NCBI GenBank assembly: GCA_014360825.1
Contig: JACIWT010000012.1
Span: 72-64,071 of the forward strand
Origin: Chloroflexota bacterium
GTDB lineage: Bacteria; Chloroflexota; Anaerolineae; UBA2200; JACIWT01
Direction of reading: 5' to 3'
Length of the DNA stretch: 64,000 nt
A program made the translations under genes and the position numbers. The notes beneath the pieces are model-generated. The model did not search any database. It saw only the letters and a list, made by a program, of their open reading frames with translations, and had not been told where the DNA came from. Shown one piece after another: positions 1 through 64,000 of this stretch (positions are counted from its first letter, which is position 1; each line of letters begins with the position of its first letter).

Positions 1-9
1 CACAAAAAA

Positions 10-86
10 GGCAGGCGAGGCAGGAATCGAACCCGCAACCTACGGTTTTGGAGACCGTTGCTCTGCCAATTGAGCTACTCGCCTGC
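10..86 (-). tRNA. tRNA-Trp (anticodon CCA)
   Basis: Reverse complement folds as a cloverleaf: acceptor GCAGGCG/CGCCTGC, anticodon loop CT-CCA-AA, T-arm GGTTCGATTCC. Position downstream of rpmG matches the common rpmG-tRNA-Trp-secE arrangement. Confidence 0.85.
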
Positions 87-94
87 GCAGCCCC

Positions 95-259
95 TTACCG
101 CTGTTCGCGGTGTTCCGTGTGCTTACGGCAACGGGGGCAATACTTTTTCAACGTAAGGCGGCCCGAATCGTTCTTGCGGTTCTTTTCCGTCGTATAATTG
201 CGCTCTTTGCACTCGGTGCAGGCGAGCGTAATCACGATGCGATTTTCTTTTTTCGCCAT
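95..259 (-). CDS. rpmG: 50S ribosomal protein L33
   Basis: 54-aa [57 protein letters not shown] with the L33 zinc-ribbon CxxC...CxxC. Missed by the ORF track because it is under 60 aa. Lies directly downstream of tuf on the same strand. Confidence 0.85.
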
Positions 260-294
260 GGTATCAACACCCCAATTGGGCTATCGTAGTATTA

Positions 295-1497
<1,203 letters not shown>

Positions 1498-1535
1498 CCT
1501 TGTCTCCTCCTATTGAAACGGGCCTAACCTCTTGA

Positions 1536-1611
1536 TGGAGCCCACGATGGGATTTGAACCCATGGCCACGTCCTTACCAAGAACGTGCTCTACCGGCTGA
1601 GCTACGTGGGC
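1536..1611 (-). tRNA. tRNA-Thr (anticodon GGT)
   Basis: 76-nt cloverleaf on the minus strand with encoded CCA end, anticodon loop TT-GGT-AA and T-loop GGTTCAAATCC. 39 nt upstream of tuf, as with thrT-tufB. Confidence 0.85.
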
Positions 1612-1623
1612 AATCACAAAAAA

Positions 1624-1707
1624 GGTGGGCAGGGAAGGATTCGAACCTCCGAAGGCTGAGCCAACTGATTTACAGTCAGTCCCCTTTGGCCACTTGGGTA
1701 CCTGCCC
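1624..1707 (-). tRNA. tRNA-Tyr (anticodon GTA)
   Basis: 84-nt tRNA with a long variable arm, anticodon loop CT-GTA-AA and T-loop GGTTCGAATCC. Confidence 0.8.
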
Positions 1708-1720
1708 TTACAAGCAACGC

Positions 1721-1796
1721 GGAGCCGACGGTGGGACTTGAACCCGCAACCCGCGGTTTACAAAACCGCTGCTCTGCCGCTTTGAGCTACGTCGGC
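1721..1796 (-). tRNA. tRNA-Thr (anticodon TGT)
   Basis: 76-nt cloverleaf with acceptor GCCGACG/CGTCGGC, anticodon loop TT-TGT-AA and T-loop GGTTCAAGTCC. Confidence 0.8.
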
Positions 1797-2068
1797 TTGT
1801 TTTTATTATAACCACAATGGCAAAGCGGTCAAGTCGGCGGGATAGTATAATCTTTTCCCTCGAATTGTCAAATCATCAACGCTGGGAACTGCTAAAGGCT
1901 GATGCAATTTGTGGATTGGCAGCAAATTGACTATCATTGGGTGCGAATGATGGAAAATCGCGGCAAGCACAAATTAGTGGCATTCAAGCATGTGTAAAGA
2001 GAAGTCACATCTCTTGGACCATTGATGGCTAACATGTCCTACACACAACCAAGGAGGTAAAAGGGGGA

Positions 2069-2923
2069 ATGAGCATCAAGAAAGTGGGAGTTGTGGGCTG
2101 CGGACTCATGGGCTCGGGTATCGCTGAAGTTTGTGCTAGGCAAGGCTATAGTGTTGTAGTCCGGGAGGTGAATGAGGAACTCCTGGATAAAGGTCTGAAT
2201 AGCATTCGAAAATCGTTAAGTAAAGCAGTCGAGAGAGGCAAAGTATCTCAGGAAGACGCCAACGCTGCGCAGGCGCGGATCAAAGGGACCACCCATATGG
2301 AGGATTTGGCGGACAGGGATTTGATAATCGAGGCCATCGTCGAGAATATGAGCATGAAGAAAGAGGTTTTCGCCACCCTAGACAGGATTTGCCCGCCTCA
2401 CACCATCTTGGCAAGTAACACCTCATCGCTTTGCATCACGGAGATGGCAGCAGTGACCAAGCGCGGAGATAAAGTCCTTGGCTTGCACTTCTTTAATCCA
2501 GTGCCAGTGATGCCCCTGTTGGAAATCGTACGCACTATTCTGACCAGCGACGAAACCCTGAGCGTTGCTCAGGAGTTTGGAAAATCGCTGGGCAAGACTA
2601 CCATCATAGCCAAGGATACCCCGGGGTTCATCGTGAACCTGCTTCTGGTGCCCTATTTGCTGGATGCTATCCGCGCTTTGGAAAGCGGCATCGCCAGTCG
2701 CGAGGATATTGACAATGCCATGAAACTAGGCTGTGGCCATCCCATGGGCCCCCTAACACTCGCCGATTTCGTGGGTCTGGATACAACCTATTATATCGCC
2801 AACGTAATGTTCGAGGAGTTTAAAGAGCCTCGTTATGCTCCGCCTCCGCTGCTCAAACGTATGGTATTAGCCGGACACTTGGGACGTAAATCGGGCAAGG
2901 GATTCTACGATTACCCCTCATAG
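2069..2923 (+). CDS. hbd: 3-hydroxybutyryl-CoA / 3-hydroxyacyl-CoA dehydrogenase
   Basis: N-terminal Rossmann motif VGVVGCGLMGSGIA and the C-terminal 3HCDH domain. RBS AAGGAGG lies 8 nt upstream. Confidence 0.85.
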   Translation: MSIKKVGVVGCGLMGSGIAEVCARQGYSVVVREVNEELLDKGLNSIRKSLSKAVERGKVSQEDANAAQARIKGTTHMEDLADRDLIIEAIVENMSMKKEVFATLDRICPPHTILASNTSSLCITEMAAVTKRGDKVLGLHFFNPVPVMPLLEIVRTILTSDETLSVAQEFGKSLGKTTIIAKDTPGFIVNLLLVPYLLDAIRALESGIASREDIDNAMKLGCGHPMGPLTLADFVGLDTTYYIANVMFEEFKEPRYAPPPLLKRMVLAGHLGRKSGKGFYDYPS

Positions 2924-3082
2924 ATTAAGGGAGAGTGGCCAGCAAGTGTCACATTCCGACCACTTATAAACGTTAAGGCCGGCGGGATGTGCTGTGCAGA
3001 GTAGGCTAAGGCTTGACCAAGATCAAACCAGCGGCAGGCCAGCACGTCCATTCGGGTTCTCATTAAGAGGGATATCTTACTC

Positions 3083-3577
3083 ATGAAATGGCCATCAGCC
3101 ATCGAGAAAATACGCCGCAACCATGCTCTGGAACATGCCACGATCCACATCTTGAGCCAGCGATGTCCACGTGCTCAACTCATTGGGCACAGTGACGCTG
3201 ACGGATTTGTTATCTACGGTCACGTACCCACGGAGATCGTCGCTGCTACCGCATCCGAAGCGCTGGCACGTTTGCAAGCCGGTGAACGCGATTTAGCCGT
3301 GCACCCACGCTGTGGGACCAATTTGGCAATGGGTGCTCTTCTGACCGGGGCAACCTCATTCCTGGTGATGAAAAGCAGTGCCAAGCGGAAGATGAGTAAC
3401 CTACCCGGTGTGCTGCTGGCAACGACGTTGGCGCTAATGGCGGCACAACCGCTGGGCTTGAAAGTGCAGGAGCTCATTACCACTTCCGCTAACTTGGATA
3501 CGGCACTCATTGCGGACGTGAAGCGCTACATTCTCAGAGGTTTGACAGTTCACCGGGTCTTCGTGCACCACGAGTGA
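3083..3577 (+). CDS. Conserved hypothetical protein (His/Cys-rich, HxxEH motif)
   Basis: 164-aa ORF with no family I can recognise from sequence alone. Contains HALEHATIH and HPRCGTN, which could be metal-binding. Stop overlaps the holA start. Confidence 0.5.
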   Translation: MKWPSAIEKIRRNHALEHATIHILSQRCPRAQLIGHSDADGFVIYGHVPTEIVAATASEALARLQAGERDLAVHPRCGTNLAMGALLTGATSFLVMKSSAKRKMSNLPGVLLATTLALMAAQPLGLKVQELITTSANLDTALIADVKRYILRGLTVHRVFVHHE

Positions 3578-4584
3578 GAGCGATGTTTTATATATTGCAC
3601 GGCGAGGATGAATTCAGCCTCCACGAAGCACTGACCACAATGCGCGCGAAGATGGGTGAGCGCACGCTCGCTGACCTCAACACAACCGTGCTGGATGGCC
3701 GCAAACTTACCTTGACTGAACTGATGAACGCCTGTAATGCCATTCCTTTCGTGGCCAAACGGCGGCTGGTCATTGTGGAGAATTTCGCCTCGCGCCTCGA
3801 AGGGCCTCCACGAGGGCAGGGCAAAGCCAGGGGCGTGAAAGCAAACGATGAACTGCTTCAAGCGCTGAGGGAATATCTCCCCAAAATGCCGGAAACCACG
3901 CGACTGGTCTTCGTAGAGAACCATACTCTAAGCCCCCAGAACCCACTGTTGGAACTGGCCCAGCAAGAAAAAGGCGGGTATGTCAAAACATTTGAGCCAC
4001 CCAAGGGCGATGCGCTCACAAAGTGGATTGTGGAGCGAGTGAGAACAAAGGGCGGGGAGATCGAGGTTGTAGCAGCGACAGAACTAGCAAATTTCGTGGG
4101 TAATGACCTGAGGAAACTGGATCAAGAGTGTGAAAAACTCGTCCTTTATACCGCTGGAGAACGCACCATCACCACGGAAGATGTGTGCCAATTAGTGAGC
4201 CACGTGCAGGCCGCGAGTATCTTTACCCTGGTGGATGCCCTTGGGCATCGCGAGCGCGAACGTGCAATGCAGTTGTTACATGAGCAATTAGACCGGGATG
4301 CCACGCCCCTTTATCTGTTCTCTATGATCGTGCGCCAATTCCGCATCCTCTTACAGGTGAAAGAACTACTGGGTCATGGGCTGTCGCCAGCAGAGATTCG
4401 AGCGAAACTGGGTATTAGCAGCCAGTTTGTGGTAGACAAAGCGGTGGCGCAATCACGACAGTTTTCGATGGAGCGCTTGGAATGCATTTACCAACGCCTG
4501 GTGAACACCGACGCAGACATCAAGACGGGCTGTATGCCGGAGATACTGGCTTTGGATTTGCTTGTGGTAGACCTGTGCCGTTAG
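3574..4584 (+). CDS. holA: DNA polymerase III delta subunit
   Basis: N-terminus YILHGEDEF matches the HolA signature. 336 aa, typical length. Confidence 0.8.
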   Translation: MRAMFYILHGEDEFSLHEALTTMRAKMGERTLADLNTTVLDGRKLTLTELMNACNAIPFVAKRRLVIVENFASRLEGPPRGQGKARGVKANDELLQALREYLPKMPETTRLVFVENHTLSPQNPLLELAQQEKGGYVKTFEPPKGDALTKWIVERVRTKGGEIEVVAATELANFVGNDLRKLDQECEKLVLYTAGERTITTEDVCQLVSHVQAASIFTLVDALGHRERERAMQLLHEQLDRDATPLYLFSMIVRQFRILLQVKELLGHGLSPAEIRAKLGISSQFVVDKAVAQSRQFSMERLECIYQRLVNTDADIKTGCMPEILALDLLVVDLCR

Positions 4585-4642
4585 GGCAACAAATGGATCA
4601 GGCACCACCTCGAGCCTGATCCATTTGTGCGTAGTGAGCGAC

Positions 4643-4936
4643 TTATCTTCTGCGTTGTACTCCGAGCCAGAAATGATGGGGTGGAATATGTGGAACAGCG
4701 AGCACCCTTACCCCATTTTGCTCCAGCGTGTTCCCATTAAGTGTCATCGGGTTCACATAGCAGATGTTCGGCCGTCGACCGAATTTCTGCTCATAGCGCT
4801 GCGCTGCCGCTGTGATCTTAGTCCCCAAGTCGCGGCGCGGATCGTCGTCGAACCAGAGCAACCCTGCCTCCATCGGTGGCGCTCGCTTGCCCAATTCCAA
4901 GGTACCGGATCGATCCGTCAAAGAGGTCAAAGTCAA
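4643..4936 (-). CDS. Hypothetical small protein (WFDDD motif), last gene of the SOS-boxed operon
   Basis: 97-aa ORF. Its start overlaps the stop of the upstream ORF by 4 nt (ATGA), implying translational coupling. Shares a W-F-x-D-D motif with the ORF at 5274-5579. Confidence 0.45.
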   Translation of the reverse strand: MTLTSLTDRSGTLELGKRAPPMEAGLLWFDDDPRRDLGTKITAAAQRYEQKFGRRPNICYVNPMTLNGNTLEQNGVRVLAVPHIPPHHFWLGVQRRR

Positions 4937-5277
4937 TCCTCCCCGATTACCCGGAAATCCCGTGGGGCGCCATGCTCGACCATTGGCGGTATATAGGACG
5001 ACGGGAACATCTCACGCGGCGCCGGTGTTCCCCCTTGGATTACGATCACCGGCGGATATTCTCGCTGCCTGAGGTGGTCTTCCGCGCTCTCTTCCCGGGC
5101 TCGCATCCGGTGCGTCACAACCAGGACTAATACGCTCATCGGGATGGCGGCGATCACTCCACAGGCTACCCCTACTACCACCGCCATAGCCTCCGCGCTC
5201 ATGCGATTCCCTACCACAATGGCCAACGCCACTGCAAATACGACGCCTATCACTGCCACTGTTGCTCTACCGCTCAT
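4933..5277 (-). CDS. Hypothetical small membrane protein (two predicted TM helices)
   Basis: 114-aa ORF with two hydrophobic helices (VAVIGVVFAVALAIVVG and AVVVGVACGVIAAIPMSVLVLVV). ATGA overlaps at both ends. The plus-strand antisense ORF is low-complexity, which favours this strand. Confidence 0.5.
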   Translation of the reverse strand: MSGRATVAVIGVVFAVALAIVVGNRMSAEAMAVVVGVACGVIAAIPMSVLVLVVTHRMRAREESAEDHLRQREYPPVIVIQGGTPAPREMFPSSYIPPMVEHGAPRDFRVIGED

Positions 5278-5579
5278 GGTATCTGTTTCCTCCTGCTCTC
5301 ACACCAAGGACGTGGATCTACACCTTGGCTATCCAGAAGTTTCCCATCTACTCCCAGGGCTACGGCCACGCTCCATAACGCGGCCGCGAAACCCTCCTGA
5401 TAACCCTGTATGAACTCGTCCTCCCGCCTCATAGTCGAAACGCTCGTCCGGCATAACGCTGCCACCGAGCGAAGGATATTTGCGATATCGTCTCGGAACC
5501 AGATGTCTGTGCTCACGGTTTCACCTGCCTTCCGCCGGACGTCAGGCGGTCTCTCACTAATGTCTTCATGGGTAACCAT
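5274..5579 (-). CDS. Hypothetical small protein (WFRDD motif)
   Basis: 101-aa ORF. The annotated start overlaps the FtsK-like stop by about 67 nt, so the true start may be downstream. Weakly similar to the 4643-4936 ORF. Confidence 0.35.
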   Translation of the reverse strand: MVTHEDISERPPDVRRKAGETVSTDIWFRDDIANILRSVAALCRTSVSTMRREDEFIQGYQEGFAAALWSVAVALGVDGKLLDSQGVDPRPWCESRRKQIP

Positions 5580-6610
5580 GGCTTCACATCGCCAGCCACA
5601 GCCTTCCCCATGTTCAAATTGGTCAGTACTTGAGCGATCTCACCCTCCGAAATGAAAGCAGCCTGCAGCCTCGTTACCTGGCCCTTGGCTACTATCAGGA
5701 AATCGCCACGACCCAATAGCCGCTCCGCACCTGTTCCAGCCAGACCCGAGGCGACCTTTGCATCCTCGGGACTCGTGACGCTGCCTACAATACGCACAGG
5801 GAAATTCGATTTGACTAGGGATCCGATCACTGCCACGGTCGGCTTCTGGGTGCAGGCAACAAGATGCAAGCCCGCTTCCCGCCCCCGTTGGGTGAGCCGT
5901 GTGAGTGCTTCTTCCACTTCAGCCCCGCCCACTAAGATGAGGTCGGCGAGTTCATCGATGAAAATGACGACCCGAGGGGAATCAATTCCCATTCGATCGC
6001 GGCGTTCCATCTCGGCCACCAGGCCACGCAAGCGCTCCGGAGCAGCCCAAGGGTCGCGCACCACAGGGAATAACAGGTGGGGCAGATTATCCAAGGGTGC
6101 AAAGCCACGACCTTTGGGATCAAACAGGGCCAACTGCAGTTCTCGTTGGCGGCTGTGAAGGGCCAAGGAAATGATCATAGCCCGAGCGAGAGCGGTTTTG
6201 CCAGAGCCAGTGGTGCCGGCCAGAAGGACGTGTGCCACATCAGGGCTGGTCAGGTTGAGGAGAATGGGCACCCCAGTTTCGTCAAGCCCAAGCACTGGCG
6301 TGCAGGGTGGAACAAAGGCGAGTTGGTCGAGCAACGGAAGCAGGCGAACCGCAGCGGCTTCAACGCGGGGAATCTCCACGTTAAGGGTACCCCCATTGCG
6401 TATGATCCGGCAGGAAGGCACACCGAGGGAAAGAGCGATTTCCTCGGAGAGAGCCTGGATTCGTGCCAGACGAGTGCCTAAGGCAGGGGAAAGATGGTAG
6501 CGAACGAAGCGCGGTGTGACGACCCCTCCCCATACCTGGGTGGGGAGATGGTGGGAGGCCAGGACCATCTCAATCCGGTCGGCTTGGAATTCGAGATCTT
6601 GACGGCGCAT
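5513..6610 (-). CDS. FtsK/SpoIIIE-family DNA-translocase ATPase, truncated (beta/alpha motor only)
   Basis: Walker A LLAGTTGSGKT, Walker B VIFIDELADL, and an N-terminal stretch matching the FtsK beta domain (VTPRFVRYHLSPALGTRL...LNVEIPR). Only 365 aa: no N-terminal TM domain and no C-terminal gamma (KOPS-binding) domain. Confidence 0.8.
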   Translation of the reverse strand: MRRQDLEFQADRIEMVLASHHLPTQVWGGVVTPRFVRYHLSPALGTRLARIQALSEEIALSLGVPSCRIIRNGGTLNVEIPRVEAAAVRLLPLLDQLAFVPPCTPVLGLDETGVPILLNLTSPDVAHVLLAGTTGSGKTALARAMIISLALHSRQRELQLALFDPKGRGFAPLDNLPHLLFPVVRDPWAAPERLRGLVAEMERRDRMGIDSPRVVIFIDELADLILVGGAEVEEALTRLTQRGREAGLHLVACTQKPTVAVIGSLVKSNFPVRIVGSVTSPEDAKVASGLAGTGAERLLGRGDFLIVAKGQVTRLQAAFISEGEIAQVLTNLNMGKAVAGDVKPWLPMKTLVRDRLTSGGRQVKP

Positions 6611-6659
6611 AGTGCTCCTCCTAATTGCAAACGAATTGCGTGTCTCTGGTGGCTGGATA

Positions 6660-6712
6660 GAACAAATGTTCTATTACGGCCCCATTATAGCAGAACATTT
6701 GTTCTTTGTCAA
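6660..6712 (-). promoter_or_regulatory. Consensus sigma-70 promoter (TTGACA-17-TATAAT) with two LexA/Cheo boxes
   Basis: On the minus strand: TTGACA (plus 6707-6712), a 17-nt spacer containing GAACAAATGTTC (plus 6693-6704), TATAAT (plus 6684-6689), then a second box GAACATTTGTTC (plus 6660-6671) at the expected start site. Both boxes fit GAACN4GTTC. The FtsK-like ATG is at 6610. Confidence 0.7.
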
Positions 6713-6768
6713 GTGGAGCATGTTGAGTGCATTGAAGCGTTTGTAGACGTTGCATAGCTTGTGGTACA

Positions 6769-8076
6769 ATGGCGGTAAGTGCTTGGGCAGTGCACGACCA
6801 TATTTTAGGTTGTCGATTCTGGGTAGGCTGTTTTCAGGGGTCTGCATTGGAAATCTATTCTGTCAGTTACATTACGCGTTACATCCGCGAACTCTTTGAG
6901 GTGGATTTCACTCTCCAGGATATCTGGATAAGAGGTGAGGTTTCCAACCTGACACAGGCGCCCTCTGGACACGTCTATTTCACTCTGAAAGATGAGGCCG
7001 CGCAAATTCGCTGCGTTCTCTGGCGATCACAAGCGGCGCGCCTCACCCAGTTGCCTCGCGATGGCGATGGTGTTGTGGCCCACGGGCGCGTCAGCGTTTA
7101 CGAAGCCCAGGGAGTTTACCAATTCTACGTAGATATGGTGCAACCAGTCGGAGTGGGGTTGCTGTATCTCCAATTCGAGGCTCTTCGAAAAAAGTTAGAA
7201 TCCGAAGGACTGTTTGCACCGGAGCGAAAGCGCCCGCTACCACCCTATCCACAGCGCATTGGTGTGATAACATCACCCATCGGTGCGGCCATCCGTGATA
7301 TCCTGCATGTGCTGAGACGGCGCTACCCCATTGCTGAAGTCATCTTGGCCCCAACTTTAGTGCAAGGTGACGAAGCCCCACCACAGATTGTGGCAGCGCT
7401 CCGCGCTTTGAACGACTACCCCGACATAGAAGTGATCATTTTGGCCCGGGGAGGCGGATCCATAGAGGAATTGTGGGCATTTAATGATGAACGGGTGGCG
7501 CGAGCCATCGCCGCGTCACAGATCCCGGTGGTCACAGGAATCGGACACGAGACGGATTTCACCATCGCCGACTTCGTGGCAGACTTGCGTGCGCCAACTC
7601 CCACCGCCGCAGCAGAGATGGTTGCGCCCGAGCGCACATTAATGCTAGAGACCATCACGCGGTATGGTCAGCGCTTGGAACATCTGATGGAACAGCGAGT
7701 GCGAGAAGGCGAATTGCGCTTGGGCACACTGCGAGCGAGACTAGGGCGTGCCTCGCCCCAGGCGATACTGGAGGGATATGCGCAGCGCCTGGACGACATA
7801 ACACGGACGATGATGTCCATGATGGAACACGGCCTGAGCCTGCGCCAAGAGCGGTTGGCTGGCCGAGCGGCGCAACTCCAGAGCTTGGACCCGCAACATA
7901 TCTTGGAGCGCGGCTATGCAGTTGTATCGCGGACCGACTCGGGAGAGGTTGTACGCCGACGCGGTCAGGTTGCATCTGGGGATGGTATCCAGGTGCGAGT
8001 AAGCGATGGACACTTCAGAGCCACCGTGGACAGCAAAGAGAGTGAGCGAGGTCAAAAACAAGATGGGGAACTATAA
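6769..8076 (+). CDS. xseA: Exodeoxyribonuclease VII large subunit
   Basis: OB-fold N-terminus (VSYITRYIRELFE...IWIRGEVSN) and the ExoVII catalytic region. The annotated ATG overlaps a TACAAT -10-like hexamer, so the real start may be TTG at 6847, which has a GGGG RBS. Confidence 0.8.
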   Translation: MAVSAWAVHDHILGCRFWVGCFQGSALEIYSVSYITRYIRELFEVDFTLQDIWIRGEVSNLTQAPSGHVYFTLKDEAAQIRCVLWRSQAARLTQLPRDGDGVVAHGRVSVYEAQGVYQFYVDMVQPVGVGLLYLQFEALRKKLESEGLFAPERKRPLPPYPQRIGVITSPIGAAIRDILHVLRRRYPIAEVILAPTLVQGDEAPPQIVAALRALNDYPDIEVIILARGGGSIEELWAFNDERVARAIAASQIPVVTGIGHETDFTIADFVADLRAPTPTAAAEMVAPERTLMLETITRYGQRLEHLMEQRVREGELRLGTLRARLGRASPQAILEGYAQRLDDITRTMMSMMEHGLSLRQERLAGRAAQLQSLDPQHILERGYAVVSRTDSGEVVRRRGQVASGDGIQVRVSDGHFRATVDSKESERGQKQDGEL

Positions 8077-8317
8077 TTTTGAAGAAGCGATGAGACGGTT
8101 AGAGGAAATCGTAGACAGGCTCGAGAGCGGTGAATTGTCGTTGGAGGAATCTCTGGCGCTCTTCGAAGAGGGCATGAAACTGACTCAACACTGCTCCAGC
8201 CAGCTGGAGCAAGCCCGGCTCCAGGTGCGCCAATTGGTGATTGGATCTGGCGGCATCATGGGTGAGGAACCATTTGAGGCAGGAGACTCAGGGGAGGAGA
8301 ACAACGTCACCCTCTGA
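8063..8317 (+). CDS. xseB: Exodeoxyribonuclease VII small subunit
   Basis: MGNYNFEEAMRRLEEIVDRLESGELSLEESLALFEEG is the XseB signature. Start chosen at the internal ATG with a GAGGT RBS. Overlaps the xseA end. Confidence 0.8.
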   Translation: MGNYNFEEAMRRLEEIVDRLESGELSLEESLALFEEGMKLTQHCSSQLEQARLQVRQLVIGSGGIMGEEPFEAGDSGEENNVTL

Positions 8318-9463
8318 AAGGCCACTCAGGATTTCCACGCTCACCTGGTTCGACAGCCCGGTTATTACCTCAACCTCCTCACGCCGATCGCCGCGCAACA
8401 CCGTCACAACTTTGCGTCGTCCTACACTCTGAATAGCGCGGCTCGGGAGAAGCAAGACGTTCTCTTTTGCTAATGTGGTGATAATCAAATCAGCATTCAT
8501 GCCCACCCGCAATGGGAGCGATGCCTCTTCGAGACGCACGAGGGCCTCATAGACCGTGCTCCCGCGCTGGGTCGTGGCAGCAGGAGCGAGGCTAACCACC
8601 TCGCCAGACAGTTCCTCTTCCGGGAACGCATCGAAGCGAACGCTCACCTTCTGCCCGGGGGCGACCAATGCCACGTCGAGTTCATCCACATAGGCAACAA
8701 TCTGCAATTCTGATAGATCGGCCAAACGGATCACAGGGTTGAAACCGTACACCATCTCATCAGGCCGGATGCCAATGCTAAGGACGGTGCCTGCAAACGG
8801 TGCGCGAAGTTCAGCCTCCGCCAGCGCAGAACGAGCCCGTTCTAAGGCCAACTGTGCCAATTCCACCTCCTTGTTCAGAGCATCACGCTGCGCGGCACTG
8901 GGCCCTTGGACTACCTTCTCAAAGTTCGCTTTCGCAATTTGGTAATCCTGCTTGGCTACTTCCAGCTGGATAGCCTCGGCACTCGTCGCTGCGTCTGGCT
9001 GATCCGCTATCTCATCGTAGGCTGCTTGAGCTGCGTTCAGCGAGATAATCGCTTTGCGCAAAGCCGCCCGGGCAGCCTCGATTTCAGCAGCAGTTGGCCC
9101 TAAGAGAAGAGCATCACGCTGGCTCTTGCGGATAGTGAGGTTCAACTCGGCCTCTTGCACCTGGCGCGCGAGGTCATCGGCTACCAGCGAGGCCAGCAAC
9201 TGCCCATTCTCCACCGCCTCGCCAGCCCGTACTTTGACCTCTTTGACCTGGCCCCCTACTTTGAATGCCAAGTTAGCCTCACGGATTGGCTGCACCTGTC
9301 CTACCACTTGCACGGTGGCAGTGATAGGGCCACGATGCACTGTCACTGTTTCTAATCTTGGCCGGGTGCAAGTCCGTATCGCAACTAGCACGGCAATTAG
9401 AATTGTGACGATCACCAAAGCGAGGAGGAGAAAACCCCGCGGTATGGAGACCTTGTCGCTCAT
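8288..9463 (-). CDS. HlyD-family periplasmic adaptor (membrane fusion protein), orphan
   Basis: N-terminal TM anchor, coiled-coil and beta-barrel regions typical of efflux adaptors. Start set at the ATG MSDKVSI (track start 9490 is a TTG). No cognate ABC or RND pump gene is adjacent. Confidence 0.7.
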   Translation of the reverse strand: MSDKVSIPRGFLLLALVIVTILIAVLVAIRTCTRPRLETVTVHRGPITATVQVVGQVQPIREANLAFKVGGQVKEVKVRAGEAVENGQLLASLVADDLARQVQEAELNLTIRKSQRDALLLGPTAAEIEAARAALRKAIISLNAAQAAYDEIADQPDAATSAEAIQLEVAKQDYQIAKANFEKVVQGPSAAQRDALNKEVELAQLALERARSALAEAELRAPFAGTVLSIGIRPDEMVYGFNPVIRLADLSELQIVAYVDELDVALVAPGQKVSVRFDAFPEEELSGEVVSLAPAATTQRGSTVYEALVRLEEASLPLRVGMNADLIITTLAKENVLLLPSRAIQSVGRRKVVTVLRGDRREEVEVITGLSNQVSVEILSGLSEGDVVLLP

Positions 9464-9482
9464 ATGCGTTTCTCTCGGTCTG

Positions 9483-12278
9483 TTATTCAAAGGCTATACA
9501 CGAATATGGCCCAATGTTGACAATACCATAAGCGCTGTCCAACGCTACAGCAGCACTAGATGCGTCTAACAATATGACCTCCGCCAAATGATATGGGCCA
9601 TCGCGCCCACTGGCGCGGATGAGACTTCCTGGAAAGGGCAAGGAAACAGACTGTTTTCCTGCGTTGAGGTCGACGATTTGATTTACTCCGCAGACCTCAT
9701 TTCCCTCCGGATCAGTTAGAAGCCCCCATAGCAGGAATTTCCCCGCCTTTGTTACGTCCAGGCCTACGTTTACGATCAATGCGTTCCAGAGCCCATCGCC
9801 ATCTTCGTCTTCCACACGAACCTCAAATACTCCGGTCATTGTTGCTGTTTCAGGGGAGACGGTGAAAGTGATTTCCTGCCCGCGTGCATAGCCAAGCCCT
9901 GAACGCGTGCCTTCGGCCGTGACAAAGACGAGGTAATAACCACCTAAGGTCGTCTCATCGAACGTGTTTGCGTACAAACCGTCGTTCGCCTCACCATCCC
10001 CGTGTGCCCCATCATCGAAAAGTTGCAGGCGGATGCGCTCTCGATTCGGTCTGCCAATTTCCGCCCACACCTGCGCGCCGGATACACTAACGCCTCGGTC
10101 GCACAAGGTTGCAGAAATAAGCACTGGTGTGCTTTTCCGACACCACTGCGGCGCGATTGCCACATCCAAAGTGAGGGGTGAGTCGAGCGCGACATAGAAG
10201 GCAAAGCCCACCGGTGTGGACCCCGTATCCTTGCGGGATATGTTCACGGTCCATTTGCCAGGCTCTGGCTGTTTTATTAAGCAGGCGACAAAACTCGCTG
10301 GGCTGTAGCTAAGGAACTGCACGGCATCCGTTTCCTGTGCCCACTGCGCATCTATTGCACGTCCATTGGGATCAATTAGAGAGAGGGACCACTCGCCTGA
10401 ATAGCCGCGCAAGTAGAACTGAGCCGCGCTCGCCGCGTCTATGGGGACGGTACAACTGACACTTTGGCCACCACGCACCTCTCCAGAGATAAACGGCGTG
10501 TGCACTGCTTTGGGCGGCTCAGCGCGCATAGGTGCAGGAGAAGGCGAGGGCGGGCCATAGCGCAGCGCTTCACGCAGATAGTGGTCGTAGGTGTCAGACG
10601 GCTCTAAGTAACTCCGCACACCAGTCAAGATAGTTTCTGCCGACCAGGCGTGAACATCCGGTGTGGTGATATGTGTGGTACTGGGGCCATCTAAGGCATG
10701 GGCGCTCCAAGCCGAAACCAATCCGTCGCCGGGCGTGATGTATTCGAAAATGGATGGCAGGGGATCACCACGTGCTTCACCGGCGACGAGAATATACGGA
10801 ACCTTATAGGTATTGCAGTGTGTAGCATTCCAGAGCAACACGTGTTCCGGCAAAAGTTCATAGATAGAGGGCTCATCCGTCCACTCCAAGGCCTGACGCA
10901 GCACGAATGGGTACCACTGGCGCACACCAGCGTGCGGAGTGCCCATAGTGTAGACTGCCGCTACATCATTTCGGTAAAGAGAGGATTCGATATAGGCCCG
11001 CGCGTTTAAGCCCCCCATGCTAAAACCAATGATATTCACTTGATCAGAGCCAGTCTCTTTCTTGGCTTGTTGGATAGTCTGCGCCAGACTCGCAGCGTTT
11101 TCCAGCATCGTGTTCAGCGGGCTGATCCCCCGTGCATAATAGACCGGGAAACCATCGCGCTCCAACCAGGAGGCTAAGAAACGAAATTCGCTGTCTTCCA
11201 GGCGGTCACTCTCCGGTCCATGCCAACCATGGACGAGGATGACGGGTAGTAATTCCTGTGCGGGCAACGGATGACCTGTATAAACGCGTAGTCCGTCAGA
11301 CAACGTGCCTACCCAGATCTCACCGTTCATGGCGATAGCCACCGCACTGCAATAGCCCGTTGGCAGACCCTCTGTAACCCATCCCGCCCCCTCTAAATAC
11401 GCCATACCCCCTGCTGTCGCAGCCCAGATTATACCCTCGGGCCCTAACGCTAAGGTGTTCACCTGAGGGTGAGGCAGGCCATCGCTGACACCATAGTGAT
11501 GCTCTCGGTGCAGGTCATTAGCCTGCAGGCAACTCACTCCTTCCTCTGTAGCCAACCAGACATCGCCATTTGCCGTAACCAATATGTTGTTAACCCGATT
11601 ATGCTCCAATCCCTCGGCCGTATAGATAGGCGTCCAGCGCTGGCCATCGAATCGGCGGATGCCCTCGCCCTGGATGGCTATCCAGACGGTACTATCTGAT
11701 CCAGCAACCAATGCATCCACATAATTGCCGCCCAGTGCTCCGGCGTTGTAGCGTGTCCACCGGCCGTTGGAGGAGCGACGAGAAACGCCACCACCATGTG
11801 TAGCCACCCATAGCGTACCGTCAGGTGTCAAGTCGAGGTCAGTGACGAAATCATTGCTTAGGCCGGAGTTGCTTTGATTGTACGTCGTCCACTCCTGCCC
11901 GTCGAAATGGCTGACGCCCCCGCCATAGGTTCCGACCCATATCCCCCCCTTACCATCTGGGACAATGTCCACGACCCAGTCGTCGCCCAGGCCATGCACG
12001 TGGGAATATGTGGTCATACGGCTGCCAGCAAAACGAGTGATCCCCTGTGTTGTCCCTATCCAAATGGTCTCGCCATCCAGTGAGATACAAAAAATGGTGT
12101 TGGCGGCTAGCCCATGACGAGTGGTATAAGTAGTCCAGGCTCGCTGAGGGGCGTTCGCAAGGGCAAGGGGGCAATAACATAGCAAGAAAATGGAACCCAA
12201 TAGCACGCATAGGCCGTGATGGATTGGCAGCAAGGACGTGCTACCTCGTCTTCTTGCCAAGACGAACCGCTTATTCAC
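9483..12278 (-). CDS. Secreted multidomain protein: beta-propeller repeats, alpha/beta-hydrolase (lipase-like) domain and C-terminal beta domains
   Basis: Signal peptide. Repeated GGIWVGTxxGGVSxFDGQxWTTY units look like two-component-regulator propeller repeats. Lipase nucleophile elbow GFSMGG within LVHGW...IIGFSMGGLNARAY. GTG start at 12278 lies 8 nt from the upstream stop. Confidence 0.7.
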   Translation of the reverse strand: MNKRFVLARRRGSTSLLPIHHGLCVLLGSIFLLCYCPLALANAPQRAWTTYTTRHGLAANTIFCISLDGETIWIGTTQGITRFAGSRMTTYSHVHGLGDDWVVDIVPDGKGGIWVGTYGGGVSHFDGQEWTTYNQSNSGLSNDFVTDLDLTPDGTLWVATHGGGVSRRSSNGRWTRYNAGALGGNYVDALVAGSDSTVWIAIQGEGIRRFDGQRWTPIYTAEGLEHNRVNNILVTANGDVWLATEEGVSCLQANDLHREHHYGVSDGLPHPQVNTLALGPEGIIWAATAGGMAYLEGAGWVTEGLPTGYCSAVAIAMNGEIWVGTLSDGLRVYTGHPLPAQELLPVILVHGWHGPESDRLEDSEFRFLASWLERDGFPVYYARGISPLNTMLENAASLAQTIQQAKKETGSDQVNIIGFSMGGLNARAYIESSLYRNDVAAVYTMGTPHAGVRQWYPFVLRQALEWTDEPSIYELLPEHVLLWNATHCNTYKVPYILVAGEARGDPLPSIFEYITPGDGLVSAWSAHALDGPSTTHITTPDVHAWSAETILTGVRSYLEPSDTYDHYLREALRYGPPSPSPAPMRAEPPKAVHTPFISGEVRGGQSVSCTVPIDAASAAQFYLRGYSGEWSLSLIDPNGRAIDAQWAQETDAVQFLSYSPASFVACLIKQPEPGKWTVNISRKDTGSTPVGFAFYVALDSPLTLDVAIAPQWCRKSTPVLISATLCDRGVSVSGAQVWAEIGRPNRERIRLQLFDDGAHGDGEANDGLYANTFDETTLGGYYLVFVTAEGTRSGLGYARGQEITFTVSPETATMTGVFEVRVEDEDGDGLWNALIVNVGLDVTKAGKFLLWGLLTDPEGNEVCGVNQIVDLNAGKQSVSLPFPGSLIRASGRDGPYHLAEVILLDASSAAVALDSAYGIVNIGPYSCIAFE

Positions 12279-13032
12279 TGATGGTGACTCTTACCTCACA
12301 AGGTGGGCCGAAATTGCCAGTAATATCCACTACCGTGAGGCGTAATTTGTACACGCCCCGGGGGAAACCACTCACGTCCCATGTCCCTAGCAAGCCATTT
12401 GAGACGGGTTCACGGTGTACTTCGCCAACGCTATTCCAAGCCTCTGGATTATCGCCCAATCCGTATTCGATCTTGTAGAACTGAAACCGTTCAATGGAAG
12501 CGGTCCCAACGATTTGGACGACCCCTGAAAGTTGTGCATCCCACGCTGGGGAGGTGATGCAAACGCCAGGATTAGGACATGGCGCAAGCCGTAACGGCGT
12601 AGGCGTGTACGTTGGCATAGGTGATGGCAACCCTGGTGTGGGCCGGACCCGTGTGGGTGTTGGCGGGCCTGCTGTCGCGCTCGGTAATGGGGTGCGTGTA
12701 GGCGGTACGATAAGGAAAGGGCTAGTGGGCGTGGCCTGCGCAATGGTCGGCAACTGTACGCCGGGTAAAACGCGAAATTCGAGAATTGTAACTGCCGCTA
12801 TCAGTATTAGGATGGCCACCAATGAGGTAACGGATCGCATCTCCCGGGCCGTGGCCATCTCTTTCTCCAGGCTGAAGATGGTTGCCGCTCTCTGTCGCCG
12901 TGCAGCAAGTAATTCATAGATAGCCCAGAGAAGGGCTACCAGACAGATCAAATAGACCCAAACGACGTATTTCTGAAAAATAGCAAGAACCTGGCCCACA
13001 GCATGCCCCCGACCAGCACCAGACAATCTCAA
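12271..13032 (-). CDS. Membrane-anchored Pro/Thr-rich protein of unknown function
   Basis: Two N-terminal hydrophobic helices, a PT-rich linker (PTRTPLPSATAGPPTPTRVRPTPGLPSP) and a C-terminal globular domain. Start codon uncertain: TTG at 13032 or a GTG about 30 nt downstream. Confidence 0.55.
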   Translation of the reverse strand: MRLSGAGRGHAVGQVLAIFQKYVVWVYLICLVALLWAIYELLAARRQRAATIFSLEKEMATAREMRSVTSLVAILILIAAVTILEFRVLPGVQLPTIAQATPTSPFLIVPPTRTPLPSATAGPPTPTRVRPTPGLPSPMPTYTPTPLRLAPCPNPGVCITSPAWDAQLSGVVQIVGTASIERFQFYKIEYGLGDNPEAWNSVGEVHREPVSNGLLGTWDVSGFPRGVYKLRLTVVDITGNFGPPCEVRVTISE

Positions 13033-13169
13033 GGCAATGGTATTCTAATTCAGAACGCTGTGGAACGCAAGCCAGTTCCTCTGCAAAGCACGTTTACAAA
13101 GAAACCACCCGTGGTAATTCAGGGTGGTATCCTCGCAATACTTTCAAAATACGGCTTTGCGAATTGGCT

Positions 13170-14018
13170 TTAATCCAACCTCTGGAGTACACCCCGGATG
13201 AGCGCAGACAATCGGATAGCGAGTTGCTTCCCTGCCTCTAGAACTTCTTCGTGGGTCAGTTTGCCGCCGCCATTGATGACGTTGCTGATACCCGAGATGC
13301 CTAACACGCACATCCCCATATGGCGAGCCACAGTGACCTCGTTAACTGTGGACATACCCACTGCATCTGCTCCAATCAAGCGCAAGAAACGAATGTCAGC
13401 AGGGGTTTCGAAACTGGGTCCCCCTAACATGATGTATATTCCTTGATGGAGAACGATGCCTTTGCTTTTGGCAACCTCGACGGCAAGACGCTGGAGTTCG
13501 GGGTCATAGGCTTGCGACATATCGGGGAAGCGGGGACCTAGTTGGGGGTCATTGGGACCGCGAAGGGGATTCAACCCCGCCATGCCAATTAAATTGATGT
13601 GGTCAGTAATAAGCATCAAATCGCCAGCATTGAACCGGTAGTTCAATCCCCCAGCAGCATTGGTAACAATCAGGGTTTTCACGCCCAGGAAGTGCATTAC
13701 TCGAATGGGGAACGTAGTCTGTTGCATCGAATAGCCCTCATAAAAGTGGGCTCGACCGCGCATAACAAGCACTTCCTTTTCTTCCAGTTTGCCAATCACT
13801 AGGTCGCCAGGGTGTCCCTCCACAGTCGCAACTGGAAAATGCGGGATCTGATGGTAGGGGATGATATCTGGGTCCTGTACTTCCTCTGCCAGTCCTGCCA
13901 AGCCAGAGCCAAGGATGATGCCCACAGTAGGGTGATATGTAATCCGCGCGCGTAGGAAGTCCGTCGCTTCTTGGTACTCTGCCCGGGAGGGCGATTGAAG
14001 TATCACGTCCGCATTCAT
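13170..14018 (-). CDS. Purine nucleoside phosphorylase (PNP/MTAP family)
   Basis: PNP-I family motifs GIILGSGLAGLAE, VMRGRAHFYEG and LGGPSFETPAD. Confidence 0.8.
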   Translation of the reverse strand: MNADVILQSPSRAEYQEATDFLRARITYHPTVGIILGSGLAGLAEEVQDPDIIPYHQIPHFPVATVEGHPGDLVIGKLEEKEVLVMRGRAHFYEGYSMQQTTFPIRVMHFLGVKTLIVTNAAGGLNYRFNAGDLMLITDHINLIGMAGLNPLRGPNDPQLGPRFPDMSQAYDPELQRLAVEVAKSKGIVLHQGIYIMLGGPSFETPADIRFLRLIGADAVGMSTVNEVTVARHMGMCVLGISGISNVINGGGKLTHEEVLEAGKQLAIRLSALIRGVLQRLD

Positions 14019-14932
14019 CCCTTGGCCCGGGGGTGCGCCTCATTGTAAACTTCTCGCAAGCGCTCGCTGCTCACTTGGGTGTAGACCTGGGTTGTGGCAA
14101 TGTTTGCGTGGCCGAGGAGTTCTTGAACGTTTCGCAGATCCGCGCCCCCGCTGAGCATATGTGTGGCAAACGAATGGCGCAGGGTATGAGGAGTTACCGG
14201 CGCGGTGATGCCAGCCTCTTGAACGTAGTTCTTAACAATGAGCCATAGTCCCTGGCGGGTCAGGCGTTGACCTCGCTGGTTAAGAAAGATAGCCCTTTCA
14301 TCGGGGTCCCTGAGCAAACGGATGCGTCCACGTTCCATGTATTCTTCTAAGGCTCTTGCCGCTCGGTCGTGGATTGGAATAACGCGTTCCTTGTTTCCCT
14401 TGCCGAAGCAGCGCACGCTGGCGGAAGCCAAATCCACATCTCCTACATTGAGGGCCACCAATTCGCTCACGCGCATCCCCGTGGCATAGAGCAGTTCCAA
14501 AATGGCTTTGTCGCGCAGGCCAGCGGCGGTTTTATCTTGGTTGGGAGCATCGAGTAGTCTCTCGATATCCTGAATAGAGATCGCCTTGGGAAGATACTTT
14601 TTCACCCGCGGGGAATCCAAGGTTGCCGTTGGGTCCTCTTGGATTTGCCCCTCCGTGTTCAGGAAATGGAAGAAAGACTTGATGGCCGCCACCTTGCGGG
14701 CTACAGTGGACGAAGCGTACTCGCGTTCGCTCTTGAGATACAAAATGTATTCCATCAAATGGTCTTTGCTTATCTGCGCCCAAGCATTGACACCGGGTTC
14801 GCCCCTGCGCTGGATCCAGCGCAAGAACTGGCTGAGGTCATTTTTATAGGCCACACGGGTATTCTCTGAATACCCCTTTTCTACCTTCAGAGAGGCGAGG
14901 AAACTATCCACTTGCTCCTGCATGATACGCAC
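14015..14932 (-). CDS. xerD: Tyrosine recombinase XerC/XerD
   Basis: N-terminal SAM-like domain (FLASLKVEKGYSENTRVAY) and a C-terminal catalytic domain with the R...HxxR...Y pattern (LRHSFATHML...TQVYTQV). 305 aa. Confidence 0.8.
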   Translation of the reverse strand: MRIMQEQVDSFLASLKVEKGYSENTRVAYKNDLSQFLRWIQRRGEPGVNAWAQISKDHLMEYILYLKSEREYASSTVARKVAAIKSFFHFLNTEGQIQEDPTATLDSPRVKKYLPKAISIQDIERLLDAPNQDKTAAGLRDKAILELLYATGMRVSELVALNVGDVDLASASVRCFGKGNKERVIPIHDRAARALEEYMERGRIRLLRDPDERAIFLNQRGQRLTRQGLWLIVKNYVQEAGITAPVTPHTLRHSFATHMLSGGADLRNVQELLGHANIATTQVYTQVSSERLREVYNEAHPRAKG

Positions 14933-15154
14933 GCTCCTTCTCTATGATCAGTTTGCAACCTCGTGTACCTGGAGAGCGAAACCTTCCGGGCATTGGATGC
15001 GAATCTATTTTAACCATGACTTTGCATAAAGTCAAGTTGTCCAAGGGATGGAATGGAGCGCAGAACGCTTGCCCTTTACGCAGTGAATGTGGCCCTTTAC
15101 GGGGACGTGTGAGAGCAGCCTTTGTTGGGTACTTTCAACGTCGGCTCATCTAAT

Positions 15155-15197
15155 TTGCTAAACTGGCATTCTTCGTGTATAATTAGAACAAAATTTC
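15155..15197 (+). promoter_or_regulatory. recA promoter (TTGCTA-17-TATAAT) with an adjacent SOS-box-like GAACAAAATTTC
   Basis: -35 at 15155-15160 and -10 at 15178-15183. Box at 15186-15197 has one mismatch to GAACN4GTTC and sits over the predicted start site. Confidence 0.55.
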
Positions 15198-15323
15198 TAA
15201 TGATGAAATTTGCAAGTTGGTGCTGACGTATTTTCCAATCCTGAGGGCTTGCTTTTTCGCTGTTATTGTAGTAAACTATTAGTAGGATCGCCTCGCTAAG
15301 TGAGGGGTGGAAGGAGATGAGCC

Positions 15324-16460
15324 ATGGGCGCCACAGAAGGTAAGGATAAGGCACTGGAGACGACATTGGCCCACTTACGAAAACGCTATGGTGACGGTGT
15401 AATTATGAAACTGGGCGAGTCTACCAGCCTGGACGCAGAGGCGATACCAACCGGTTCGATCTCATTAGACATTGCCCTGGGTATCGGAGGCGTCCCCAGA
15501 GGTCGGGTTACCGAAATCTACGGCCCCGAATCCTCGGGCAAGACGACGTTGGCCCAGCATATCATCGCCGAGGCACAGAAGGCGGGAGGGGTCGCAGCGT
15601 TTATCGATGTTGAACACGCCCTGGATCCTGGATATGCCGCTAAATGCGGTGTGGACGTAGATAATTTGTACATCTCCCAGCCAGACACAGGGGAACAGGC
15701 CCTAGAAATTGCCGAAGCCTTAGTGCGTAGCGGTGCAGTGGATGTAATCGTCATTGATTCTGTAGCTGCTCTCGTTCCGCGAGCGGAGATCGAGGGCGAA
15801 ATGGGCGATTCACACATGGGTCTGCAGGCCCGCCTGATGTCCCAAGCGCTGCGCAAACTGGTCGGAGCGATCAAGCGTTCTAACACCGCGGTGATTTTCA
15901 CCAATCAACTTCGCCAGAAAATCGGCGTTGTGTTCGGCAACCCCGAGACTACCACTGGGGGCAACGCGCTGAAGTTCTACGCTGCAGTCCGCTTAGATAT
16001 GCGCCGCATGGAGGGCATCAAGCAAGGTGGTGATGTAATAGGTAATCGCACGAAAGTGCGAGTAAAAAAGAACAAACTGGCCCCGCCCTTTAAATCTGCC
16101 GAGTTCGATATCATGTATGATGAGGGCATTTCCCGCGAGGGTGATGTGCTGGATGTGGCCACGGAATTGGGCATCGTCGAAAAGCGGGGCGCTCATTATG
16201 CCTTCGGCGAGGTCCGTTTAGGTCAAGGGCGGGAAAACGTGAGGCTCTTCCTCAAAGAGAATCCCGACATCACCGATGAAATTGAGGCGAAGATACGCGC
16301 AACCGTGGGGCTTCCGCCCAAAGGCGAAAGCGGCCCTGCGCGAGTCTCCGCAGCGCTTGGCAAATTGCCGAAGGCCGAAATCAGCGATGAGGGCGAGCCT
16401 CTTGCCGAAGAGGGGTTATCTTACGAGGACGATTTCGAGGACGAAAATACCGATCTCTAG
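15324..16460 (+). CDS. recA: Recombinase A
   Basis: [13 protein letters not shown] Walker A and full-length RecA homology. GGAAGGAG RBS. Confidence 0.97.
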
Positions 16461-16975
16461 GGTTCTTTCGTAAGCAACGGATCGGGCGGTGGCCCGGCTG
16501 TTGGGAGACTATATATCTTCGGGTCTAATTTTATAGGCTAGGTCAGCCGCAGTACTCCCACTTGAGAAGAGATGGGGGAGCCAGTTCCCAATGGTGGGGG
16601 CTAATGTTTAGCGTTCTCTTCGAGTGCTTTGCACTGGACATGATCATGGCCCCAACCGAAGCATGGCCATTCACCAATCCTTACGGGTTGGATGTTTCAT
16701 AACCAAGGGGTGAAGCGGACTCCGATTATTGAGCCTTTTCGGGCCCTGATCAACGTTTGAAAGTGCAAATACAACATCCTGGAAATGGTCCCAGGGAAAC
16801 TACCTTGGCATCCAGCGAGAACGTGACAGAGAACATTGCAGTAGCGATCACCTTGGGAACCTGGACTGGTCTTAGGGTGTGCCTGCCTGCGACCAGATTA
16901 GGAACAACTGCGGCTGAAGGGTCGCAGTTGTTCTTATATCCCTAAGAATAAGAAGCAGAGAGTGCGGTTAACGCA

Positions 16976-17626
16976 ATGCCGAAAGTCACAGCCCTGAAGA
17001 GGCAAAAAAAGAATGCTCACCGGGTGAATGTGTATTTAGATGGGGAATATGCCTTTGCTCTTCAGGATATTGTGGCCATATCACTGAAAGTGGGGCAGGA
17101 GTTATCGCCCAACGACATTCTTACCTTGAAAACACAGGATGTTTTTCAGCGCGAGTACGATCGCGTTCTGCATTACCTGAGTTACCGCCCGCGTAGCGTA
17201 CGCGAAGTGCGGCAATACCTTGCTGACAGGGATGTGGAAAGCGGCATTGCAGATAACATCGTAACTCGACTACAGCGGGCTGGCCTATTAGACGATGCAG
17301 CATTTGCTCGATCCTGGGTAGAGAGCCGAGATTCGCTCAGACCTCGAGGCCGCTACCTATTGGCCCGAGAGCTGCGCCAGAAGGGTGTACCTGATGAAAT
17401 CATCCAAGAGGCTTTGCAATCCGTGGAGGAGGAGAGGAGCGCCTACAGAGCAGGGGTAAACCGTGTGGGTGCACTGCAGGGGATGGATTATCCAACCTTT
17501 CGGCGACGGTTGGGCGATTTCCTGCACCGCCGAGGCTTTGGCTACGAAATCATCCGGGAAACCGTGCAGCGCCTCTGGCAAGAAATGCAGGAGGGCAAAC
17601 TCGGCTTACAATCCAAACACTCCTAG
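16976..17626 (+). CDS. recX: RecA regulator RecX
   Basis: 216 aa with RecX helical repeats (VNVYLDGEYAFAL...). Lies downstream of recA. Confidence 0.75.
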   Translation: MPKVTALKRQKKNAHRVNVYLDGEYAFALQDIVAISLKVGQELSPNDILTLKTQDVFQREYDRVLHYLSYRPRSVREVRQYLADRDVESGIADNIVTRLQRAGLLDDAAFARSWVESRDSLRPRGRYLLARELRQKGVPDEIIQEALQSVEEERSAYRAGVNRVGALQGMDYPTFRRRLGDFLHRRGFGYEIIRETVQRLWQEMQEGKLGLQSKHS

Positions 17627-17678
17627 GTCCCAGCACCTGGGTTATTCGATAAATTAAGGGGGAAAGCGAACAGTAATT

Positions 17679-19214
17679 ATGGGAACCTCAACTATTACAT
17701 TGATTCTGGAGAACTTGATCGTGGGCCTGGTGGCCCTGGCTTTGGGATTTTTCCTTAAACAATACCTTTCTGGCACTCAGTTAAAATCCAAAGAGGATGA
17801 GGCCAAGCGACTCCTGACTGAGGCACAGACGAAAGTCAGGGCCGCTGAACTGGAAGCGAAGGCGGTGGCACTCAAGATCCGCGAGGAGGCCGAAGCAGAA
17901 ATCAAGCGCCACCGCATGGAATTGCAACGACAGGAACAGCGGCTTCAACACCGCCGGGAGAGCATTGAACATAAGTTTGATGCTCTCGAAAAGAGAGAGC
18001 GCAAACTCGAGGAACAAGAGAAACTATTAGAACGCGAGCGTGCTAAGATCGCTGAACTACGTCAGGCACAAATCTCAGAATTACAGCGCATCTCCGGTTT
18101 GAGCGCAGAAGAAGCAAAGACCTTGCTTCTGAAGAGTGTAGAAGAGGAAGCACGTCAGGATATGGCCAGGGTCATCCGTGAGGTGGAGGCGCAGGCGGAG
18201 GAGGAGGCGGAGCGCAAAGCGAGAGAGATCATTACTCTGGCTATCCAGCGCGTGGCCTCAGATCAAGTAACAGAGACCACCGTGTCCACCGTACCCCTGC
18301 CCAGTGATGAGATGAAAGGGCGCATCATAGGACGTGGTGGACGCAATATCCGGACCATTGAGAATATCACTGGCGTGGATTTGGTAGTGGATGATACGCC
18401 CGAAGCAGTGATCATCTCTAGTTTCGACCCTGTCCGGCGCGAGGTTGCCCGCGTGGCACTCAACAAACTCATTTTGGATGGACGCATCCACCCAGCGCGA
18501 ATCGAGAAGGTAGTGCAAAAAGCACAGCAAGAGGTCGAGGCCATCATTCGTGAGGAAGGCGAGCGCGCTGCATACGAATGCGGGTTACCGGGACTTCATC
18601 CTGAACTGATCAAACTCCTCGGCACCTTGCACTTCCGCACCAGTTACGGGCAGAATGTGCTGCAGCACTCCATCGAAACAGCGCACCTGGCTGGCATCAT
18701 GGCGGCCGAATTGGGAGCCGATGTGGCCTTAGCCAAGGAGGCCGCACTCTTGCATGACATCGGCAAGGCGGTGGATCATCAAGTCGAAGGACCGCACGCT
18801 CTGATCGGCGGCGACATTGCCAAACGCTTAGGCAAATCCCCTAAGATTGTCAATGCCATTGCCGCCCACCATGGAGAGGAAGAACCGCAGTCAGTGGAAG
18901 CTATCCTAGTGCAGGCTGCGGACGCCATCTCAGGCGCTCGGCCAGGCGCGCGTCGAGAGACGTTGGAGAGCTATATCAAACGCATCCAAGCGCTGGAGAC
19001 GGTAGCGGATTCCTTCCCCGGGGTAGAGAAATCTTATGCCATCCAAGCCGGGCGTGAGGTGCGCATCATTGTCAAGCCGGAGGAGATAGACGATCTGGCC
19101 GCGATTCGGCTGTCGCGAGATATTGCCAAAAAAATAGAAGAGAGTCTCGAATACCCTGGTCAAATCAAAGTAACCGTCATACGCGAAACGAGGGCCGTGG
19201 ATTACGCCAAATAG
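17679..19214 (+). CDS. rny: Ribonuclease Y
   Basis: N-terminal TM helix, coiled coil, KH domain ([15 protein letters not shown]) and HD domain ([10 protein letters not shown]...LLHDIGKA). Confidence 0.9.
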
Positions 19215-19311
19215 GAGGTGAAACATGGCAGTAGCAATGAGCGAAGACGATCTCACACTATCACCTCAGCAGTCAACAGAACCCACTGACGCAACAGCAA
19301 AGGAGACGAAG

Positions 19312-19572
19312 ATGGAGGTCCTCAAGGTATCGGCAAGGTCTCGTTCGACGGCAGTGGCGGGAGCCATTGCTGGCGTCATCCGAGAAACTGGGCGCGCCGA
19401 GGTGCAGGCCATTGGCGCAGGCGCAGTCAACCAAGCGGTGAAGGCTGTGGCTATAGCCCGAGGTTATCTCGCTGAAGATGGCATTGATATCATCTGCATC
19501 CCCTCGTTCACCGAAGTAACTATTGCCGACCAGGAGCGCACAGCAGTCAAACTTATCGTGGAAAAGCGATGA
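19312..19572 (+). CDS. spoVS: Stage V sporulation protein S-like protein
   Basis: MEVLKVSARSRSTAVAGAIAGVIRE...AIGAGAVNQAVKAVAIARGY closely matches SpoVS. Start chosen at the internal ATG with an AAGGAG RBS. The track ORF begins 29 codons earlier. Confidence 0.8.
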   Translation: MEVLKVSARSRSTAVAGAIAGVIRETGRAEVQAIGAGAVNQAVKAVAIARGYLAEDGIDIICIPSFTEVTIADQERTAVKLIVEKR

Positions 19573-20402
19573 CCGGACGGGTAGACTTACACGTACACAC
19601 CACGGCGTCGGATGGGCGTTGCCGGCCGGCAGAGATAGTTTCAATGGCCGCCCAACTGGGGCTGGCCGCCGTGGCCATTACGGATCACGATACGACCGTC
19701 GGTTTGGCAGAGGCGCTGGATGCCGGTAATTCTTTTGGCATCGAAGTTATCCCCGGAGTCGAACTCAGCACAGACCTACCCGAGGGCGAGGCACACGTTT
19801 TAGGCTATTTTGTGCGCCCCAATGACTTCGCTTTTCAGCAGACGCTTCACAAACTAAGAGAGGCGCGACAAGACCGCGCCCAAGGCATCCTTCGCAGGCT
19901 GAGGAAGTTAGGATTGCCGTTAGAATGGGAAGAGGTGGTTGCTTTTGCCGGTGATGGTTCCGTCGGCCGCCCTCATATCGCCCAGGCTATGCTAACACGG
20001 GGATATGTCTCAACTATCCAAGAAGCCTTCGCGCTCTATATCGGACGACACGGCCCCGCCTATGTAGAGCGCTTCCGGCTCCCACCAGAGCAGGCGGTTT
20101 CCATGATATTAGAGGCCGGGGGGCTACCTGTTTTGGCTCATCCTATCTCGATCACGGAATGGGTACCACGGTTGGTATCCGTGGGCCTGGTCGGCCTGGA
20201 AGTGTATTACACGGGATACAGCCCTATGGAAATTGACCTCCTCATCGGCCTCGCCGAGCGGTATAGCCTCGTAGCAACGGGTGGAAGCGACTTCCACGGC
20301 GTAGAGATAATGCCTGAGGCATTATTGGGCAGCGTGGATGTGCCCTATAGCGCGGTGATAGAATTGCGCAAGCGGTGCGCCGTACCACAAAGCATATTGT
20401 GA
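19569..20402 (+). CDS. PHP-domain metal-dependent phosphoesterase
   Basis: VDLHVHTTASDG...ITDHD PHP motifs. ATGA overlap with spoVS. Confidence 0.75.
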   Translation: MTGRVDLHVHTTASDGRCRPAEIVSMAAQLGLAAVAITDHDTTVGLAEALDAGNSFGIEVIPGVELSTDLPEGEAHVLGYFVRPNDFAFQQTLHKLREARQDRAQGILRRLRKLGLPLEWEEVVAFAGDGSVGRPHIAQAMLTRGYVSTIQEAFALYIGRHGPAYVERFRLPPEQAVSMILEAGGLPVLAHPISITEWVPRLVSVGLVGLEVYYTGYSPMEIDLLIGLAERYSLVATGGSDFHGVEIMPEALLGSVDVPYSAVIELRKRCAVPQSIL

Positions 20403-20441
20403 GCCTTTTCGGAAGGGGGAACGGGTCGGAGGTTCTTTCAT

Positions 20442-21365
20442 TTACTCTAGCCCGTTCCCTCGTGTCATTTCTTCTTCACTTGAGTCATCGGGCCGGTTCT
20501 CAGAACGCGGATGATGGGACCCTTGCGACCGTCTCCTCCGCTTAGGGAGAACGGCTGTTTCCTGTACTTCGGACTGCAGTTCTTTCGCGCTCAACTCAAT
20601 TGTTGCTCCACTTTCTAGCGCCACCATCACGGTTTGCTTGATCACATTCGCGCTGGAAACCTTCCCTGGTCCATATGGGGTCATTACTACTTCCCCTACA
20701 CCGGGTAAAAGGCGCTTCACCTCTTGATAAAACTCATCCTCGTAAGCCAAACAACAAAGCAATCTCCCACACATACCGGAGATTTCCGTTGGGCTCAGCG
20801 GTAAGTCCTGATGTTTGGCCATTTTTATCGAGACGGGACTAAAATCGCACAGATGCGTGATGCAACACAGTGGCCGGCCACAGGGCCCCAAACCACCGAG
20901 CAATTTGGCTTCATCACGCACACCGATCTGGCGCAACTCGATTCGCGTGCGGAAAATCCTTGCCAAATCGCGTACCAACTCCCGGAAATCCACCCGTTTC
21001 TCGGCGGTGAAAAGAAAGGTCAGTAGACTTCTGTCGAAGTTATATTCTGCCCGCACTACTTTCATAGGCAGGCCATACTCCGCCACCTTCTCCCGACAGC
21101 GCGCTAAGGCTTCCTCTTGTCGCCAGGCGTTCTGTTGCATCTGCAGCAGATCCTGAGTCGTAGCCCGGCGAATAATGGGTTTTAGTTGTCCGACGACCTC
21201 CTGGTCGGATACTTCATGGGGCGGAATCACCACTCTCCCCATTTCCTTGGCCCTCACTGTCTCCACAATGACGTACTCGCCTGCCTTCAGATCATCGAAT
21301 CCTGTGGAATCGAAGAAGTAGATTTTGGTTGCGGGCCGGAAACGAACCCCCACTACGCGAGGCAT
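20442..21365 (-). CDS. ricT: PSP1-domain protein (YaaT/RicT-like)
   Basis: Cys-rich PSP1 C-terminal domain (GPCGRPLCCITHL...CGRLLCCLAYE). Lies downstream of holB, as in Bacillus holB-yaaT. Confidence 0.75.
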   Translation of the reverse strand: MPRVVGVRFRPATKIYFFDSTGFDDLKAGEYVIVETVRAKEMGRVVIPPHEVSDQEVVGQLKPIIRRATTQDLLQMQQNAWRQEEALARCREKVAEYGLPMKVVRAEYNFDRSLLTFLFTAEKRVDFRELVRDLARIFRTRIELRQIGVRDEAKLLGGLGPCGRPLCCITHLCDFSPVSIKMAKHQDLPLSPTEISGMCGRLLCCLAYEDEFYQEVKRLLPGVGEVVMTPYGPGKVSSANVIKQTVMVALESGATIELSAKELQSEVQETAVLPKRRRRSQGSHHPRSENRPDDSSEEEMTRGNGLE

Positions 21366-21378
21366 GATTGACCCTCCT

Positions 21379-22368
21379 TTAGGCCCCTAGAGAGGGAAGG
21401 CTAAGCAACAGGGCCTCCATTGCCAACCGGGGATTGACGTTGTGCTCCAGACGGTCCGCCGTAGCACAAAGGGTTTGGATAGCACTGCGTGCTACCTTCA
21501 CTCCGGTACGCTTGGCCTGCTGCCGGAGCACCATAATGCGGTCCAAGTTGGCGATATCCTCTTCCTTGCAACCCCCACTGAGCAGCATTACATCGCGCCA
21601 CCAAGAAAGCCACATCTCCAGGATATCGGGCAGATTTTCCGGATGTTGGCTGAGTTGGTCCGCCATCTGCATTCGGTAAGTCCGTCCCCTCTCCAATGCA
21701 TTCTCTAACATTTCCAAGTAGCGGGCTCTTCTTTCCACTAAAGCAGGATTGCTGGCGGCCATGATAGCCCAGCCAATCCGCCCTCCCGATAGATGTGCCA
21801 ATAGCACAGCGGCTTCTGGCGCTACCTCCCGGGCCTCGAGAGCCTCCTGCACCTGACTGAGGGACAATGGTCGCAGGCTTAGTACTTGGCAACGGGACAC
21901 CACCGTCGGTAAGAGCATCTCGATCCGAAGGGCAGTCAGGATGATAACGACTCGCGGGGGAGGCTCTTCCAGGGTCTTGAGCAGGCAGTTGGCTGCCTCG
22001 GTGGTGGCGCGGTGAAACTCCGGCAGGATGTACACGCGCCAGCGACCCTCGAAAGGAGAGAGAGACACTTCGTGTTGTAGGGCGCGCACTTGGTCAATCT
22101 TCAGCACGCTGCCCTCCGGCTCCATCAATCGCACGTCGGGGTGGACGCCGCGCTCGATCTTGCGGCACGCTAAACAGTGACCGCAGGGCACGTCACTGCC
22201 GAGGCAATTGAGCGCCTGAGCATAGTTCAGTGCCAGTGTTGTTTTTCCAATATGGGACGGCCCTACAAGCAAGTAAGCATGCGCCGGATGACCATTTTTA
22301 GCGCTATGGGATAGGAGAGCAACCGCCCACTCATGTCCCACGATGTGCCACATTGGGTTGTACTCCAT
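21379..22368 (-). CDS. holB: DNA polymerase III delta-prime subunit
   Basis: AAA+ clamp-loader motifs HAYLLVGPSHIGKTTLA and the Zn module CGHCLACRKI. Confidence 0.8.
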   Translation of the reverse strand: MEYNPMWHIVGHEWAVALLSHSAKNGHPAHAYLLVGPSHIGKTTLALNYAQALNCLGSDVPCGHCLACRKIERGVHPDVRLMEPEGSVLKIDQVRALQHEVSLSPFEGRWRVYILPEFHRATTEAANCLLKTLEEPPPRVVIILTALRIEMLLPTVVSRCQVLSLRPLSLSQVQEALEAREVAPEAAVLLAHLSGGRIGWAIMAASNPALVERRARYLEMLENALERGRTYRMQMADQLSQHPENLPDILEMWLSWWRDVMLLSGGCKEEDIANLDRIMVLRQQAKRTGVKVARSAIQTLCATADRLEHNVNPRLAMEALLLSLPSLGA

Positions 22369-22608
22369 TACGAAACCGATTTGTGTTAATTTTAGCCCAC
22401 CCTCTATCTCGTGCCAAATGGTTCTGCCCTACCAGGACGCCAGAGCGAAGTCATTTCTTCGGGGTTCGTAGGGACTTAGATTCCTGAGAGGACGCTGCCA
22501 CCTACACGACCACGAAGTTCTATGATTTCTCATGTTACAGAAACCTTTTGCCAGATCTGGCGTCGTTATGATAAGATTGTCATAAGCGAACTGCCTTGGA
22601 GGCTAGAT

Positions 22609-25600
22609 ATGGGTAGCCAAAAGACATCTGCTGAGAGATTGCTAAACTTGCTGGTCATCGCATCTCTGGTTATTACCACAGCGGGGTTCGTGCCCCTTCG
22701 TGTCGCGGCCGGAACGCAAGTAAATCAACCCGCTGCCGATCAAACCATCTCCGCGGTGGCCTCTGCCTCCGCCAGGGCCACATCACTGTCTCCATCCATG
22801 CTGCCAAAATCTCAAGGCGATCTTGCTGTCTTCCCTAGTACACCCGCTCCAACCCCCGCACCGACATCAGAGCCCATGCTCACTCCGCCGCCGGCAGACG
22901 AGGCCTATATCACCCCTGAAGGTGGCGGAGTGTTACAATCGGCGAACGGCCGCATTCGCCTGGAGTTCCCGCCCGGTGCAGTGCGCGAGCCGGCGACCGT
23001 CCGGTACGTCGAAGTCCTGGCCCAGCCGTTCACGCTCTCTACCGACACCCTGCTGAGGTTCAACCTGGAAGTGGTGGGAGGCGCCCAACCCACCGATGCG
23101 CGAGGCCACGCCCTGTTCGATCAGCCCTTGACACTGACCATCAATCTGGAGGGACTGGTGGCGGCGCAGCCCCTGTTGGCGCAGAACAAGCGCCTGGAGT
23201 TCGCCTACGTCTCAGAACGCTACGGCGAGAGGGCCACCTTGGTGGCGGTCCCTCTGACCAGTGTGGATTGGGAACGGGGACAGGTGGTCGTCGTGTTCGA
23301 CCACTTTTCAGAGTGGGAGTTGATGGCTGCTGACCAACTCCCGCCGACCGACTGGATGTTCCCCACCAACCTGGGTGCGGCCGTGGACCCCTTCACCGGC
23401 TCGGCAGCGTACAACTACTCGATCGAAGTGGTGCCGGGCATCCAAGGCCTGCAGCCACAGTTAACCCTCTCCTACAGCAGTCGAACCGTGGACAACCTGC
23501 TGACCAACATCCAAGCCCCGTGGGTCGGTCTGGGCTGGTCGCTGGAGACCGTCGAGGTGGTGCGCAAGATCACTACCCACCGGGGCAGCCAGGGCATGGT
23601 CTACGGTTACGAAAACACATTCACGTTGATCTTCCAGGGGCGCTCGCAGCGCCTGGTGCGCGAGCCAGGCAGCCCGCCGGCAGGCAAACCGGCGGTATAC
23701 CATGCTGAGAGCGAGGATTTCTTGCGCATCGAGCGTTACAACGCCCAGCACGGTGGCCAAAGCCCATCCAACACCTGTGGCGAGTATTGGGTGATCACGG
23801 CCCGCGATGGGACGGTGTACCGCCTGGGCTATAATGCCGACTCCGAGCAGGTGGCCAGCATGCAAGACTACAACCCCAACAACCCACCGGCGGCAGGGTA
23901 TGCCGGGTCGGCCACCAACCGGGTGGCATATCGCTGGCGGCTGGATCGGGTGACGGACACCCACGCTAACTACATGACCATCTCCTACTCTGAGGAGCAG
24001 AAACAAGATCCGGTGGTCACCGGCAACCCCACCTACGACCACGCCAGTTATCTGAATGAGATACTGTACACGGGACACAACCCCGGCTTCTCACCGCCTC
24101 ACAAGGTGCAGTTCGAGCGCGAGGGTCGCACCTTCGACACGAATACACCCGTCTCCTGGCTGGGTTATGAAGGTTCTCCGAACAGTAAACCCTACGCCTT
24201 GTTTGAATCCCAGCGTCTGAAGCGTATCAAGATCTACAAAGACACCACCCTGGTGCGCAAGTACGAACTCGGCTATACCTACATCGAGCATGGCAACCGC
24301 AAGAACACCTTGTTGCAAACCATCACCCAATATGGGTTGAGCGGGTTGTCTCTGCCGACAGTGACTCTGACTTACCAGGGCTATGAGAACCGGAACCCTG
24401 GCGGCGAAGGCGACTGGTTCGTTTACGACCGGCTGATTACGGTTACCAACGGCTATGGCGGGAGTGTCGGGTTCAGTTACGCCTACTTCGGGCATTGCGA
24501 GTTCGGCTGTGGACGCTACTACCGCGTCTCGGAGATGCGCACCCTGAATGGCCAGGGTAACACGGCCAAGGTGCAATACACCTACCAGACCCCAACGTGG
24601 AACAACTTTGCCCCAGACGATTATGACACTTTCTGGGGCCATGACGTGGCGACGGAAACCGTCTTGGCCTATAACCTGACCACGCTTTCCCAAACTATCT
24701 ACGACTTCAACGTGGCTACCATCGAACGGAGGGGGCGCCCCGAGAGCGTCAAGGTAAAAGACAGTAGCGGGGCAGTGAGGCAGACGACAACCTACACTTA
24801 CTACCAGGAGTACACCGTATCACCGCAATCTGACCAGTACTGGCGTTTCGCCGCTTTCGTAGCCCCCAGCGAAGTGGTAGTCTATCCGAACGATGGGTCC
24901 TCGGTGTACAAGAAGACCAAGCACTACTATGAAGCCAGTTCGCAAGGTGGGAAACAGTACGGCAATCTGACCCAACTGGAAGAGTACAGCGGCACCGTCG
25001 CAGTGCGTAAGACGTGGTGGCGCTTTTACCCCGATGCAGATTACTGGATCATCAACAAGCCTGGCTTCACCAACGTCTACACCTGGACGGGCAGCACCTG
25101 GCTGTGGGAGTCCTCGACACAGTATTGCTACGACGATAGTTGGTACTATGCCAACCCCATTGGCTCCACCAACTACGGCGGCAACGGCAGTCACAAGGGC
25201 GAGTTGACCCTGGTGCGCCGCAACACCGGCGAGACCTATTCGCAGGGCGGCCGCACCTATTACAAGATGGTGGACACCGTCTATGATTACGACGTCTATG
25301 GCAACCAGATCAATATCATAGAGTACAACTCCTACGGCAGCCTCTCCGATGGCACACCCCCGCTGGGTGCGGTGGCCAGCCAGAACCCCCGCCCCATTAC
25401 CATCACCTATGAGAGCACCTACCACACTTACCCCAGTCAGGTGACCAATGCCAAAGGCCACACGGCCACTTATATCCATAACGCTGGTTTTGGCACCCTG
25501 ACACATGTAACCGACCCGAACAACGACGAGGTAGACTATGAGTACGACGAATTCGGCCGGCTGAAGAAGGTATGGCGCCCCGGCGACGACAAAGACCTGG

Positions 25601-28377
25601 GCCATGCCGCCACCTCCGAGTACACCTACACCGACAGTTACCCCTTCCGCGTCTATGTGAAACAGCGCGATGACCTGGGTGGGGGCGGTACGGCCACTTA
25701 TTATGAGACCTGGTCCTTCTACAACGGCCTGGGGCAGTTGATCCAGACCCAGAAAGAGGCGGTGGGCGGGATCATTGTGGCCGACACGGCCTACGACTCC
25801 CGTGGGCTGACGGAGAAGATCGGCCTGCCCCGCGCCAGCACCGGGGGCGGCAGTTACAAGACGCCCAATTGGACCGGCGCCACCACCAACCAATACGATT
25901 GCCTGGGCCGGCTTACTCTGGTAACCTATCCCGATGGCCGCACCGTCTCACGCAGTTACACCAACTGGACCACAGCGGTCATTGATGAAAACAGCCACAA
26001 GAAAGAGTTCGAGAACGATGCCCTGGGCCGGCTGATCCGTGTGCGCGAGTATACCGGCACCAACCCGTACACCCTATACGCCACCACCATTTACGCCTAC
26101 AACAGCCTGGATCAGTTGATCCATCTCTGGGATAACGCCAGTAACCACACCGGGATCACCTATAACAAACTGGGGCAAAAGACAGCCATGGGCGACCCCG
26201 ACATGGGCAACTGGGCCTATGCTTACGACCCCATCGGCACGCTGGCCAGCCAGAGCGACGCCAAGGGCCAGACCATCGCCTTCTTCTACGACGAACTGAA
26301 TCGCCTCCTGCGCAAGGAATACCCCGCGGGCACAGTCCTGGCCAGCTTCACTTACGATGACACGACGGGAGGTAACAAGGGCAGGGGCCGGCGGACGGGG
26401 ATGAGTTATAGCGGAGGCGGCTCGGCCTCCTATATCTATGACGGCCGGGGTCGCCTGACCAAAGAGACCGACGTCATCCCGGGCCCGGGAGGCGGCACTT
26501 TCGTCACCCAGTGGACCTACAACGATATGGATCGGGTGCGGACAACGGTGTATCCAGGTGGAAACGGCGGGCAGACTGGAGAGACGGTAACTTTCACCTA
26601 CGGAGCCGATAGTTGGCTGAAGAGCGCGGTTGGCACCAACACTTACGTGGGCGACACCACCTACAACGCGCTGGGGCAAGTGGAACTGAGAAAACTGGGT
26701 AGCGCCGCCACCCCTGTGCTGACCACCGACTACATCTATCGCACAGACAATTTCCGTTTGCAATGGATCAAGACCGGCCAGAGCAGCCCCTTCGAGGGGT
26801 TGCAGAAACTGGAGTACACCTACGATGCGGCGGGGAACGTCCTGACCATCAAAGACTACAACGCCGGCGGCACCCAGACCCAGAGTTTCGTTTACGACGC
26901 GCTGGACCGGGTGACCACGGCTACCGCGAGCGGGGGGACGGGGGGCCTCTACAGCGAGGGGTACACCTACAACCCCATCGGCAACCTGCTGAGCAAAGGC
27001 GGGGTGAACTACACCTATGGCTCCAGCAAGCCCCATGCGGTGACCGCGGCTGGTTCTAACTCCTACGCCTACGACGCCAACGGCAACACGATCACGCGCA
27101 CAGTGGGCAGCGACACCTACGCCCTGACGTACGACGCAGAGAACCGCCTGACGCAGGTGAAGAAGAACGGGGGCGCCATCGCCGCCTTCGTCTACGACGG
27201 CGACGGGGTGCGGGTGAAGGCCATGGTCAACGGCACGACCACCGCCTACATTGGGGACTACTACGAGCAGACGGGGAGCACCATCCGCAAATACTACTAC
27301 GCCAATGGCCAGCGGGTGGCCATGCAGGAGAACAGCACCCTCTACTGGCTCTTGACGGACCACCTGGGCTCCACCGCCATCACCGCCAACTCGAGCGGCA
27401 GCAAGTACGGCGAGTTGCGCTACAGGGCCTATGGCGAGACCCGCTACACCTGGGGCACCACGCCCACCACCTATCGCTTTACCGGCCAGCGGGAAGAGAG
27501 TACAATAGGGCTGTACTTTTACAATGCCAGATGGTATGACCCGGCCTTGGGGCGATTTGTGCAGGCGGATACCCTCGTGCCGGAGCCGGGGAACCCGCAG
27601 GCGCTCAACCGCTACTCGTACGTGCTGAACAATCCGCTGCGGTATACGGATCCCACTGGTCTCTTCTCAGAGGAAGAGATTATGAAGCACCTAGAGGTGG
27701 ATACCTGGGAGGAAGTGCTGGCCTTCTTCAGAGCCGGAGGATTGCTGGCGGGAAGGTGGGGTTGGCTCGCAGTTCTGCGCCAAGCGCAGTTGGGAGATGA
27801 GGTCCAGTTCCTGGAGGGCTATGCTGGCTTCTGGCCTGCGCCGGGACCTGGGGGAAGGGTTGCCTCGCGCGGCATTTTCGTGGAATCGAATGGTTCGCTC
27901 TACATCCGGGGCGCTGAAGGCGGCCTGATAGCGGCAAATGAGGCAGCGAAGGTGGGTAATGCCTATCTGCTGGCCAGGCCGTCGTCGGACTATAGGTTGC
28001 CGATGGTGTTCGGGCCGTACTATGCTGAAAGAATGTACCCGCATCATTACCAACTTGACCCGGGAAGGGTGGATTGGGTTGGGGCTGGTCTTGATGCTGG
28101 AGGAATTGCTGCCGACGCGCTCACCTATGGAGCAGGGGGCAGGCTTGTTAATGTAGCCGAAATCGCTGTAGCTGGCAGACAGATTGGAGATGCTCTCGAT
28201 GTAGTGAGCTTGGTGAGGAGTGGATACCCGTTTGCGAGGGGGACTCTGAGGGGAGGGCTCTCTTACGCTCAAGTCAGAGACTTCTCTCTGGATACAGCCG
28301 CACTTTGGATTCCGTTTGTGCCTGATTTCGTGAGTCTGGTGGCGAATTTCCGTGAGGCTTCCTATCCAGTGCCTTAG
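22609..28377 (+). CDS. Rhs/YD-repeat polymorphic toxin with C-terminal toxin domain CT1
   Basis: About 1920 aa. Signal/TM N-terminus, dozens of YD repeats and the Rhs core ending at PxxxxDPxGL (NPLRYTDPTGL, D at 27649). A unique ~238-aa C-terminal domain follows. Start set at the ATG with a GGAGG RBS (track ORF begins at 22522). Confidence 0.9.
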   Translation: MGSQKTSAERLLNLLVIASLVITTAGFVPLRVAAGTQVNQPAADQTISAVASASARATSLSPSMLPKSQGDLAVFPSTPAPTPAPTSEPMLTPPPADEAYITPEGGGVLQSANGRIRLEFPPGAVREPATVRYVEVLAQPFTLSTDTLLRFNLEVVGGAQPTDARGHALFDQPLTLTINLEGLVAAQPLLAQNKRLEFAYVSERYGERATLVAVPLTSVDWERGQVVVVFDHFSEWELMAADQLPPTDWMFPTNLGAAVDPFTGSAAYNYSIEVVPGIQGLQPQLTLSYSSRTVDNLLTNIQAPWVGLGWSLETVEVVRKITTHRGSQGMVYGYENTFTLIFQGRSQRLVREPGSPPAGKPAVYHAESEDFLRIERYNAQHGGQSPSNTCGEYWVITARDGTVYRLGYNADSEQVASMQDYNPNNPPAAGYAGSATNRVAYRWRLDRVTDTHANYMTISYSEEQKQDPVVTGNPTYDHASYLNEILYTGHNPGFSPPHKVQFEREGRTFDTNTPVSWLGYEGSPNSKPYALFESQRLKRIKIYKDTTLVRKYELGYTYIEHGNRKNTLLQTITQYGLSGLSLPTVTLTYQGYENRNPGGEGDWFVYDRLITVTNGYGGSVGFSYAYFGHCEFGCGRYYRVSEMRTLNGQGNTAKVQYTYQTPTWNNFAPDDYDTFWGHDVATETVLAYNLTTLSQTIYDFNVATIERRGRPESVKVKDSSGAVRQTTTYTYYQEYTVSPQSDQYWRFAAFVAPSEVVVYPNDGSSVYKKTKHYYEASSQGGKQYGNLTQLEEYSGTVAVRKTWWRFYPDADYWIINKPGFTNVYTWTGSTWLWESSTQYCYDDSWYYANPIGSTNYGGNGSHKGELTLVRRNTGETYSQGGRTYYKMVDTVYDYDVYGNQINIIEYNSYGSLSDGTPPLGAVASQNPRPITITYESTYHTYPSQVTNAKGHTATYIHNAGFGTLTHVTDPNNDEVDYEYDEFGRLKKVWRPGDDKDLGHAATSEYTYTDSYPFRVYVKQRDDLGGGGTATYYETWSFYNGLGQLIQTQKEAVGGIIVADTAYDSRGLTEKIGLPRASTGGGSYKTPNWTGATTNQYDCLGRLTLVTYPDGRTVSRSYTNWTTAVIDENSHKKEFENDALGRLIRVREYTGTNPYTLYATTIYAYNSLDQLIHLWDNASNHTGITYNKLGQKTAMGDPDMGNWAYAYDPIGTLASQSDAKGQTIAFFYDELNRLLRKEYPAGTVLASFTYDDTTGGNKGRGRRTGMSYSGGGSASYIYDGRGRLTKETDVIPGPGGGTFVTQWTYNDMDRVRTTVYPGGNGGQTGETVTFTYGADSWLKSAVGTNTYVGDTTYNALGQVELRKLGSAATPVLTTDYIYRTDNFRLQWIKTGQSSPFEGLQKLEYTYDAAGNVLTIKDYNAGGTQTQSFVYDALDRVTTATASGGTGGLYSEGYTYNPIGNLLSKGGVNYTYGSSKPHAVTAAGSNSYAYDANGNTITRTVGSDTYALTYDAENRLTQVKKNGGAIAAFVYDGDGVRVKAMVNGTTTAYIGDYYEQTGSTIRKYYYANGQRVAMQENSTLYWLLTDHLGSTAITANSSGSKYGELRYRAYGETRYTWGTTPTTYRFTGQREESTIGLYFYNARWYDPALGRFVQADTLVPEPGNPQALNRYSYVLNNPLRYTDPTGLFSEEEIMKHLEVDTWEEVLAFFRAGGLLAGRWGWLAVLRQAQLGDEVQFLEGYAGFWPAPGPGGRVASRGIFVESNGSLYIRGAEGGLIAANEAAKVGNAYLLARPSSDYRLPMVFGPYYAERMYPHHYQLDPGRVDWVGAGLDAGGIAADALTYGAGGRLVNVAEIAVAGRQIGDALDVVSLVRSGYPFARGTLRGGLSYAQVRDFSLDTAALWIPFVPDFVSLVANFREASYPVP

Positions 28378-28403
28378 GCAAAACAAGACCGAGAGGTTGA
28401 CCG

Positions 28404-28685
28404 ATGACCGATGATTGGGCTTGCATCTTCGCTGTAGAGGTGTTGATGAGTTTGGCTCTTATCTTGTGGAGCTTGCGAATCTGGCTTAAACCTAGTTCCT
28501 TGAGTCCAGACTCCTTCATGTACCGCTATTTCTATGTTAGGTGGCGTGCTTGGCGGGGAGCGAGTGGGGTGGAGTCTGAGAAACTCACCGAGAGGCAAAT
28601 AAGATACTTCGGCATAGGAGGGGTGATTGTGGGGATTGTCGGGATTGCGGTGGTGATAATGGGATTAGCGCTGGGTAGACCGTGA
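28404..28685 (+). CDS. Putative immunity protein for CT1 (small 2-TM membrane protein)
   Basis: 93-aa ORF 26 nt downstream of the rhs stop. Two hydrophobic helices. Position is typical of rhs immunity genes. Confidence 0.55.
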   Translation: MTDDWACIFAVEVLMSLALILWSLRIWLKPSSLSPDSFMYRYFYVRWRAWRGASGVESEKLTERQIRYFGIGGVIVGIVGIAVVIMGLALGRP

Positions 28686-28794
28686 CGTCTTTTATGCTTG
28701 CGCGCTGGCGAGGCATAACTACGCGCACTTGTGGGGCATATGTGCTGAGCCTTACGACGCCGAGAGCTGGCCTCATCCATGTAAAAAGCGCTGC

Positions 28795-28912
28795 GACGGC
28801 CACCTTCGTCTACGACGGCGACGGGGTGCGGGTTAAGGCCATGGTCAACGGCGTGACCACCGCCTACGTTGGGGACTACTACGAGCAGACGGGGAGCACC
28901 ATCCGCATGTAA
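28795..28912 (+). pseudogene. 5' remnant of orphan rhs C-terminal cassette 2, ended by an in-frame TAA
   Basis: Encodes ATFVYDGDGVRVKAMVNGVTTAYVGDYYEQTGSTIR, near-identical to the main Rhs core. It ends where a palindromic insertion brings in a stop codon. Confidence 0.65.
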
Positions 28913-28932
28913 GGGCGTACGGCCGTACGCCC
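28913..28932. repeat. 20-bp perfect palindrome GGGCGTACGGCCGTACGCCC inserted in orphan cassette 2
   Basis: Intact copies read ...ATCCGCAAATACTACTACGCC... at this point. Here the sequence is ...ATCCGCATGTAAGGGCGTACGGCCGTACGCCCCTACGCC..., a net +18 nt in-frame that carries a TAA. Confidence 0.8.
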
Positions 28933-28951
28933 CTACGCCAATGGCCAGCGG

Positions 28952-29971
28952 GTGGCCATGCAGCAGAACAGCACCCTGTACTGGCTGCTGACCGACCACC
29001 TGGGCTCCACCGCCATCACTGCTAACTCGAGCGGTAGCAAGTCCGGCGAACTGCGCTACAGGGCCTATGGGGAGACCCGCTACACCTGGGGCACCACGCC
29101 CACCACCTTCCGTTTCACCGGCCAGCGGGAAGAGAATACAATTGGGCTGTACTTTTACAATGCCAGATGGTACGACCCGGCGCTGGGGCGGTTCGTGCAG
29201 GCGGACAGCATCGTGCCTGAGCCAGGGAACCCGCAGAGCCTGAACCGGTATTCGTACGTGCTCAACAACCCGCTGCGGTATGTGGACCCGAGTGGGCACT
29301 ATACCTTTGAAGAAGATCCAGATGACCCCTGGATCTACCGAGAATGGGATCCACGCGTCCGCTCTCGGTACTGGTACACCCACCCCGCAGTGCAGTTAAG
29401 GACTGTGAGCGATGCTGAAGTCCTTGCCGCAATAACATCCCCCCTCTGGGGGGCCGCCGGGGCGGTGCTTGTGGACGCGGCGCTGACGGAGGTGGCTCTA
29501 CCTGCGGCGAAGACGGTCGCGGGCCAGGCAGTGGCCCGCCTTGCACCGTTGGCACAACAGGTGTGGGAGAGAGGCAAAGAGGCTATTCGTCTGGCACGAC
29601 CAGATGGAGTACGATGGGGACCACATACGGGCGCCGGCCCTCTTGGTGAGGAGATCGCCAAACTGTTCCGTGGGGGCAGCTACACTGAACTCAAGCTTAA
29701 TGTAGAAACAACGCTGTACCGCGTCTGGGGTGGGAGTTCTCCAGAATTAGGTCCCTGGTGGAGCCGAACCCCTCCGGCAGGTCCTCTCCAGGCAAAGATT
29801 GACCTGGCTTTGCCGTCCGGCAACACCGCGCTGAATGTAGTAAAAATCCAAGTGCCCGCAGGAACAACGATCTATGAAGGGTTTGCGGAGCGGCTTGGAG
29901 GACTCTTGGGCGGTGGAAACCAAGTATTCATTCCGTGGGTTGATCCTAGTTGGGTGGTGAGAACATGGTAG
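28952..29971 (+). CDS. Orphan rhs C-terminal cassette 2 (core end + toxin domain CT2), possibly restart-translated
   Basis: Same frame as the 28795-28912 remnant. Encodes the Rhs core end through DPSG, then a unique ~230-aa C-terminal domain. The nearest ATG after the stop is 28952. Confidence 0.65.
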   Translation: MAMQQNSTLYWLLTDHLGSTAITANSSGSKSGELRYRAYGETRYTWGTTPTTFRFTGQREENTIGLYFYNARWYDPALGRFVQADSIVPEPGNPQSLNRYSYVLNNPLRYVDPSGHYTFEEDPDDPWIYREWDPRVRSRYWYTHPAVQLRTVSDAEVLAAITSPLWGAAGAVLVDAALTEVALPAAKTVAGQAVARLAPLAQQVWERGKEAIRLARPDGVRWGPHTGAGPLGEEIAKLFRGGSYTELKLNVETTLYRVWGGSSPELGPWWSRTPPAGPLQAKIDLALPSGNTALNVVKIQVPAGTTIYEGFAERLGGLLGGGNQVFIPWVDPSWVVRTW

Positions 29972-30324
29972 ATAAAAAAGTCATCAAGATGATTTCACAT
30001 TGGTTTCAGATCGCTAGAGGTTGTAGCCTGTTACTGCCTGACGGGTGGTTTGGCGGACGTCCTCATGAAGGCCAACACACACTCACATACTTGGAGGTCC
30101 GTCCTCACAAGCTACTCATGGAGCTAGATGAGCAGCTTCTCCTGATATTTACAGAAATTGCCACGGTTCGCATTGAGAATTCGGATCTAGTTCTGACAGA
30201 CTTCCAGCAATTCGTTTTCGATTGGCAGGGGTATGGAGACCTTTTGCCACACGTGGCAGTGTACAGACAAGGTACAGTAAAACTTGTTCCGCCGATAGGC
30301 ACGACTATTAAGGACACCATATAG
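29965..30324 (+). CDS. Putative cytoplasmic immunity protein for CT2
   Basis: 120-aa ORF. Its start overlaps the CT2 stop (ATGGTAG). No signal peptide. Confidence 0.5.
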   Translation: MVDKKVIKMISHWFQIARGCSLLLPDGWFGGRPHEGQHTLTYLEVRPHKLLMELDEQLLLIFTEIATVRIENSDLVLTDFQQFVFDWQGYGDLLPHVAVYRQGTVKLVPPIGTTIKDTI

Positions 30325-30343
30325 CCCATCGGAGCGGTTCGGC

Positions 30344-30562
30344 TTGGCCCCGGACGATATCCTTTCAGTTCGACTGGACAAAATCTTCCACCAGCAAGAG
30401 GTCACCGCCCGGCTGTTCCACGAACTACCTACTTATCCATCCCGGGCATTCTCGCCTCAAGTAATCTGGAACGCCTACACCCGGGTGTATGGCAGACAAC
30501 TGGGTCGCTGGGACTGGCTGGAGGCCATTTGGCCCTATTTTGAAAGATGGGGGGTGCGATGA
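30344..30562 (+). CDS. Hypothetical small protein
   Basis: 72-aa ORF just upstream of and overlapping the 305-aa Cys protein. Weak evidence. Confidence 0.25.
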   Translation: MAPDDILSVRLDKIFHQQEVTARLFHELPTYPSRAFSPQVIWNAYTRVYGRQLGRWDWLEAIWPYFERWGVR

Positions 30563-31464
30563 AACGCATCACCCACATCGGGATCTGGTGGGACCCTCGT
30601 AAGCCCCCTGAGGAATTGGAGAAAGACAAAACACGCATTGCAGAGATCCTTAGGCGGATGGGGATGGGATCTCTGTTTCATCCAGAGCAGCATTTCTATG
30701 ATTTTCACCTGGAGGCAGGGTCGAAGGCTCTGGAGACTTTGGTGGAGGAACTTCAGACAACGCCTCATTTAGCAGACTCACATATTTGGGTTGAGACTCG
30801 CTATACTCGCCAAGAACTGGAATCTGCCGCCATGCTTATCTGGGGGCCAACCAATCAGGCTATTGAAGATGACTACTACGATTTTTCTGCCGAGGGCGAG
30901 GAGCACAGAGATTTGTACAAATACTGTCCGGCTTGCGGGGCACCGATCGGACAAATCCGTGATTTCATCGCCCACAAGGCCCTGATGCGAGGGAAAGAGG
31001 TCTCGTTGACCTACTCGAATCAAGTGATTCTGTCCGAACGGGTAGGGCACCTCCTGCAAGAACATAGCTTGACTGGTTTCGAACTGCGGCCGGTGCGCCA
31101 CTACAAGAAGCCCTACAAGGGAGAACCCACCCTATATCAGCTTAAGGTCACAAACATGCTGCCCCCGATGGCCTCGCCCCCCACCGAGTTTGAGCGAATT
31201 CAGCACTGTGAGGTTTGCGGTACCACGACCCGGTATCTCAAGCACACGCACTTTTGGGGGAAGATTCAATACTACGAGGATACAGACATTTATTATCCCA
31301 AGGGCGTGCTGGAGGTAGTCAAGGACTTTAACTACACCGCCGAGAAGTTCGAAGAGCTACGGGTTGCACATCCATATGTGATCATTACCCAACGAGTGTA
31401 TCGCCTGTTGCATGAGCACAAGGTGAAGAACTGGGCAGCGGTGCCGGTGTATCTGGTGGATTAG
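30559..31464 (+). CDS. Hypothetical protein with two CxxC motifs, embedded in the rhs array
   Basis: About 300-aa ORF. CPACG and CEVCG motifs lie ~75 aa apart. No recognisable catalytic motif. Confidence 0.55.
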   Translation: MKRITHIGIWWDPRKPPEELEKDKTRIAEILRRMGMGSLFHPEQHFYDFHLEAGSKALETLVEELQTTPHLADSHIWVETRYTRQELESAAMLIWGPTNQAIEDDYYDFSAEGEEHRDLYKYCPACGAPIGQIRDFIAHKALMRGKEVSLTYSNQVILSERVGHLLQEHSLTGFELRPVRHYKKPYKGEPTLYQLKVTNMLPPMASPPTEFERIQHCEVCGTTTRYLKHTHFWGKIQYYEDTDIYYPKGVLEVVKDFNYTAEKFEELRVAHPYVIITQRVYRLLHEHKVKNWAAVPVYLVD

Positions 31465-31576
31465 CGCGATGAACTCGATCAAGATAGCCTTTATTGTCTT
31501 GCTACGCGTTGCTTTGGCGGCCAACTTGTTGGTCGGTGCCAGCTTGTCCCACTCTTCTGTCATCGCCACGTCAGCG

Positions 31577-32856
31577 GCGTAGCCGAAGCCTACGACGCCA
31601 ATGGCAACACAATCACGCGCACGGTGGGCAGCGACACCTACGTCTCCTCGTACGACGTCGAGAACCGCCTGACGCAAGTGAAGAAGAACGGGGCCGTCAT
31701 CGCCACCTTCGTCTACGACGGCGACGGGGTGCGGGTGAAGGCCATGGTCAACGGCACGACCACCGCCTACGTCGGGGACTACTACGAGCAGACGGGGAGC
31801 ACCATCCGCAAATACTACTACGCCAATGGCCAGCGGGTGGCCATGCAGCAGAACAGCACCCTGTACTGGCTGCTGACCGACCACCTGGGCTCCACCGCCA
31901 TCACTGCTAACTCGAGCGGTAGCAAGTCCGGCGAACTGCGCTACAGGGCCTATGGGGAGACCCGCTACACCTGGGGCACCACGCCCACCACCTTCCGTTT
32001 CACCGGCCAGCGGGAAGAGAATACAATAGGGCTGTACTTTTACCATGCCCGATGGTATGACCCGGCCTTGGGGCGATTTGTGCAGGCGGATACCATTGTG
32101 CCGGAGCCGGGGAACCCGCAGAGCCTGAACCGGTACTCGTACGTGCTCAACAACCCGGTGCGGTATACCGACCCGAGTGGGCACTGGGTGCCTGTGGATG
32201 AGGACGAATACGGAAGACCAACAAGAAGGCCTTATGTGCCGCCAGTAGTTATATATATCCACAGGGAAATGGTGACCAATGTGCAGGGTAGGATTATGAA
32301 GTTGCTCCAGTCTTTGAACCAGGCGTGCTACAGTTGTGCCTGGGACGATGTGCCTGACTGGATGCCTGGGGTCGGAGAGGGGCGAAGGAACGCAGCTATT
32401 GCTGATACAGCCGCAAAGACAGAAGCATTTGCGATCTTCGGCTGGATGGTACGCCAGGAAGGTCCTTGGGACCCCAAGCCCCACATTGGTCGGGATTACG
32501 GCACCTCCCAACGAATTGGGGACGCCTGGTACTACTACGATATCTGGGGGAACATGATGTTTGGCTACCTGGGAACGGCAGCCGGTTTCTCCGAATCCGA
32601 ACTGCTGGAGGGCGCAGGCCTGGAGCAGATCGGCTCCAGTATGGGATACGCCATACGCGAGCGGAAATCCAGTTACCTGCCAAGGCGAGAGCCAGGAGTT
32701 AGTGGACTGCGTGCCTGGGATGATCCTGTTGATCAAGTCACAACCCAGATTGGTATCAACTTGTGGAATGCCTACAGTCTCAACGTCACCCCGATGGACA
32801 TCATCCAGGCAATTAAGGCAGAACCGAGAATCCCCACGAAAGATGAGCCGTGGTGA
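31577..32856 (+). CDS. Orphan rhs C-terminal cassette 3 (core end + toxin domain CT3)
   Basis: Homology to the main Rhs core begins around 31577 (YDANGNTITRTVGSDTY...) and runs through DPSG. A unique ~225-aa CT follows, containing GPWDPKP and AGFSESELLEGAGLEQ. First in-frame ATG is at 31624. Confidence 0.7.
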
Positions 32857-32890
32857 TGAATCAGCAGAGACCGCGAAATGGGAGGTAGAG

Positions 32891-33490
32891 ATGAAAAAGC
32901 GTACCCTTGGCTGCGTTGGTTTGCTATTCGCTTGCGTGGCTCTGATGTTCTTCTACATCGTGATATATGGCAGGCCAAAGACGAGAGCACAGCCGGTGAA
33001 TATGTACGATCTTATGGTAGACGTGTCAGCCTTTCCCCAGGGATGGGATGTGGAGTTTGGACCCTCTCACCCTCCGCCAAGGAAACACCTCAGAGGGGAG
33101 AGTGAGGGCTTGTATGTGCAGTTTGCGAGGGGCTTTGACCATGGCGCAATGCACATAGTTTGCAGATATACAAACGATCTAACAGCAACGGTTTCCTTTT
33201 ACGTGGACAATGAGTTCCCCAATCTGAGAGAGGCTATGATAACCCCGTGGGCAGTGCCTGAAGGATGGTCATACGAGAGTCCGGTTGCTGACCGCTTCAA
33301 GTTCGCCTGTGCTGAGCTTGAAATATTAGGGCGATTCCGGAGTTGCTCAGCGGTCGCTCAATATGGTGAGTACATCTCTGTCTTCAGAAGCAAAGTATCT
33401 CCTGAGTACATGACGCTACAAGACTTGGAACGCATTCTCAAGGCCATTGACGAGCGCATGGCTCAGCACCTGAAAGGCAATAGCCGGTAA
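32891..33490 (+). CDS. Secreted/lipoprotein-like immunity-family protein (paralog 1)
   Basis: 199 aa. GGAGGT RBS, N-terminal signal or anchor (LGCVGLLFACVALMFFYIVI) and the conserved C-terminus YESPVADRFKFACAEL...MTLQDLERILKAIDERMAQHL shared with 34769-35374 and 35721-36350. Confidence 0.65.
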   Translation: MKKRTLGCVGLLFACVALMFFYIVIYGRPKTRAQPVNMYDLMVDVSAFPQGWDVEFGPSHPPPRKHLRGESEGLYVQFARGFDHGAMHIVCRYTNDLTATVSFYVDNEFPNLREAMITPWAVPEGWSYESPVADRFKFACAELEILGRFRSCSAVAQYGEYISVFRSKVSPEYMTLQDLERILKAIDERMAQHLKGNSR

Positions 33491-33525
33491 GCATGAACTT
33501 ATCAAGCAAGGGCAAGGAGTGTCCT

Positions 33526-33924
33526 ATGCGGAGGAAGCTTCTCTTGATCGGCTGGATCATCGGCATTCTATTCCCCTTTGGGTGGCTCACCTCGTATTCT
33601 GACACCTATCGCCAAGTGTTCGATATGATCTTCAGTCCTCTGTGGGTTCACATCCTGATGCACACTCTGCTCTACCTGGTGTTGGCCTATCTCCTGACCT
33701 GCTTACTGTTGAGGGGCCGTTCTGCACAGATGAGCCTATACCACCTCGGCCTGTTGCTTTTAGTGATTTTCATCATCGCCCTGCTGCAAGAAGGTTTTCA
33801 ACTGCTCTACCAAGGGAGGCTGCCGGGTGCCGATGAGTGGCTGGACATGGGTGTTGATTTGGTCGGGGGTTCATTGGGGCTTCTGATGTTTTGTGTACGA
33901 GTGAGAAGGATATCTCAGCGGTAG
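33526..33924 (+). CDS. Small polytopic membrane protein (VanZ-like topology)
   Basis: About 132 aa with four hydrophobic helices. AAGGAG RBS 6 nt upstream of the ATG. Confidence 0.45.
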   Translation: MRRKLLLIGWIIGILFPFGWLTSYSDTYRQVFDMIFSPLWVHILMHTLLYLVLAYLLTCLLLRGRSAQMSLYHLGLLLLVIFIIALLQEGFQLLYQGRLPGADEWLDMGVDLVGGSLGLLMFCVRVRRISQR

Positions 33925-34094
33925 GTCGAGAACTGCTAATAGGCGTTGTCTGCGGCGCACGATGAATGTTCAAGTAGACGAGTCCGATAGTGATGTTGTG
34001 CCAACTTGCCCCTGACCGGCCTCAGTCGGGGTCTGGTGTTTGATGTGCTCTTTGACAATCTGAGAAGTATCCTGCATCTATACCTTCCGCTAAG

Positions 34095-34763
34095 GTGACC
34101 ACAGCGGTGCTGTGGGTGACCAAGTACTACTACGCCAACGGCCGGCGGGTGGCCATGCGCACGCCCTCCGGCGTCAGCTACATCCATGCTGACCACCCTT
34201 CGGCTTCGCTCAGGGCAGGCCTGGGGAGCACGGCAGTCATCAGCGGGGCGCAGAGTGGCAACATCAGGTACTACCCGTACGGGACCACACGCAGCGGCGC
34301 TGTGGCCACCGCCTACAAGTTCACCGGGCAACGGTTGGATGACAGCACAGGGCTGTACTTCTATGGAGCCCGCTACTACGACGCGGCCCTGGGGCGGTTC
34401 ATCCAGGCAGATACCATCGTGCCGCAGCCGGGGAACCCCCAGGCGCTGAACCGGTACTCGTATGTGCTGAATAATCCGCTGCGGTATGTGGACCCTACTG
34501 GTCGTCGGTATGAGCAGAGCGCCGGGTACGTATTCGATCCCAATTACTGGCGGGACCTCCTACTCTGGTTCGTTCGCGAGGCCAACCGCAATGCCCGGCT
34601 CCCGGAAGTGCAAATCATGCGTCTCAACAATGTAGTGGGCAACTTAGGCCCACCTGGTGCTGGCAGCAAAGCTCTGGCTGGCGGTATGTTCTATCAGTTG
34701 GTCCGGGACAGCGGCCCATGGGATTTCAAGGACGAGACTGAAGATAAAAGGAAAGGAGGCTGA
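34095..34763 (+). CDS. Orphan rhs C-terminal cassette 4 (divergent core end + short CT)
   Basis: Homology starts at KYYYANGRRVAM and continues to DPTG. The CT is short and contains GPWDFKD, related to the CT3 N-part. Confidence 0.6.
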   Translation: MTTAVLWVTKYYYANGRRVAMRTPSGVSYIHADHPSASLRAGLGSTAVISGAQSGNIRYYPYGTTRSGAVATAYKFTGQRLDDSTGLYFYGARYYDAALGRFIQADTIVPQPGNPQALNRYSYVLNNPLRYVDPTGRRYEQSAGYVFDPNYWRDLLLWFVREANRNARLPEVQIMRLNNVVGNLGPPGAGSKALAGGMFYQLVRDSGPWDFKDETEDKRKGG

Positions 34764-34768
34764 AGAAG

Positions 34769-35374
34769 ATGCAAAGAGCCTTGCTGATAGGGACATTAGT
34801 AATGCTGTGCGCATTCGCAGGGGGGTGTGATGTTTTTACTACCCCTCCGCCCCGAGATTGCGCAATAAGCAGTCTAGTTATAGATGAAACAGTTTTCCCC
34901 CCTGGCACAGTGGCTGATCTCCTGGTATCGCCCTTGCCAGGAGGACCGATCCCCAAAACGGCTTTTGAATCCGCTGGGCGTAGCTTCCACTACTCACGCA
35001 CCTTTGGGATCACTACACACAACGTTTATCGCTACAAATCAGCAAATAGGGCAGCCGACGAGTTCGCGCGACGTAGAAAACTTGAATTTTCGGAGGGAGA
35101 GAACAGAGGACCTTGGAAGAAGCCAAGTGATCTTACTTATGAAAGCCCCATCGCTGACCAATTCTGTGTGGCTTGTGGCATGGATGGTAGCTTTTACACT
35201 TGCGTGATGGTTGCCCAATATGAAGAGTATTTCGTGCGGCTAAATGTCCACATGTCTCCTGACACCATGACCTTCCAGGATCTGGAGCGCGTGCTCTGGG
35301 CTGTTGACGAGCGCATGGCCTACTGCCTGAACAAGCCGCTGCCAACGGCACCAGCCGGAACCGCCACGCCATAG
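34769..35374 (+). CDS. Secreted immunity-family protein (paralog 2)
   Basis: 201 aa with an N-terminal signal peptide. C-terminus YESPIADQFCVACG...MTFQDLERVLWAVDERMAYCL ends in LPTAPAGTATP. Confidence 0.65.
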   Translation: MQRALLIGTLVMLCAFAGGCDVFTTPPPRDCAISSLVIDETVFPPGTVADLLVSPLPGGPIPKTAFESAGRSFHYSRTFGITTHNVYRYKSANRAADEFARRRKLEFSEGENRGPWKKPSDLTYESPIADQFCVACGMDGSFYTCVMVAQYEEYFVRLNVHMSPDTMTFQDLERVLWAVDERMAYCLNKPLPTAPAGTATP

Positions 35375-35395
35375 CCATAAGGCCAGGTTTGCGCG
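35335..35395 (+). repeat. Direct repeat copy 1 (3' end of immunity paralog through the CAGGAGAAC junction)
   Basis: About 60 nt near-identical to 36311-36371: CTGCCAACGGCACCAGCYGGAACCGCCACGCCATAGCCATAAGGCCAGGYTTGCGYGCAGGAGAAC. Confidence 0.75.
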
Positions 35396-35724
35396 CAGGA
35401 GAACATCGCTCCTTTGACACGTGGTCGAACATCCACTATGGTTATGTTGGCATAGCAGCGGGCTTCTCGGCTGATGCTCTGCTTGATGGCGCAGGGCTGG
35501 AACAGTTCGGCTCGGATATTCTCGCTTACCGAAAATGGCCTCAGGCTGTTCCGGGAGTCAGCGGGGTGCGACGATTTGATCAGCTATATGATCAGGCAGC
35601 GATCCAGGTCGGCGTTGATCTGTGGAAGACCTATAGCCTGGCAGTAAAACCGGAGGATATCGTCTGGGCGATACAAACTGTGCCTGGTCTCGATAGACGG
35701 CCGGCACAAGGAGGGCATCTATGA
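35389..35724 (+). CDS. Orphan toxin fragment homologous to the C-terminal half of CT3
   Basis: SFDTWSNIHYGYVGIAAGFSADALLDGAGLEQFG aligns with CT3 YDIWGNMMFGYLGTAAGFSESELLEGAGLEQIG. It begins right at a CAGGAGAAC recombination junction. Confidence 0.55.
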   Translation: MRAGEHRSFDTWSNIHYGYVGIAAGFSADALLDGAGLEQFGSDILAYRKWPQAVPGVSGVRRFDQLYDQAAIQVGVDLWKTYSLAVKPEDIVWAIQTVPGLDRRPAQGGHL

Positions 35725-36350
35725 AGAAGATAACTTTGGGCTGCTTGGTTTTGCTGCTTTTGGTCTGTGGGCTGCCGGTAACCCTTTGGGCCCTGCCTTC
35801 ACTACTGCCACCTACCGTAAGAACACCCCCAGTGGATATGCGTGACTTGATGGTAGATGCGACTCCCTTTCCCCCAGACTGGCGTGTGGTGCGCGGGCCA
35901 GAGCCACAACCCGAAAGATCGAGTTTGGATTGGGGAGATGAGAATCTATCTGTGGGCTTACAGCCCACTGGTGATAGAGGTTTTGCGTCTCACTACGTTT
36001 TCAAGTTCCGCAACGAAGCTGCGGCTATGTACGGTCACTTTTGGATTCTAAGACAGGGGGTATTGTTTCCTTCCCACCGGGAATCGAAGATCCCCGCTGA
36101 ATGGACCTACCGCAGTCCGATTGCCGATGATTGGCGCTTTGCCTGTGTAGATTATGGGCAAGGCAAGCGAATGTGGTGTGCTGCTATGGCACGGTATGAT
36201 GAGTATATCTCCGTACTTAATACCACCGTGTCCTCTGAGTATATGACCCTAAAAGACCTGGAGGGTATTTTGAGGGCCATTGATGAACGCATGGCTCAAT
36301 GCCTGGGCAAGCTGCTGCCAACGGCACCAGCTGGAACCGCCACGCCATAG
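35721..36350 (+). CDS. Secreted immunity-family protein (paralog 3)
   Basis: 209 aa with signal peptide MKKITLGCLVLLLLVCGLPV. C-terminus YRSPIADDWRFACVDYG...MTLKDLEGILRAIDERMAQCL also ends in LPTAPAGTATP. Confidence 0.65.
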   Translation: MKKITLGCLVLLLLVCGLPVTLWALPSLLPPTVRTPPVDMRDLMVDATPFPPDWRVVRGPEPQPERSSLDWGDENLSVGLQPTGDRGFASHYVFKFRNEAAAMYGHFWILRQGVLFPSHRESKIPAEWTYRSPIADDWRFACVDYGQGKRMWCAAMARYDEYISVLNTTVSSEYMTLKDLEGILRAIDERMAQCLGKLLPTAPAGTATP

Positions 36351-36371
36351 CCATAAGGCCAGGCTTGCGTG
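36311..36371 (+). repeat. Direct repeat copy 2
   Basis: See copy 1. Followed by a truncated rhs core fragment. Confidence 0.75.
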
Positions 36372-36593
36372 CAGGAGAACACCACGCCCACTACATATCG
36401 CTTTACCGGCCAGCGGGAAGAGAATACAATTGGGCTGTACTTTTACAATGCCAGATGGTATGACCCGGCCTTGGGGCGATTTGTGCAGGCGGATACGATT
36501 GTGCCTGAGCCGGGCAACCCGCAGGCGCTGAACCGATGTATATGTTTTGAATATCACTGCACAGGACCCCTAACTATATCCCGAGTGCCTTAA
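36369..36593 (+). pseudogene. Truncated rhs core fragment (TTPTTYRFTGQREENTIGLYFYNARWYDPALGRFVQADTIVPEPGNPQALNR-), the island's terminal remnant
   Basis: Homology ends before the DPxGL motif. Reading then runs into unrelated sequence (CICFEYHCTGPLTISRVP). Confidence 0.65.
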
Positions 36594-36747
36594 CCCTCGC
36601 TAACGCCCATACCGCTTATCGCACTCCTGATGGCGTCTCCACTTCATTGTGTTCTCTCAATATGCAATGCCTCTGGTCTTCTCCTTGCGGGGAAGACCAC
36701 GTTGGTGCTATACTCTAAGTGATATCGAGAACGGGAGAGCATTTTAT

Positions 36748-37758
36748 ATGGATGAGGTCAAAGTCTTGAGCGTCATGCGGCTGAGCGAAGAGAACCTAGA
36801 AACCCTGCGCCAAGTCTCACCGCAACTGAATATCTCGCAGATTACATGCCACAAGCCAGAGGAAATGGATCCCCTCCTGGACGAAGTGGAAGTGCTCTAC
36901 ACTTACTATGCGGACTTCGATCCTGCCCTGGCCCCGCGCCTCAAATGGATACAACTCTCCAGCGCGGGGGTAGACCACCTCTTAGATAAGCCCGTGATGG
37001 CCTCAGACATCCTCATCACCACCACAAGTGGTATCCATGCCATTCCTATCGCCGAATATGTTTTCGCCTCGGTACTGAATTTCTGGCGGCAATTCCCGCG
37101 CCTCCTAGGATACCAGGTCCGGCACGAATGGCCTCATGGACGCTGGGATGAGTTCCGGGGCGAAGAACTGCGAGGCAAAACGATGGGCATCGTCGGTTAC
37201 GGCAGCATCGGGCGCGAGGTAGGTCGGTTAGCGAAGTGCTTCGGGATGCGTGTACTGGCCCTCAAACGCGCTCCCTCCAAGCGGGCCGACCCGGGCCATA
37301 TTGTGGCGGGAGCAGGCGACCCGGCTGGCACCATACCTGACGCGATTTACGCCCCTGAGGAGTTGTGCGAAATGGTGGCGCAGTGCGACGTTGTGGTCAT
37401 CTGCTTACCCCTGACAGCGGAGACCAAGGGGTTTGTCGGCAAAGAAGCCTTGCGCGCCATGAAACCCGCTGCCTACCTGGTGAATGTCTCTCGCGGCGAC
37501 GTGGTGGACGAAGAAGCCCTGGTGCGAGCCCTGCGTGAAAGATGGATCGCTGGGGCCGGGCTCGACGTGTTCCACCAGGAGCCACTGCCGCCAGATCACC
37601 CGCTCTACGACTTGGAGAACGTCATCTTGACGCCACATATCTCTGCTGTCACCCACGCATACGACGACCGGGCGACCGCGCTTTTCGCGGAGAACCTCCG
37701 CCGTTATCTCCATGGAGAGGAGTTGCTGAACGTTGTGGATCGGGAGCGAGGATACTGA
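36748..37758 (+). CDS. D-isomer-specific 2-hydroxyacid dehydrogenase (NAD-binding)
   Basis: GKTMGIVGYGSIGREVGRLAKCFGMRV Rossmann motif and a catalytic R/E/H arrangement. Start chosen at MDEVKVL with a GGGAGAG RBS (track ORF begins at 36649). Confidence 0.75.
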   Translation: MDEVKVLSVMRLSEENLETLRQVSPQLNISQITCHKPEEMDPLLDEVEVLYTYYADFDPALAPRLKWIQLSSAGVDHLLDKPVMASDILITTTSGIHAIPIAEYVFASVLNFWRQFPRLLGYQVRHEWPHGRWDEFRGEELRGKTMGIVGYGSIGREVGRLAKCFGMRVLALKRAPSKRADPGHIVAGAGDPAGTIPDAIYAPEELCEMVAQCDVVVICLPLTAETKGFVGKEALRAMKPAAYLVNVSRGDVVDEEALVRALRERWIAGAGLDVFHQEPLPPDHPLYDLENVILTPHISAVTHAYDDRATALFAENLRRYLHGEELLNVVDRERGY

Positions 37759-38269
37759 ATCTGGGCTAAAGTACGATGACCGGCCAACGGACGAACTGGC
37801 TGCCCTGGCGGGCCATATGCTGCGCGCGGCGCGGCTCACTCTGGCCGTGGCTGAATCCTGTACAGGTGGGCTCTTGGCCCATCATATCACCAATGTCCCG
37901 GGCAGTTCGAACTATTTCCTTGGCGGAGTCATCGCTTACTCCAACGAGGTCAAAGTACGATTGTTGGGCGTGCCTGTTGAAACGATCGAGCAGCATAGCG
38001 CTGTCAGTTGGCAAACGGCACTGGCGATGGCGCGGGGAGTGCGTCAACGGCTCGGGGCCGATGTGGCCCTTTCGATCACAGGTATTGCTGGCCCGACCGG
38101 GGGCACGCCCGAGAAACCCGTCGGCCTGGTGTATCTTGGTTTAGCGGCGGACGATGCCGAACGCTGGGAAGAGCACCGCTGGTCCGGCACCAGGTTGGAG
38201 AACAAGGAATTTTCCGTGAGAGCAGCGCTAATAATGCTGCTGGCTTATCTGGAAAAGCGATTTTCCTGA
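37733..38269 (+). CDS. CinA C-terminal domain protein (nicotinamide-nucleotide amidohydrolase PncC-like)
   Basis: LTLAVAESCTGGLLAHHIT...ITGIAGPTGG matches the CinA-C signature. Start uncertain. Confidence 0.7.
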   Translation: MWIGSEDTESGLKYDDRPTDELAALAGHMLRAARLTLAVAESCTGGLLAHHITNVPGSSNYFLGGVIAYSNEVKVRLLGVPVETIEQHSAVSWQTALAMARGVRQRLGADVALSITGIAGPTGGTPEKPVGLVYLGLAADDAERWEEHRWSGTRLENKEFSVRAALIMLLAYLEKRFS

Positions 38270-38334
38270 AATGCACTATCAGTGATATATCTCGTTTCTA
38301 AACCCGCTACTTTTCGCTAGTCTGAGAGCGGCAT

Positions 38335-38378
38335 ACGAAAAAATTCTCAGCGGACCTACCGCCCGCTGAGAATTTTGT
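38335..38378. terminator. Bidirectional intrinsic terminator between cinA-like (+) and rplT (-)
   Basis: A6 - TTCTCAGCGG - 9-nt loop - CCGCTGAGAA - T4. Perfect 10-bp stem flanked by A and T tracts. Confidence 0.7.
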
Positions 38379-38407
38379 TCCACTCGCTTGGTGCGATGAT
38401 GATACAC

Positions 38408-38764
38408 TTAGGCTATAGCGCCCTTGGCAATCTCGACCAACCGTGCGAAGGCTGCCTCATCACGGATAGCCAGGTCGGCCAGCATCTTGCGGGAAATTTC
38501 CACGCCAGCGCTCTTCAAACCGGCAATGAAGTGGCGATAATCGAGTCCATTCAGTCGAGCTGCTGCATTGATGCGGGTGATCCAAAGCCGGCGCATGTCG
38601 CGCTTTCTATCGCGCCGGTCGCGATAGGCATACCAGAGCGATTTCATGCGCGCCTCATTCGCACGACGATACAATCGGTGCTTCGTTAACCGCTGTCCCT
38701 CTGTGAATTCAAGTACTTTCTTATGACGGCGATGCGCCGTCACTCCTCGTTTTACTCTTGGCAA
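38408..38764 (-). CDS. rplT: 50S ribosomal protein L20
   Basis: MPRVKRGVTAHRRHKKVL... is the L20 signature. Confidence 0.95.
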   Translation of the reverse strand: MPRVKRGVTAHRRHKKVLEFTEGQRLTKHRLYRRANEARMKSLWYAYRDRRDRKRDMRRLWITRINAAARLNGLDYRHFIAGLKSAGVEISRKMLADLAIRDEAAFARLVEIAKGAIA

Positions 38765-38797
38765 CTGATAGATCCCTCCGAGAAATTCCTAAAGTGC

Positions 38798-39001
38798 TCA
38801 CTTCAGGTAAGGTGCAAGCCGTTTGATGCGCTGGATATCACTCCGGTTCTCGACCGGTAGCATCTCGTCATAAAGGCGCTTCGCGCGCTTGGCTCGCTTG
38901 CGCCTCAAATGGCTCTTGCCCCCCTTCGTGCGCATAATTTTACCAGATCCTGTGATCTTAAATCTCTTTGCTGTTGCTTTATGTGTCTTGATCTTTGGCA
39001 C
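38798..39001 (-). CDS. rpmI: 50S ribosomal protein L35
   Basis: MPKIKTHKATAKRFKITGSGKIMR... is the L35 signature. Confidence 0.95.
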   Translation of the reverse strand: MPKIKTHKATAKRFKITGSGKIMRTKGGKSHLRRKRAKRAKRLYDEMLPVENRSDIQRIKRLAPYLK

Positions 39002-39032
39002 AGTCTATCTAACGCTCCTTAATTTGATTGTA

Positions 39033-39617
39033 TCACTCTTGCTTACTTTGCGAATCCCCAATGCTTTTGCTCGCGCTCCCAGCGCTGGTTGCTTTGGCTT
39101 TCGAGGTCACGAGCATCAACATCGTAGGCCCTTCCATGTGTGGTTCTTGCTCAACCATCGCTACATCGGCGAGTCGGGCCGCGATATCATCCAGTAGTTT
39201 GCGGCCCAATTCTTGATAAGACATCTCGCGGCCTCTGAACCGGACACGGATCTTCACCTTTGCCCCTTCATCCAGAAACTCACGCACGCGTCTGAGTTTC
39301 ACATTGATATCGTGTTCGCCGATCTTCGGGCGCATGCGAATCTCTTTGATTTCCGTGACTTTCTGGGCTTTCCGTGCCTCCCGTTCTTTCTTTGCTCGCT
39401 CATACAGGAATTTGCCGTAATTCAGCAAACGGCACACCGGCGGGCTTGCATTGGGAGCCACCTCCACTAAATCGAGGTCTCGCTCCTGAGCAAGACGCAG
39501 GGCATCGCGAATAGAGAAAATACCGAGCTGGCGGCCAGTCTCATCAATGAGACGAACTTCGGGAGTCCAGATCTCTTCGTTGATTCGATAATCTCTGCTT
39601 ATCTGATTCGCCTCCAT
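39033..39617 (-). CDS. infC: Translation initiation factor IF-3
   Basis: YRINEEIWTPEVRLIDETGRQLGI... and the IF3 C-domain. Start given at the ATG (MEANQISRDYRIN). A GGAGG lies 8 nt upstream of an in-frame ATA (39600-39602), so an unusual AUA/AUU start cannot be excluded. Confidence 0.85.
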   Translation of the reverse strand: MEANQISRDYRINEEIWTPEVRLIDETGRQLGIFSIRDALRLAQERDLDLVEVAPNASPPVCRLLNYGKFLYERAKKEREARKAQKVTEIKEIRMRPKIGEHDINVKLRRVREFLDEGAKVKIRVRFRGREMSYQELGRKLLDDIAARLADVAMVEQEPHMEGPTMLMLVTSKAKATSAGSASKSIGDSQSKQE

Positions 39618-40072
39618 AAAAAGTGCGCTACCACGGCCTGGCGAAGCAGGACAATGTGCCCCGCCCACCGTGCGGGCAGCGCAACTATACAGAGAGATGA
39701 AAACGTGATAAATAACAACCTTATCATATCATAATAGGCTCTTGTAGTCAAATACACCAGGCGCTTGCACCAGATGCTCTCTGACACAGCGCTCGCCCGA
39801 CGACCCCTCTGACTTCAGCGGACACGCCCATCTATGTTTTTCTCTGCATGCCAGTAACCCATCAAAGCCATTGCCCTCGCTCCATACACTTGGGCTTTGA
39901 AATCTCCACAATTCCTCGGCCTCCAACTGGCCTTATCCCAATCGCTCTTGCTCCCGATTGGTCTGAGATCCACTCCAGGCCGTAGGTTCACTTCGACGAA
40001 ACGGCTATTTTGTGCTAAAATTTGCGCCCACAGAGGCGCGATGAATCTCTCCACGGACAGGAGGATAGGCCA

Positions 40073-40879
40073 ATGCCGCTATCATCAAAGACCCAGACTC
40101 GGGCAACCTCTCATAGTCATAAGGAGACCACTCCATCACCTCTGCGCTGGCTTTGTTTGGCCGTCGTGTCTTTGGTCTCATTATTTACTGCCTGCAGCAA
40201 CATTACCCAACCAACGAACTTTGTCAACCCCGCGGCGACTAAATTTATCGAAGGTGCCACTCCAACTTGGGCCCCGCTCCTCCTAACACCTCCGCCTACC
40301 AAAATGCCTTCCCCAACTTATCCACCCAATGCGGTCCCCCTAACGCCCACCTTCGGACTGCCGGCACCCCAGCCAACCTGTGAGGCTACGCCCCAATGGG
40401 GGCTAGGGGATGTCTGGGCCAACGAGCCCGTGCGCACGCGCCTGGGCTGCCCGACCGGAGAGCAGATGGGGGAACAGGGAGCACAGATCAACTTCGAGCA
40501 CGGTCTGATGCTCTGGCGACCGGATAAAGGGTTGATTTACGTGCTCTATTATGACCATCAACTAGGCCGGAGATGGGAGGCGTGGGCCGATACATATTTA
40601 CCGGGTGACCCCGATATGGACCCCTCCATTACTCCACCCACGCCCGAAGCCGGACGCTACCTCTACCAGCCGACCGGCCGCTTTGGCAAACTCTGGCGCA
40701 GCCAGCCAAACCTGCGCGAGAGATTGGGCTGGGCTGTGAAAGAGAGCGGCCAGGAAAGTGATAGCCTTATCAAAACCTTCTCTGGCGCTCTGCAAGATTT
40801 CGCTGGCGGGCTCATATACTGGAACGGTGCGGTTTCTTTCGTTCTGCGCACGGATGATATGACATGGGACCTGTACTGA
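40073..40879 (+). CDS. Secreted/lipoprotein-like hypothetical protein
   Basis: Signal peptide ending LFTAC, then a Pro-rich linker and a globular domain. ATG with a GGAGG RBS (track ORF begins at a TTG at 40022). Confidence 0.6.
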   Translation: MPLSSKTQTRATSHSHKETTPSPLRWLCLAVVSLVSLFTACSNITQPTNFVNPAATKFIEGATPTWAPLLLTPPPTKMPSPTYPPNAVPLTPTFGLPAPQPTCEATPQWGLGDVWANEPVRTRLGCPTGEQMGEQGAQINFEHGLMLWRPDKGLIYVLYYDHQLGRRWEAWADTYLPGDPDMDPSITPPTPEAGRYLYQPTGRFGKLWRSQPNLRERLGWAVKESGQESDSLIKTFSGALQDFAGGLIYWNGAVSFVLRTDDMTWDLY

Positions 40880-43812
40880 CCCCTCCCTCCCAGCCTAGCA
40901 CATCCCATAAACTCCAGCGCTGGGCATTTCTTCCCTTGGGGTGTGCGCTGGGCCTTTACATGAGCAGAACCATAGTCGAGATGCAACCCACCTCGTTACC
41001 ATTCCCCACAGCCCTACTCGTCCTGTTGGCTTATAGTATCCCAAGCGTATTCGGCGTAGCGATCGCCCAACGGATTGGAGTGGAATGCGTGCCTCTTGCA
41101 CTCCTCGCCGTATACGTGTTCTGGCCTCAGGTAGATCTAACGCTCTCCACAGTGATTGCGTTCGCATCTCTATGCGCCTGTGTTACCGCCACTCTACGTC
41201 ACCTTCCAGATTGGCTTCCTGATAGCCTCGTTGGAGTGGCCGCGTGTGCATTATACCTGCACACCTCGGCCCCGGGCATGCTCCCAGCCGATGCAGGTGA
41301 ATTCCAATTGGCTTCGGCGGTGCTGGGAATCGCCCATCCACCTGGCTACCCGCTCTACACCCTGCTCGGCAAATTAGCCACATTCTTGCCCGTCGGCAAT
41401 GCGGCCTACCGCGTAAACCTTCTCTCTGCCTTCATCGGCGCGCTAACACTGGTCATGGTCTGCCGAACTGTGCGTCGCGCCACTGGCGATAAGGAGGCAG
41501 GCATTGTGGCTGCTGCCAGTCTTGGGGTGGCCGCCACATTCTGGGCTCAGAGCACCACAGCCAACGTTCGCAGCCTGACCGCGCTCCTCACCGCGTTACC
41601 AGTATATTTCTTAATCTCCTATCTTCGAGAGCGCTCACCACGATATATCATTGGTTTCGCTGTCACTCTGAGCCTGGGGCTAACCCATCACGGCTCGCTT
41701 TCTCTGTTCATTCCGGTCTATATTGCTTACCTGTTTTTGGTCGATCGGGAGTTGTTGATCTCCCCTCAAAGGTGGGTCCAGCCTCTGTGTGCCTTTCTTC
41801 TACCTCTGACCGTGCTTCTGTATCTGCCACTACGTAGCCTGATGAACCCGCCCTTCGACCCTGCGCCCATTCGCTCTGTGGGAGATTTTCTGAACCATGT
41901 GCTAGCCCTGGGTTTCCGGGGTGATCTTTTCTACTTCCGAACCATCGAAGATCTGGCCCTCCGCATTGGCGTTCTGAAGAACATCTTAGCCCTGGAATTT
42001 AGCTGGGTACTGATGAGTGCAGCCATTCTGGGCATGGTCGTTACTTTGGTAAAACACCGTGATTTAGGCATCCTATTTCTCGGCATTTGGACTATCAATG
42101 CCCTCGCCGCTTTGACCTACCGTGCACCACAGACCGTTGAGTACCTGATACCTGGCTATGTGGCATTGGCTTGTCTCATTGGCCTAGCCGCGGCATATCT
42201 CCATGTGGCTACTCGCAACAAACTTTTTGCTGCGCTCGTTACCTCAATCTTGCTATTGGCTGCGTTCCTCAATTTCGCCAACAATTACCCAAGCTACCTT
42301 GCTCTGTCTCATGATACCTCGACGCGAGACTCCGCCAAGAACTGCTTGAGTAACGCGCCACCCAACGCTCAGATATTGGCCAATTGGCACTGGGTCACAC
42401 CGCTGTGGTACCTGCAATTGGTCGACGGGATGCGGCCCGACGTAACGGTGCGCTACGTCTATCCTGAAGGGGCAACGCCCATCGCCGAGACCTGGCAACA
42501 GCGCATTGTTGAAAGCGTGGCCATTGCACCGACCATCATCACCAACTACTACCCCAACTTCGTGGAACTGCCCTACCGCATTGAGCCATTTGACAACGCG
42601 TTTTACGTGCGAACCCTGCCGAGTTTCGATTTGCTTCCAGGGATAAGCCTGGTAGATGCAACTCTCGGTGGTGTTATCCAGATCCTGGGTTTCCGCCTGG
42701 ATCACCCGGCTGTCCTTCCTGGCGGTCGGCTGACTATCCATATCTATTGGCGGCCCCTGACAAAACTAAACCGCGACTACTCATTTTTCGTGCACTTGGT
42801 TGACCAGAATGGCATACCGTTCGGTCAAGGTGACGTAACGCATCTTGCAGCCCGGTACACCGTGGGCGAGATAATTGCGGATGAGTACACCATCTCCACT
42901 TTGACAACCACTATGCCAGGAGTCTATCGCCTTATTGCTGGCAGCTACATCACACTACCCGAAGGCGGGTGGCAACGCCTGACCACGAACACGGGCAGCG
43001 ATAACGTCTGGTTAGCAGATGTACAAGTGACACCCCAAACACAGCCCCCAGTGACGCTACACCCATTGCGTGTACCTTTCACGAGCGGCGTGCGGCTGGT
43101 GGGCGCCGATTACGATGATAGTATCCCCGGGCAGCGTCGTCTTTATCTACACTGGCAGACCACTACCGAATCCCCACCCGCGACGCGGGTGATGATTTAC
43201 GCTGGGGACGCGTTATATGATCAAACGGCACTACCAACGTCAGGCCCGCCCCACTACTTCACAACTGCCCATGACTTACCTGAGAATGCCGCGCAATTAA
43301 GCGTGGAACTACGAGGACCGACCGACAGACCACTCGCGGTGCTCGGGCCATGGAACATGCCTCGAGGTCAGCGGATAACCCTGCCCCTGCCCAAATCACG
43401 GAATCGCTATGTGCCCTTGGGTGGCGAGATGGTGTTGGTAGGCGCAGACTACGTGGAAAGCGCCCATCGGGACAAGGATTGCCGAGTAACACTTCGCTTT
43501 CGCAGCCTTGCCCCACTCACGCATGACTATGTAGTTGCGCCAAGTCTGACCGGGCCTTCGGATGCCTGGCGAGCGGGAGACGACAGTGTGCCTGCCCTGG
43601 GAGGTATCCCGACCCTGAAGTGGCTGCGTGGCTGGGACGTAGAAGATGTGCACCGCATCCCTGTGCCAGGAAGTGCGACTACTGGCCAGGCCACTCTGTA
43701 TCTGACAGTGTACGATGCCTTTACATTGAAATCGTTAGCAGTACTGGATGAAAGATTGGCCCGGATAGGCCAGGGGACGATATTGGCATTAGGTAAGATC
43801 GAAGTTGAATGA
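40864..43812 (+). CDS. Large polytopic membrane protein, GT-C-type (DUF2723/TMEM260-like) putative glycosyltransferase with C-terminal beta domain
   Basis: More than 12 predicted TM helices. Motif AGEFQLASAVLGIAHPPGYPLYTLLGKL resembles the DUF2723 family. Long soluble C-terminus. Confidence 0.6.
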   Translation: MGPVLTPPSQPSTSHKLQRWAFLPLGCALGLYMSRTIVEMQPTSLPFPTALLVLLAYSIPSVFGVAIAQRIGVECVPLALLAVYVFWPQVDLTLSTVIAFASLCACVTATLRHLPDWLPDSLVGVAACALYLHTSAPGMLPADAGEFQLASAVLGIAHPPGYPLYTLLGKLATFLPVGNAAYRVNLLSAFIGALTLVMVCRTVRRATGDKEAGIVAAASLGVAATFWAQSTTANVRSLTALLTALPVYFLISYLRERSPRYIIGFAVTLSLGLTHHGSLSLFIPVYIAYLFLVDRELLISPQRWVQPLCAFLLPLTVLLYLPLRSLMNPPFDPAPIRSVGDFLNHVLALGFRGDLFYFRTIEDLALRIGVLKNILALEFSWVLMSAAILGMVVTLVKHRDLGILFLGIWTINALAALTYRAPQTVEYLIPGYVALACLIGLAAAYLHVATRNKLFAALVTSILLLAAFLNFANNYPSYLALSHDTSTRDSAKNCLSNAPPNAQILANWHWVTPLWYLQLVDGMRPDVTVRYVYPEGATPIAETWQQRIVESVAIAPTIITNYYPNFVELPYRIEPFDNAFYVRTLPSFDLLPGISLVDATLGGVIQILGFRLDHPAVLPGGRLTIHIYWRPLTKLNRDYSFFVHLVDQNGIPFGQGDVTHLAARYTVGEIIADEYTISTLTTTMPGVYRLIAGSYITLPEGGWQRLTTNTGSDNVWLADVQVTPQTQPPVTLHPLRVPFTSGVRLVGADYDDSIPGQRRLYLHWQTTTESPPATRVMIYAGDALYDQTALPTSGPPHYFTTAHDLPENAAQLSVELRGPTDRPLAVLGPWNMPRGQRITLPLPKSRNRYVPLGGEMVLVGADYVESAHRDKDCRVTLRFRSLAPLTHDYVVAPSLTGPSDAWRAGDDSVPALGGIPTLKWLRGWDVEDVHRIPVPGSATTGQATLYLTVYDAFTLKSLAVLDERLARIGQGTILALGKIEVE

Positions 43813-43816
43813 AGGG

Positions 43817-46477
43817 CTATGGCACAGCCTCAATGGTCACACCACCAACTCGGACCGAGCCGATCGCAGTCAGGGTAGCGGCGTCATAGAGGACGATCTC
43901 CAATTGATAATCATGGCCCAGCGATAGACCTGCCGGCAACGCCAAGAATACCCGATCCGTCACCAGTTCGCCGGGCCGCCACAGACTCGTGGGATAAAAG
44001 CCATAACGAGGTTGTTTGTCTTCAGCAACCAAGCGTTCGCCCTCAGGCGACAACAGTCGCACCGAATACTTGTAATTCTCGCCTACGGGAGTGATGGCTC
44101 CCCATTTCAGTGTGATCACTAACCCCTCAGGGGACATCTGTCTTGCGGTTACACCATACAGTGCAATGCGCTCACCGTACATCGCTATCGGTGGGCCTGC
44201 CCCGACTGCGGAGACCCAGCCATCCACGTAAACAGGATGAAGATACGTCGTGCCTAGTGTCTCCCCCGCCTCGTTCACGGGCTGTATCTCATTCTGACCG
44301 TCCCACACTCGGAGAGCCAACAAATATAGCCCGCGTACGGTCTCTTGTGGGACAGGCAGAACGTGGGTGGTCTCCTGACCAGTGATCACCTCCGAAGAGG
44401 AGGCCACCGCATCAGGAATGCCCAATAAGTGCTCGGCCGGTGTAACGAGGCGCACCTCGGCGATCAGGTCATCCTGTGTCCCACCGTCCCAGTGAAGCGT
44501 GAGAGAAAACGACTCGCCTGCCTGCGCCATTTTGGTTGAGAGATCGTATCCGCGCAAGCGGATGGCACTGCCAAAGCGTAGACCATCGGGGTTGTGGTGT
44601 AGATACGGTTGACGGTAGAAATCCCAGGTGAGATCCAGCAGAGTGTTCCCCTGTGTGCGTACGGTAGTCGTGCTTACCAAAGGGACGAGGACGAGCAAAC
44701 CAACCAGTCCGGTCAAACCGCGGATCAAAGTCCAGCGGTTTAGGACAAGGCTCCGGACGAGAAACAGCAACGTAACAATCAAGCAGAGCAACGTGCTACC
44801 CTCGGCGATGGTGCGGAGTGGTGTGCGTTCAAATCGCAGAACGACTTCGTGACTGCCGGCTGGGACTCCCAGGCTGATATAGCCAGAACTTGGCACCGGG
44901 CTGATTTCCGCGGGTTCTCCATCCAAGGTAGCCGTCCAGCCCGGAAAGTAGTGAGTGTAAAAGGCAATTGTCGCACCCTCCGCACCTGCAGCCACTCGCC
45001 AACGCTCAAGAGTGGGCGAAACCTCTGCTGGTTCTACAGCGTCCAGTGACCCCGCCAGGACCAGCGGAGTGGATTTAAGTCCCTGGTTCAGCAGCACTGC
45101 GGAGGTATAGGGCCGTGGATCCACCCATGTTGGCAAGTAGTCACGGCGGATGGTGGTACCAATGTTGGCGGTGAAATACTCGTACCAGGCCAGACGTTCA
45201 GGCGTTACATCGGCTTCGGTGATGAGCAAGCGCTCAGGACGCAATCCGATCAGACTCGCTAATACAAGCAGCAGCGCCAGTACGCAGGCTACCGATCCTG
45301 ATCGTGGCAACGTCCGCATGCCGGCAGCGATCAGGAGTGCAGCAAAACATGCCTGCACGGACAGAAATCGCCAGGGGAATTGCACCAATGGCAAAAGTGG
45401 GATGTTCTGCCAGAATGGCCGCGAGAGGGGTGTGATCATCCATGTGGACACAATACATGTGATTAGGCACAGCGTCTCGCGGCTATCCCGATGACGCGAC
45501 CGGAGCCAAGCCGCTGTCACGGCCAACCCACCGAACAAGGTAGCCAGCGCCTGCATTAGCCCCAGGACAAATGGTGTGTGCTCACCGTCAATCCGGTAGT
45601 CAAATAGCAGGCTCCCCTGCACCAGGTTAAGGCTGCGAAAATGTCCCTCATAGTGAAAGTACCCGGTGGTCATATCTTCCAAATGCACTATGCCCCGTTC
45701 AAGCAATGCTGGCAACCAGAACCAGGCACTTAGGCCCAAGCCCAGCACTGCACCTACCACCATAGCCGCGAGCACCCGGGCTCGGTTTTTGGGTGCACTC
45801 AAGATAAGGTACAATCCCCAAAGTATGGCAAAGGGTGAGAATATCAACGCGGAAATGTTGTGGCTCAGCACTAGCCCGGCATAGCTGAGCGCCAAACCGC
45901 CAACCGCCCCTGCAGAGGGCCTTTCCTGGCAACACAGGAGCGTGTAGAGGATCAGCGGATAAAAGACAAAGGCATAGAATTCAGAAAGGGAATCCCCGCG
46001 AACATAGACGTTCACCAAGTGAAAGGGCGCGTATGTGTAAGCGAGAGCGGCGAGGGCAGCCAAGATCTGATGGGTCCACAGCTGCCTTGCCAATATGTAC
46101 ATTGCCAGCGCTGCGCCGAGGAAGCCGACTGCCTGTGTTGCCTGGATAGCGGGAATATAGCCCCATCCGAACAACTTGAGCACCGCGGCCAGGTAATATG
46201 GGAGGGAGGCATAATAGTGGAAAAATGGATAGCCCAGGCCATACGCAGCCTGGGGCATCCAACGAGCGGGGATAATGCCCCGACTCAAGTTCTCTACCAG
46301 TTGTTGAGTTCGTACCAACAAGAAGGGACTATCACCCCCAGCCCGCGTGTTCACCATCCCCCCGCCGGTCACCAGGGGCAGAACGGCGAGGCTCGTCAAT
46401 AGCAGGGTAACCAAGAGCGGCCATTCGATGCGCCGCGTCCATCCCTGCGCAAAGGAGGCCGGGGAGATCGATCTCAT
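43817..46477 (-). CDS. YfhO-family / 6-pyruvoyl-tetrahydropterin-synthase-related membrane protein (putative GT-C glycosyltransferase)
   Basis: N-terminal multi-TM region (IIPARWMPQAAYGLGYPFFHYYASLPYYLAAVL). Start chosen at MRSISP (46477) to give an ATGA overlap with the upstream gene. Confidence 0.6.
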   Translation of the reverse strand: MRSISPASFAQGWTRRIEWPLLVTLLLTSLAVLPLVTGGGMVNTRAGGDSPFLLVRTQQLVENLSRGIIPARWMPQAAYGLGYPFFHYYASLPYYLAAVLKLFGWGYIPAIQATQAVGFLGAALAMYILARQLWTHQILAALAALAYTYAPFHLVNVYVRGDSLSEFYAFVFYPLILYTLLCCQERPSAGAVGGLALSYAGLVLSHNISALIFSPFAILWGLYLILSAPKNRARVLAAMVVGAVLGLGLSAWFWLPALLERGIVHLEDMTTGYFHYEGHFRSLNLVQGSLLFDYRIDGEHTPFVLGLMQALATLFGGLAVTAAWLRSRHRDSRETLCLITCIVSTWMITPLSRPFWQNIPLLPLVQFPWRFLSVQACFAALLIAAGMRTLPRSGSVACVLALLLVLASLIGLRPERLLITEADVTPERLAWYEYFTANIGTTIRRDYLPTWVDPRPYTSAVLLNQGLKSTPLVLAGSLDAVEPAEVSPTLERWRVAAGAEGATIAFYTHYFPGWTATLDGEPAEISPVPSSGYISLGVPAGSHEVVLRFERTPLRTIAEGSTLLCLIVTLLFLVRSLVLNRWTLIRGLTGLVGLLVLVPLVSTTTVRTQGNTLLDLTWDFYRQPYLHHNPDGLRFGSAIRLRGYDLSTKMAQAGESFSLTLHWDGGTQDDLIAEVRLVTPAEHLLGIPDAVASSSEVITGQETTHVLPVPQETVRGLYLLALRVWDGQNEIQPVNEAGETLGTTYLHPVYVDGWVSAVGAGPPIAMYGERIALYGVTARQMSPEGLVITLKWGAITPVGENYKYSVRLLSPEGERLVAEDKQPRYGFYPTSLWRPGELVTDRVFLALPAGLSLGHDYQLEIVLYDAATLTAIGSVRVGGVTIEAVP

Positions 46478-47715
46478 AGCCGCTTCTTGAGGTAATAGAA
46501 ACCGACTGGCAAACAAAAAGCGACCAGCGCTACCAACAGACCGCTCGAGTGATAGATCGCATTACCCGCCCTCGGCAAAAGCGGTTTCGGCGTAGGACGA
46601 GGGGTTGGTGTCGGCGTGTAAGCGGGTGTGCTGGTGGCTGTGGCGGTCGGAATCAAACGGGCACCAAACTCCACTTGGAAACGCGTGCCGCCCGACACGG
46701 CCACACCCCACCGGTCAGGGCTGGTGGATTCGTACCCATAAGGATTTTGTCGCGTGATGATGTAGTTGCCTGGAGGCAGGCCTTCCACGCAAATGGGTTG
46801 GGCTTGGGTTGTGCTTTTAAACGTACTCACTGCCACCCCATCCATATTCATCACGGTGATGAACACGCCGTGCAGGAATGTCTCCTCAGCGTCGCGCTTG
46901 CCATTCCCGTTGGCGTCTTCGAAGGTAACGAAGCAGATATCTGCCGTTATTGGCGTCGGGGAGGCAGTGGGCGTTGGGGAGAGAGTGGGCGTCGCAGTGG
47001 CCTGTGGTGTGTTGGTAGGTTTGGGCGTTGTCGGCTTTGGCGTGGGTTTGATGACCGAAAGACAGGCTTCATCCCAATAGGAGTCATTGAAGTGGGAGCG
47101 GAACTCCGGATTGCCGCGAGTGAAGACGGTGATAGTGCTCGCCTTAGCCACCGCGCTAACACTGAGTTGCATCCATGTGTTATACTCCATACGTGGTTCA
47201 GACCAGATAATATTGGGTGATTGCCAGTCTGTACCACCGGTGGGGTCAATGCCAACCCAGACTCGATAGTTGCCTGGCCTCACTGCATTGTCTGGGTTTG
47301 GATCTTCACTGCTCCAGACCTGTACCCAGATGGAGAAGGTCAATTGGCTGTTCACAGGCACAGCGACTTGTTGCCACAAACCCGCGTTATGGGTGGAGTA
47401 GGTCGTGAACATTTTCTGCGCGAAATTGCCGTGATGGATGCGGCGCGTGCCATGTTTGCTGGCGTCTTCTGGCTTGTACTCAGGCCGGCGGTTGTACCCA
47501 TCCGCCTGGAAAGGACCATCTTGATACCATAGGTTCCAGCCATTGGCGATTGTAAGTTCGCCTGCCCCTCGGTCGCTGAACCCATCCTCGAAACTTGGGT
47601 TGACTAATGCGTTGTTAATGCAACCACCTTGAGGACTTGGACTGGCATAGACGCGAAGTGGCATCATCACTAGAAAAGCGATGGCTAATATACGAAGTAT
47701 TTTCATGCTCTGCAT
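46474..47715 (-). CDS. Secreted protein with CBM-like N-domain, Pro/Thr-rich linkers and C-terminal TM anchor
   Basis: Signal peptide. NPSFEDG...W fold looks like a carbohydrate-binding module. PT-rich linkers and a C-terminal hydrophobic anchor (LLVALVAFCLPVGFYYL). Confidence 0.55.
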   Translation of the reverse strand: MQSMKILRILAIAFLVMMPLRVYASPSPQGGCINNALVNPSFEDGFSDRGAGELTIANGWNLWYQDGPFQADGYNRRPEYKPEDASKHGTRRIHHGNFAQKMFTTYSTHNAGLWQQVAVPVNSQLTFSIWVQVWSSEDPNPDNAVRPGNYRVWVGIDPTGGTDWQSPNIIWSEPRMEYNTWMQLSVSAVAKASTITVFTRGNPEFRSHFNDSYWDEACLSVIKPTPKPTTPKPTNTPQATATPTLSPTPTASPTPITADICFVTFEDANGNGKRDAEETFLHGVFITVMNMDGVAVSTFKSTTQAQPICVEGLPPGNYIITRQNPYGYESTSPDRWGVAVSGGTRFQVEFGARLIPTATATSTPAYTPTPTPRPTPKPLLPRAGNAIYHSSGLLVALVAFCLPVGFYYLKKRL

Positions 47716-47724
47716 CAGAGATGT

Positions 47725-49620
47725 TTGACCTCCTTTTTTCCGACTTACAAGGGCCTAAAGGATCTAATGTCTGCCAAATTTGCTAAGTTCAATAAAACGA
47801 ACGCCACTCTAGTCCTTAGCCTGTTTTTGGCCGCTGCCTTGCGATTGATGCATCTGGCTGCCACGCCCCTAAGTTGGGATGAGGGTTGGAGCATCGGCCT
47901 GAGCACTTTGGGGCTCAGTGAGATCAATCGCATCACCGCGCTCGACGTACACCCCCCATTATACTACGATCTGCTCAAAACATGGATGGTCTTCGGCAAG
48001 TCCGAGTTCATGGTACGCTTCCTGTCGGTTGCAGCAGGTCTGTTGGCTGTGCCACTGGTGTATGTGGTAGGTCTGCGGTGGGCTAATGAGCGCGTCGGCC
48101 TGTTAGCCGCTCTGTCTGCAGCCGCCAGTCCGTTCCTGATTTACTACTCGCAAGTGGCACGTATGTATGCCCTTTGTACCGCGCTGGTGTTACTGGCAAC
48201 GTATTCCCTGCTGCGAGCGGCAAAAGAAGAGCACCTCACTTACTATGTGGTTTTCACCCTCTCCGCCACAGCGGCCCTATACACTTTTTATTATGCCCTA
48301 TTCCCCCTTATCTGTGTAATTGCCTACGCTTTGTGGCAATACCGCCCTCGGTGGCGACGGATTTTTGCCTCTTGTTTGGCTCTCGGGATACTCTATGCCC
48401 CGTGGGTCTTTTATGCTCTGCCACCTATGCTCAACAGGATAGGGACACGGACTGGCTTTGAATTTGCCGTTGCTGATCTGGTGCGTTTCGCTGCTGACGG
48501 TTTCTTCGGCCTCGTCTTTGCCTATGGTGCGGGATGGTGGCCAGTGTATCTCGTGCTCATCTTGTTCGCCGCGGGTTTGACCGTAACGCTGATAGAACGC
48601 CGCAACGCCAAGCCGATCGCCATGCCCTTGGCAGCGATCGTTCTCACGTTAGCGAGCGTCTCCGTGGGTGCGAAAGCCCACATGTTTGCCGCTCGCTATG
48701 CCATTGTGGCCAGCCCGTTTCTGGCGCTGGCGTTGGCCTGGGCATGGGACGCGCTCGGCCGACGCTCAGAGTTGGCCATGGCTGTTGGCATTCTATTATG
48801 GATCATTTCCATCACACCCAGTATCAGTGGTTACGTATATCAAAAAAGTTACGAGACCTCTGGCGCGTTTGATCCGGCCAGCGACCAGCGTTATTTATCC
48901 CGCATCACTACCCCCGATGATATCGTTTTCTTCAATGTCCTGAGCCTGGCTGGTGCTTACGAACGTTATCGCCAAGCGGATGATCCAGCCTGGTCTTATC
49001 TCCTGCGTTGGGATCCCGTGGTCGAGCCGTTGGAACCGGCAATACAAAATCGGCTCCTGCCTGCGACCCGAGAACACCAGCGGCTATGGTTTGTGCTGTA
49101 CAAAGGCGGCTTCGGTCCAAATGGGCCTCTGCTGGACTGGCTGACTTTCAACCTCTATCCTGCTGTCGGTCAGTGGCGAGAGGATACTTTCTACCAGCTC
49201 TACCTGGTCCCCCAAGGCTCGCCTCGAAAAGTCGAACTGAACGCCCAGTTTGAGAAAAACATTATACTGGACAGCGCTGAATTTCCTACCCAGGCTTATG
49301 GGGGTCTTACCGTACGCCTAATCTGGCACGCAATACAGATCCCGATCGGTGATGTCAAGGTATTCGTACACCTCTATGACGCCGACGGCCACTTGGTGGC
49401 CCAGCATGATGCCTTTCCGGCAAATGACCTACGCCCGCCCTCTACCTGGCAGGTAGGTGAAACCATTGTGGATAACCATGGCCTGGTACTACCCCCCATA
49501 GCCAGTGGGAAATTCAGTTTAGTTGTAGGTCTCTACGAACCGAGATCCGGCGATCGTCTGCACTTGCCAGATGGCAGCGATCACCTCTTGCTCGGCGAGG
49601 TTGAAATATCGCCTGAGTAA
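47725..49620 (+). CDS. GT39/ArnT-PMT-family membrane glycosyltransferase (GT-C) with C-terminal beta domain
   Basis: WDEGWS...HPPLYY motif and 10 or more TM helices. C-terminal soluble domain. Alternative start at 47767. Confidence 0.65.
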   Translation: MTSFFPTYKGLKDLMSAKFAKFNKTNATLVLSLFLAAALRLMHLAATPLSWDEGWSIGLSTLGLSEINRITALDVHPPLYYDLLKTWMVFGKSEFMVRFLSVAAGLLAVPLVYVVGLRWANERVGLLAALSAAASPFLIYYSQVARMYALCTALVLLATYSLLRAAKEEHLTYYVVFTLSATAALYTFYYALFPLICVIAYALWQYRPRWRRIFASCLALGILYAPWVFYALPPMLNRIGTRTGFEFAVADLVRFAADGFFGLVFAYGAGWWPVYLVLILFAAGLTVTLIERRNAKPIAMPLAAIVLTLASVSVGAKAHMFAARYAIVASPFLALALAWAWDALGRRSELAMAVGILLWIISITPSISGYVYQKSYETSGAFDPASDQRYLSRITTPDDIVFFNVLSLAGAYERYRQADDPAWSYLLRWDPVVEPLEPAIQNRLLPATREHQRLWFVLYKGGFGPNGPLLDWLTFNLYPAVGQWREDTFYQLYLVPQGSPRKVELNAQFEKNIILDSAEFPTQAYGGLTVRLIWHAIQIPIGDVKVFVHLYDADGHLVAQHDAFPANDLRPPSTWQVGETIVDNHGLVLPPIASGKFSLVVGLYEPRSGDRLHLPDGSDHLLLGEVEISPE

Positions 49621-49669
49621 AGGCGTGTCCGAGCGGCCGCATACAGGTTGGCTGTGAGATCTCGACCAA

Positions 49670-51679
49670 CTACATCGTTGGCACAGGTATCACTACACTG
49701 TCTCCACTGGGTTGTCCCTCAGCATCCAGTGTCCGCAAGCGGCTCATATTCTCCAGCCGGTATAGCCCCACCCGCAATTCAACGGCTGTCGCGCTGTCCA
49801 GGTGCAGCCTGTGCTCGTCACAGACGATGTCACCGGGCCGCCACATTGTAGTAGGGTAGTAACCCCGGGCAGGTGGGGCATCATCCTGGGTGAGCATTGC
49901 CCCGCCGCTTAACGCATGTACGAAGACGGTGTAATCCACACTCATCGGGTGCTCTGCTTTCCAATATAGAGTTAGGTGTAATACACCTTCAGGCCCGCTT
50001 ATCTGTTCGCAGCCCAGGAGAGTGATCCCCTGCTCGAAGCGCACATCCAGGTTGCGAGGCACTTGGCTAGCATCGGTGGTCTCGTAAGCCAAGTAAAGCA
50101 GCCTGGGCTCAGACTCCAAGTCACCGCGCTCGTAGGTGTCTTCACGAGCGCAGATGACGGCATTGTTTGGTAATACTCTCAAGAAAGCCTTATAATTTTC
50201 GTATGGCCAGACCACTAATAAGGTTCGCGGAGTGACGGAGGGTGTTGGAATTGGGGCCTCATCCCAAAGAAGGGTGAACCGTGGAGACACTGGGACGAGG
50301 AAACGCACGCTTGGCCAGTCGCGCCACAGCCGGGCTTGTAGATATACCGCACCAGCGGATGCCGAATCGCTCACCGCACTCATCCGGAACCCAGGGCCAA
50401 TCCAGCCAACACCCGTCATCTGGTTGATACACGCGGCCAGTTCTGTAGCACCAGTTTCGAAGTGATAATAAACCGTCTCGCTTGGCGCATAAGCCAGAAA
50501 ATAATCGCGCACAGTCCAAAGGCCACTGACAGCAACGATAGCGACCAAGGCTACGATAGCGAGCATTTGCCAACCACGACCTTCCATCCAGGTAGCGATC
50601 GCGTCCAAACCGAGGGCTGGGATGACGAAGACGAACGGCAAAATGCCCGCGGCACGCAAAAAATGAGGCGCTCCCTCGGCCAGGATGGTTGGTAGAAGCA
50701 TCGCCGCGACCCAAATGAAGGTGAAGCGATGCCCCAACCGCCTACCGCGCAGGGCGACTATCACTCCGACCAAGAACGCCGTTGCCATCAGCAGATCAAA
50801 CACGGGCCGATAGGGCAAGTTGTGTCGCGGAATGAAGTCGCCTCGAGTAGTGAACATGGCGAGCGTCCGGGCTAGGTTCAGTGCCAGTGTGCCCCAGAGG
50901 TCACCATGGTTGATCGCCGGATTAAAAATAGATACCTGATCAGTGCGGCCCAGGATGATCTCCGGGTGTCCCCAAGCATATAATCCAAGGGGCACGAGCA
51001 TCACTGTAGCGGGGATGAGGAAATAAACAAGATCGTGGCGGAGTAAAGAGCGCCTGCTGAATACCAAATAGGCAATGAAGACAGCCAACGCAATGACTGT
51101 GAAGCGCGTCGCTAGATAGGTGTAGAAGGCAAGCCCGTACATCGTCCCAGCAAGCATGATGTCCAGGTGACGGCGAGCACGAACCCCACGCCAAAGAAGC
51201 CACAAACTGGCCGTCACAAGCAGGGGCATGGCGATGACGCGGAACCCGATGCGACTCAGATTGACGTGCCAGAATGACAAAGCCGTGATAGCAGCAGATA
51301 AGAGAGCGATGCGAGCATTGAGGGCCTGGCGCGCCCATAGATAGATGACTGGGATGGTCCCTGTACCAAGGATTGCCGCGACGAGGCGTATGGCGCCGGG
51401 GCTGCGTCCAAACAGGGCCACGGAGACAGCCACTAGGTAGATGAAAAGTGGCTCGCGACCGTTGTTCGCTGGAAAGTAAATAGGCCGTTCTCCGGCTAGA
51501 ACTCGCAAGGCATCAAGTCCGTTGTACGCTTCGTCGCGATATAAGCCCGGCGGCAACGAGCCGATGGCGTAAAAACGGAGACCTGCCGCTATTGCCAGGA
51601 TAATCAAGAGACAAGCCCACTCCATCCGAGATGGGTGATCTGACTGTCGCAAAGCGTTGCTCTCCCGGCGTATCGCCAT
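49670..51679 (-). CDS. GT83/ArnT-family membrane glycosyltransferase (GT-C) with C-terminal beta domain
   Basis: YRDEAYNGLDA...REPLFIYL ArnT-like motif, multiple TM helices and a C-terminal soluble domain. Confidence 0.65.
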   Translation of the reverse strand: MAIRRESNALRQSDHPSRMEWACLLIILAIAAGLRFYAIGSLPPGLYRDEAYNGLDALRVLAGERPIYFPANNGREPLFIYLVAVSVALFGRSPGAIRLVAAILGTGTIPVIYLWARQALNARIALLSAAITALSFWHVNLSRIGFRVIAMPLLVTASLWLLWRGVRARRHLDIMLAGTMYGLAFYTYLATRFTVIALAVFIAYLVFSRRSLLRHDLVYFLIPATVMLVPLGLYAWGHPEIILGRTDQVSIFNPAINHGDLWGTLALNLARTLAMFTTRGDFIPRHNLPYRPVFDLLMATAFLVGVIVALRGRRLGHRFTFIWVAAMLLPTILAEGAPHFLRAAGILPFVFVIPALGLDAIATWMEGRGWQMLAIVALVAIVAVSGLWTVRDYFLAYAPSETVYYHFETGATELAACINQMTGVGWIGPGFRMSAVSDSASAGAVYLQARLWRDWPSVRFLVPVSPRFTLLWDEAPIPTPSVTPRTLLVVWPYENYKAFLRVLPNNAVICAREDTYERGDLESEPRLLYLAYETTDASQVPRNLDVRFEQGITLLGCEQISGPEGVLHLTLYWKAEHPMSVDYTVFVHALSGGAMLTQDDAPPARGYYPTTMWRPGDIVCDEHRLHLDSATAVELRVGLYRLENMSRLRTLDAEGQPSGDSVVIPVPTM

Positions 51680-51758
51680 AGTTTACCATAAAACTTTGGA
51701 TAAAACTCAATAGCCATTATAAACTAAGTACCGGAAATATCCAAGGAGTTCTCATCTC

Positions 51759-52865
51759 GTGCGGGTACTAATGCTTTCGAAAGCCTGCATTATAGGTGCT
51801 TACCAGCGAAAACTGGAGGAACTGGCTTCTATACCAGGCGTTGAGCTGACGGTTATCGTTCCGCCTTACTGGCGGGAGGGCGACCATGCCATTCTGCTCG
51901 AACGGCTCTACACACATGGCTATGATCTTATCATCGAAGAAATGGCGCTCAATGGACATTTCCACCTGCATTTCTATCCCCGTTTGGCCCGCCATTTCAT
52001 CCGCCTACACCCCGATATCGTCCACGTAGATGAGGAACCGTACAACCTAGCAACTTGGCAGGCCATGCATTTAGCGGTGTCAACTGGCGCGCGGGGCCTC
52101 TTTTTCACCTGGCAGAATATCCTGCGCCGTTATCCGCCGCCATTCTGCCTGTTCGAGCGCTATAATTTTGCCCATGCTGCACATGCCATTGCCGGCAACC
52201 ATGAAACAGTGGAAGTACTGCGGGCAAAGGGTTACAAAGGGCCGATACAGGTCATCCCCCAATTCGGCGTAGATCCACAGCTATATCGCCCTATGAGAAT
52301 AAAAGGAGGTGAAGAGCCGTTCACCATCGGCTACGTTGGACGATTGGTGGAGGAAAAAGGGATAAGGCTGCTCGTAGAGGCTGTGGCGGGATTAGAAGGG
52401 GATTGGCAATTAAGTATTGTCGGTGAAGGTCCACAGCGGTCTGTTATAGAGCGACTGAGCCATAAACTTGGCATCGCCAATTGTGTTCACTTCCAGAGGC
52501 ACATACCCTCCATACAAATGCCCGCTCATCTCAACAGCCTCGATGTGCTCGTCCTGCCATCTCTCACCAAACCCAACTGGAAAGAGCAATTCGGGCGGGT
52601 ACTGATTGAGGCCATGGCCTGCGAAGTACCGGTCATCGGTTCTGACTCGGGTGAGATACCCCACGTCATTGGCGATGCTGGCCTTGTCTTCCCCGAAGGC
52701 GACGTAGTAGCCCTACGAAATCATCTGCGCCGACTGATGGACGAGCCAGAGATTCGTCGACAACTTGGTCAACGGGGTCGCGCCCGCGTCCTCGCCCATT
52801 ACACCCAGGCGCGCATAGCCCAGGAGACCTACCAGGTGTATCAAGGGATATTGGCCGAGGGATAA
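51759..52865 (+). CDS. Glycosyltransferase family 4 (GT-B)
   Basis: C-terminal GT4 motif EQFGRVLIEAMACEVPVIGSDSGEIPHVIGDAG. Confidence 0.75.
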   Translation: MRVLMLSKACIIGAYQRKLEELASIPGVELTVIVPPYWREGDHAILLERLYTHGYDLIIEEMALNGHFHLHFYPRLARHFIRLHPDIVHVDEEPYNLATWQAMHLAVSTGARGLFFTWQNILRRYPPPFCLFERYNFAHAAHAIAGNHETVEVLRAKGYKGPIQVIPQFGVDPQLYRPMRIKGGEEPFTIGYVGRLVEEKGIRLLVEAVAGLEGDWQLSIVGEGPQRSVIERLSHKLGIANCVHFQRHIPSIQMPAHLNSLDVLVLPSLTKPNWKEQFGRVLIEAMACEVPVIGSDSGEIPHVIGDAGLVFPEGDVVALRNHLRRLMDEPEIRRQLGQRGRARVLAHYTQARIAQETYQVYQGILAEG

Positions 52866-52915
52866 TCGAACAGGATGCACCAGTAGGCAAGGAACCTTGT
52901 TGGAATTCGTAACGT

Positions 52916-54121
52916 TTGTGGTATAATTTCGAAGTAGTGAATGAATTTGCTGTGATTCAAAGGACGTCAACGCAAAGTTCGATTGAGCGACATATTGTAG
53001 TGAATGCCCAACTACTATCACTCGATTCTACCTACCGTGCGGCAGGTGTGAGCCGCTACATCTACAATCTCGTTGGCTGTCTGCATGATGCCGACCCAAC
53101 CAGTCGTTATACAGCACTGGTAGGCGAACATGTACAAGGATGGCGTGGCATCGGTCAGCAAATCTCTCGGATGCCCACGAATCAGCCTCTTGTCCGCGTT
53201 CTCTGGGAGCAGACCAGATTGCCATCTCACCTACGAAGCCTTCACGCCGACTTACTGCACGCGCCGGTCAATGTCGCTCCACTCCAGTCTGTTTGCCCGA
53301 CGGTTGTTACTGTGCATGATCTGAGTTTCATTTACTATCCCGACAGTTTTCGCGCCTTCCAGCGCCTCTACCAGCGGACGATGACGCCCATCTCGATAGG
53401 TCGGGCGGCACGAATCATTGCCGTCTCCGAAAATACCAGGATGGACCTACTACGGCTGTGCAGAGCCGACCCGGCGCGAGTGCAAGTCGTGTACAATGGT
53501 GTGGAGGGACGCTTCCGTCCCATTGACAAACCAGAGGTAGAAGAATTCCGCCGCCGGCGCGGACTGCCAGAGCACATGATCCTTTTCGTGGGAACGTTGG
53601 AGCCACGCAAAAACGTGAGCACCCTACTGAAGGCCTACGCTTTGCTGCGAAAAACAGGTAGGACGAAAGTTCCACTTGTTATCGCCGGCGGCAAAGGTTG
53701 GTTCTATAGCCCTATCTTTGCATTAGCGGAGGAACTCGGCCTAGGAGAGCACCTGCTCTTTCCAGGCTATATCGCAGACGCAGAACTGCCTCTGTGGTAT
53801 AATGCGGCAGAAATTTTTGTTTTTCCCTCGCTTTACGAGGGTTTCGGCTTGACTCCGTTGGAGGCTATGGCCTGCGGGACACCGGTCATTGTTTCTTCTG
53901 CATCCTCACTTCCCGAGGTAGTCGGTGATGCTGGCCTTATCGTCGAGCCGCAGGATGTAGAAGGACTCGCTGAGGCCATCGCTCAACTCCTGGATGATCC
54001 CGCCTTGCGAAAAGAACTGGGAGCAGCGGGGCGACGCAGGGCCAGGGAATTTACCTGGCCAAAAACTGCCCAGAAGACTGCCTCTGTCTATCGGCAAGCA
54101 CTGGGTGAGGAGAGCAACTGA
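52916..54121 (+). CDS. Glycosyltransferase family 4 (GT-B)
   Basis: EGFGLTPLEAMACGTPVIVSSASSLPEVVGDAG GT4 motif. Start uncertain. Confidence 0.7.
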   Translation: MWYNFEVVNEFAVIQRTSTQSSIERHIVVNAQLLSLDSTYRAAGVSRYIYNLVGCLHDADPTSRYTALVGEHVQGWRGIGQQISRMPTNQPLVRVLWEQTRLPSHLRSLHADLLHAPVNVAPLQSVCPTVVTVHDLSFIYYPDSFRAFQRLYQRTMTPISIGRAARIIAVSENTRMDLLRLCRADPARVQVVYNGVEGRFRPIDKPEVEEFRRRRGLPEHMILFVGTLEPRKNVSTLLKAYALLRKTGRTKVPLVIAGGKGWFYSPIFALAEELGLGEHLLFPGYIADAELPLWYNAAEIFVFPSLYEGFGLTPLEAMACGTPVIVSSASSLPEVVGDAGLIVEPQDVEGLAEAIAQLLDDPALRKELGAAGRRRAREFTWPKTAQKTASVYRQALGEESN

Positions 54122-54123
54122 AT

Positions 54124-55554
54124 ATGTCACCCCACCTCAAACGAGTGTGGACAACCGCGAAAATCATAAGTGACGCCATTCTGATTAACGTCGCGTATTT
54201 CATATCCTACTGGATTCGTTATGAACTAGAGTGGTTCCTACCAGTCGAGGAAATATACCAGTTACCATTCCAAATGTTCGTGCCCAGCGCAGTGGTGTAC
54301 ACGTTCATCCTGCTCTTGGTCTATTGGGGAGAAGGTGTCTACAAAGCCAAGCGGGGCCAATCCTGGTTGGATGAAGGCTATCTCGTACTCCGCGGCACGG
54401 TGGTTGGCACCGCTATCATGATCGTGCTTTCCGTCTGGTACTATACTACACTATACTCGCGCTTGCTCTTCTATGTCTATGCTCCAGTGGCCATTATTGT
54501 TCTGCTCACCCTCAGCCGCTGGGTCGAGTCGAGGATCAAAGCGCGCCTACGCAAACGGGGCATCGGTGTCGAGCGGGTGCTGATTGTAGGTGCCGGGGAA
54601 ACCGGGCGCATGATCATACGTAACTTGGCGGCCCAACCAGAACTAGGTTACGAATTAGTCGGCTTTGTGGACGATAATCCTGAACGCGGTGAAGTGGACC
54701 TGGGTCGCTTCAAAGCCCTGGGCAATACCGAGAAAATCCCCAATATCGTGTCGCAATACAATGTGGACGAGGTTATCATCACCCTCCCTTGGATGTATCA
54801 CCGCAAAATACTGAGCATTATGGCCCAGTGTGAAAGGCAGCGGGTGCGGGTGAAAATCGTGCCAGATCTTTTCCAAATGAGCCTGAGCCAGGTGGGCATT
54901 GACGACCTTAATGGCATTCCCCTCATCGGTGTTCGCGAGACGATCATCGAGGGCCCGAATCTGGCCCTGAAGCGAGCCATAGACGTCATCGTATCCGCAT
55001 TGGCTCTCCTGATCCTATCACCATTTATGCTTCTGATCGCCCTCCTCATCCGCCTGGAATCGCCTGGATCGCCTATCTTTAAGCAGGTACGGTTGGGAAA
55101 GGATGGGAAGGCTTTCACCGTGTATAAGTTTCGCTCTATGCGCCTGGGCGCAGAAGAAGAGCAGCAGCAACTTATCGAATTTAACGAAGCCACTGGCCCC
55201 CTTTTCAAGATACGCCAAGACCCGCGACGCACTAGGCTGGGCCGGCTCTTGCGACGCCTCAGCATCGATGAGTTCCCACAGTTTTACAACGTTCTGCGCG
55301 GGGAGATGAGCCTGGTAGGGCCAAGACCCCCACTTCCACAGGAGGTCGAACACTACCAAGAGTGGCAAAAACGGCGTCTATCCGTCCGCCCCGGCCTGAC
55401 GGGGCTTTGGCAAGTAAGTGGGCGTAGCGATTTAACGTTCGAGGAAATGGTTTTGCTTGATCTGTACTACATCGAAAACTGGTCTTTAGCGCTGGATCTA
55501 AAGATCATCCTTAAGACCATTCCCACTCTAATTGGAGGCACCGGGGCTTATTAG
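54124..55554 (+). CDS. Polyprenyl-phosphate sugar phosphotransferase (WbaP/bacterial sugar transferase family)
   Basis: N-terminal TM helices plus the C-terminal sugar-transferase domain (ALKRAIDVIVSALALLILSP...VYKFRSMR...GEMSLVGPRP). Confidence 0.8.
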   Translation: MSPHLKRVWTTAKIISDAILINVAYFISYWIRYELEWFLPVEEIYQLPFQMFVPSAVVYTFILLLVYWGEGVYKAKRGQSWLDEGYLVLRGTVVGTAIMIVLSVWYYTTLYSRLLFYVYAPVAIIVLLTLSRWVESRIKARLRKRGIGVERVLIVGAGETGRMIIRNLAAQPELGYELVGFVDDNPERGEVDLGRFKALGNTEKIPNIVSQYNVDEVIITLPWMYHRKILSIMAQCERQRVRVKIVPDLFQMSLSQVGIDDLNGIPLIGVRETIIEGPNLALKRAIDVIVSALALLILSPFMLLIALLIRLESPGSPIFKQVRLGKDGKAFTVYKFRSMRLGAEEEQQQLIEFNEATGPLFKIRQDPRRTRLGRLLRRLSIDEFPQFYNVLRGEMSLVGPRPPLPQEVEHYQEWQKRRLSVRPGLTGLWQVSGRSDLTFEEMVLLDLYYIENWSLALDLKIILKTIPTLIGGTGAY

Positions 55555-55578
55555 GGCTTGGAGGTAACATTCGATATC

Positions 55579-56778
55579 ATGTTAATCGGGCCTCTTTCTG
55601 AAGTTGATAAGGAACGACTCATCGGCTTCCTCGCCGATTTGATCCGCATCCCCAGCCCTTCCACAGGCGAAGAGCAGGTAGCGAAACGCTTGGCTGATGA
55701 GATGCGGTCGGTAGGCTTTGAGGAAGTGCATATTGATAGCATCGGAAACGTGGTGGGGCATATCGGACCGCGGAAGGGCCCCGTGCTCCTCTACGATGGC
55801 CATATGGACACCGTTGGCATGGGCGACATTCGCGCCTGGACTCGCGATCCTTACGGCGCCAACGTTCAGGATGGCTACATGTATGGCCTCGGTGCAGCGG
55901 ATATGAAAGGCTCCCTCGCAGCAATGGTTTATGGGGTTAAAGCCCTGACGGACGCGAAAGTGGAGTTAGGGGGCGATCTCTATGTTGTCGGTGTAGTCCA
56001 AGAGGAACCCTGTGAGGGACTAGCCATTAGCACATTCTTAGAGAAAGAGGGATTACGCCCAGACTATGTGGTAGTGGGCGAAGCCACTGAGATGCAGATC
56101 GCCAGAGGGCAGAGGGGGCGCATGGAGCTCAAAGTAACAACCCAGGGGCACTCTGCTCACGCCGCTATGCCGGAGCGCGGAGTGAACGCCATCCATGCCG
56201 CCGCACGTATTATTGTAGGCATCGAATTATTAGCATTGGATCTGGATGAAGACCCCGTCTTGGGCAAAGGGAGCATCACCGTAACGCATATCGAAAGCCA
56301 AAGCCGCAGCCGCAACGCTGTGCCCGAATCATGTTCTCTCTATATTGACCGGCGCTTAACCAGCAACGAGACCGAAGCCAGAGTGCTCACCGAGATACGC
56401 CGTTTAATCGGGCGAGAAGGTGTGAAAGCCGATGTAGAAGTGACGGAATATCTGGCTACTAGTTATACTGGGTATCCTTGCAGAGCCCGCCAATATTACC
56501 CAGCCTGGGTTACCCCCGAGAACCACTTCTTAGTGCAGCGAGCCATTGCCACGGTCGAAGAGGTGCTGGGATACCGACCAAAGGTGGGTCATTGGCGCTT
56601 CTCCACAGATGGAGTGTATACTGCGGGTGTGGCTGGCATTCCCACCATCGGCTTTGGGCCCGGTGATGAGCGATTCGCTCATGCCCCTGACGAGCGTATT
56701 CGCATTCAAGATGTTGTGGATGCGGCACAGGTGTACGCTCAGCTCGCTGTGAATATTTTGGGAACAGTTCAGCCCTAA
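55579..56778 (+). CDS. M20-family metallopeptidase/deacylase (ArgE/DapE/YgeY-like)
   Basis: Metal-binding motifs YDGHMDTV, GLGAADMKG and a conserved E (VVGEATE). Confidence 0.75.
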   Translation: MLIGPLSEVDKERLIGFLADLIRIPSPSTGEEQVAKRLADEMRSVGFEEVHIDSIGNVVGHIGPRKGPVLLYDGHMDTVGMGDIRAWTRDPYGANVQDGYMYGLGAADMKGSLAAMVYGVKALTDAKVELGGDLYVVGVVQEEPCEGLAISTFLEKEGLRPDYVVVGEATEMQIARGQRGRMELKVTTQGHSAHAAMPERGVNAIHAAARIIVGIELLALDLDEDPVLGKGSITVTHIESQSRSRNAVPESCSLYIDRRLTSNETEARVLTEIRRLIGREGVKADVEVTEYLATSYTGYPCRARQYYPAWVTPENHFLVQRAIATVEEVLGYRPKVGHWRFSTDGVYTAGVAGIPTIGFGPGDERFAHAPDERIRIQDVVDAAQVYAQLAVNILGTVQP

Positions 56779-56849
56779 TAAGGGCATGCTCTCTTTCCAG
56801 AGAGCGGAAATAGATTCGCAAACTACTGAGACTAACAAGGAGGGTCAAT

Positions 56850-57893
56850 ATGAAAACCGATTCGTTCAAAGGAAGAGACTTTCTAACACTGCTGGATTAC
56901 AGCAAAGAGGAGGTGGAGACTATCCTGGATGTGGCGACTGACCTCAAGCGCCGTTACGCCACCCGGGAACCTCACGATCACATCTTGCGGGCTAAGACGT
57001 TATTCATGATCTTCTACAACCAGTCGCTGCGCACCCGCAACTCCTTTGAGGCCGGGATGACCCAGCTAGGCGGGCACGCTCACTTCCTGGACCCGGAGAA
57101 AATCTATGCTCCGGCATTGGAAGGCGACGAGCGAGCCTACTCTACCGAGCGCGTATCGGACGTAGCCCGGGTGCTGGCGCGCATGGGCGATGCCATTGCC
57201 ATCCGCTGCTATGGCGACCCGGTCGGTTGGGTATACGGTAAGGCGCACGAGATCGAGAGGAACTTCGCCTACTGGGCCAGCATCCCAGTCATTAACATGG
57301 AGGACGACAAGTACCACCCCTGCCAGGCACTCGCAGATGTGCTCACAGTCAAAGAAAAGTTCGGCGGTTTCAAAGGCGTCAAGTTCGTGATGAGTTGGGC
57401 TTATTCGCCGAGCGTCCACAAGCCCCGCGCTGTACCTCAGAGCGCCATTATCGCCGCCACAATGATGGGCATGGATGTGGTATTGGCTCACCCAAAGGGC
57501 TTCGAATTGGACGATGAAGTGATCAAGGCATGCCAGGATTATGCTGCAGCCTATGGTGGTTCCTTCGCTGTCAGCAATGATATGAAAGAGGCGGTAAATG
57601 GTGCGCACGTGGTCTACCCTAAGTCCTGGACTGCGGTACCTATGTTTGCCCCACCGGTTGGCAGCCGCGATGAGAAGGCGACCAAAGAATTGTTCGAAGC
57701 CCATAAAGACTGGATCTGCAACGCCAACTTGATGAAACTCGCTCATAAGGATGCGATCTATCTGCACTGCTTGCCGTGTGACCGCGGCTTCGAAGTTACC
57801 AACGATGTTATAGATGGGCCGCAATCCGCTGTTTTTGACGAAGCCGAAAACCGCTTGCACGTCCAGAAAGCGGTAATGAGCCTGATCATGTAA
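56850..57893 (+). CDS. Carbamoyltransferase of the OTC/ATC superfamily (YgeW-like), paralog 1
   Basis: SLRTR carbamoyl-phosphate motif, HPCQALAD, HCLP and C-terminal AENRLHVQKAVM. AGGAGGG RBS. Confidence 0.75.
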   Translation: MKTDSFKGRDFLTLLDYSKEEVETILDVATDLKRRYATREPHDHILRAKTLFMIFYNQSLRTRNSFEAGMTQLGGHAHFLDPEKIYAPALEGDERAYSTERVSDVARVLARMGDAIAIRCYGDPVGWVYGKAHEIERNFAYWASIPVINMEDDKYHPCQALADVLTVKEKFGGFKGVKFVMSWAYSPSVHKPRAVPQSAIIAATMMGMDVVLAHPKGFELDDEVIKACQDYAAAYGGSFAVSNDMKEAVNGAHVVYPKSWTAVPMFAPPVGSRDEKATKELFEAHKDWICNANLMKLAHKDAIYLHCLPCDRGFEVTNDVIDGPQSAVFDEAENRLHVQKAVMSLIM

Positions 57894-57957
57894 CAAATCC
57901 GAGTGGGTGGGGAGGCACTCCCCACCCACTCCAACTCTCCAAATAGTGGTATAACCG

Positions 57958-58515
57958 ATGACAAAAACTAAACTGAAGCCTAGCACTGTCCTTTACCCGG
58001 CCCCAGTGGTGCTGGTCTCTTGTGGGACTATGGAAAGGCCTAATATCATCACCATCGCTTGGACCGGCACAACCTGCTCGGATCCACCTATGCTTGCTAT
58101 CGGTGTGCGGCCGAGTCGTTATTCCTATGGTCTCATCAAGAGGAGCGGCGAATTTGTAGTCAATATACCCACTGCCGACATGGTGCGAGTGGCTGACCAA
58201 TGCGGCATGGTATCAGGGCGCGACGTGGATAAGTTTGCGCTGACGGGTTTGACCGCGATGCCTGGCTCTGTGGTGAGGGCACCACTCATCCAGCAATGTC
58301 CGATCAATGTGGAGTGCCAGGTGCGGCAAATCTTGCCCCTTGGCACGCATGACTTCTTCATCGCCGAGATCGTAGCAGTTCATGCCGACGAAAATATACT
58401 GAACAGTGCGGGCAAACTCCATTTTGATCAGATCACCTCGTTCACGCTTCACAGCCGGGAATACCGCCGTACAGGTGAGTCCATCGGGCACTATGGATTC
58501 ACTGCCGAACGCTGA
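57958..58515 (+). CDS. Flavin reductase-like domain protein
   Basis: 185 aa. VLVSCGTMERPNIITIAWTG is typical of the flavin-reductase-like FMN-binding fold. Confidence 0.65.
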   Translation: MTKTKLKPSTVLYPAPVVLVSCGTMERPNIITIAWTGTTCSDPPMLAIGVRPSRYSYGLIKRSGEFVVNIPTADMVRVADQCGMVSGRDVDKFALTGLTAMPGSVVRAPLIQQCPINVECQVRQILPLGTHDFFIAEIVAVHADENILNSAGKLHFDQITSFTLHSREYRRTGESIGHYGFTAER

Positions 58516-58560
58516 GGAAAATAGAGACCTCAAGTGAACCAAATGGGAGGAGGAAAGGCC

Positions 58561-59580
58561 ATGGATCTACACGGTAAAGACTTGATTTGCACGCAAGAGT
58601 GGTCAATTGAGGAACTGCAAGCGGTTTTAGATCTGGCCGCCGAGATGAAGCAACAGCGGTATACGCATCGCCTGAACAGCTGCTTGGAACGCAAGACTTT
58701 TTTCATGTTCTTCTACAATCCCTCCGTGCGCACACGCCAATCCTTTGAGTGTGCTGCTACAGAATTGGGTGGGCACGCCCAATTTCTGGAACCGGGGGCA
58801 ATGCGCTTGAAGACGGCGACCACCGCCGGTGAAACGGTGGAGGATGCGGCCAAGGTAATGAGCCGTTACGCAGCGGGCCTGGGCATCCGCATTCTGGAGG
58901 ACAAAATTCCTTATTACGGCGCTGGCGATGAACTCATCCGTGAATATGCTCATTGGTGCACGATCCCCGTGATCTCGATGGCCCATGACAAATACCACCC
59001 TTGCCAGGGATTGGCCGATATCATGGGGTGGCGTGAGCACTTGGGAGAGAACCTCAAAGGCAAAAACTTGCTGGTGACGTGGGGGCACGGCGCATTAGCG
59101 CGCTCCTGGTGTTCGGTACAAGAGGCCCTGCTCATCGGTTCTCGCTTCGGGATGGATGTCACACTTGCTTACCCCGAAGGCTACGACCTAGACCCCCAAG
59201 TCATCGAGTGGACAAAACAAAATTGCGCAGCCAACAAGGCCCGTTTCACCATCACCCACGACGTGCGCGAGGGCTACGTGGGAGCACACGTGGTTTATTC
59301 ACGCCACTGGATGAGTCCCAACGCCTACCGCGATGGCCAGTTCCACAAGCAGGAGGAGATTGAAAAGGCCTTAAAGTACCCGCAGTGGGTCTGCGATGCG
59401 GAGAAAATGGCACTGACCGACAATGCTCTGTTCACTCACCCGATGCCCATTGACCGCGGCCGCGAGGTGACAGACGAGGTAGCAAGCGGGCCGCGCTCTG
59501 TGATCTACGATGTAGCCGAGAATCGCCTACATGTGCAGAAGGCGATTATGGCCTTGACAATGGGCGACATTAATCTATAG
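58561..59580 (+). CDS. Carbamoyltransferase of the OTC/ATC superfamily (YgeW-like), paralog 2
   Basis: SVRTR, HPCQGLAD, HPMP and AENRLHVQKAIM motifs. Start at MDLHGK with a GGAGGAGG RBS. Confidence 0.75.
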   Translation: MDLHGKDLICTQEWSIEELQAVLDLAAEMKQQRYTHRLNSCLERKTFFMFFYNPSVRTRQSFECAATELGGHAQFLEPGAMRLKTATTAGETVEDAAKVMSRYAAGLGIRILEDKIPYYGAGDELIREYAHWCTIPVISMAHDKYHPCQGLADIMGWREHLGENLKGKNLLVTWGHGALARSWCSVQEALLIGSRFGMDVTLAYPEGYDLDPQVIEWTKQNCAANKARFTITHDVREGYVGAHVVYSRHWMSPNAYRDGQFHKQEEIEKALKYPQWVCDAEKMALTDNALFTHPMPIDRGREVTDEVASGPRSVIYDVAENRLHVQKAIMALTMGDINL

Positions 59581-59617
59581 CCAGCAACTACATCACAATT
59601 CAGAGGAGTGATTCACA

Positions 59618-60562
59618 ATGGGAGGAAATGTTGCGGTTGTTGCTATTGGTGGCAACTCGCTGATCAAAGACAAGGATCACCAGACCGTGCCTGACCAATA
59701 CGCCGCGGCTCACGAGACTTGTATCCATATCGCGGGCATGATCGAGCAGGGGTGGAACGTGGCTATCGGGCATGGCAATGGACCCCAGGTCGGCTTCATC
59801 CTGCGCCGCTCAGAATTAGCCCGGCACGAACTACACGAAGTGCCGTTAGACTTCTGTGGTGCCGACACCCAGGGGGCCATCGGCTACATGCTCCAGCAAA
59901 ACCTGTACAATGAGTTTCTCCGACGCGGTATGAAAAAGGAGGCCGCTACCGTTGTCACCCAGGTTCTGGTAGACAAACACGACCCGGCCTTTCAGAACCC
60001 CACCAAACCCATTGGCTCCTTCATGGATGAGAGCACGGCCAAAGAACGGGCTGAGAAAGAAGGGTGGAATGTGGTGGAGGATGCAGGGCGCGGCTGGCGA
60101 AGGGTCGTGCCCTCGCCTTTGCCGCGGCGGGTTATTGAGTTGGACGCCGTCCAGAACCTCATCAATGCCGGCTTTGTGGTCATTACCGTGGGAGGTGGGG
60201 GCATTCCGGTAATTGAGGATGAAAAAGGCAACCTGGTTGGCGTGGAGGCAGTCATTGACAAGGACTACGCTTCATCGCTCCTGGCACGCAGCATACACGC
60301 TGACCTCTTCCTGATCTCCACAGCGGTGGAGAAAGTGGCTTTGAATTATGGGAAGCCAAACCAGAAATGGATTGACCAAATGACTGTCGCGGAGGCCAAG
60401 AAATACATAGCCGAAGGTCACTTTGCCAAAGGTAGTATGCTACCGAAAATCGAGGCCATCATTTGGTTTCTGGAAGCCGGTGGGAAAAAAGCCATTATCA
60501 CCTCGCCAGAGAATATCGAACGTGCGCTGTTGGGGGAAACGGGCACACATATCATCCCATAG
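59618..60562 (+). CDS. arcC: Carbamate kinase
   Basis: VVAIGGNSL...GHGNGPQVG motifs. 314 aa. Confidence 0.85.
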   Translation: MGGNVAVVAIGGNSLIKDKDHQTVPDQYAAAHETCIHIAGMIEQGWNVAIGHGNGPQVGFILRRSELARHELHEVPLDFCGADTQGAIGYMLQQNLYNEFLRRGMKKEAATVVTQVLVDKHDPAFQNPTKPIGSFMDESTAKERAEKEGWNVVEDAGRGWRRVVPSPLPRRVIELDAVQNLINAGFVVITVGGGGIPVIEDEKGNLVGVEAVIDKDYASSLLARSIHADLFLISTAVEKVALNYGKPNQKWIDQMTVAEAKKYIAEGHFAKGSMLPKIEAIIWFLEAGGKKAIITSPENIERALLGETGTHIIP

Positions 60563-60613
60563 CACTGAGTGGATCGTCTCCGATGCACTTTCCGCGTGAA
60601 AAGGAGGGGCCTC

Positions 60614-61858
60614 GTGGACCACGTTCTCGGTTTGCGCTGCGTGATCTGCGGAGCAGAATATGGGGCAGACGAAGTTCGCTACGTCTGCCCCAAACATGGT
60701 GCTGAGGGCATCCTCGATGTTATTTATGACTATGACCTCATCCGCCAACGATTGAGCAGGGAGAAACTGGCTGCCAACCGCGATTATTCCATTTGGCGTT
60801 ATGCTGATTTGCTTCCCATTGCTGATCGGACCCTCGCCCCGCCTTTGCAAATCGGTTGGACGCCACTTTATCATACCAGGCGATTGGGTGTGCAACTGGG
60901 CCTGCCTCATCTGTACATCAAGGACGATGGCCGACAGGCCACTGCCTCGTTTAAAGACCGTGCCAGTGCTGTGGGCGTGATCAAAGCACACGAATTGGGC
61001 GCAGAGGTGATCACTGCCGCCTCGACAGGCAACGCGGCTTCTTCACTAGCGGGTGTAGCGGCCAGTGTCGGGCAGCGCACCATCATCTTCGTCCCCGAAA
61101 CTGCGCCACAGGCCAAGGTAGCACAACTCCTCATCTTCGGCGCGACAGTGATCATGGTACAGGGCAATTACGACCAAGCCTTCGATCTCTGTCTGGCTGC
61201 CACTGCTGAATACGGCTGGTACAGCCGAAACACGGCCTTTAACCCTTACCTCTCGGAAGGAAAGAAAACAGCGGCACTAGAGGTATGTGAGCAACTGGGA
61301 TGGGAAGCACCAGACAAGATTTTCGTCTCGGTCGGCGACGGATGCATCATCGGCGGGCTATGGAAAGGGCTGCGCGATCTGCTGGCCCTAGACTTCATTG
61401 ATAAAATACCCCAACTCATCGGCGTGCAAGCCGAAGGATCCGCAGTGCTATTCAAGGCTTGGCAGTCGGGCACGGAGGAGATCGAGCCCATCGTGCCCCA
61501 CACTTTGGCTGATAGCATCAGCGTGGGTATCCCTCGCGACCGCATCAAAGCCTTGCGCGCGGTACGCGAGTCTGGTGGGCGCTATGTGACTGTGAGCGAT
61601 GAGGAGATTCTGGATGCCATGCGCATCCTGGCGCGTGAGGCAGCAGTGTTTGCTGAGCCCGCCGGAGCAACAGGTTTTGCTGGTTTGCAGAAGATGCTGC
61701 GTGATGGTCAGGTTGACCCGGGGGACAAGATAGTAGTGATAGTCACAGGCAACGGGCTAAAGGATATTGCCAGCGCAATGAAAGCGGTGGGGGAACCATA
61801 CCGTATAGAACCCACAGCGGAGGCATTGCGGAAACTGGTCAGATCGCACCACCTGTGA
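60614..61858 (+). CDS. PLP-dependent fold-type-II enzyme, threonine-synthase-like, with N-terminal zinc ribbon
   Basis: SFKDRAS PLP-lysine motif and a Gly-rich loop. N-terminal CxxC...CxxH ribbon. GTG start with an AAGGAGGGG RBS. Confidence 0.65.
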   Translation: MDHVLGLRCVICGAEYGADEVRYVCPKHGAEGILDVIYDYDLIRQRLSREKLAANRDYSIWRYADLLPIADRTLAPPLQIGWTPLYHTRRLGVQLGLPHLYIKDDGRQATASFKDRASAVGVIKAHELGAEVITAASTGNAASSLAGVAASVGQRTIIFVPETAPQAKVAQLLIFGATVIMVQGNYDQAFDLCLAATAEYGWYSRNTAFNPYLSEGKKTAALEVCEQLGWEAPDKIFVSVGDGCIIGGLWKGLRDLLALDFIDKIPQLIGVQAEGSAVLFKAWQSGTEEIEPIVPHTLADSISVGIPRDRIKALRAVRESGGRYVTVSDEEILDAMRILAREAAVFAEPAGATGFAGLQKMLRDGQVDPGDKIVVIVTGNGLKDIASAMKAVGEPYRIEPTAEALRKLVRSHHL

Positions 61859-62292
61859 GTCTATATCGTCCGGTTTTTTGAACGGTTGAAAGCACGAAAA
61901 TCAACCTTAAAACTTTCGCGCCGTAGGTGTCCCCTCACGCAGGTCAGATTATTTGATGAACCACTGGCGGTAGAGATAAGACTATCGCAAACCCCTATGA
62001 GTTGTATCTGCTATCCCTGCACACCCACCACAATGTGAACCTTGCGCGAAATGACGGTTTCTGATAAAATGGTTTTAATAGAAATGATCATTGGGCGTTC
62101 AAACAATGACCTACAGTGAAGTAGGTCCATTCAAATCCTCGTAGTTCCCCAAAGCAACGCCCGCCCAAGGTCAGAGCCGTTACTGTTTCCCCGATTTCGG
62201 CTTAGACGCTTTCCGGGCCTCTCGTCTTTATAGGCCGGGAAGCACTACTTTACTGTCTGTACGTAAATGTCTCAAAACCAAGCAGGTTCACA

Positions 62293-63702
62293 GTGAGCTT
62301 CATTGCTCCCGCGCTGGAGGTTGCTATGAATATGCCGGATGCTGAACGAATCTGGCATGCTGCCCTGGGAGAACTCCAACTCCAATTAACTAAAGCAACT
62401 TTCGATACTTGGCTAAAGAACACATTCCTGTATTCTTATGAGGACGGAACTTTCATCATTGGCGTGCCCAACGCTTACGCCAAAGACTGGCTCACAAACC
62501 GGCTGCACACCACTATCAAACGCACCCTAACAGCCATAGTGGGTCATAGCGTTGAAATCAAGTTTACAGTGCAACCGCGACGAACTTCCTCCGGCCGCAA
62601 GAAGGCAAAAGGGACTTCATCCCCTTTGCTCGTCGAGAAAGAGACCGCGCGCAGCCGACCTAAGTCAACATCTGCACCAACTGCCCTGAAACCGGAGTAC
62701 ACGTTCGATTCATTCATTGTGGGTAGTTCGAACCGCTTAGCCCATGCGGCGGCGCTCGCCGTCGCCGAGAGACCCGCAGAGGCTTACAACCCACTTTTCA
62801 TTTATGGAGGAGTGGGGCTAGGGAAGACACACTTACTACATGCCATCGGTAATGCCGTCTTGGATCGGAATCTATCCCCGCTCTACGTTTCATCCGAGCG
62901 ATTCACCAACGACCTGATCAACGCTATCCGCACTCAAACCACGGAGGAATTCCGAGCCAAATACCGCAACGCTAGCCTTCTGCTCATTGATGATATCCAA
63001 TTCATCGCTGGAAAAGACGCTACCCAAGAGGAATTCTTCCATACTTTCAACTCGTTGCACGAGGCCAACCGCCAGATCGTCCTTTCCTCGGATCGCCCTC
63101 CCAAGGCTATTCCCACCTTGGAAGAGCGTTTACGCTCCCGCTTTGAATGGGGTCTTATCGCCGATATCCAGCCTCCGGATTTTGAGACCCGTGTTGCTAT
63201 CCTGCGCTCCAAGGCAGAGAAACACCTTGTGCCGGTTCCGGAGAGTGTCCTCGATTTGATTGCGCGCAAGATCCAGGGCAATATTCGTGAGATGGAAGGT
63301 GCGCTCAATCGCGTAGTGGCCTACGGGCAGATGACGAGTCGACCGTTGGACCTGCAGTTGGCGCAAGAGGTTTTGCAGGACCTGGTCTACCACACTGAAA
63401 ACGTCACCTTGTCCCAGATCGTGGATCTGGTTGCTGAGTATTATCACGTGGACACCGAAGAACTGAGGGGCCGTCGGCGCGACAAAGGGATTGTTCTCCC
63501 ACGCCAGGTGGCTATGTATCTGGCGAGAGAGATTGCCTCCGCGTCACTGCCACAGATCGGGGAAGAACTTGGGGGACGCGACCATACCACCGTGCTCTAC
63601 GGCTGTGAGAAGATCAGCGAGTTGGTAGAAACCGATGATCAAGTCCGTCGGGATATCCTAACCATTCGCGAGAGACTACACAACGGTCATCATAACCGAT
63701 AA
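62293..63702 (+). CDS. dnaA: Chromosomal replication initiator protein DnaA
   Basis: AAA+ region (NPLFIYGGVGLGKTHLLHAIG) and C-terminal DnaA-box-binding HTH (KIVLPRQVAMYLAREI...DHTTVLY). Alternative start MNMPDAERIW at 62326. Confidence 0.95.
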   Translation: MSFIAPALEVAMNMPDAERIWHAALGELQLQLTKATFDTWLKNTFLYSYEDGTFIIGVPNAYAKDWLTNRLHTTIKRTLTAIVGHSVEIKFTVQPRRTSSGRKKAKGTSSPLLVEKETARSRPKSTSAPTALKPEYTFDSFIVGSSNRLAHAAALAVAERPAEAYNPLFIYGGVGLGKTHLLHAIGNAVLDRNLSPLYVSSERFTNDLINAIRTQTTEEFRAKYRNASLLLIDDIQFIAGKDATQEEFFHTFNSLHEANRQIVLSSDRPPKAIPTLEERLRSRFEWGLIADIQPPDFETRVAILRSKAEKHLVPVPESVLDLIARKIQGNIREMEGALNRVVAYGQMTSRPLDLQLAQEVLQDLVYHTENVTLSQIVDLVAEYYHVDTEELRGRRRDKGIVLPRQVAMYLAREIASASLPQIGEELGGRDHTTVLYGCEKISELVETDDQVRRDILTIRERLHNGHHNR

Positions 63703-63744
63703 AGTGTGTGGAAATGCCCGGGGCCACAGTTGCTCGATTATTTC

Positions 63745-63794
63745 TGTGGATAACTCGTTTAAAACTGTGGATTTCTCTGGATTTTTGTGGACAA
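63745..63794 (+). promoter_or_regulatory. oriC DnaA-box cluster downstream of dnaA
   Basis: Perfect TGTGGATAA (complement of TTATCCACA) at 63745-63753. Near-matches TGTGGATTT at 63766-63774 and TGTGGACAA at 63786-63794. An AT-rich stretch follows around 63860-63895. Confidence 0.6.
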
Positions 63795-64000
63795 CTTTCC
63801 CTTTTGCTAGTGCCTTATTCCTCCCTTGTGTAGACCTCTAATACAACCTATATGGTCATCCATGTAGAAAAATCAATATCTGGTAGAAATCTCCCTTGAT
63901 CAGTTACTAGCCCCTTTTCCACGCTCCACCGGATAACTCTTTCACCCCACCTACCAAGTTTTGTATATGTTTATACCAGCAACCCAACTGGTCGTGCGTG

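Follow-up and report, generated by a model that had tools for sequence, protein, structure and literature searches.

The window, by which we mean the whole 64-kb stretch of DNA analysed here, carries a four-gene operon on its minus strand at positions 4643-6712. A short FtsK-like ATPase, referred to below as the motor, comes first and is followed by three small open reading frames, ORF2, ORF3 and ORF4; the unit is headed by a consensus promoter with two LexA boxes. A sequence-only reading of the region had described promoter, boxes, motor and small ORFs, and all of these elements are present in their places on that strand. The genes are tightly packed and partly overlapping, and the gene content and regulation of the operon are well supported. 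Some gene starts differ from the first description. The proposed sizes of 101, 114 and 97 aa for the small ORFs hold for the second, while the likely true sizes are 80, 114 and 76 aa. Similarly, the proposed chain of ATGA overlaps is genuine at ORF3, while ORF2 overlaps the ftsK stop through GTGA and ORF4, at 76 aa, likely follows ORF3 after a gap of about 60 nt instead of overlapping it. A scan of species-level genomes yielded 415 related loci in Chloroflexota. We studied 84 chromosomal loci in detail, and several of the counts given below refer to 69, 70 or 63 of these.

In the window the cassette is flanked by the housekeeping genes holA and xseA, and the GC content around it is host-like and unremarkable, with no island signature. 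Between the convergent ends of holA and ORF4 lies a strong hairpin (4586-4630, no strand assigned; ΔG of -29.3 kcal/mol, z of -5.1 versus shuffles), which has no T-run and likely acts as a bidirectional terminator closing the operon. An integrase-like match in the window turned out to be xerD, located 7.4 kb away, and its reading as a mobile-element gene was dropped.

The motor gene (5513-6610, minus strand) encodes 365 aa. A strong Shine-Dalgarno sequence, AGGAGG (6617-6622, minus strand), is recognised from the sequence 6 nt ahead of the ATG, and the ORF cannot be extended upstream. Pfam, NCBIfam and PDB matches cover an alpha and a beta domain. FtsK_alpha (PF17854) matches residues 3-81 with an E-value of 3.8e-10 and FtsK_SpoIIIE (PF01580) matches with 2.7e-32, and in the comparison with structures the Pseudomonas aeruginosa FtsK motor (2IUU) gives 5e-50, whereas EccC reaches about 1e-13 and coupling proteins about 5e-7. 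Both Walker A (GTTGSGKT) and Walker B (IFIDELAD) are present, and GTTGSGKT and DELAD are invariant across a family of proteins of about 345-390 aa with 56-70% identity. An alpha domain joined to a RecA-like beta domain with both Walker motifs is the make-up of a canonical FtsK motor. Identity to canonical FtsK motors is about 35%, and the matches in the plasmid database are ordinary FtsKs at the same level. The motor has no N-terminal hydrophobic or transmembrane (TM) segment, the alpha domain beginning at residue 3, and it ends about 35 residues past the beta domain in a basic, variable tail. No FtsK_gamma match was found in the motor, ORF2 or ORF4, and no recognition domain such as the wHTH for clt was detected in the short motor tail. 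The arginine of the FtsK TQRP motif is a lysine here and about 45 residues of the FtsK beta domain are absent, so the activity of the motor could differ.

Two other identities for the motor were considered and dropped. Type VII EssC/EccC proteins have two TM helices and three tandem FtsK-like domains; the motor has a single ATPase domain, scores 53.7 against a cut-off of 778 bits and has no ESX genes nearby. Within PADLOC the motor matches SspH and mad8 in their FtsK-like part alone, a shared domain and not the full protein set of a defence system, and the other three proteins have no match.

ORF3 (4933-5277, minus strand) starts at ATG 5277 within the ATGA overlap with ORF2 and encodes 114 aa with two TM helices, a basic juxtamembrane stretch and a predicted cytoplasmic tail of about 50 aa, in which the motifs YPPV(V/I)V and RxF(R/T)VIG are conserved. 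Many residues of the TM helices are invariant, an unusually high conservation, and both the helices and the tail motifs are retained at only about 30% identity. An AF2 model places helices at residues 3-24, 28-43 and 47-71, with low confidence outside the TM helices, and leaves the tail disordered, as expected of a docking peptide modelled alone. The ORF3 family comprises 1231 proteins and has no Pfam match.

ORF2 (5274-5516, minus strand) probably encodes 80 aa from GTG 5516 according to the alignment of its homologues, the longest ORF beginning at 5579. It contains two predicted helices with the motifs DxWFR[ED]DI... and YxxGFxxAL and is an optional member, present in 15 of 63 loci. ORF4 (4643-4873, minus strand) probably encodes 76 aa from ATG 4873, the length at which close homologues are called; alternative TTG starts lie at 4936 and 4930. 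It forms a compact alpha+beta domain with invariant G, W, D, D, Y, G, C, Y, H, W and G residues, modelled as b-a-b-a-b-b-b and not winged-helix-like, and a PDB profile search with it returned chance-level matches only. ORF4 occurs in 33 of 63 loci and its family has 771 proteins. No Pfam, NCBIfam, PHROGs or PADLOC entry matched ORF2, ORF3 or ORF4 above its threshold, and the three are uncharacterised protein families.

Promoter and LexA boxes

The sigma-70-type promoter (6684-6712, minus strand) combines TTGACA (6712-6707), a 17-nt spacer and TGn-TATAAT (6689-6684) and scores 12/12. It is the sole match with at most one mismatch in the 64 kb, where 0.07 would be expected. Two LexA boxes of the Cheo type, neither assigned a strand, accompany it. 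Box 1, AGAACAAATGTTCT (6693-6704), is an exact GAACN4GTTC within the promoter spacer, and box 2, AGAACATTTGTTCT (6660-6671), lies 3' of the -10 element at about +6 to +17, with a centre distance of 33 bp. Two exact boxes, at the spacer and at the start site, are placed to block the promoter. These sites, GAACAAATGTTC and GAACATTTGTTC, are the only exact GAACN4GTTC sequences in the 64 kb (0.76 expected), and they overlap the only consensus promoter of the window. The design had earlier been equated with that of the recA promoter. The two are similar, but recA has TTGCTA-17-TATAAT followed by AGAACAAAATTTCT at 15186-15197, a single imperfect box with one mismatch, and is not identical.

The TTGACA-box-TGnTATAAT-box layout is kept in 54 related loci, with the same -35 framing in 54/54 and the same -10 framing in 46/54 of the double-box loci. 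The position of box 1 (6693-6704) is conserved among related loci, and the box spacing ranges from 22 to 35 bp with a mode of 27-29 bp. Exact LexA boxes stand upstream of the cassette in 66/70 loci and, across 884 kb of related loci, 152 of 172 exact boxes fall at -250 to +30 of the starts of lexA, Cys-rich-protein or ftsK-like genes. A search for GAACN4GTTC at lexA had been suggested, and in related loci the boxes indeed precede the lexA genes themselves; lexA is moreover the upstream neighbour of the cassette in 47/70 loci. LexA control of the operon, as originally claimed, is thus strongly backed by the comparison, and from these sequence patterns we infer LexA binding in the host organism. 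According to the passage of PMC4951493 that cites Fernandez de Henestrosa 2002, the LexA of Dehalococcoides (D. ethenogenes) uses the Gram-positive LexA binding sequence, given there as GAAC-N4-GTTC. Dehalococcoides is a member of the Chloroflexi.

SOS regulons have been mapped for few phyla, and for Chloroflexota we found nothing beyond the LexA motif. Among the loci examined from Anaerolineae, Caldilineae, Ardenticatenia and Thermoflexia, few units seem as consistently LexA-boxed as the cassette. Because of the consistent boxes and the linkage to lexA, it is probably core to damage handling in these abundant, mostly uncultured filamentous bacteria.

Related loci on chromosomes and mobile elements

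The co-occurrence of the cassette genes across Chloroflexota, raised in the sequence-only reading, is borne out for the motor and the 2-TM gene, which stand together, the latter next after the motor, in all 69 chromosomal loci with enough sequence. Conservation in related loci extends to the other small ORFs at the lower counts given above. In many relatives, though not in the window, the cassette opens with a second lexA paralogue behind the LexA boxes, and a Cys-rich protein is often encoded ahead of the motor, together with lexA and the second lexA copy. Some of these LexA paralogues have AAS instead of AAG at the cleavage site, and the Cys-rich protein has eight cysteines. The genomic location of the cassette differs between lineages, several MAGs hold two copies, and holA keeps its place beside the cassette in other genomes. 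The 84 chromosomal loci contain neither integrase, replication or partition genes nor other transfer genes.

Relatives of the motor also occur on 12 IMG/VR contigs (L085-L095, L102), where no LexA boxes are found and the 2-TM partner follows the motor in 11/12. These contigs carry integrase, ParA/ParB partition, primase-helicase, Sak4-like and replication genes, and their copies branch at the base of the family in a neighbour-joining (NJ) tree without support values. Motor and 2-TM pairs on such contigs support the link to mobile-element DNA-transfer motors that had been proposed. The same proposal saw the cassette as a remnant of a LexA-controlled transfer module, and this part does not stand, as the cassette is conserved, chromosomal and flanked by housekeeping genes. 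A decayed remnant or one-off was likewise dropped as a reading in view of the 415 loci, the holA synteny and the conserved operators.

A candidate membrane-tethered DNA pump and its alternatives

We propose that the operon encodes a LexA-repressed, two-component, membrane-tethered pump for double-stranded DNA (dsDNA) of mobile-element origin, with septum clearing as its likely role, an explanation to which we would give an even chance. In the undamaged cell the promoter, a very strong one, would be silenced by two LexA dimers bound at its spacer and at the transcription start, respectively. Upon damage, RecA-stimulated cleavage of LexA would free the promoter and the genes would be co-expressed. 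The motor would assemble into a hexameric ring that would translocate dsDNA, and the membrane anchor that it lacks would come from ORF3 with its two TM helices and conserved cytoplasmic tail. Motor and ORF3 would together amount to a functionally split FtsK/SpoIIIE without a gamma domain and, lacking that domain, would neither read KOPS nor activate XerD. The likely task would be to remove or shift chromosomal DNA that is trapped at a closing septum or spans it once damage has slowed replication and segregation, with ORF4, and ORF2 where present, as SOS-specific accessories. The motor-ORF3 pair probably goes back to a motor for DNA transfer on mobile elements, which was then brought under SOS control.

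This ancestry suits a role in DNA export or transfer at least as well as septum clearing. A rather unlikely alternative is damage-induced cell-to-cell DNA transfer, with motor and ORF3 pumping dsDNA across the septal membrane or between cells. Cultivated representatives of the host classes grow as multicellular filaments, a habit that we assume for the source organisms and that would favour transfer. The closest relatives outside SOS control are accompanied on their elements by integrase, ParA/ParB, primase-helicase and Sak4-like genes, the mobile-element copies are basal in the tree, albeit one without support values, and conjugation of the Streptomyces type relies on a lone motor of the FtsK kind. 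There, TraB, an FtsK-like hexameric dsDNA pump from plasmids and AICEs of a mycelial bacterium, works with small membrane Spd proteins in passing DNA from one compartment to another (PMC4447253, PMC5365140) and recognises the clt locus through a C-terminal motif (PMC5365140). The relatives of the motor-ORF3 pair on integrase-, Par- and primase-bearing contigs resemble TraB in their setting, whereas the window copy is chromosomal, between holA and xseA, LexA-controlled and without rep or int nearby. The genetic setting of TraB, on plasmids or AICEs that carry rep, int and spd genes, is absent from the window and the 84 loci and is found only for the distant relatives on the 12 IMG/VR contigs. 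TraB is a large protein with its membrane association inside the same polypeptide. Transfer is further disfavoured by the lack of linked pilus or adhesion genes and by the lack of other transfer genes in the chromosomal cassettes; the motor tail, in which no clt-type recognition domain or wHTH was detected, is short and variable.

A damage-induced precedent exists in the crenarchaeal Ced system of Sulfolobales (CedA, CedA1, CedA2, CedB), in which an ATPase and small membrane proteins import chromosomal DNA for repair (PMC11868833, PMC9905601). However, CedB belongs to the VirB4/HerA branch and its similarity to the motor (E 0.003) is that of a generic P-loop; its regulation is archaeal (TFB3), and there is no homology to ORF2, ORF3 or ORF4. 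Under the transfer reading an undamaged chromosome copy would become usable for recombinational repair, and the cassette would be a bacterial counterpart of Ced with a TraB-like motor. It is unlikely that the cassette is, more specifically, a domesticated conjugation-type dsDNA pump, switched by LexA and passing a chromosomal repair template between cells or filaments as an analogue of Ced. Should DNA sharing be its role, ORF4 and the Cys-rich protein would be DNA-handling or gating parts.

ORF3 had also been likened to the SOS division inhibitors. SidA, DidA, YneA, SosA, ChiZ and DivS are LexA-regulated small membrane proteins that inhibit division, and yneA and sosA adjoin lexA in Firmicutes. 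In an SOS division checkpoint, which we consider quite unlikely, ORF3 would act on the divisome in the manner of SidA, DidA, YneA, SosA or ChiZ and delay septation while the motor clears the DNA. ORF3 is indeed a small membrane protein of the SOS regulon, the cassette adjoins lexA in many relatives and the invariant TM residues would fit a specific intramembrane target. However, the comparison speaks against this assignment. Those inhibitors cross the membrane once and either carry an extracytoplasmic domain, often LysM, or are very short peptides. ORF3 crosses it twice and has its tail in the cytoplasm, and we detected neither a LysM domain nor similarity to SidA/YneA/SosA-type inhibitors. 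Moreover, its pairing with the motor (69/69 loci, 11/12 in IMG/VR) persists on mobile elements without LexA boxes, i.e. outside SOS control. ORF3 is better explained as an obligate membrane partner of the motor, a contact that we infer from gene adjacency. Checkpoint and pump roles of ORF3 are mutually compatible.

It is improbable that the cassette is a selfish or decaying mobile-element fragment, a LexA-silenced leftover transfer module without host function. Its mobile-element relatives, its varying location between lineages and the two copies in some genomes would agree with this, but the family spans 415 species-level loci at 56-70% protein identity with intact catalytic motifs, ORF3 is kept in 69/69 loci, and the promoter-operator design is elaborately conserved. 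Furthermore, the 84 chromosomal loci hold no integrase, replication or partition genes, and the cassette lies among syntenic housekeeping genes in DNA of host-like GC content.

A suicide, lysis or defence module triggered by damage or phage, with ORF3 as a holin-like protein or 2-TM effector and the ATPase as sensor or motor, is very improbable. In its favour, phages are commonly induced through SOS, the motor is similar to the FtsK-like modules found in the defence proteins SspH and mad8, and ORF3 matches a holin family at E 0.05 and a 2-TM effector of PADLOC at E 0.09. All ORF3 matches are however below threshold, those of the motor cover the shared FtsK domain only, and the cassette is linked neither to an endolysin or nuclease nor to another defence partner. 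Deposited phage genomes gave no match to ORF3, and its occurrence on contigs resembling temperate elements speaks against an anti-phage role. That the motor is the housekeeping FtsK with its membrane domain encoded apart is scarcely credible, for although an FtsK-like motor domain lies beside a membrane partner, repression by a double operator would silence the promoter in normal growth, there is no gamma domain although xerD, which normally needs FtsK-gamma, is 7.4 kb away, some genomes have two cassette copies and the motor is only about 35% identical to canonical FtsK motors.

Relation to known systems

The sequence-only reading knew of no described SOS member of this composition. We found no account of the cassette, and literature searches for LexA or SOS with FtsK in Chloroflexi or Anaerolineae returned nothing relevant, but an SOS-controlled FtsK as such has a precedent, since E. 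coli ftsK is driven by the damage-induced SOS promoter dinH (PMC4080785). The cassette resembles ftsK/dinH as a putative LexA-controlled dsDNA translocase of the FtsK family. In contrast, E. coli FtsK is a single essential polypeptide of 147 kDa with an N-terminal TM region, a linker and a gamma domain, and its promoter also serves normal division, whereas the cassette has a 365-aa motor without TM or gamma domains, a separate 2-TM partner, a double operator and extra small proteins. In B. subtilis the membrane-anchored SpoIIIE and the soluble SftA are accessory FtsK-like pumps that free septum-trapped DNA, also after damage, and both are single polypeptides with gamma domains. To our knowledge, neither has been reported to be LexA-regulated or to be paired with a dedicated 2-TM protein.

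The proteobacterial imuA-imuB-dnaE2 mutagenesis cassette is headed by LexA2, and many relatives of the present cassette likewise have a lexA paralogue as the first gene of a unit predicted to be damage-inducible, behind LexA boxes. The cargo differs, being a translocase and membrane proteins here and not polymerases.

In the proposed explanation the cassette would represent an FtsK motor built as a split, two-gene machine and, probably, an instance in which a host stress regulon has taken over a DNA pump from a mobile element. It is a candidate for how multicellular filaments handle septum-caught chromosomes, and possibly share DNA, after damage. The comparison also defines widespread unannotated families, namely ORF3, ORF4 and the Cys-rich protein, along with a dedicated LexA paralogue.

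Operon organization and promoter

The operon lies on the minus strand (4643-6712), flanked by the housekeeping genes holA (3574-4584, plus strand; TIGR01128, E 7e-77), which is convergent with ORF4, and xseA (6769/6847-8076, plus strand; TIGR00237, E 3e-149), which is divergent from the operon. A Shine-Dalgarno sequence AGGAGG (6622-6617) precedes the first gene (6610-5513), which encodes an FtsK-like ATPase of 365 aa, and stop and start codons overlap across at least the first three genes. ORF2 (5579/5516-5274) most likely starts at GTG 5516 based on homologue alignment; it is then 80 aa long and overlaps the ftsK stop by GTGA. An ATGA overlap joins it to ORF3 (5277-4933). For ORF4 (4936/4873-4643) the start at ATG 4873, giving 76 aa, is most likely from the homologues, which start there; near-identical database proteins are called at the same length. 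The chain of small ORFs linked by ATGA overlaps in a previous, sequence-only reading is thus retained at the ORF2-ORF3 junction, but the 101 and 97 aa assigned to ORF2 and ORF4 are most likely too long. Between the stop codons of holA and ORF4, a 14-bp perfect inverted repeat (CAAATGGATCAGGC / GCCTGATCCATTTG) corresponds to a predicted hairpin (4586-4630, -29.3 kcal/mol, z = -5.1) with no T-run on either strand. At the other end, xseA probably starts at TTG 6847 and not ATG 6769, since its match to the family model begins only at residue 31; its own apparent promoter (TTGTAG-18-TGgTACAAT, 6743-6772) stands back to back with the operon promoter, outside the LexA boxes.

The operon promoter matches the consensus at 12/12 positions (TTGACA at 6712-6707, a 17-nt spacer and TGn-TATAAT at 6689-6684) and no other sequence in the 64 kb matches TTGACA-N17-TATAAT with at most one mismatch (0.07 expected). 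Two exact GAACN4GTTC boxes, one inside the spacer (box 1, 6693-6704) and one at about +6 to +17 (box 2, 6660-6671), are the only such sites in the window (0.76 expected) and both form the extended palindrome AGAAC-N4-GTTCT. This bears out the consensus promoter with two LexA boxes described before. The recA promoter (TTGCTA-17-TATAAT), considered then to be of the same design, is related but weaker and is followed by a single Cheo box with one mismatch (AGAACAAAATTTCT, 15186-15197). The recA gene occupies 15324-16460, with recX downstream (16976-17626).

Conservation of the cassette and linkage to LexA

A protein search yielded more than 100 motor homologues of 342-424 aa (mostly 345-390) with 59-69% identity, except one near-identical protein at 98%; those named are from Chloroflexi or Anaerolineales. 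Scanning one genome per species gave 415 loci, the best 80 of which are in MAGs labelled Anaerolineae, Anaerolineales, Caldilineae, Ardenticatenia, Chloroflexia or Chloroflexota. The gene content of 84 non-redundant loci (83 fetched plus the window, one duplicate dropped) was analysed by tblastn and iterated HMMs built from the window proteins. ORF3 follows the motor in every one of the 69 loci that extend 1 kb or more beyond it, and ORF4 is present in 33/63 and ORF2 in 15/63. The small ORFs, whose co-occurrence across Chloroflexota had been proposed as a check, are conserved. The three contigs retrieved via ORF4 (L140-L142) all carry the same trio, convergent with holA as in the window, with a box 33-59 nt ahead of the motor start codon; at least one lineage has therefore kept the chromosomal position. 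The ORF3 (1231 proteins) and ORF4 (771) families contain no Pfam domain and are annotated as hypothetical throughout, their named members belonging to Chloroflexota.

LexA (LexA_DNA_bind and Peptidase_S24) is encoded upstream of the motor in 47 of 70 loci, in many with two copies, and a Cys-rich protein in 35/70. The most frequent arrangement reads box, lexA, box, box, lexA-2 (the operon-proximal lexA), Cys-rich protein, motor, ORF3, ORF4. Among 172 exact boxes in 884 kb of related loci, 152 fall within -250 to +30 of lexA, Cys-rich-protein or motor gene starts, and their flanks extend the palindrome to TAGAAC-N4-GTTCTA. At least one upstream box is found in 66/70 loci and at least two in 54/70; a TTGAC -35 stands directly ahead of box 1 in all 54 double-box instances, and a TATAAT-like -10 and then box 2 follow in 46. 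The window promoter therefore represents the standard operator design of the family. The lexA genes too have this box upstream, as autoregulation would predict, and GAACN4GTTC fits as the LexA motif proposed earlier. LexA of Dehalococcoides (Chloroflexi) reportedly uses the Gram-positive LexA binding sequence, given as GAAC-N4-GTTC in PMC4951493. Taken from these sequences, LexA-repressed, damage-released regulation of the operon is well supported. LexA dimers at spacer and start site would silence a promoter of maximal strength, and LexA cleavage upon damage would release a sharp burst of all four proteins.

Tandem lexA pairs occur in many loci (L001, 4169-5544; also L006, L010, L012, L013 and others). 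In 8 of 22 two-lexA loci the AAG cleavage motif of the operon-proximal paralogue is replaced by AAS, which may alter or abolish cleavage of this protein. The Cys-rich protein (~145 aa, eight conserved Cys, C-x12-C-x14-CxxC-x6-C ... C-x13-CxxC, no Pfam match) sits between lexA-2 and motor in L001 (5552-5980) and 37 other loci; its gene is absent from the window.

The motor, the small proteins and relatives on mobile elements

Pfam detects FtsK_alpha (residues 3-81) and FtsK_SpoIIIE in the motor and no further domain above threshold. Among solved structures the FtsK motor of P. aeruginosa comes closest (2IUU, E 5e-50), a far better match than EccC and YukB (~1e-13) or coupling proteins (~5e-7), indicating that it derives from true DNA translocases. 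In contrast to ordinary FtsKs (identity ~35%), it has no linker and, as the sequence-only reading had recognized, no TM region or gamma domain, is ~45 residues shorter after the EMERR motif and carries a Lys (TQKP, window 5840-5850) in place of the TQRP Arg; this K256 is invariant in 20 aligned family members. The TM helices of ORF3 share invariant F14, L18, G23, R25, M26, S27, A30, M31, G36, C39, G40 and P46 and are accompanied by a basic juxtamembrane stretch, while the tail, disordered in the AlphaFold model, may act as a peptide that docks on the motor or on ORF4. ORF4 is modelled as a small beta-alpha-beta-alpha-beta3 domain (pLDDT 91.7) with no informative structural neighbours, and ORF2 is, by motif, a two-helix protein.

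An IMG/VR scan returned 12 contigs classed as viral (L085-L095, L102) with motors at 43-56% identity. The four measured are 436-475 aa long; at the C terminus the element motors are longer by ~70-110 aa, with no domain detected in the extra stretch. An ORF3 homologue lies immediately downstream in 11 of 12; at ~30% identity, these homologues retain both TM helices as well as the PPVVV strand and, at the C terminus, RxF(T/R)VIG. None of the 12 has a Cheo box at this pair or encodes lexA, the Cys-rich protein or ORF4. Motor and ORF3 are all that is common to them. Among the neighbours are a tyrosine integrase, partition proteins (ParA-like, ParB-like and others), a primase-helicase, a Sak4-like AAA_24 protein, DUF5131, DNA methyltransferases and large minor-tail-protein-like proteins, which identify the contigs as temperate-phage-like or integrative elements. 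Searching the 84 chromosomal loci for element genes gave no true counterpart, the only matches being one methyltransferase (L056) and the window xerD. A neighbour-joining tree without support values, for which more distant viral FtsK-like proteins served as root, places the element copies at the base, with the LexA-linked chromosomal clade nested. This order is suggestive of an element-borne motor and anchor pair recruited into the SOS regulon, with ORF4, the Cys-rich protein and a lexA paralogue presumably gained afterwards.

SOS regulon members and FtsK-family translocases are known. We found no paper on the cassette and no family annotation for its accessory proteins, consistent with the previous statement that no SOS regulon member of such composition is described. 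Features that appear undescribed are the division of the machine into a motor and an obligate 2-TM partner, the presence in many relatives of a dedicated lexA paralogue and of the Cys-rich protein, the double operator conserved at the promoter, and the apparent mobile-element origin.

Possible cellular role

While confidence in anatomy and regulation is high, it is moderate to low for the role. The motor would hexamerise on dsDNA and the cytoplasmic ORF3 tail would keep it at the membrane, resulting in a split, gamma-less, SpoIIIE-like pump. Most economically, this pump would clear or rescue DNA at septa that close while segregation is held up by damage. A precedent is E. coli, in which FtsK is raised from the SOS promoter dinH (PMC4080785). 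B. subtilis employs SftA and SpoIIIE comparably. Given the element ancestry, the cassette may alternatively transfer DNA between cells, which would resemble TraB with Spd proteins in Streptomyces (PMC4447253, PMC5365140) and the damage-induced Ced importer of Sulfolobales (PMC11868833, PMC9905601). ORF2, ORF3 and ORF4 show no likeness to the gamma domain of FtsK, to LysM domains or to the SOS division inhibitors that are known. The suggested resemblance of the 2-TM protein to SidA/YneA/SosA is not upheld, and a division-inhibitor role of ORF3 is less likely. A suicide or defence module and a selfish remnant are likewise less likely than septal DNA rescue.

The Xer/dif system normally needs a gamma-bearing FtsK. 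Such a system is implied by xerD in the window (14015-14932, minus strand; TIGR02225, E 1e-110), which adjoins a purine-nucleoside phosphorylase gene. That the motor is the only FtsK of the cell is thus unlikely, as it lacks gamma, its promoter is doubly repressed and some genomes hold two cassette copies. Two copies occur in single MAGs (L009/L011, L021/L025, L038/L046, L044/L050, L049/L057, L058/L064, L067/L073), often with lexA and the Cys-rich protein at only one of the two; the genome of the window may therefore hold a second, lexA-linked copy elsewhere.

Follow-up and report, generated by a model that had tools for sequence, protein, structure and literature searches.

A putative LexA-regulated operon of Chloroflexota encoding an FtsK-like motor, a two-segment membrane protein and two unrelated small proteins

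Gene organization of the operon

A four-gene operon was found on the minus strand of the window (the whole 64-kb stretch of DNA that was analyzed), flanked by the housekeeping genes holA and xseA. Its genes and the adjoining features, in the order of transcription, are as follows.

6610..4643, minus strand: four-gene operon, with the small ORFs under study as its distal part
5513..6610, minus strand: FtsK-like ATPase gene (365 aa), with AGGAGG 8 nt before the ATG
5274..5516, minus strand: ORF A (80 aa), GTG start, GTGA overlap with the stop of the FtsK-like gene
4933..5277, minus strand: gene for the 2-TM hairpin protein (114 aa), ATGA overlap with the ORF A stop, AGGAGGA upstream
4874..4932, minus strand: non-coding spacer of 59 nt from the membrane gene to ORF C, 60% variable columns
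4643..4873, minus strand: ORF C (76 aa), ATG start, 59 nt past the membrane gene
4589..4628, no strand assigned: inverted repeat (15 bp, perfect) between ORF C and holA, which converge

As originally predicted, ORFs 5274-5579 and 4643-4936 are present on the minus strand, on either side of ORF 4933-5277, and the three small genes occupy three different frames. Two of the predicted starts, those of A and C, are wrong. For ORF A, the start had been left unresolved and an overlap of about 67 nt with the FtsK-like stop had been assumed. The GTG at 5516 lines up with an ATG in two relatives (L016 and L018), the homologues (75–100 aa) all open with M-G/S-x-D-phi-W-F, and codon-position bias is absent from the stretch 5579-5517 in the A frame, so that a 101-aa version was ruled out. 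ORF A was thus placed at GTG 5516, which shortens its overlap with the FtsK-like stop from 67 to 4 nt; a protein identical to this 80-aa product is recorded as H5T64_09110. For ORF C, most of the 55 homologues are 74–83 aa long, and nearly all of the aligned ones open at M.xGLLWFDDD. An extension from TTG 4936 was rejected on conservation, though the frame is open in 4/4 close relatives: of the 63 nt from 4936 through 4874, 60% vary, without any bias towards third positions, and in the spacer itself variable columns by codon position were 10/13/15 among the four close relatives. ORF C thus starts at ATG 4873, and the TTGA "overlap" with the membrane gene is not a real junction.

Of the 4-nt overlaps that had been predicted throughout, those between the FtsK-like gene and ORF A (GTGA) and between ORF A and the membrane gene (ATGA) were found, whereas the membrane gene and ORF C are separated by the 59-nt spacer and ORF C is not translationally coupled to the membrane gene. 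Since only two junctions overlap, and an overlap implies coupling and not stoichiometry, the proposed stoichiometric co-translation of all three small proteins is not supported. The FtsK-like gene, ORF A, the 2-TM gene and ORF C are nonetheless supported as one operon.

Purifying selection acts on all three small ORFs, which are real genes. The frames are kept in related genomes, where A, the membrane protein and C all have conserved homologues, and variable columns by codon position were 18/12/48 for A, 18/12/70 for the membrane gene and 19/7/48 for C. The inverted repeat beyond ORF C is probably a bidirectional terminator hairpin; it was passed over by the consensus terminator scan because it has no T-run. 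For non-coding RNA, a sub-threshold "mir-3660" match was the sole hit in the region, and it is accounted for by the palindromic nature of the two LexA boxes described below. No integrase, transfer genes, att-like repeats or structural genes were found around the operon.

The FtsK-like ATPase is a member of the FtsK/SpoIIIE ATPase superfamily, with Pfam matches to FtsK_SpoIIIE (PF01580, 2.7e-32) and FtsK_alpha (PF17854, 3.8e-10), both above the cut-offs. When aligned to the Pseudomonas aeruginosa FtsK motor, its Walker A (GTTGSGKT) and Walker B (VIFIDELAD) motifs were intact. That motor (2iuu) was also the closest solved chain, at 5e-50, as compared with about 1e-12 for EssC/EccC, and the protein resembles genuine FtsK much more than it does EssC. 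With the alpha domain beginning at residue 3, there is no space for an N-terminal membrane domain, and no hydrophobic N-terminal domain was found. Past the motor domain the polypeptide continues for only some 30 variable residues, and a Pfam search for Ftsk_gamma, the C-terminal winged-helix domain that reads KOPS, gave no match even at E up to 1. It thus consists of an alpha domain and a RecA-like motor only and is not a canonical FtsK/SpoIIIE. A PADLOC search of the whole gene set revealed no defined anti-phage system, the matches being generic to the FtsK domain (SspH C-terminus, mad8); A and C gave nothing in this search, and the membrane protein only a match at 0.086.

The predicted double-TM character of the middle protein was confirmed by two hydrophobic segments (residues ∼5–23 and ∼33–54). 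At least 174 homologues of this protein were found. The loop and TM2 form its most conserved part (GNRMSAEAMAVVVGVxCGV), and a tail with YPPVVVIQGG ... R-F-x-V-G-E is conserved as well; judged by hydropathy and flanking charges, this tail is probably cytoplasmic.

ORFs A and C belong to unrelated families

A W-F-x-D-D motif had been noted in both ORFs; it proved to be real and is kept close to the N-terminal end in each of the two families. Translated in all six frames, the window contains WF.DD at two places only, ORF A (as D-I-W-F-R-D-D-I) and ORF C. Within the A family the motif residues are conserved in 29/31 (W), 27/31 (F) and 30/31 (D10) sequences, and within the C family in 48/48 (W), 47/48 (F), 48/48 (D9) and 47/48 (D11).

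A and C had been described as weak paralogs. If so, they would be diverged copies placed around the membrane protein and made in fixed stoichiometry. The phi-W-F-x-D-D conserved at both N-termini speaks for such an origin, as does the E-value of 0.003 that hhalign returned for the two family profiles, but that match covers 12 columns at a probability of 10%, and nothing aligns outside the motif. BLASTP of A against C gave no alignment. In the structural models, the motif lies at the start of helix 1 of a hairpin in A and in strand beta-1 and the next loop in C, and the predicted folds (helical hairpin and alpha/beta) are unlike. Among the 51 loci found via the membrane protein, A was present in 12, C in 21 and both in 6, and the two genes are gained and lost independently of each other; A also stands beside C, behind lexA and LexA boxes, in loci without the motor. 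The 59-nt spacer and the absence of coupling argue against fixed stoichiometry. A paralogous origin is most improbable: A and C are unrelated families with no sequence, profile or fold likeness beyond the short motif, which is no evidence of common descent.

The profile–profile and predicted-fold comparisons suggested with the original prediction tied A neither to C nor either of them to a known family. Its statement that no known family could be recognized was borne out: A, the membrane protein and C gave nothing above noise in Pfam, NCBIfam, PHROGs and PADLOC.

ORF A is predicted to be a two-helix hairpin with a disordered basic tail (model pLDDT 77; helices 5–27 and 34–53), and a fold search with this model returned generic helical matches only, with E above 4. 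The family comprises 54 relatives, some of which are about 260 aa long with four tandem copies of the domain. The four-repeat form adjoins a Band_7 gene, a context that is uninformative.

For ORF C, more than 476 relatives were found in metagenomes. The invariant or nearly invariant residues are G4, L5, L6, W7, F8, D9, D11, R14, K19, K30, G32, P35 and C38, followed in the C-terminal part by P65, H66, H67, F68, W69 and G71. The AF2 model (pLDDT 91.6) predicts a small alpha/beta protein with a beta-alpha-beta4 fold. It gave no match in the PDB at E <= 0.001, and among viral models only uncharacterized phage proteins were matched (E ∼0.01, TM-score ∼0.6). A Pfam scan of 25 homologues gave nothing consistent. 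A response-regulator receiver, which has a similar beta-strand-DDD-helix start, was considered and rejected, given the absence of any Pfam Response_reg match and a length insufficient for such a domain. Neither A nor C gains a biochemical function from any match to a fold or family. ORF C occurs with FtsK-family ATPases in three contexts: the operon described here, a mobile-element-like cluster (loci L003-5 and L072) and a viral-like contig (L070). Homologues were also found between mraY and murD in the dcw cluster, and adjoining murJ.

Promoter, LexA boxes and distribution of the operon

Upstream of the FtsK-like gene, the following features were identified.

6707..6712, minus strand: -35 hexamer TTGACA of the operon promoter
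6692..6705, no strand assigned: LexA box 1, AGAACATTTGTTCT, core GAAC-N4-GTTC at 6693-6704, inside the -35/-10 spacer
6684..6689, minus strand: -10 hexamer TATAAT, TG-extended
6659..6672, no strand assigned: LexA box 2, AGAACAAATGTTCT, core at 6660-6671, 12–25 nt downstream of the -10 hexamer

The promoter agrees with the consensus at 12/12 positions, has a 17-nt spacer and is the sole promoter-like site in 4500-6850. The two boxes are a 14-nt palindromic pair, and their cores are the only perfect GAAC-N4-GTTC sites in the window, bracketing the -10 hexamer; box 2 likely covers the transcription start. LexA of Dehalococcoides was reportedly treated by Fernandez de Henestrosa et al. in J Bacteriol in 2002. 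GAAC-N4-GTTC is the LexA motif of Gram-positive bacteria (PMC3323433), and this type of box was placed upstream both of lexA and of the operon in Chloroflexota. It precedes the operon in 47 of 51 related loci (those that include the FtsK-like start), with box doublets at similar spacing (∼22–36 nt) upstream of orthologous operons too. In 697 kb of related loci, 135 perfect boxes were observed, against 10.6 expected by chance. Although lexA is absent from the window, it is adjacent and on the same strand in 35/51 loci, and the same box lies ∼50–100 nt before lexA starts in related loci. A box before lexA itself is expected from autoregulation, which validates the motif for this phylum. The linked cellular lexA carries both the LexA_DNA_bind and the Peptidase_S24 domain. 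As judged from these sites, LexA probably binds the promoter, and the operon appears to belong to the LexA (SOS) regulon and to be induced by DNA damage throughout the Chloroflexota. The boxes share the intergenic region with the divergent xseA, which could be regulated too, or instead.

The order of the FtsK-like gene followed by the membrane hairpin gene is conserved in Chloroflexota MAGs labelled Anaerolineae, Caldilineae or Chloroflexia. Where the available sequence reached far enough, the FtsK-like gene was nearly always immediately upstream of the membrane gene, and the membrane protein is almost never present without it. The core is thus the FtsK-like motor lacking gamma domain and TM segments, together with the 2-TM hairpin; A, C, a DUF6504 protein and a Cys-rich protein are optional. 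A search for DUF6504 on plasmids gave no match. The neighbours of the operon vary by lineage (rpsT, ileS, lexA, holA), and several genomes have two copies. A paralogous module, with a C-like protein, a homologue of the TM hairpin and an FtsK-like protein that shares 46% identity with the one in the window, was found in a mobile-element-like cluster with a resolvase, HNH, ParA and a second FtsK; one contig with such a module is classed as viral in IMG/VR. A literature search for a lexA-linked FtsK-like operon in Chloroflexota found no paper describing one.

Possible function and comparison with known systems

Taken together, gene content, gene order and promoter make it reasonably likely that the operon encodes a DNA translocase module that is induced in the SOS response, tethered to the membrane and linked to cell division. 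In the undamaged cell, LexA on the two operators bracketing the -10 hexamer would shut the operon off, and after damage RecA-stimulated cleavage of LexA would free it. Four products would then be made: the 365-aa FtsK-type motor, which would have shed its membrane domain as well as the gamma domain that reads sequence; the 80-aa helical hairpin A, translationally coupled to the motor; the 114-aa membrane hairpin, coupled to A; and the 76-aa alpha/beta protein C, translated independently. The adjacency of their genes suggests that motor and membrane hairpin interact. The hairpin may provide in trans the anchor that canonical FtsK and SpoIIIE have in cis, its conserved tail tethering the hexameric motor, a pump for dsDNA, to the membrane or septum or targeting it there. 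As septa close in these mostly filamentous bacteria, DNA that is damaged or replicates late could thereby be cleared from them. A and C, joined in relatives by DUF6504 and the Cys-rich protein, would be optional modulators through which the module is connected to the machinery of division and of the cell wall.

A rather less likely explanation, which partly overlaps with the translocase, is an SOS division checkpoint in which the 2-TM protein and/or ORF C is a damage-induced division inhibitor, a counterpart of YneA, SosA, ChiZ, SidA/DidA or SulA, and the motor a co-induced helper. In other phyla, the SOS inhibitors of division are usually small membrane proteins whose genes adjoin lexA and follow LexA boxes (references 24, 32 and 33 listed in PMC9380542), and the adjacency of lexA at many loci fits this pattern. 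The conservation of loop and TM2 would be compatible, too, with inhibition of a divisome protein within the membrane, in the manner of SidA or DidA, and the ORF C homologues at mraY, murD and murJ point to division. Known inhibitors, however, do not need the FtsK-like gene with which the membrane protein is nearly always found; the protein lacks LysM or any other extracytoplasmic domain, its conserved tail is predicted to be cytoplasmic, and an inhibitor inside the dcw cluster with no LexA box nearby would be odd.

A more far-reaching version of the translocase proposal can be put forward only tentatively, and we consider it unlikely as a whole: a phylum-wide "split FtsK" SOS module, made up of a soluble motor and its own 2-TM anchor and acting as DNA-damage checkpoint and chromosome-rescue device, with phi-W-F-x-D-D as a convergent docking motif. 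A, C, DUF6504 and the Cys-rich protein would then be interchangeable small effectors, and the common docking partner of A and C would be the motor, or a divisome or cell-wall protein. To our knowledge, no SulA/YneA-type inhibitor has been described for these filamentous bacteria.

There is a slim chance that the operon serves damage-induced intercellular DNA transfer, in which the motor and an oligomer of the hairpin would form a dsDNA conduit across filament septa and neighbouring cells would give the template for recombinational repair, by analogy with Streptomyces TraB conjugation and the UV-induced Ced DNA import of Sulfolobales. The filamentous habit of many Chloroflexota and the paralogous modules on mobile-element-like and viral contigs would suit this idea, as would a weak NCBIfam match of the motor to CedB (0.0028). 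That match is far below the cut-off and is due to the common P-loop, though, and the operon sits between holA and xseA with neither integrase nor transfer genes and no sign of a pore. Slimmer still is the chance of a domesticated remnant of a LexA-controlled mobile element or prophage, whose small ORFs would be accessory and have no host function. The related modules on mobile or viral-like contigs, the lineage-specific flanks and the second copies in several genomes might be read in this way, but strong purifying selection, phylum-wide spread with conserved order, linkage to the cell's own two-domain lexA and the absence of integrase, att-like repeats and structural genes here all argue against it. 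Finally, type VII-like secretion of ORF A as a WXG100-like hairpin by the FtsK/SpoIIIE-family ATPase is next to negligible: the predicted 80-aa hairpin does adjoin the ATPase gene, and ESAT-6/CFP-10 appeared among its non-significant fold matches (E 6.2), but there is no Pfam match to WXG100 (PF06013), the single motor is closest to DNA-pumping FtsK and lacks EssC architecture (several ATPase domains with FHA and TM regions), the EssC/EccC matches (about 1e-12 to 1e-15) fall far below the equivalog cut-offs, and A is dispensable in most loci.

Outside the model phyla, little has been learned about how bacteria link DNA damage to the segregation of chromosomes and to division, and the operon offers a testable candidate in Chloroflexota, a large, mostly uncultured and often filamentous phylum. 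It would combine an FtsK-type pump under LexA control, a separate small anchor and three or four unannotated small protein families, three of which are here defined with corrected gene starts.

Among known systems, YneA, SosA, ChiZ and SidA/DidA likewise are small membrane proteins encoded beside lexA and behind LexA boxes. The protein described here differs in its obligatory pairing with an FtsK-like ATPase and its predicted cytoplasmic tail; YneA and ChiZ are single-pass proteins with an extracellular LysM, whereas two TM segments and no LysM match were found here, and Pfam and NCBIfam revealed no likeness to SOS division inhibitors. SftA of Bacillus subtilis is a soluble FtsK-family translocase without TM segments that acts at the septum; it is much larger than the 365-aa motor, and we know of no dependence on a dedicated 2-TM partner and no lexA operon that includes it. 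The Ced system of Sulfolobales combines a UV- and DNA-damage-induced ATPase of the FtsK/HerA class with small membrane proteins. It is archaeal, its ATPase is of another clade and it operates together with a pilus system, and the sub-threshold NCBIfam match is its sole tie to the Chloroflexota operon.

The closest analogues are dinH-ftsK of E. coli and SmeA-SffA of Streptomyces. In E. coli, the dinH promoter places ftsK under SOS induction (PMC4080785), and a LexA-controlled FtsK-type translocase ties damage to late division and chromosome clearance (PMC4080785), much as proposed here. E. coli FtsK is, however, one 147-kDa protein with its own membrane domain, linker and gamma domain, while the Chloroflexota operon encodes a 365-aa motor without membrane or gamma domain, a separate 2-TM protein and extra small genes, and its LexA motif is GAAC-N4-GTTC in place of CTGT-N8-ACAG. 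SmeA, a small membrane protein of Streptomyces, directs the FtsK-like SffA to septa (PMC4255298), as also stated in the title of Ausmees 2007, a reference cited in PMC9380542; the role of SmeA-SffA is still unknown (PMC4255298), and smeA has a LexA site in S. venezuelae (PMC9380542). Both cases have a small membrane protein gene beside a second, FtsK-like gene in a filamentous bacterium, a likeness best taken as functional analogy only. SmeA-SffA is confined to streptomycetes and close relatives, is developmentally regulated, goes down and not up after mitomycin C and has the reverse gene order. If the 2-TM protein truly recruits the motor, the Chloroflexota operon would be a natural split version of FtsK/SpoIIIE, parallel to SmeA-SffA.

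Gene layout and translation starts

The minus strand was found to carry four consecutive, co-directional ORFs, flanked by the convergent holA gene and the divergent xseA/xseB genes, and the region was arranged as follows:

3574-4584, plus strand: holA, convergent with the operon
4589-4628: perfect 15-bp inverted repeat, closing the operon
4873..4643, minus strand (listed 4936..4643): ORF C, 76-aa frame
5277..4933, minus strand: membrane hairpin gene, hydrophobic product of 114 aa
5516..5274, minus strand (listed 5579..5274): ORF A, 80 aa, GTG start
6610..5513, minus strand: FtsK-like gene, 365 aa
from 6769, plus strand: xseA/xseB, divergent from the operon

Selection was assessed from variable columns by codon position in a four-way DNA alignment of the window with the close relatives L016, L017 and L018 (84-93% protein identity), in which the same four genes adjoin holA. 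Purifying selection was evident in the 80-aa frame of ORF A (18, 12 and 48 variable columns at positions 1, 2 and 3), the membrane gene (18, 12 and 70) and the 76-aa frame of ORF C (19, 7 and 48), so the three genes are real. No coding signal was found in 5579-5517 in the A frame (12, 12 and 8) or in 4936-4874 (10, 13 and 15; 60% variable), and the starts first assigned to A and C were therefore wrong. The GTG at 5516 was aligned with an ATG in L016 and L018, all A-family proteins begin with M-G/S-x-D-phi-W-F, and ORF A is an 80-aa protein in the NCBI record; the homologues of ORF C were mostly 74-83 aa long, and nearly all aligned ones open at M-x-x-G-L-L-W-F-D-D-D. Based on the codon-position signal, the start alignment, and the N-termini and lengths of the homologues, A was placed at 5516..5274 and C at 4873..4643. 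Among the 4-nt overlaps proposed between the genes, those of the FtsK-like gene with A (GTGA) and of A with the membrane gene (ATGA, with an upstream AGGAGGA Shine-Dalgarno sequence) were retained, but ORF C follows the membrane gene after a 59-nt non-coding spacer.

The surroundings include a housekeeping neighbourhood at 1-1800 (tRNA-Trp, rpmG, tuf and a tRNA-Thr/Tyr/Thr cluster) and, before holA, a 164-aa ORF (3083-3577) in the same position as a DUF6391 gene in the syntenic L018.

Three small protein families and the shared motif

No match to the membrane hairpin, A or C was found in Pfam, NCBIfam, PHROGs or PADLOC, in agreement with the original prediction, in which no known family was recognised. 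The description of the middle protein as two-TM is borne out by its two hydrophobic segments (residues ~5-23 and ~33-54). Because a basic stretch (5 K/R in 21 residues) follows the second segment, the positive-inside rule suggests that its topology is likely N-in/C-in, with a cytoplasmic tail. At least 174 homologues of the hairpin were found, with an almost invariant loop and TM2 (GNRMSAEAMAVVVGVxCGV..P) and the conserved tail motifs YPPVVVIQGG and R-x-F-x-V-G. For ORF C, a word search gave 55 homologues and metagenomes more than 476; its conserved polar residues (D9, D11, R14, K19, K30, C38, H66 and H67) suggest a candidate binding or metal site, and fold searches gave no match supporting any function. 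A search of 1.8 billion representative proteins gave 54 relatives of ORF A. These include proteins of ~260 aa (P0179-P0198, about 240-285 aa) in which the A domain is repeated four times in tandem; the gene of one of them adjoins a Band_7 gene in an unrelated context, not near any FtsK-like gene.

When the whole 64-kb window was translated in six frames, W-F-x-D-D occurred exactly twice, in ORFs A and C, and the motif noted in both is therefore real. It is conserved in the A family (W 29/31, F 27/31, D10 30/31) and in the C family (W 48/48, F 47/48, D9 48/48, D11 47/48), at an equal distance from the N-terminus. That A and C are weak paralogs around the two-TM peptide is nevertheless very improbable and contradicted by the data: no alignment was obtained by BLASTP, comparison of a 31-sequence A profile with a 48-sequence C profile aligned only 12 columns (LWFxDD..L, probability 10%), and the predicted folds are unlike. 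AlphaFold modelled ORF A (pLDDT 77) as a hairpin of two helices, 5-27 and 34-53, followed by a disordered basic tail, and helix 1 starts with the motif; in the model of ORF C, a compact beta-alpha-beta4 domain (pLDDT 91.6), L-L-W-F forms strand beta-1 and D-D-D the loop behind it. The common motif was read as convergence or coincidence in differing structural settings, and it may, less probably, have a shared docking role. The genes and motif of the original prediction thus stood, whereas the paralogy and two of the starts did not; the underlying SOS operon is more interesting than the motif.

LexA boxes and module architecture

The 158 nt preceding the FtsK-like gene (6611-6768) contained a perfect sigma-70-type promoter (TTGACA-17 nt-TATAAT with a TG extension), the sole one found in 4500-6850. 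GAAC-N4-GTTC, which is also the operator of Dehalococcoides LexA, occurred in perfect form twice in the whole 64-kb window, both times upstream of the FtsK-like gene, with 33 nt between box starts:

box 1: AGAACATTTGTTCT, within the -35/-10 spacer
box 2: AGAACAAATGTTCT, 12-25 nt downstream of the -10

LexA of Gram-positive bacteria has GAAC-N4-GTTC as its operator (PMC3323433). Related loci were gathered via the membrane protein (51 genome loci, all Chloroflexota MAGs, labelled Anaerolineae, Caldilineae, Chloroflexia or unclassified Chloroflexota) and via ORF C (80 metagenome loci), and these 697 kb held 135 perfect boxes versus 10.6 expected by chance. Of the 51 loci with an FtsK-like start, 47 had a box before that gene or before a neighbouring lexA, and lexA was directly upstream on the same strand in 35 of 51. 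These lexA genes encode both LexA_DNA_bind and Peptidase_S24 domains and are themselves preceded by boxes, as expected for autoregulation; doublets ~22-36 nt apart recur, like that of the window, in which lexA itself is absent. Because the boxes recur in related loci and lexA is adjacent there, the operon appears to be under LexA control.

Tandem lexA-like pairs precede the FtsK-like operon in L036, L043, L051, L053, L055, L059, L061 and L066, the second gene being 24-52% identical to the query LexA and each having its own GAAC-N4-GTTC boxes. A sub-threshold Rfam match to 'mir-3660' (6652-6714; 27.6 bits vs a gathering score of 70) was rejected as an artefact, since the two mutually complementary boxes form a hairpin-like palindrome. 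As both boxes lie in the intergenic region (6611-6768) common to the operon and the exonuclease VII genes xseA and xseB (8006-8317, plus strand), SOS control might extend to these two genes. The promoter region reaches right up to the listed xseA start at 6769, and the true start may be further downstream.

The LexA-box-controlled operon is conserved across Chloroflexota; it encodes a truncated form of an FtsK motor, a small membrane hairpin dedicated to it, and small accessory proteins. Its genes generally come in the order lexA (in some loci as two tandem paralogs), a Cys-rich gene, the FtsK-like gene, A, the two-TM hairpin, DUF6504 and C. Motor and hairpin are the core and all other members are optional: an FtsK-like gene precedes the hairpin at nearly every locus whose sequence extends far enough upstream, while of the 51 membrane-protein loci 12 have A, 21 have C and 6 have both, the last being about the number expected under independence. 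Five loci (L106, L111, L113, L124 and L127) carry lexA, boxes, the Cys-rich gene, A and C, with neither motor nor hairpin. This places A and C, which stand side by side behind lexA, in the SOS regulon independently of the core.

The Cys-rich protein (~130-150 aa; C..R.V...GRI.C.KI..G..EVSP..C..CP...C..L.F.L) was found between the boxes and the FtsK-like gene in 27 of 131 related loci (e.g., L113 346-789; L124 3463-3906; also L019, L032, L036, L040, L043, L051, L055, L057-L059, L061, L066 and others) and is absent from the window. A DUF6504 (PF20114) gene often lies between hairpin and ORF C (L006 2142-2441; L011 5386-5655; L024, L049 and about a dozen more loci), which ties this uncharacterised Pfam family to the Chloroflexota LexA regulon; a search of plasmids yielded no DUF6504 homologues. 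Several MAGs carry two hairpin gene copies on different contigs (e.g., L022/L027, L037/L052, L062/L064, L063/L069), and at least one copy is without an FtsK-like gene upstream (L064, L065, L021).

Proposed function and comparison with known systems

The 365-aa motor is made up of the FtsK alpha and motor domains, with intact Walker A and B (E 5e-50 vs the P. aeruginosa FtsK motor). No membrane or gamma domain was found in it, and it is most likely a dsDNA pump unable to read KOPS-type polarity signals or to reach the membrane alone. Beyond regulation by sequence and gene linkage, we infer the following as the most likely function. DNA damage would lift LexA repression of the operon, and the hairpin would use its conserved and probably cytoplasmic tail to tether the hexameric motor at, or target it to, the membrane or septum; motor and hairpin would thus be a natural split version of FtsK/SpoIIIE, with a separate putative anchor. 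At closing septa the module would clear or rescue DNA, and with A, C and the remaining small proteins it may also delay division.

A checkpoint role of the hairpin or C, as for YneA, SosA or SidA, is rather unlikely as the main explanation, and it is compatible with septal DNA rescue. Homologues of C were found within dcw clusters between mraY and murD (L001, 6001-6246; L112, L114, L130, L153) and beside murJ (L081, L086), with no LexA box near these copies. Damage-induced intercellular DNA transfer, as by TraB or Ced, is improbable. On mobile or viral-like contigs (L003-5, L070, L072), ORF C homologues are also found with other ATPases of the FtsK family. The L003 cluster is a full paralogous module (C-like protein, FtsK-like protein 46% identical to that of the window, and TM-hairpin homologue), accompanied by resolvase, HNH and ParA genes; that the operon is itself a domesticated mobile-element module is quite improbable. 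The order in L003-L005 and L072 (an IMG/VR contig) is resolvase, HTH_17, HNH, C-like (129 aa), FtsK (467 aa), a 147-aa gene, FtsK-like (402 aa), TM-hairpin homologue and ParA, and this cluster is a paralogous copy outside the SOS context. A type VII-like secretion set is contradicted by the data and hardly credible; the motor matched EssC/EccC at only about 1e-12.

No description of this conserved SOS operon, which carries three unannotated protein families, was found in the searchable literature. Rather than a new kind of system, it is a variation on known themes: FtsK induced by the SOS response, and FtsK-like proteins with a small membrane partner. In E. coli, the SOS promoter dinH induces ftsK (PMC4080785), a precedent for the operon, and SmeA, a small membrane protein of Streptomyces, directs the FtsK-like SffA to septa (PMC4255298; PMC9380542), a precedent for the pairing of hairpin and motor.

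Follow-up and report, generated by a model that had tools for sequence, protein, structure and literature searches.

Comparison of this DNA with related loci points to a LexA-repressed SOS promoter of the sigma-70 type on an Anaerolineae chromosome, and we consider it very probable that this promoter drives an operon of four genes, the first of which encodes a short FtsK-like ATPase. The reading is strongly supported because the same module of promoter and boxes recurs in 60 of 80 related loci and because a lexA gene lies near it in 50 of them. The sequence-only reading had announced a LexA-repressed, strongly inducible SOS promoter; the box motif, a further box at recA, the 60 of 80 recurring modules and the linkage to lexA give this prediction strong comparative support. 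Throughout the text, ‘the window’ stands for the whole 64-kb stretch of DNA that was analysed.

Promoter, twin boxes and operon in the window

Read directly, the minus strand across the promoter region is cTTGACAaAGAACAAATGTTCTgcTATAATggggccgtaaTAGAACATTTGTTCTAtcc, and between positions 6712 and 6658 it divides into TTGACA-aAGAACAAATGTTCTgc-TATAAT-ggggccgtaa-TAGAACATTTGTTCTA (Table 1). Searching the 64 kb for TTGACA-N17-TATAAT with up to one mismatch returned a single match, and this match is exact (0.07 expected by chance; any match at all in 6 of 100 shuffled sequences). The promoter scan gave it 12/12 with a TG preceding the -10 hexamer; this TG is located at the 3' end of box 1 (6692-6691) and makes an extended -10 element (TGnTATAAT). 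The promoter assignment in the window is predicted by consensus. The palindromic core GAACN4GTTC is found exactly twice in the 64-kb window, both times at this promoter, and the longer form AGAACN4GTTCT occurs exactly twice as well (0.07 expected; a count of two was reached in none of 100 shuffles). Each box 14-mer is the perfect reverse complement of the other, with 19 nt in between, and box 2 begins 10 nt past the -10 hexamer. Transcription would start about 7 nt past the -10, at around 6677, and the message would reach a Shine-Dalgarno sequence, AGGAGG, at 6622-6617, 6 nt 5' of the ATG of the ftsK-like gene. These results agree with the perfect TTGACA-17-TATAAT on the minus strand (exact, unique in 64 kb, scan 12/12), the single LexA-type box in its spacer (exact AGAACN4GTTCT at 6692-6705) and the dual palindromes 33 bp apart, measured from centre to centre, that had been described from the sequence alone; the second box had been put at +1, where the box itself is confirmed but its position, about +4 to +19 from the predicted start, is not exactly +1. 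A sister contig (L081) differs from the window by a few substitutions, all of them outside the hexamers and boxes; since it is 99% identical to the window, it is uninformative for footprinting.

Table 1. Positions of the promoter elements, predicted LexA boxes, operon genes and repeat in the window
Feature	Positions	Strand	Basis or remark
-35 hexamer TTGACA	6707..6712	-	direct read; sole perfect TTGACA-17-TATAAT in window
LexA box 1 (predicted) AGAACAAATGTTCT	6692..6705	-	exact match; fills 17-nt spacer
-10 hexamer TATAAT	6684..6689	-	direct read and promoter scan
LexA box 2 (predicted) TAGAACATTTGTTCTA	6658..6673	-	exact match; perfect 16-bp palindrome
Leader (predicted), 67 nt	6611..6677	-	start site inferred from -10 position
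Short FtsK-like ATPase, 365 aa	5513..6610	-	Pfam FtsK_SpoIIIE 2.7e-32, FtsK_alpha 3.8e-10
orfB, 80 aa	5274..5516	-	GTG start overlaps ftsK-like stop (GTGA)
orfC, 114 aa	4933..5277	-	ATGA overlap with orfB; membrane protein, two hydrophobic helices
orfD, 76 aa	4643..4873	-	conserved GLLWFDDD...HHFWLG; start set by homologue alignment
13-bp perfect inverted repeat CAAATGGATCAGG / CCTGATCCATTTG, 12-nt loop	4590..4627	.	between convergent orfD and holA stops
recA LexA box (predicted) TAGAACAAAATTTCTA	15184..15199	+	directly 3' of recA -10

The operon behind this promoter consists of four minus-strand genes, ftsK-like, orfB, orfC and orfD. The product of the first has the alpha (PF17854) and beta (PF01580) motor domains of FtsK, matches the Pseudomonas FtsK motor (PDB 2IUU) at 5e-50 and contains a Walker A (GTTGSGKT) and a Walker B (DELAD) motif, both of which are invariant among its relatives (alignment A1). 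Pfam returned no match for the gamma domain (KOPS/XerD), and the hydropathy profile revealed no membrane segment, the sole hydrophobic stretch being the Walker B strand; with the FtsK equivalog model the protein scored 155.6 bits against a cut-off of 1566. Judged by its sequence it is a motor-only relative and not canonical FtsK, and no full-length canonical FtsK is encoded within the 64-kb window. The conserved residues of orfB begin past its overlap with the ftsK-like gene, and homologues of it were detected in only about 8-12 loci. The orfC product (hydropathy peaks of 2.76 and 2.57), a two-helix membrane protein encoded in a LexA-box operon, was set beside the SOS inhibitors of cell division, small LexA-regulated membrane proteins such as YneA, SidA and ChiZ; it has no homology to any named family. 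Neither orfB, orfC and orfD nor a 143-aa Cys-rich ORF found in the relatives gave a match above threshold in Pfam, NCBIfam, PADLOC or PHROGs, and a search for a structural neighbour of orfD found none. The inverted repeat at 4590-4627 is a putative shared terminator and the likely end of the operon, although the repeat is without a clear T-run.

Upstream, xseA runs divergently from the operon on the + strand (6769 or 6847 to 8076), as had been noted before; the accompanying suggestion that it may share the control region is not supported, as xseA neighbours the operon only in the window and in its sister contig, and is absent from this place in all 80 other loci. The best -10 candidate for xseA, picked by eye, is TGgTACAAT at 6762-6770, which goes with the TTG start at 6847; box 1 would then be centred near -79 of the candidate promoter, and a repressor bound there would not be expected to occlude RNA polymerase. 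In the long form of the ORF (ATG 6769) the Pfam OB-fold begins at residue 30, and the TTG at 6847 is preceded by AGGGG. Probably ATG 6769 over-extends xseA and TTG 6847 fits the usual XseA N-terminus better; the gene caller likewise chose the long form in the sister contig. If ATG 6769 is used, the xseA promoter must sit in 6713-6768, closer to box 1, and some influence of a repressor on it would thus be possible.

The module in related loci and its linkage to lexA

For comparison 80 related loci were fetched, and 60 of them together with the window provide the 61 modules considered below. Members of the short FtsK family occur widely across Chloroflexota, the named relatives being mostly Anaerolineae; the relatives listed are about 57-70% identical to the window protein, plus one sequence with 98% identity. 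In 60 of the 80 loci a TTGACA-box-TATAAT-box module heads the orthologous operon. Exact GAACN4GTTC boxes occur 169 times in the 779 kb of these loci (9.4 expected from base composition), and 161 of the 169 fall in the 2.6 kb that precede the ftsK-like gene. The promoter hexamers are largely preserved, with TTGACA exact in 53 and TATAAT exact in 48 of the 61 modules, a spacer of 17 nt in 47 and of 18 nt in 13, and the extended TG in 46. The core of box 1 begins 2-3 nt past the -35 in 60 of the 61 modules, and the second box lies 1-15 nt past the -10 in every one of them. The spacing from box to box varies among the relatives from 22 to 36 bp (mode 28), which argues against a conserved cooperative or face-of-helix contact between dimers and is still compatible with independent binding. 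Among the other 20 loci, 12 have one exact box, 3 have two boxes with one mismatch each, 3 have only weaker one-mismatch sites, and 2, for which little upstream sequence is available, are boxless there. Behind the ftsK-like gene, tblastn detected an orfC homologue in 66 and an orfD homologue in 41 of the 80 loci, and holA and DUF6391 follow convergently downstream in 14-16 divergent loci. In several single MAGs the ftsK-like cassette is present twice, on separate contigs (L015/L019, L017/L029, L031/L039, L037/L042, L041/L048, L049/L054 and L056/L062), and the arrangements of lexA and the Cys-rich ORF differ between the two copies of one MAG.

LexA of Firmicutes and Actinobacteria recognises the motif GAAC-N4-GTTC, variants of which have been reported in Chloroflexi (PMC4951493). 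A weight matrix made from the sites in the 60 other loci, with the window excluded, ranked box 2 of the window first (27.6 bits), box 1 second (21.8 bits) and a box at recA third (12.3 bits); the maximum in 20 shuffles was 16.3 bits, so that the recA box taken alone is inside the shuffled range. This recA box is the sole one-mismatch match to AGAACN4GTTCT in the window. It belongs to a promoter at 15155-15199 on the + strand, which reads TTGCTA-17-TATAAT and then TAGAACAAAATTTCTA, and it is followed by recA (15324-16460, Pfam 4.8e-135) and, further downstream, by recX (16976-17626). By these features recA is another predicted target of the same repressor, and its box served as an internal control in the analysis. 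No lexA gene is present in the 64-kb window, so this genome's own repressor was not seen. Divergent from recA, at 14015-14932 on the minus strand, is a gene for a XerC/XerD-type tyrosine recombinase (Phage_integrase and a SAM-like N-terminal domain); elsewhere in the window an ORF of 1951 aa occupies 22522-28377 on the + strand.

In 50 of the 80 loci the 3 kb in front of the ftsK-like gene contain a co-oriented lexA, which adjoins the operon or is part of it. The commonest order is that of locus L010, namely lexA1, the dual-box module, lexA2, the 143-aa Cys-rich ORF, the ftsK-like gene, orfC and orfD. Here the lexA1 promoter, TTGACAtAGAACGTATGTTCgtgTATAAT, contains a single box between its hexamers, the dual-box module is followed directly by lexA2, and both lexA1 and lexA2 score above the cut-off of the LexA equivalog model TIGR00498. 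Exact boxes are also present upstream of lexA in many further loci, while elsewhere the module directly precedes the Cys-rich ORF or, as in the window, the ftsK-like gene. The window thus contains an abbreviated form of a cassette which elsewhere goes together with lexA, and this is the strongest argument for regarding its operators as LexA sites. In one clade (L006-L015, L026) the lexA copy behind the dual-box module has IAAS(A/E)EP, whereas the upstream copy has the canonical IAAG; the divergent copy keeps the catalytic GDSM and LKR motifs, and judging from the altered motif its self-cleavage may be changed.

The frequent presence of a second lexA behind the module allows another reading, which we consider improbable: the operators could serve a LexA paralogue (lexA2) with a small regulon of its own and not the general SOS LexA, and the rules of induction might then differ. 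The dual-box promoter drives the second lexA copy in many loci and hence would primarily be the autoregulatory site of that copy, and the IAAS(A/E)EP of one clade's lexA2, in place of the IAAG of the canonical copy upstream, fits such a division. However, the same motif is found at the canonical upstream lexA of L010 and at recA in the window, lexA1 and lexA2 both pass the LexA equivalog model, and a lexA2 is missing altogether from the operon of the window.

The operator pair as an inverted repeat

The complementarity of the two boxes extends beyond the invariant parts of the motif. In 24 of the 59 non-redundant modules the four variable bases at the centre of box 2 match those of box 1 exactly as a reverse complement; 10,000 shuffles averaged 4.6 such modules and never exceeded 12. 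Eleven different central sequences are involved. For the 51 distinct modules of alignment A4 we counted 54 double-sided changes, concentrated in the central columns (23.4 ± 4.9 in shuffles, with 0 of 500 reaching the observed number). Shared ancestry and quasipalindrome correction are possible alternative sources of this covariation. A T-run follows 20 of 26 perfectly complementary modules but 4 of 19 poorly complementary ones, and in 52 of the 61 modules a co-oriented ORF ends at most 250 nt upstream. Three loci (L010, 4700-4765; L019, 4822-4890; L045, 2770-2835) have a hairpin of 17-20 bp followed by a U-run, with folding energies of -28 to -35 kcal/mol and z values of -8 to -10; the co-oriented ORF upstream is lexA in L010 and L019. 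A stable stem, a U-run and a co-oriented upstream gene, i.e. the characteristics of an intrinsic terminator, are thus all found in these three loci. From its sequence, the operator pair of many relatives looks like an intrinsic terminator that serves the upstream gene and whose loop contains the -10 hexamer. The window also has a stem, of 14 bp and -18.7 kcal/mol, but it is without a T-run and its upstream gene is divergent; since there is neither a U-run nor a co-oriented upstream gene, a terminator role is not applicable there. A search of 4400-7100 against Rfam returned a lone match to a microRNA precursor (27.6 bits, gathering threshold 70), which we rejected as a chance match to the hairpin shape.

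One could take these findings to mean that the 14-bp inverted repeat is mainly a nucleic-acid hairpin, either terminator or cruciform, and that its likeness to LexA boxes is secondary. The boxes are perfect reverse complements, their central bases covary, and the relatives fold at -28 to -35 kcal/mol with a U-run, all of which would suit a hairpin. Still, we hold this to be very improbable: the window has no T-run past box 2 and nothing co-oriented upstream that could be terminated, box 1 lies 5' of the predicted start and hence outside the operon's own RNA, and a protein operator is needed to explain why the GAAC/GTTC cores are invariant, why their register with the -35 and -10 is fixed and why lexA is linked to them. 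In relatives, the hairpin would be an additional function at best.

Genomic context, known systems and the proposed SOS response

That the operon might be cargo of a mobile element or prophage, with the FtsK-like protein as a DNA-transfer ATPase and the palindromes as operators of the element's repressor, is extremely improbable, and the gene context and synteny of the window led us to reject it there: the motor does match phage FtsK/SpoIIIE-like families (phrog_1358, 1.7e-50) and has relatives of 48-56% identity on six predicted viral contigs of IMG/VR, one of which (L082) carries its copy beside two DNA methylases and a winged-helix HTH protein, yet the neighbours in the window are housekeeping genes (holA, DUF6391, xseAB, tuf, recA), the GC content of the operon region (0.50-0.60) is inside the range of the first 14 kb, the convergent holA-DUF6391 synteny is shared by the 14-16 divergent loci, the IMG/VR relatives have no GAACN4GTTC near the gene, and the small ORFs match nothing in PHROG or PADLOC. 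An orfC-like match was seen on three of the IMG/VR contigs (L082, L084 and L086 among the relatives L082-L087; region 500-7000 in L082).

FtsK-like motors also operate outside the canonical divisome, as exemplified by Streptomyces TraB with Spd and by B. subtilis SftA, and TraB works with small membrane proteins. The TraB model matches the FtsK-like protein of the window weakly (26.5 bits; cut-off 800), and no link of the operon to conjugation was found in sequence or context. In E. coli, SOS induction of ftsK proceeds from the dinH promoter (PMC4080785). The E. coli protein is full-length, has both the membrane and the gamma domain and is essential for division, and the SOS box of its gene is of the form CTGT-N8-ACAG; unlike the dinH-ftsK arrangement, the window has a motor of 365 aa only, two operators and three co-transcribed small genes.

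As far as the account in PMC4951493 extends, the arrangement resembles the ‘Cheo box’ operators of Gram-positive bacteria and the LexA site of Dehalococcoides, in which the same palindromic motif overlaps the regulated promoter; unlike the Cheo-box systems, the window operon corresponds to no described SOS gene set. Where SOS genes are tightly regulated, tandem LexA sites are common and lie 1-10 bp apart (PMC4951493), in contrast to the boxes of the window, which are 33 bp apart and mirror-oriented, one in the spacer and one past the -10. A further resemblance is to the lexA2-imuA-imuB-dnaE2 cassettes of Proteobacteria and Verrucomicrobia (PMC4951493), in that a second lexA, placed behind tandem LexA sites, heads a cassette of several genes in the relatives. 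These relatives, however, encode a Cys-rich 143-aa protein, an FtsK-like motor and small proteins, the window is without a lexA copy, and no imuA, imuB, dnaE2 or polymerase genes were found behind the module. The literature searched contained neither an Anaerolineae LexA regulon nor a description of a lexA-linked, motor-only FtsK cassette. The motif and the promoter logic are textbook; new are the LexA-linked short-FtsK cassette and the covarying inverted repeat of its operators.

The sequence elements, their rarity, their conservation and their linkage to lexA are direct results; from them we infer LexA binding, the start site, induction by damage and the role of the products. In the undamaged cell, a LexA dimer on box 1 in the spacer would exclude RNA polymerase, and a second dimer on box 2, just past the start site, would block initiation or escape. 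Upon DNA damage, RecA filaments would stimulate the self-cleavage of LexA and both operators would be freed; given the perfect -35, the 17-nt spacer and the extended -10, strong firing is expected from then on. The GTGA and ATGA stop/start overlaps would allow the four genes to be expressed from one coupled mRNA. Because its boxes are much nearer to the consensus than the recA box, the operon is expected to be among the most tightly repressed and latest induced targets, and by this comparison it is probably derepressed late, after heavy damage only. For the products our best guess, by analogy, is a DNA translocase that is made upon damage, may be anchored to the membrane by orfC and would help to clear or segregate damaged chromosomes; such a DNA pump has its precedent in E. 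coli, where the dinH promoter makes ftsK inducible by the SOS response.

Going further, we tentatively propose two readings that are possible though rather unlikely: a three-in-one promoter/operator/terminator module, and an undescribed SOS cassette across the class Anaerolineae. In such a module the operators may form the arms of the hairpin and the -10 its loop, so that lexA genes in tandem could be shielded from one another and each regulated on its own inside some 60 bp. The cassette itself may combine a motor-only FtsK pump with a small membrane partner, for the clearance of chromosomes upon damage or for the movement of DNA between filamentous cells.

To judge from what PMC4951493 cites, the SOS network of Chloroflexota is known mainly from one Dehalococcoides study. 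Our analysis adds to the predicted LexA regulon of this phylum a well-supported target, a motor-only FtsK translocase with three partners that is linked to lexA in most relatives. The pair of operators that covaries as a hairpin represents a compact regulatory design, and the cassette provides a concrete, predicted connection from DNA damage to the handling of chromosomes in the filamentous members of the phylum.

Follow-up and report, generated by a model that had tools for sequence, protein, structure and literature searches.

Exported putative immunity proteins encoded beside Ntox44 toxin modules in a Chloroflexota Rhs locus

Three paralogous genes (A, B and C) in the distal region of a polymorphic-toxin locus of the Sec-dependent Rhs type encode proteins with N-terminal export signals or anchors that behave as immunity proteins of Ntox44-type toxins. 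They belong to a large exported family, missing from Pfam and NCBIfam, that is linked to Ntox44 in Chloroflexota. As a local structure, the region is a Rhs orphan toxin/immunity array of the ordinary kind. The export of Ntox44 partners conflicts with an RNase label that thousands of database entries bear, as well as with one recent claim from experiment, and settling this conflict would give a target to a toxin family found in several pathogens. The explanation that we consider probable overall is that the immunity proteins of this Rhs locus face outward and block Ntox44, which would itself be an envelope-acting enzyme. The window, meaning the whole stretch of 64,000 nucleotides that was analyzed, originates from a Chloroflexi MAG (Chloroflexota).

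The locus starts with a full-length rhs gene, the parent gene, whose product combines an SpvB/TcB-like domain and a YD shell with a signal or anchor at the N-terminus and a C-terminal toxin of its own (CT1), and continues with orphan rhs-CT/immunity cassettes (Table 1). The 3' core sequence of the parent recurs in the orphans as direct repeats D1-D4 (five occurrences of Rhs core repeats), and the last 200-600 nt of the core, common to the parent and the cassettes, could be a substrate for recombination. Both ORFs starting at 31624 and 34095 match the NCBIfam Rhs core model but keep only the last 135-190 core residues, lacking the complete YD-repeat shell and the N-terminal delivery region, and are therefore orphans; the full YD shell is confined to the parent gene. 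The first of these fragments is 92-96% identical in DNA sequence to the main rhs gene and ends with the cleavage-type motif NPVRYTDPSGH, which together with NPLRYVDPTGR represents the PxxxxDPxG[LH]-type core-end motifs that were seen. No T6SS genes were found in the vicinity of the Rhs locus.

Table 1. Coordinates in the window of the parent rhs gene and of the elements of the orphan array.
Feature	Position	Strand	Evidence or remarks
Full-length Rhs/YD-repeat protein, 1951 aa	22522..28377	+	ORF list; Pfam SpvB E 2.6e-9
Orphan rhs fragment (Rhs core end)	31624..32184	+	TIGR03696 Rhs_assc_core E 7.6e-23, residues 107-187; direct repeats D1-D4
CT3 toxin domain, 223 aa, Ntox44	32185..32856	+	Pfam PF15607 E 3.2e-18; AlphaFold2
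Putative immunity paralog A, 199 aa	32891..33490	+	N-terminal membrane anchor/signal and alpha/beta domain; GGGAGG ribosome-binding site upstream of ATG
VanZ-like small multi-pass membrane protein	33493..33924	+	NCBIfam vanZ_1; Pfam VanZ
Orphan rhs fragment: core end and N-part of second Ntox44-type toxin	34095..34763	+	TIGR03696 E 2.7e-24; hhalign
Putative immunity paralog B, 201 aa	34769..35374	+	Lipoprotein-type signal (…LCAFAGGC); GGAGG ribosome-binding site
77-nt junction	35330..35406	+	Repeat family D5
Ntox44 toxin C-part	35389..35724	+	Pfam Ntox44 E 2.6e-14, 53.9 bits, model positions 43-102; own-profile match
Putative immunity paralog C, 209 aa	35721..36350	+	N-terminal signal/anchor; start overlaps toxin-remnant stop
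Short Rhs-core fragment, end of array	36369..36593	+	ORF list; D1 copy at 36388-36585

Only one cassette is complete (31624-33490), consisting of a core end, the 223-aa Ntox44 toxin and the 199-aa immunity protein. Perhaps it reaches 33924 and takes in the VanZ-like gene, which is possibly its third gene: the product scores above the cut-off of NCBIfam vanZ_1 (23.6 bits, cut-off 20) and below that of Pfam VanZ (20.9 bits, cut-off 30.1), and the gene is kept directly behind the immunity gene at loci L006/L007/L008 and L033 with about 70% identity. Three toxin copies are present, a single one of them complete, and the two toxin fragments pointed out in the initial annotation proved to be real. 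The ORF at 34095-34763 carries GPWDFK and halts about 10 codons past it; it was aligned by hhalign with the Ntox44 profile over CT3 residues 20-101 (probability 93%, E 2.4e-7) and its product is a non-functional toxin. The other fragment (35389-35724) covers positions 115-218 of our own Ntox44 profile and contains AGFSADALLDGAGLEQ, and is a remnant since it has neither Rhs core nor WDxK motif. Each of these fragments adjoins an intact immunity gene (B and C, respectively). Furthermore, a 77-nt segment that runs from the last 12 codons of immunity gene B through its stop to 32 nt beyond it is 93% identical to the corresponding segment of gene C (36306-36382), whereas outside this junction the identity of the two genes is only about 70%; the segment is probably the scar of a recombination.

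According to the initial annotation, neither the toxin nor the immunity family was recognizable. This holds for the immunity family, which has no entry in Pfam or NCBIfam, but not for CT3, which by its profile score (66.4 bits against a cut-off of 24) is Ntox44 (PF15607), a known yet poorly understood toxin domain. The whole CT3 ORF (31624-32856) carries GPWDPK and AGFSESELLEGAGLEQ. CT3 displays the motifs WDPK, WGNMMFG, GAGLEQ and DDPVD. In the Ntox44 alignment, WDPK, WGNMMFG and DDPVD are invariant or nearly so, and the characteristic features of the family (DxK, GNxxxG and DxxxD motifs, the last being DDxxD here, and an all-alpha fold) are all found in CT3, whose AlphaFold2 model (pLDDT 89.4) is helical save for one small hairpin. 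CT3 contains no hydrophobic segment (maximal 19-residue hydropathy 0.94) and therefore counts as a soluble domain, not as a pore former. The invariant D, K, N, E/Q and DDxxD residues of the family suggest catalysis, and one Ntox44 protein is fused to the peptidoglycan peptidase domain Peptidase_M15_4. The CT3 model gave no significant fold match in PDB or BFVD.

The relatedness of A, B and C, also proposed earlier, was confirmed by pairwise BLASTP: A and B share 36% identity (E 3e-24), A and C 44% (1e-40) and B and C 36% (4e-28). All three have the proposed C-terminal block (Y-x-SP-[IV]-AD, FAC...C, MT[LF][QK]DLE, DERMA), and A has a conserved Cys pair (C140, C152). Likewise, the signal or anchor assigned to each of them was recovered, hydropathy, charge and lipobox heuristics being the basis of all such calls: a basic n-region is followed by a strongly hydrophobic stretch, with maximal 19-residue Kyte-Doolittle values of 2.62, 2.04 and 2.56 for A, B and C, and B displays a lipobox-like FAGGC. 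In the AlphaFold2 model of A (pLDDT 91.6), residues 4-27 form one helix preceding the folded domain. The best PDB fold matches of this model are extracytoplasmic proteins, namely an Rv0999 ortholog, the PknH sensor domain, TiME, PsbP and Tsi3, and the Foldseek matches (4tmd, 4esq, 7cu8/7cu9, 1v2b, 4n7s) reach probabilities of 0.75-1.0 with TM-scores of only 0.28-0.47 and 8-15% identity, so that the modeled alpha/beta domain weakly resembles the PsbP/PknH-sensor fold. Each of the three genes directly follows Ntox44-type toxin sequence on its 3' side, and either a ribosome-binding site precedes the gene or its start codon overlaps the toxin stop.

Beyond the window, the immunity family comprises 1170 clusters at 50% identity. 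Among 180 full-length members, 97% carry an N-terminal hydrophobic segment, preceded on average by 2.4 K/R and 0.3 D/E residues; a lipobox-like motif occurs in 67% of the members, and 99% have two or more Cys further along. The Rhs-Ntox44/immunity gene order recurs in other Chloroflexota and on independent contigs, and members were found directly behind Rhs-Ntox44 at L003/L004, L006, L009 (two copies), L011, L013, L023, L031, L033, L037 and L041. Toxin and immunity identities are correlated (rho 0.83, 13 pairs), and the genes thus show what is expected of cognate immunity, being located directly 3' of the toxin, kept as a pair with it and co-varying with it. Together with the intact B and C beside broken toxins and the conserved export signal, these observations support the immunity-like role that had been suggested.

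The same arrangement was observed across phyla. In a survey of 80 genome loci, which are phylogenetically non-independent within each family, a hydrophobic segment indicative of export or anchoring was detected in 88-93% of the genes 3' of Ntox44, against 19-24% of control ORFs. The gene following Ntox44 encodes an N-terminally anchored protein, a lipoprotein or a multi-pass membrane protein in every lineage sampled (Pseudomonas, Yersinia, Enterobacter, Acidobacteriota, Polyangia, Bacteroidota, Treponema and Streptomyces), the Streptomyces partner being multi-pass. The pattern extends to Photobacterium, to two Yersinia pseudotuberculosis PAAR-Ntox44 loci and to one Bacteroidota Hcp-Ntox44 locus, and the partner is exported or membrane-embedded across the four delivery routes sampled (Sec-Rhs, T6SS, Bacteroidota T6SS and T7SS). 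Such a partner is the usual signature of envelope-targeting toxins. Since the downstream proteins split into at least five unrelated families, all with anchors, lipoboxes or membrane helices, the case for an extracytoplasmic target is strengthened. Ntox44 itself is spread over Yersinia, Klebsiella, Enterobacter, Pseudomonas, Bacteroidota, Streptomyces and Chloroflexota, and occurs in corals by horizontal transfer.

The site of action of Ntox44 is nevertheless contested. The domain was placed among predicted nucleases, as a predicted RNase with the above motifs and fold (Zhang et al. 2012, PMC3482391). The Yersinia PAAR-Ntox44 protein TseR is described in PMC13577199, which cites Wang et al. 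2025 (Cell Rep 44:116074), and in two further papers as a divalent-cation-dependent RNase toxic to bacteria and HeLa cells, and PMC9635880 lists Ntox44 among toxin domains called characterised, citing Ma et al. 2017. A point in favor of the envelope-acting reading is that secretion signals were reported on coral Ntox44 homologs (PMC8162421). Exported or anchored partners argue against a cytoplasmic target and hence conflict with the RNase annotation and the TseR report. The initial annotation had placed the toxin outside the cytoplasm, a match of CT3 to a known cytoplasm-acting nuclease being what would speak against it: the survey of at least five exported immunity families supports the placement, while the RNase prediction for the family and the TseR report count, in part, on the other side.

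If Ntox44 were an RNase acting in the cytoplasm, the exported immunity protein would have to capture it at the outer face of the membrane before entry. Such a scheme would account for the family annotation and the TseR report, and the invariant acidic residues suit a metal-dependent nuclease, but we regard it as unlikely: the immunity proteins, from at least five unrelated families, are without exception exported or membrane-embedded, the toxin has no recognizable translocation or membrane-insertion segment, and one member is joined to a peptidoglycan peptidase domain. To our knowledge, polymorphic nucleases acting in the cytoplasm pair with cytoplasmic immunity proteins, as do WapI, Tsi6 and the colicin Im proteins. 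A pore former or membrane disruptor, from which anchored immunity proteins would shield the membrane, would be compatible with the all-alpha fold and with membrane-bound partners, including the multi-pass one of Streptomyces; this is rendered very improbable by the hydropathy of CT3, which stays well under the value of about 1.6 needed for membrane insertion with no hydrophobic helix, and by invariant residues that are polar or charged (D, K, N, E/Q, D, D) and active-site-like. It could finally be argued that A, B and C have no role in immunity and lie in the array by chance, encoding unrelated secreted proteins or lipoproteins such as accessory or cell-surface ones, as PsbP/PknH-like folds also occur in sensors and lipoproteins with other functions. 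We give this the least credence of all, considering their strict place immediately 3' of Ntox44 on many independent contigs, their co-variation with the toxin, their retention beside degraded toxins and the coupling of their starts to toxin stops.

In the envelope-acting mechanism that we favor, Ntox44 would be a soluble, probably metal-dependent enzyme with its physiological substrate in the cell envelope. Instead of cytoplasmic RNA, this substrate may be a wall precursor or a lipid with a phosphodiester or pyrophosphate linkage. The immunity domain would face outward from the cytoplasmic membrane, and would bind and block incoming Ntox44 at its outer face; if so, the substrate would therefore lie in the envelope. 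More tentatively, we propose as quite possible that Ntox44 in general is no cytoplasmic RNase but an enzyme of unsolved fold that hits a universal envelope substrate from outside; the exported immunity families countering it would be many and unrelated, with the 200-aa family of the window among them. With a lipid-linked wall precursor as example substrate, its function would be analogous to that of colicin M or TelC. TelC of Streptococcus intermedius is an LXG toxin, a lipid II phosphatase with an aspartate-rich metal site that acts outside the cytoplasm and is neutralized by TipC, a membrane-anchored, outward-facing extracellular immunity protein. The working model for the Ntox44/immunity pair follows this system, although no sequence or fold similarity to CT3 was detected, TelC being absent among the best 50 PDB fold matches listed for the CT3 model (none with E < 0.4).

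TseR of Yersinia pseudotuberculosis (T6SS-3) has the same toxin domain and motifs and an immunity gene directly downstream, and the proteins downstream of Yersinia PAAR-Ntox44 also carry an N-terminal membrane anchor; it differs in its PAAR/T6SS delivery, as opposed to a Sec-exported SpvB-Rhs protein here, in an immunity protein unrelated in sequence to the family of the window, and in its reported RNase activity, which implies that the target is cytoplasmic, contrary to the immunity topology. WapA of Bacillus subtilis is likewise a Sec-dependent Rhs-type (YD-repeat) delivery protein of a bacterium without T6SS, but its toxins are tRNases countered by WapI proteins in the cytoplasm, whereas immunity is exported here. 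The periplasmic T6SS immunity proteins Tsi3/Tai and the PsbP, PknH-sensor and TiME folds, exported or lipid-anchored alpha/beta sandwiches, are weakly similar to the modeled fold of our family, and this similarity falls short of a demonstrated family relationship. As for the array itself, B and C may have been retained as orphan immunity genes against toxin variants of neighbors. Its organization recalls the Rhs/CDI orphan arrays of Enterobacteria, in which a full-length gene precedes 5'-truncated CT/immunity modules with core homology, toxin remnants are decayed and immunity genes retained, the differences being the Chloroflexota host, the lack of nearby T6SS genes and the exported immunity.

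The end of the Rhs core in the full-length rhs gene (its last 200-600 nt) recurs four more times downstream at 74-96% identity, as is characteristic of an Rhs locus with orphan rhs-CT/immunity cassettes behind it. What is described here for the toxin domain CT3 and the paralogs A, B and C concerns the three most distal copies. The locus is an Rhs orphan toxin/immunity array, a known kind, and its toxin domain is known as well; neither Pfam nor NCBIfam contains the immunity family. The SpvB/TcB-like domain of the 1951-aa Rhs protein was detected with a Pfam E-value of 2.6e-9, and its gene has housekeeping neighbours (holB-like, PSP1, RNase Y), with no T6SS or T7SS genes nearby.

Features of the array and of related loci (window coordinates unless a fetched locus, L, is named)
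Feature	Location	Strand	Evidence or remark
Full-length Rhs, 1951 aa	22522-28377	+	ORF; N-terminal hydrophobic signal or anchor, SpvB/TcB-like domain, long YD-repeat region
Downstream Rhs core copies	~28.8-29.3, 31.6-32.2, 34.1-34.5, 36.4-36.6 kb		Repeat comparison with main rhs core
CT3 ORF: Rhs core end + 223-aa C-terminal domain	31624-32856	+	Core: TIGR03696 E 7.6e-23, ends NPVRYTDPSGH
Putative immunity gene A	32891-33490	+	199 aa
VanZ-like small multi-pass membrane protein	33493-33924	+	Directly after immunity gene A
Rhs core end + N-terminal part of Ntox44-type domain	34095-34763	+	TIGR03696 E 2.7e-24; hhalign 93% probability, E 2.4e-7
Putative immunity gene B	34769-35374	+	
77-nt junction pair	35330-35406 and 36306-36382	+	93% identical; B vs C genes ~70%
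C-terminal Ntox44 part	35389-35724	+	Profile positions 115-218; Pfam E 2.6e-14
Putative immunity gene C	35721-36350	+	
VanZ-like counterparts	L006 5714-6082; L033 2499-2921		
Ntox44 + C-terminal Peptidase_M15_4 (peptidoglycan peptidase) fusion, P0162	L100 334-1656		Single example, termite-gut metagenome, 1.9-kb contig

Two other putative toxin domains lie in the array. CT1, at the end of the full-length Rhs (27601-28377), is G/A-rich and without Pfam match, and in the next ORF (28404-28685, 93 aa) the C-terminal helix, IGGVIVGIVGIAVVIMGLA, is very hydrophobic (hydropathy 2.67); the two may represent a toxin that acts on the membrane and its membrane-bound immunity protein. A further orphan cassette (28952-29971) joins an Rhs core end to the 226-aa CT2, also without Pfam match, and is followed by a 124-aa ORF without signal sequence (29950-30324), presumably a cytoplasmic immunity protein, and by a 305-aa ORF (30547-31464) with weak zinc-ribbon matches.

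The initial annotation had found neither the CT3 toxin nor the immunity family recognisable. This stands for the latter, which was absent from both database scans, but not for CT3, which matches Pfam Ntox44 'bacterial toxin 44' (PF15607) at 66.4 bits for a cut-off of 24. Ntox44 is defined by DxK, GNxxxG and DxxxD motifs (Zhang et al. 2012, PMC3482391), present in CT3 as WDPK, WGNMMFG and DDPVD; together with the GAGLEQ columns, these are invariant or nearly so in an alignment of 18-20 homologs from several phyla. The AlphaFold2 model of CT3 is confident (pLDDT 89.4) and essentially all-alpha. Foldseek gave no significant match to it in PDB and BFVD (best E 0.46 and 0.43), and searches of PDB chains with the toxin sequence and the toxin profile found no meaningful match. 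Since no helix of CT3 is hydrophobic (its 19-residue hydropathy peaks at 0.94), it looks like a soluble enzyme, and a pore-forming toxin was rejected on this hydropathy. Weak Foldseek matches to prenyl-diphosphate synthases, at TM-scores of 0.13-0.24, do not count as evidence, the common DDxxD motif being kept as a lead only. Kinship with lysozymes or lytic transglycosylases, after the resemblance of 'GLEQ' to 'GLMQ', was rejected for a different motif order and the absence of a fold match. Ntox44 had no tblastn match in phage genomes.

The initial annotation had CT3 and its fragments alike acting outside the cytoplasm. CT3 is the only intact one of the three toxin copies, and from their predicted domain content neither ORF 34095-34763 nor ORF 35389-35724 can be an active toxin. 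The former aligns by hhalign to CT3 residues 20-101 and ends ten codons past GPWDFK; together the two ORFs span residues 20-101 and ~117 to the end of CT3, with ~15 residues absent. They would derive either from one gene split by the insertion of immunity gene B with a small deletion or from two independent truncations, two histories indistinguishable in the sequence. The adjoining immunity genes B and C are full length. Both share a 77-nt stretch covering their last 12 codons (…LPTAPAGTATP), the stop codon and the 3' flank, which leads into an Rhs core fragment after C and into the middle of an Ntox44 domain after B. Because its two copies are more alike than the B and C genes themselves, this stretch is probably their common recombination junction.

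The proposal that A, B and C are paralogs sharing a conserved C-terminal block was confirmed (BLASTP E 3e-24, 1e-40 and 4e-28; 36-44% identity), and the quoted block was found in all three. A is identical to the NCBI entry 'MAG: hypothetical protein H5T64_09220 [Chloroflexi bacterium]', and each gene has either a good ribosome-binding site or a start overlapping the preceding stop. A search of PDB chains with a single immunity protein sequence gave no meaningful match. A word-indexed search recovered 69 family clusters at 90% identity, all of ~200 aa; when 1.84 billion representatives were searched in full with a profile, 1170 clusters reached E ≤1e-3 and 640 reached ≤1e-10. In all loci with available context, the family's genes come directly after Rhs-Ntox44 (L003/L004, L006-L008, two pairs in L009, and the GTDB loci L011, L013, L023, L031, L033, L037 and L041), mostly in Chloroflexota (Anaerolineae, Thermoflexus, Caldilineaceae). 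The suggested toxin-immunity pairing holds and generalises. Toxin and immunity identities correlate over 13 distinct pairs (Spearman 0.83, with a P-value inflated by shared ancestry), a co-variation consistent with cognate pairs inherited together. Taken jointly, this co-variation, the strict position and the retention beside decayed toxins support the family as putative immunity proteins.

The N-terminal signal or anchor ascribed to each paralog is borne out by a basic n-region followed by a strongly hydrophobic segment (19-residue hydropathy 2.62, 2.04 and 2.56 for A, B and C), B displaying a lipoprotein-like FAGGC. Among 180 full-length family members, 97% carry a strong N-terminal hydrophobic segment, preceded on average by 2.4 K/R and 0.3 D/E residues, an excess of K/R for which an N-in, C-out orientation is expected; 67% have a lipobox-like motif, and in 99% the mature region holds two or more cysteines, C140 being invariant and C152 nearly so. 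The AlphaFold2 model (pLDDT 91.6) comprises a helix at residues 4-27 and an alpha/beta sandwich in which C140 and C152 are on adjacent antiparallel strands, a placement that would allow a disulfide. Its best PDB fold matches are extracytoplasmic, albeit with modest TM-scores (0.28-0.47): the Rv0999 ortholog 4tmd (E 3.6e-4), the PknH extracellular sensor, TiME, PsbP and the periplasmic immunity protein Tsi3.

The hydrophobic N-terminus of the Ntox44 partner is not peculiar to Chloroflexota. In 80 Ntox44 loci from GTDB species genomes, 88-93% of the genes directly 3' of the toxin encode a strongly hydrophobic N-terminal segment, compared to 19-24% of 288 size-matched ORFs from the same loci; the inspected exceptions were mostly toxin fragments or wrongly called ORFs. 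The genes 3' of the toxin form three clusters, one being the window's immunity family. The Pseudomonas type (~130-140 aa, N-terminal anchor) follows PAAR-Ntox44, and the lipoprotein type (~125 aa, lipoboxes such as LLSGC and LLAGC), often inside T6SS clusters, occurs in Acidobacteriota, Burkholderiales, Desulfobacterota, Polyangia and Gammaproteobacteria. The same pattern was found on an Enterobacter asburiae plasmid T6SS and Photobacterium damselae pPHDD1, in Treponema succinifaciens, at two Yersinia pseudotuberculosis PAAR-Ntox44 loci and with a Bacteroidota Hcp-Ntox44 fusion. A Streptomyces Ntox44 protein, whose long helical N-terminal region is taken to be T7SS-type, is partnered by an 84-aa multi-pass membrane protein, and directly downstream of the P0162 fusion gene is an anchored partner of the enterobacterial type. 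Corals have acquired Ntox44 genes from bacteria, and these encode secretion signals (PMC8162421). Profile-profile comparison detected no kinship among the partner families save a weak signal between the Pseudomonas and lipoprotein types, and no Pfam or NCBIfam family was found for seven kinds of downstream protein. In the Acidobacteriota T6SS cluster L015 (332-961, 975-5037), a free-standing Ntox44 of 221 aa comes directly after tssF-tssG together with its lipoprotein partner, with an AvrRpt2-like papain-fold protease gene (Peptidase_C70) upstream. In Pseudomonas, the gene immediately upstream of PAAR-Ntox44 (L059 2891-3253) codes for a DUF6124 protein, a possible adaptor or chaperone.

The immunity protein of a polymorphic toxin is normally found in the compartment where the target of the toxin lies (Tae/Tai, Tse3/Tsi3 and TelC/TipC versus Tsi6, WapI and colicin Im proteins). 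Because the Ntox44 partners are predicted to be exported or membrane-bound, this rule lends good support to a family-wide reading in which Ntox44 is neutralised, and hence most likely acts, outside the cytoplasm. The initial annotation had argued likewise for CT3; its export-based logic holds and generalises across Ntox44, but it conflicts with the published RNase assignment. Ntox44 was listed among predicted nucleases, without a named immunity family (Zhang et al. 2012, PMC3482391), and the 'RNase' label is repeated in many later papers. As relayed by PMC13577199 and two other papers, the Yersinia pseudotuberculosis PAAR-Ntox44 protein TseR was reported to be a divalent-cation-dependent, single-strand-preferring RNase that acts on bacteria as well as HeLa cells (Wang et al. 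2025, Cell Rep 44:116074). Our literature search found nothing on TsiR. The interest of the locus is that it challenges, in a way open to testing, the function assigned to a widespread toxin family.

The two positions could, speculatively, be reconciled if Ntox44 were a metal-dependent phosphodiesterase or pyrophosphatase. Its RNase activity in vitro would then reflect promiscuity, and under physiological conditions it would act on a phosphodiester or pyrophosphate of the envelope, for example a lipid-linked wall precursor. The invariant DDxxD motif and the conserved VanZ-like gene agree with an envelope substrate as weak leads. VanZ proteins lower susceptibility to lipid II-binding lipoglycopeptides. 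In four loci the VanZ-like gene is kept directly 3' of the immunity gene; it is ~70% identical in L006/L007/L008 and also in L033, whose toxin and immunity genes are far more divergent. The protein may be an accessory protection gene product or mark a conserved cassette boundary.
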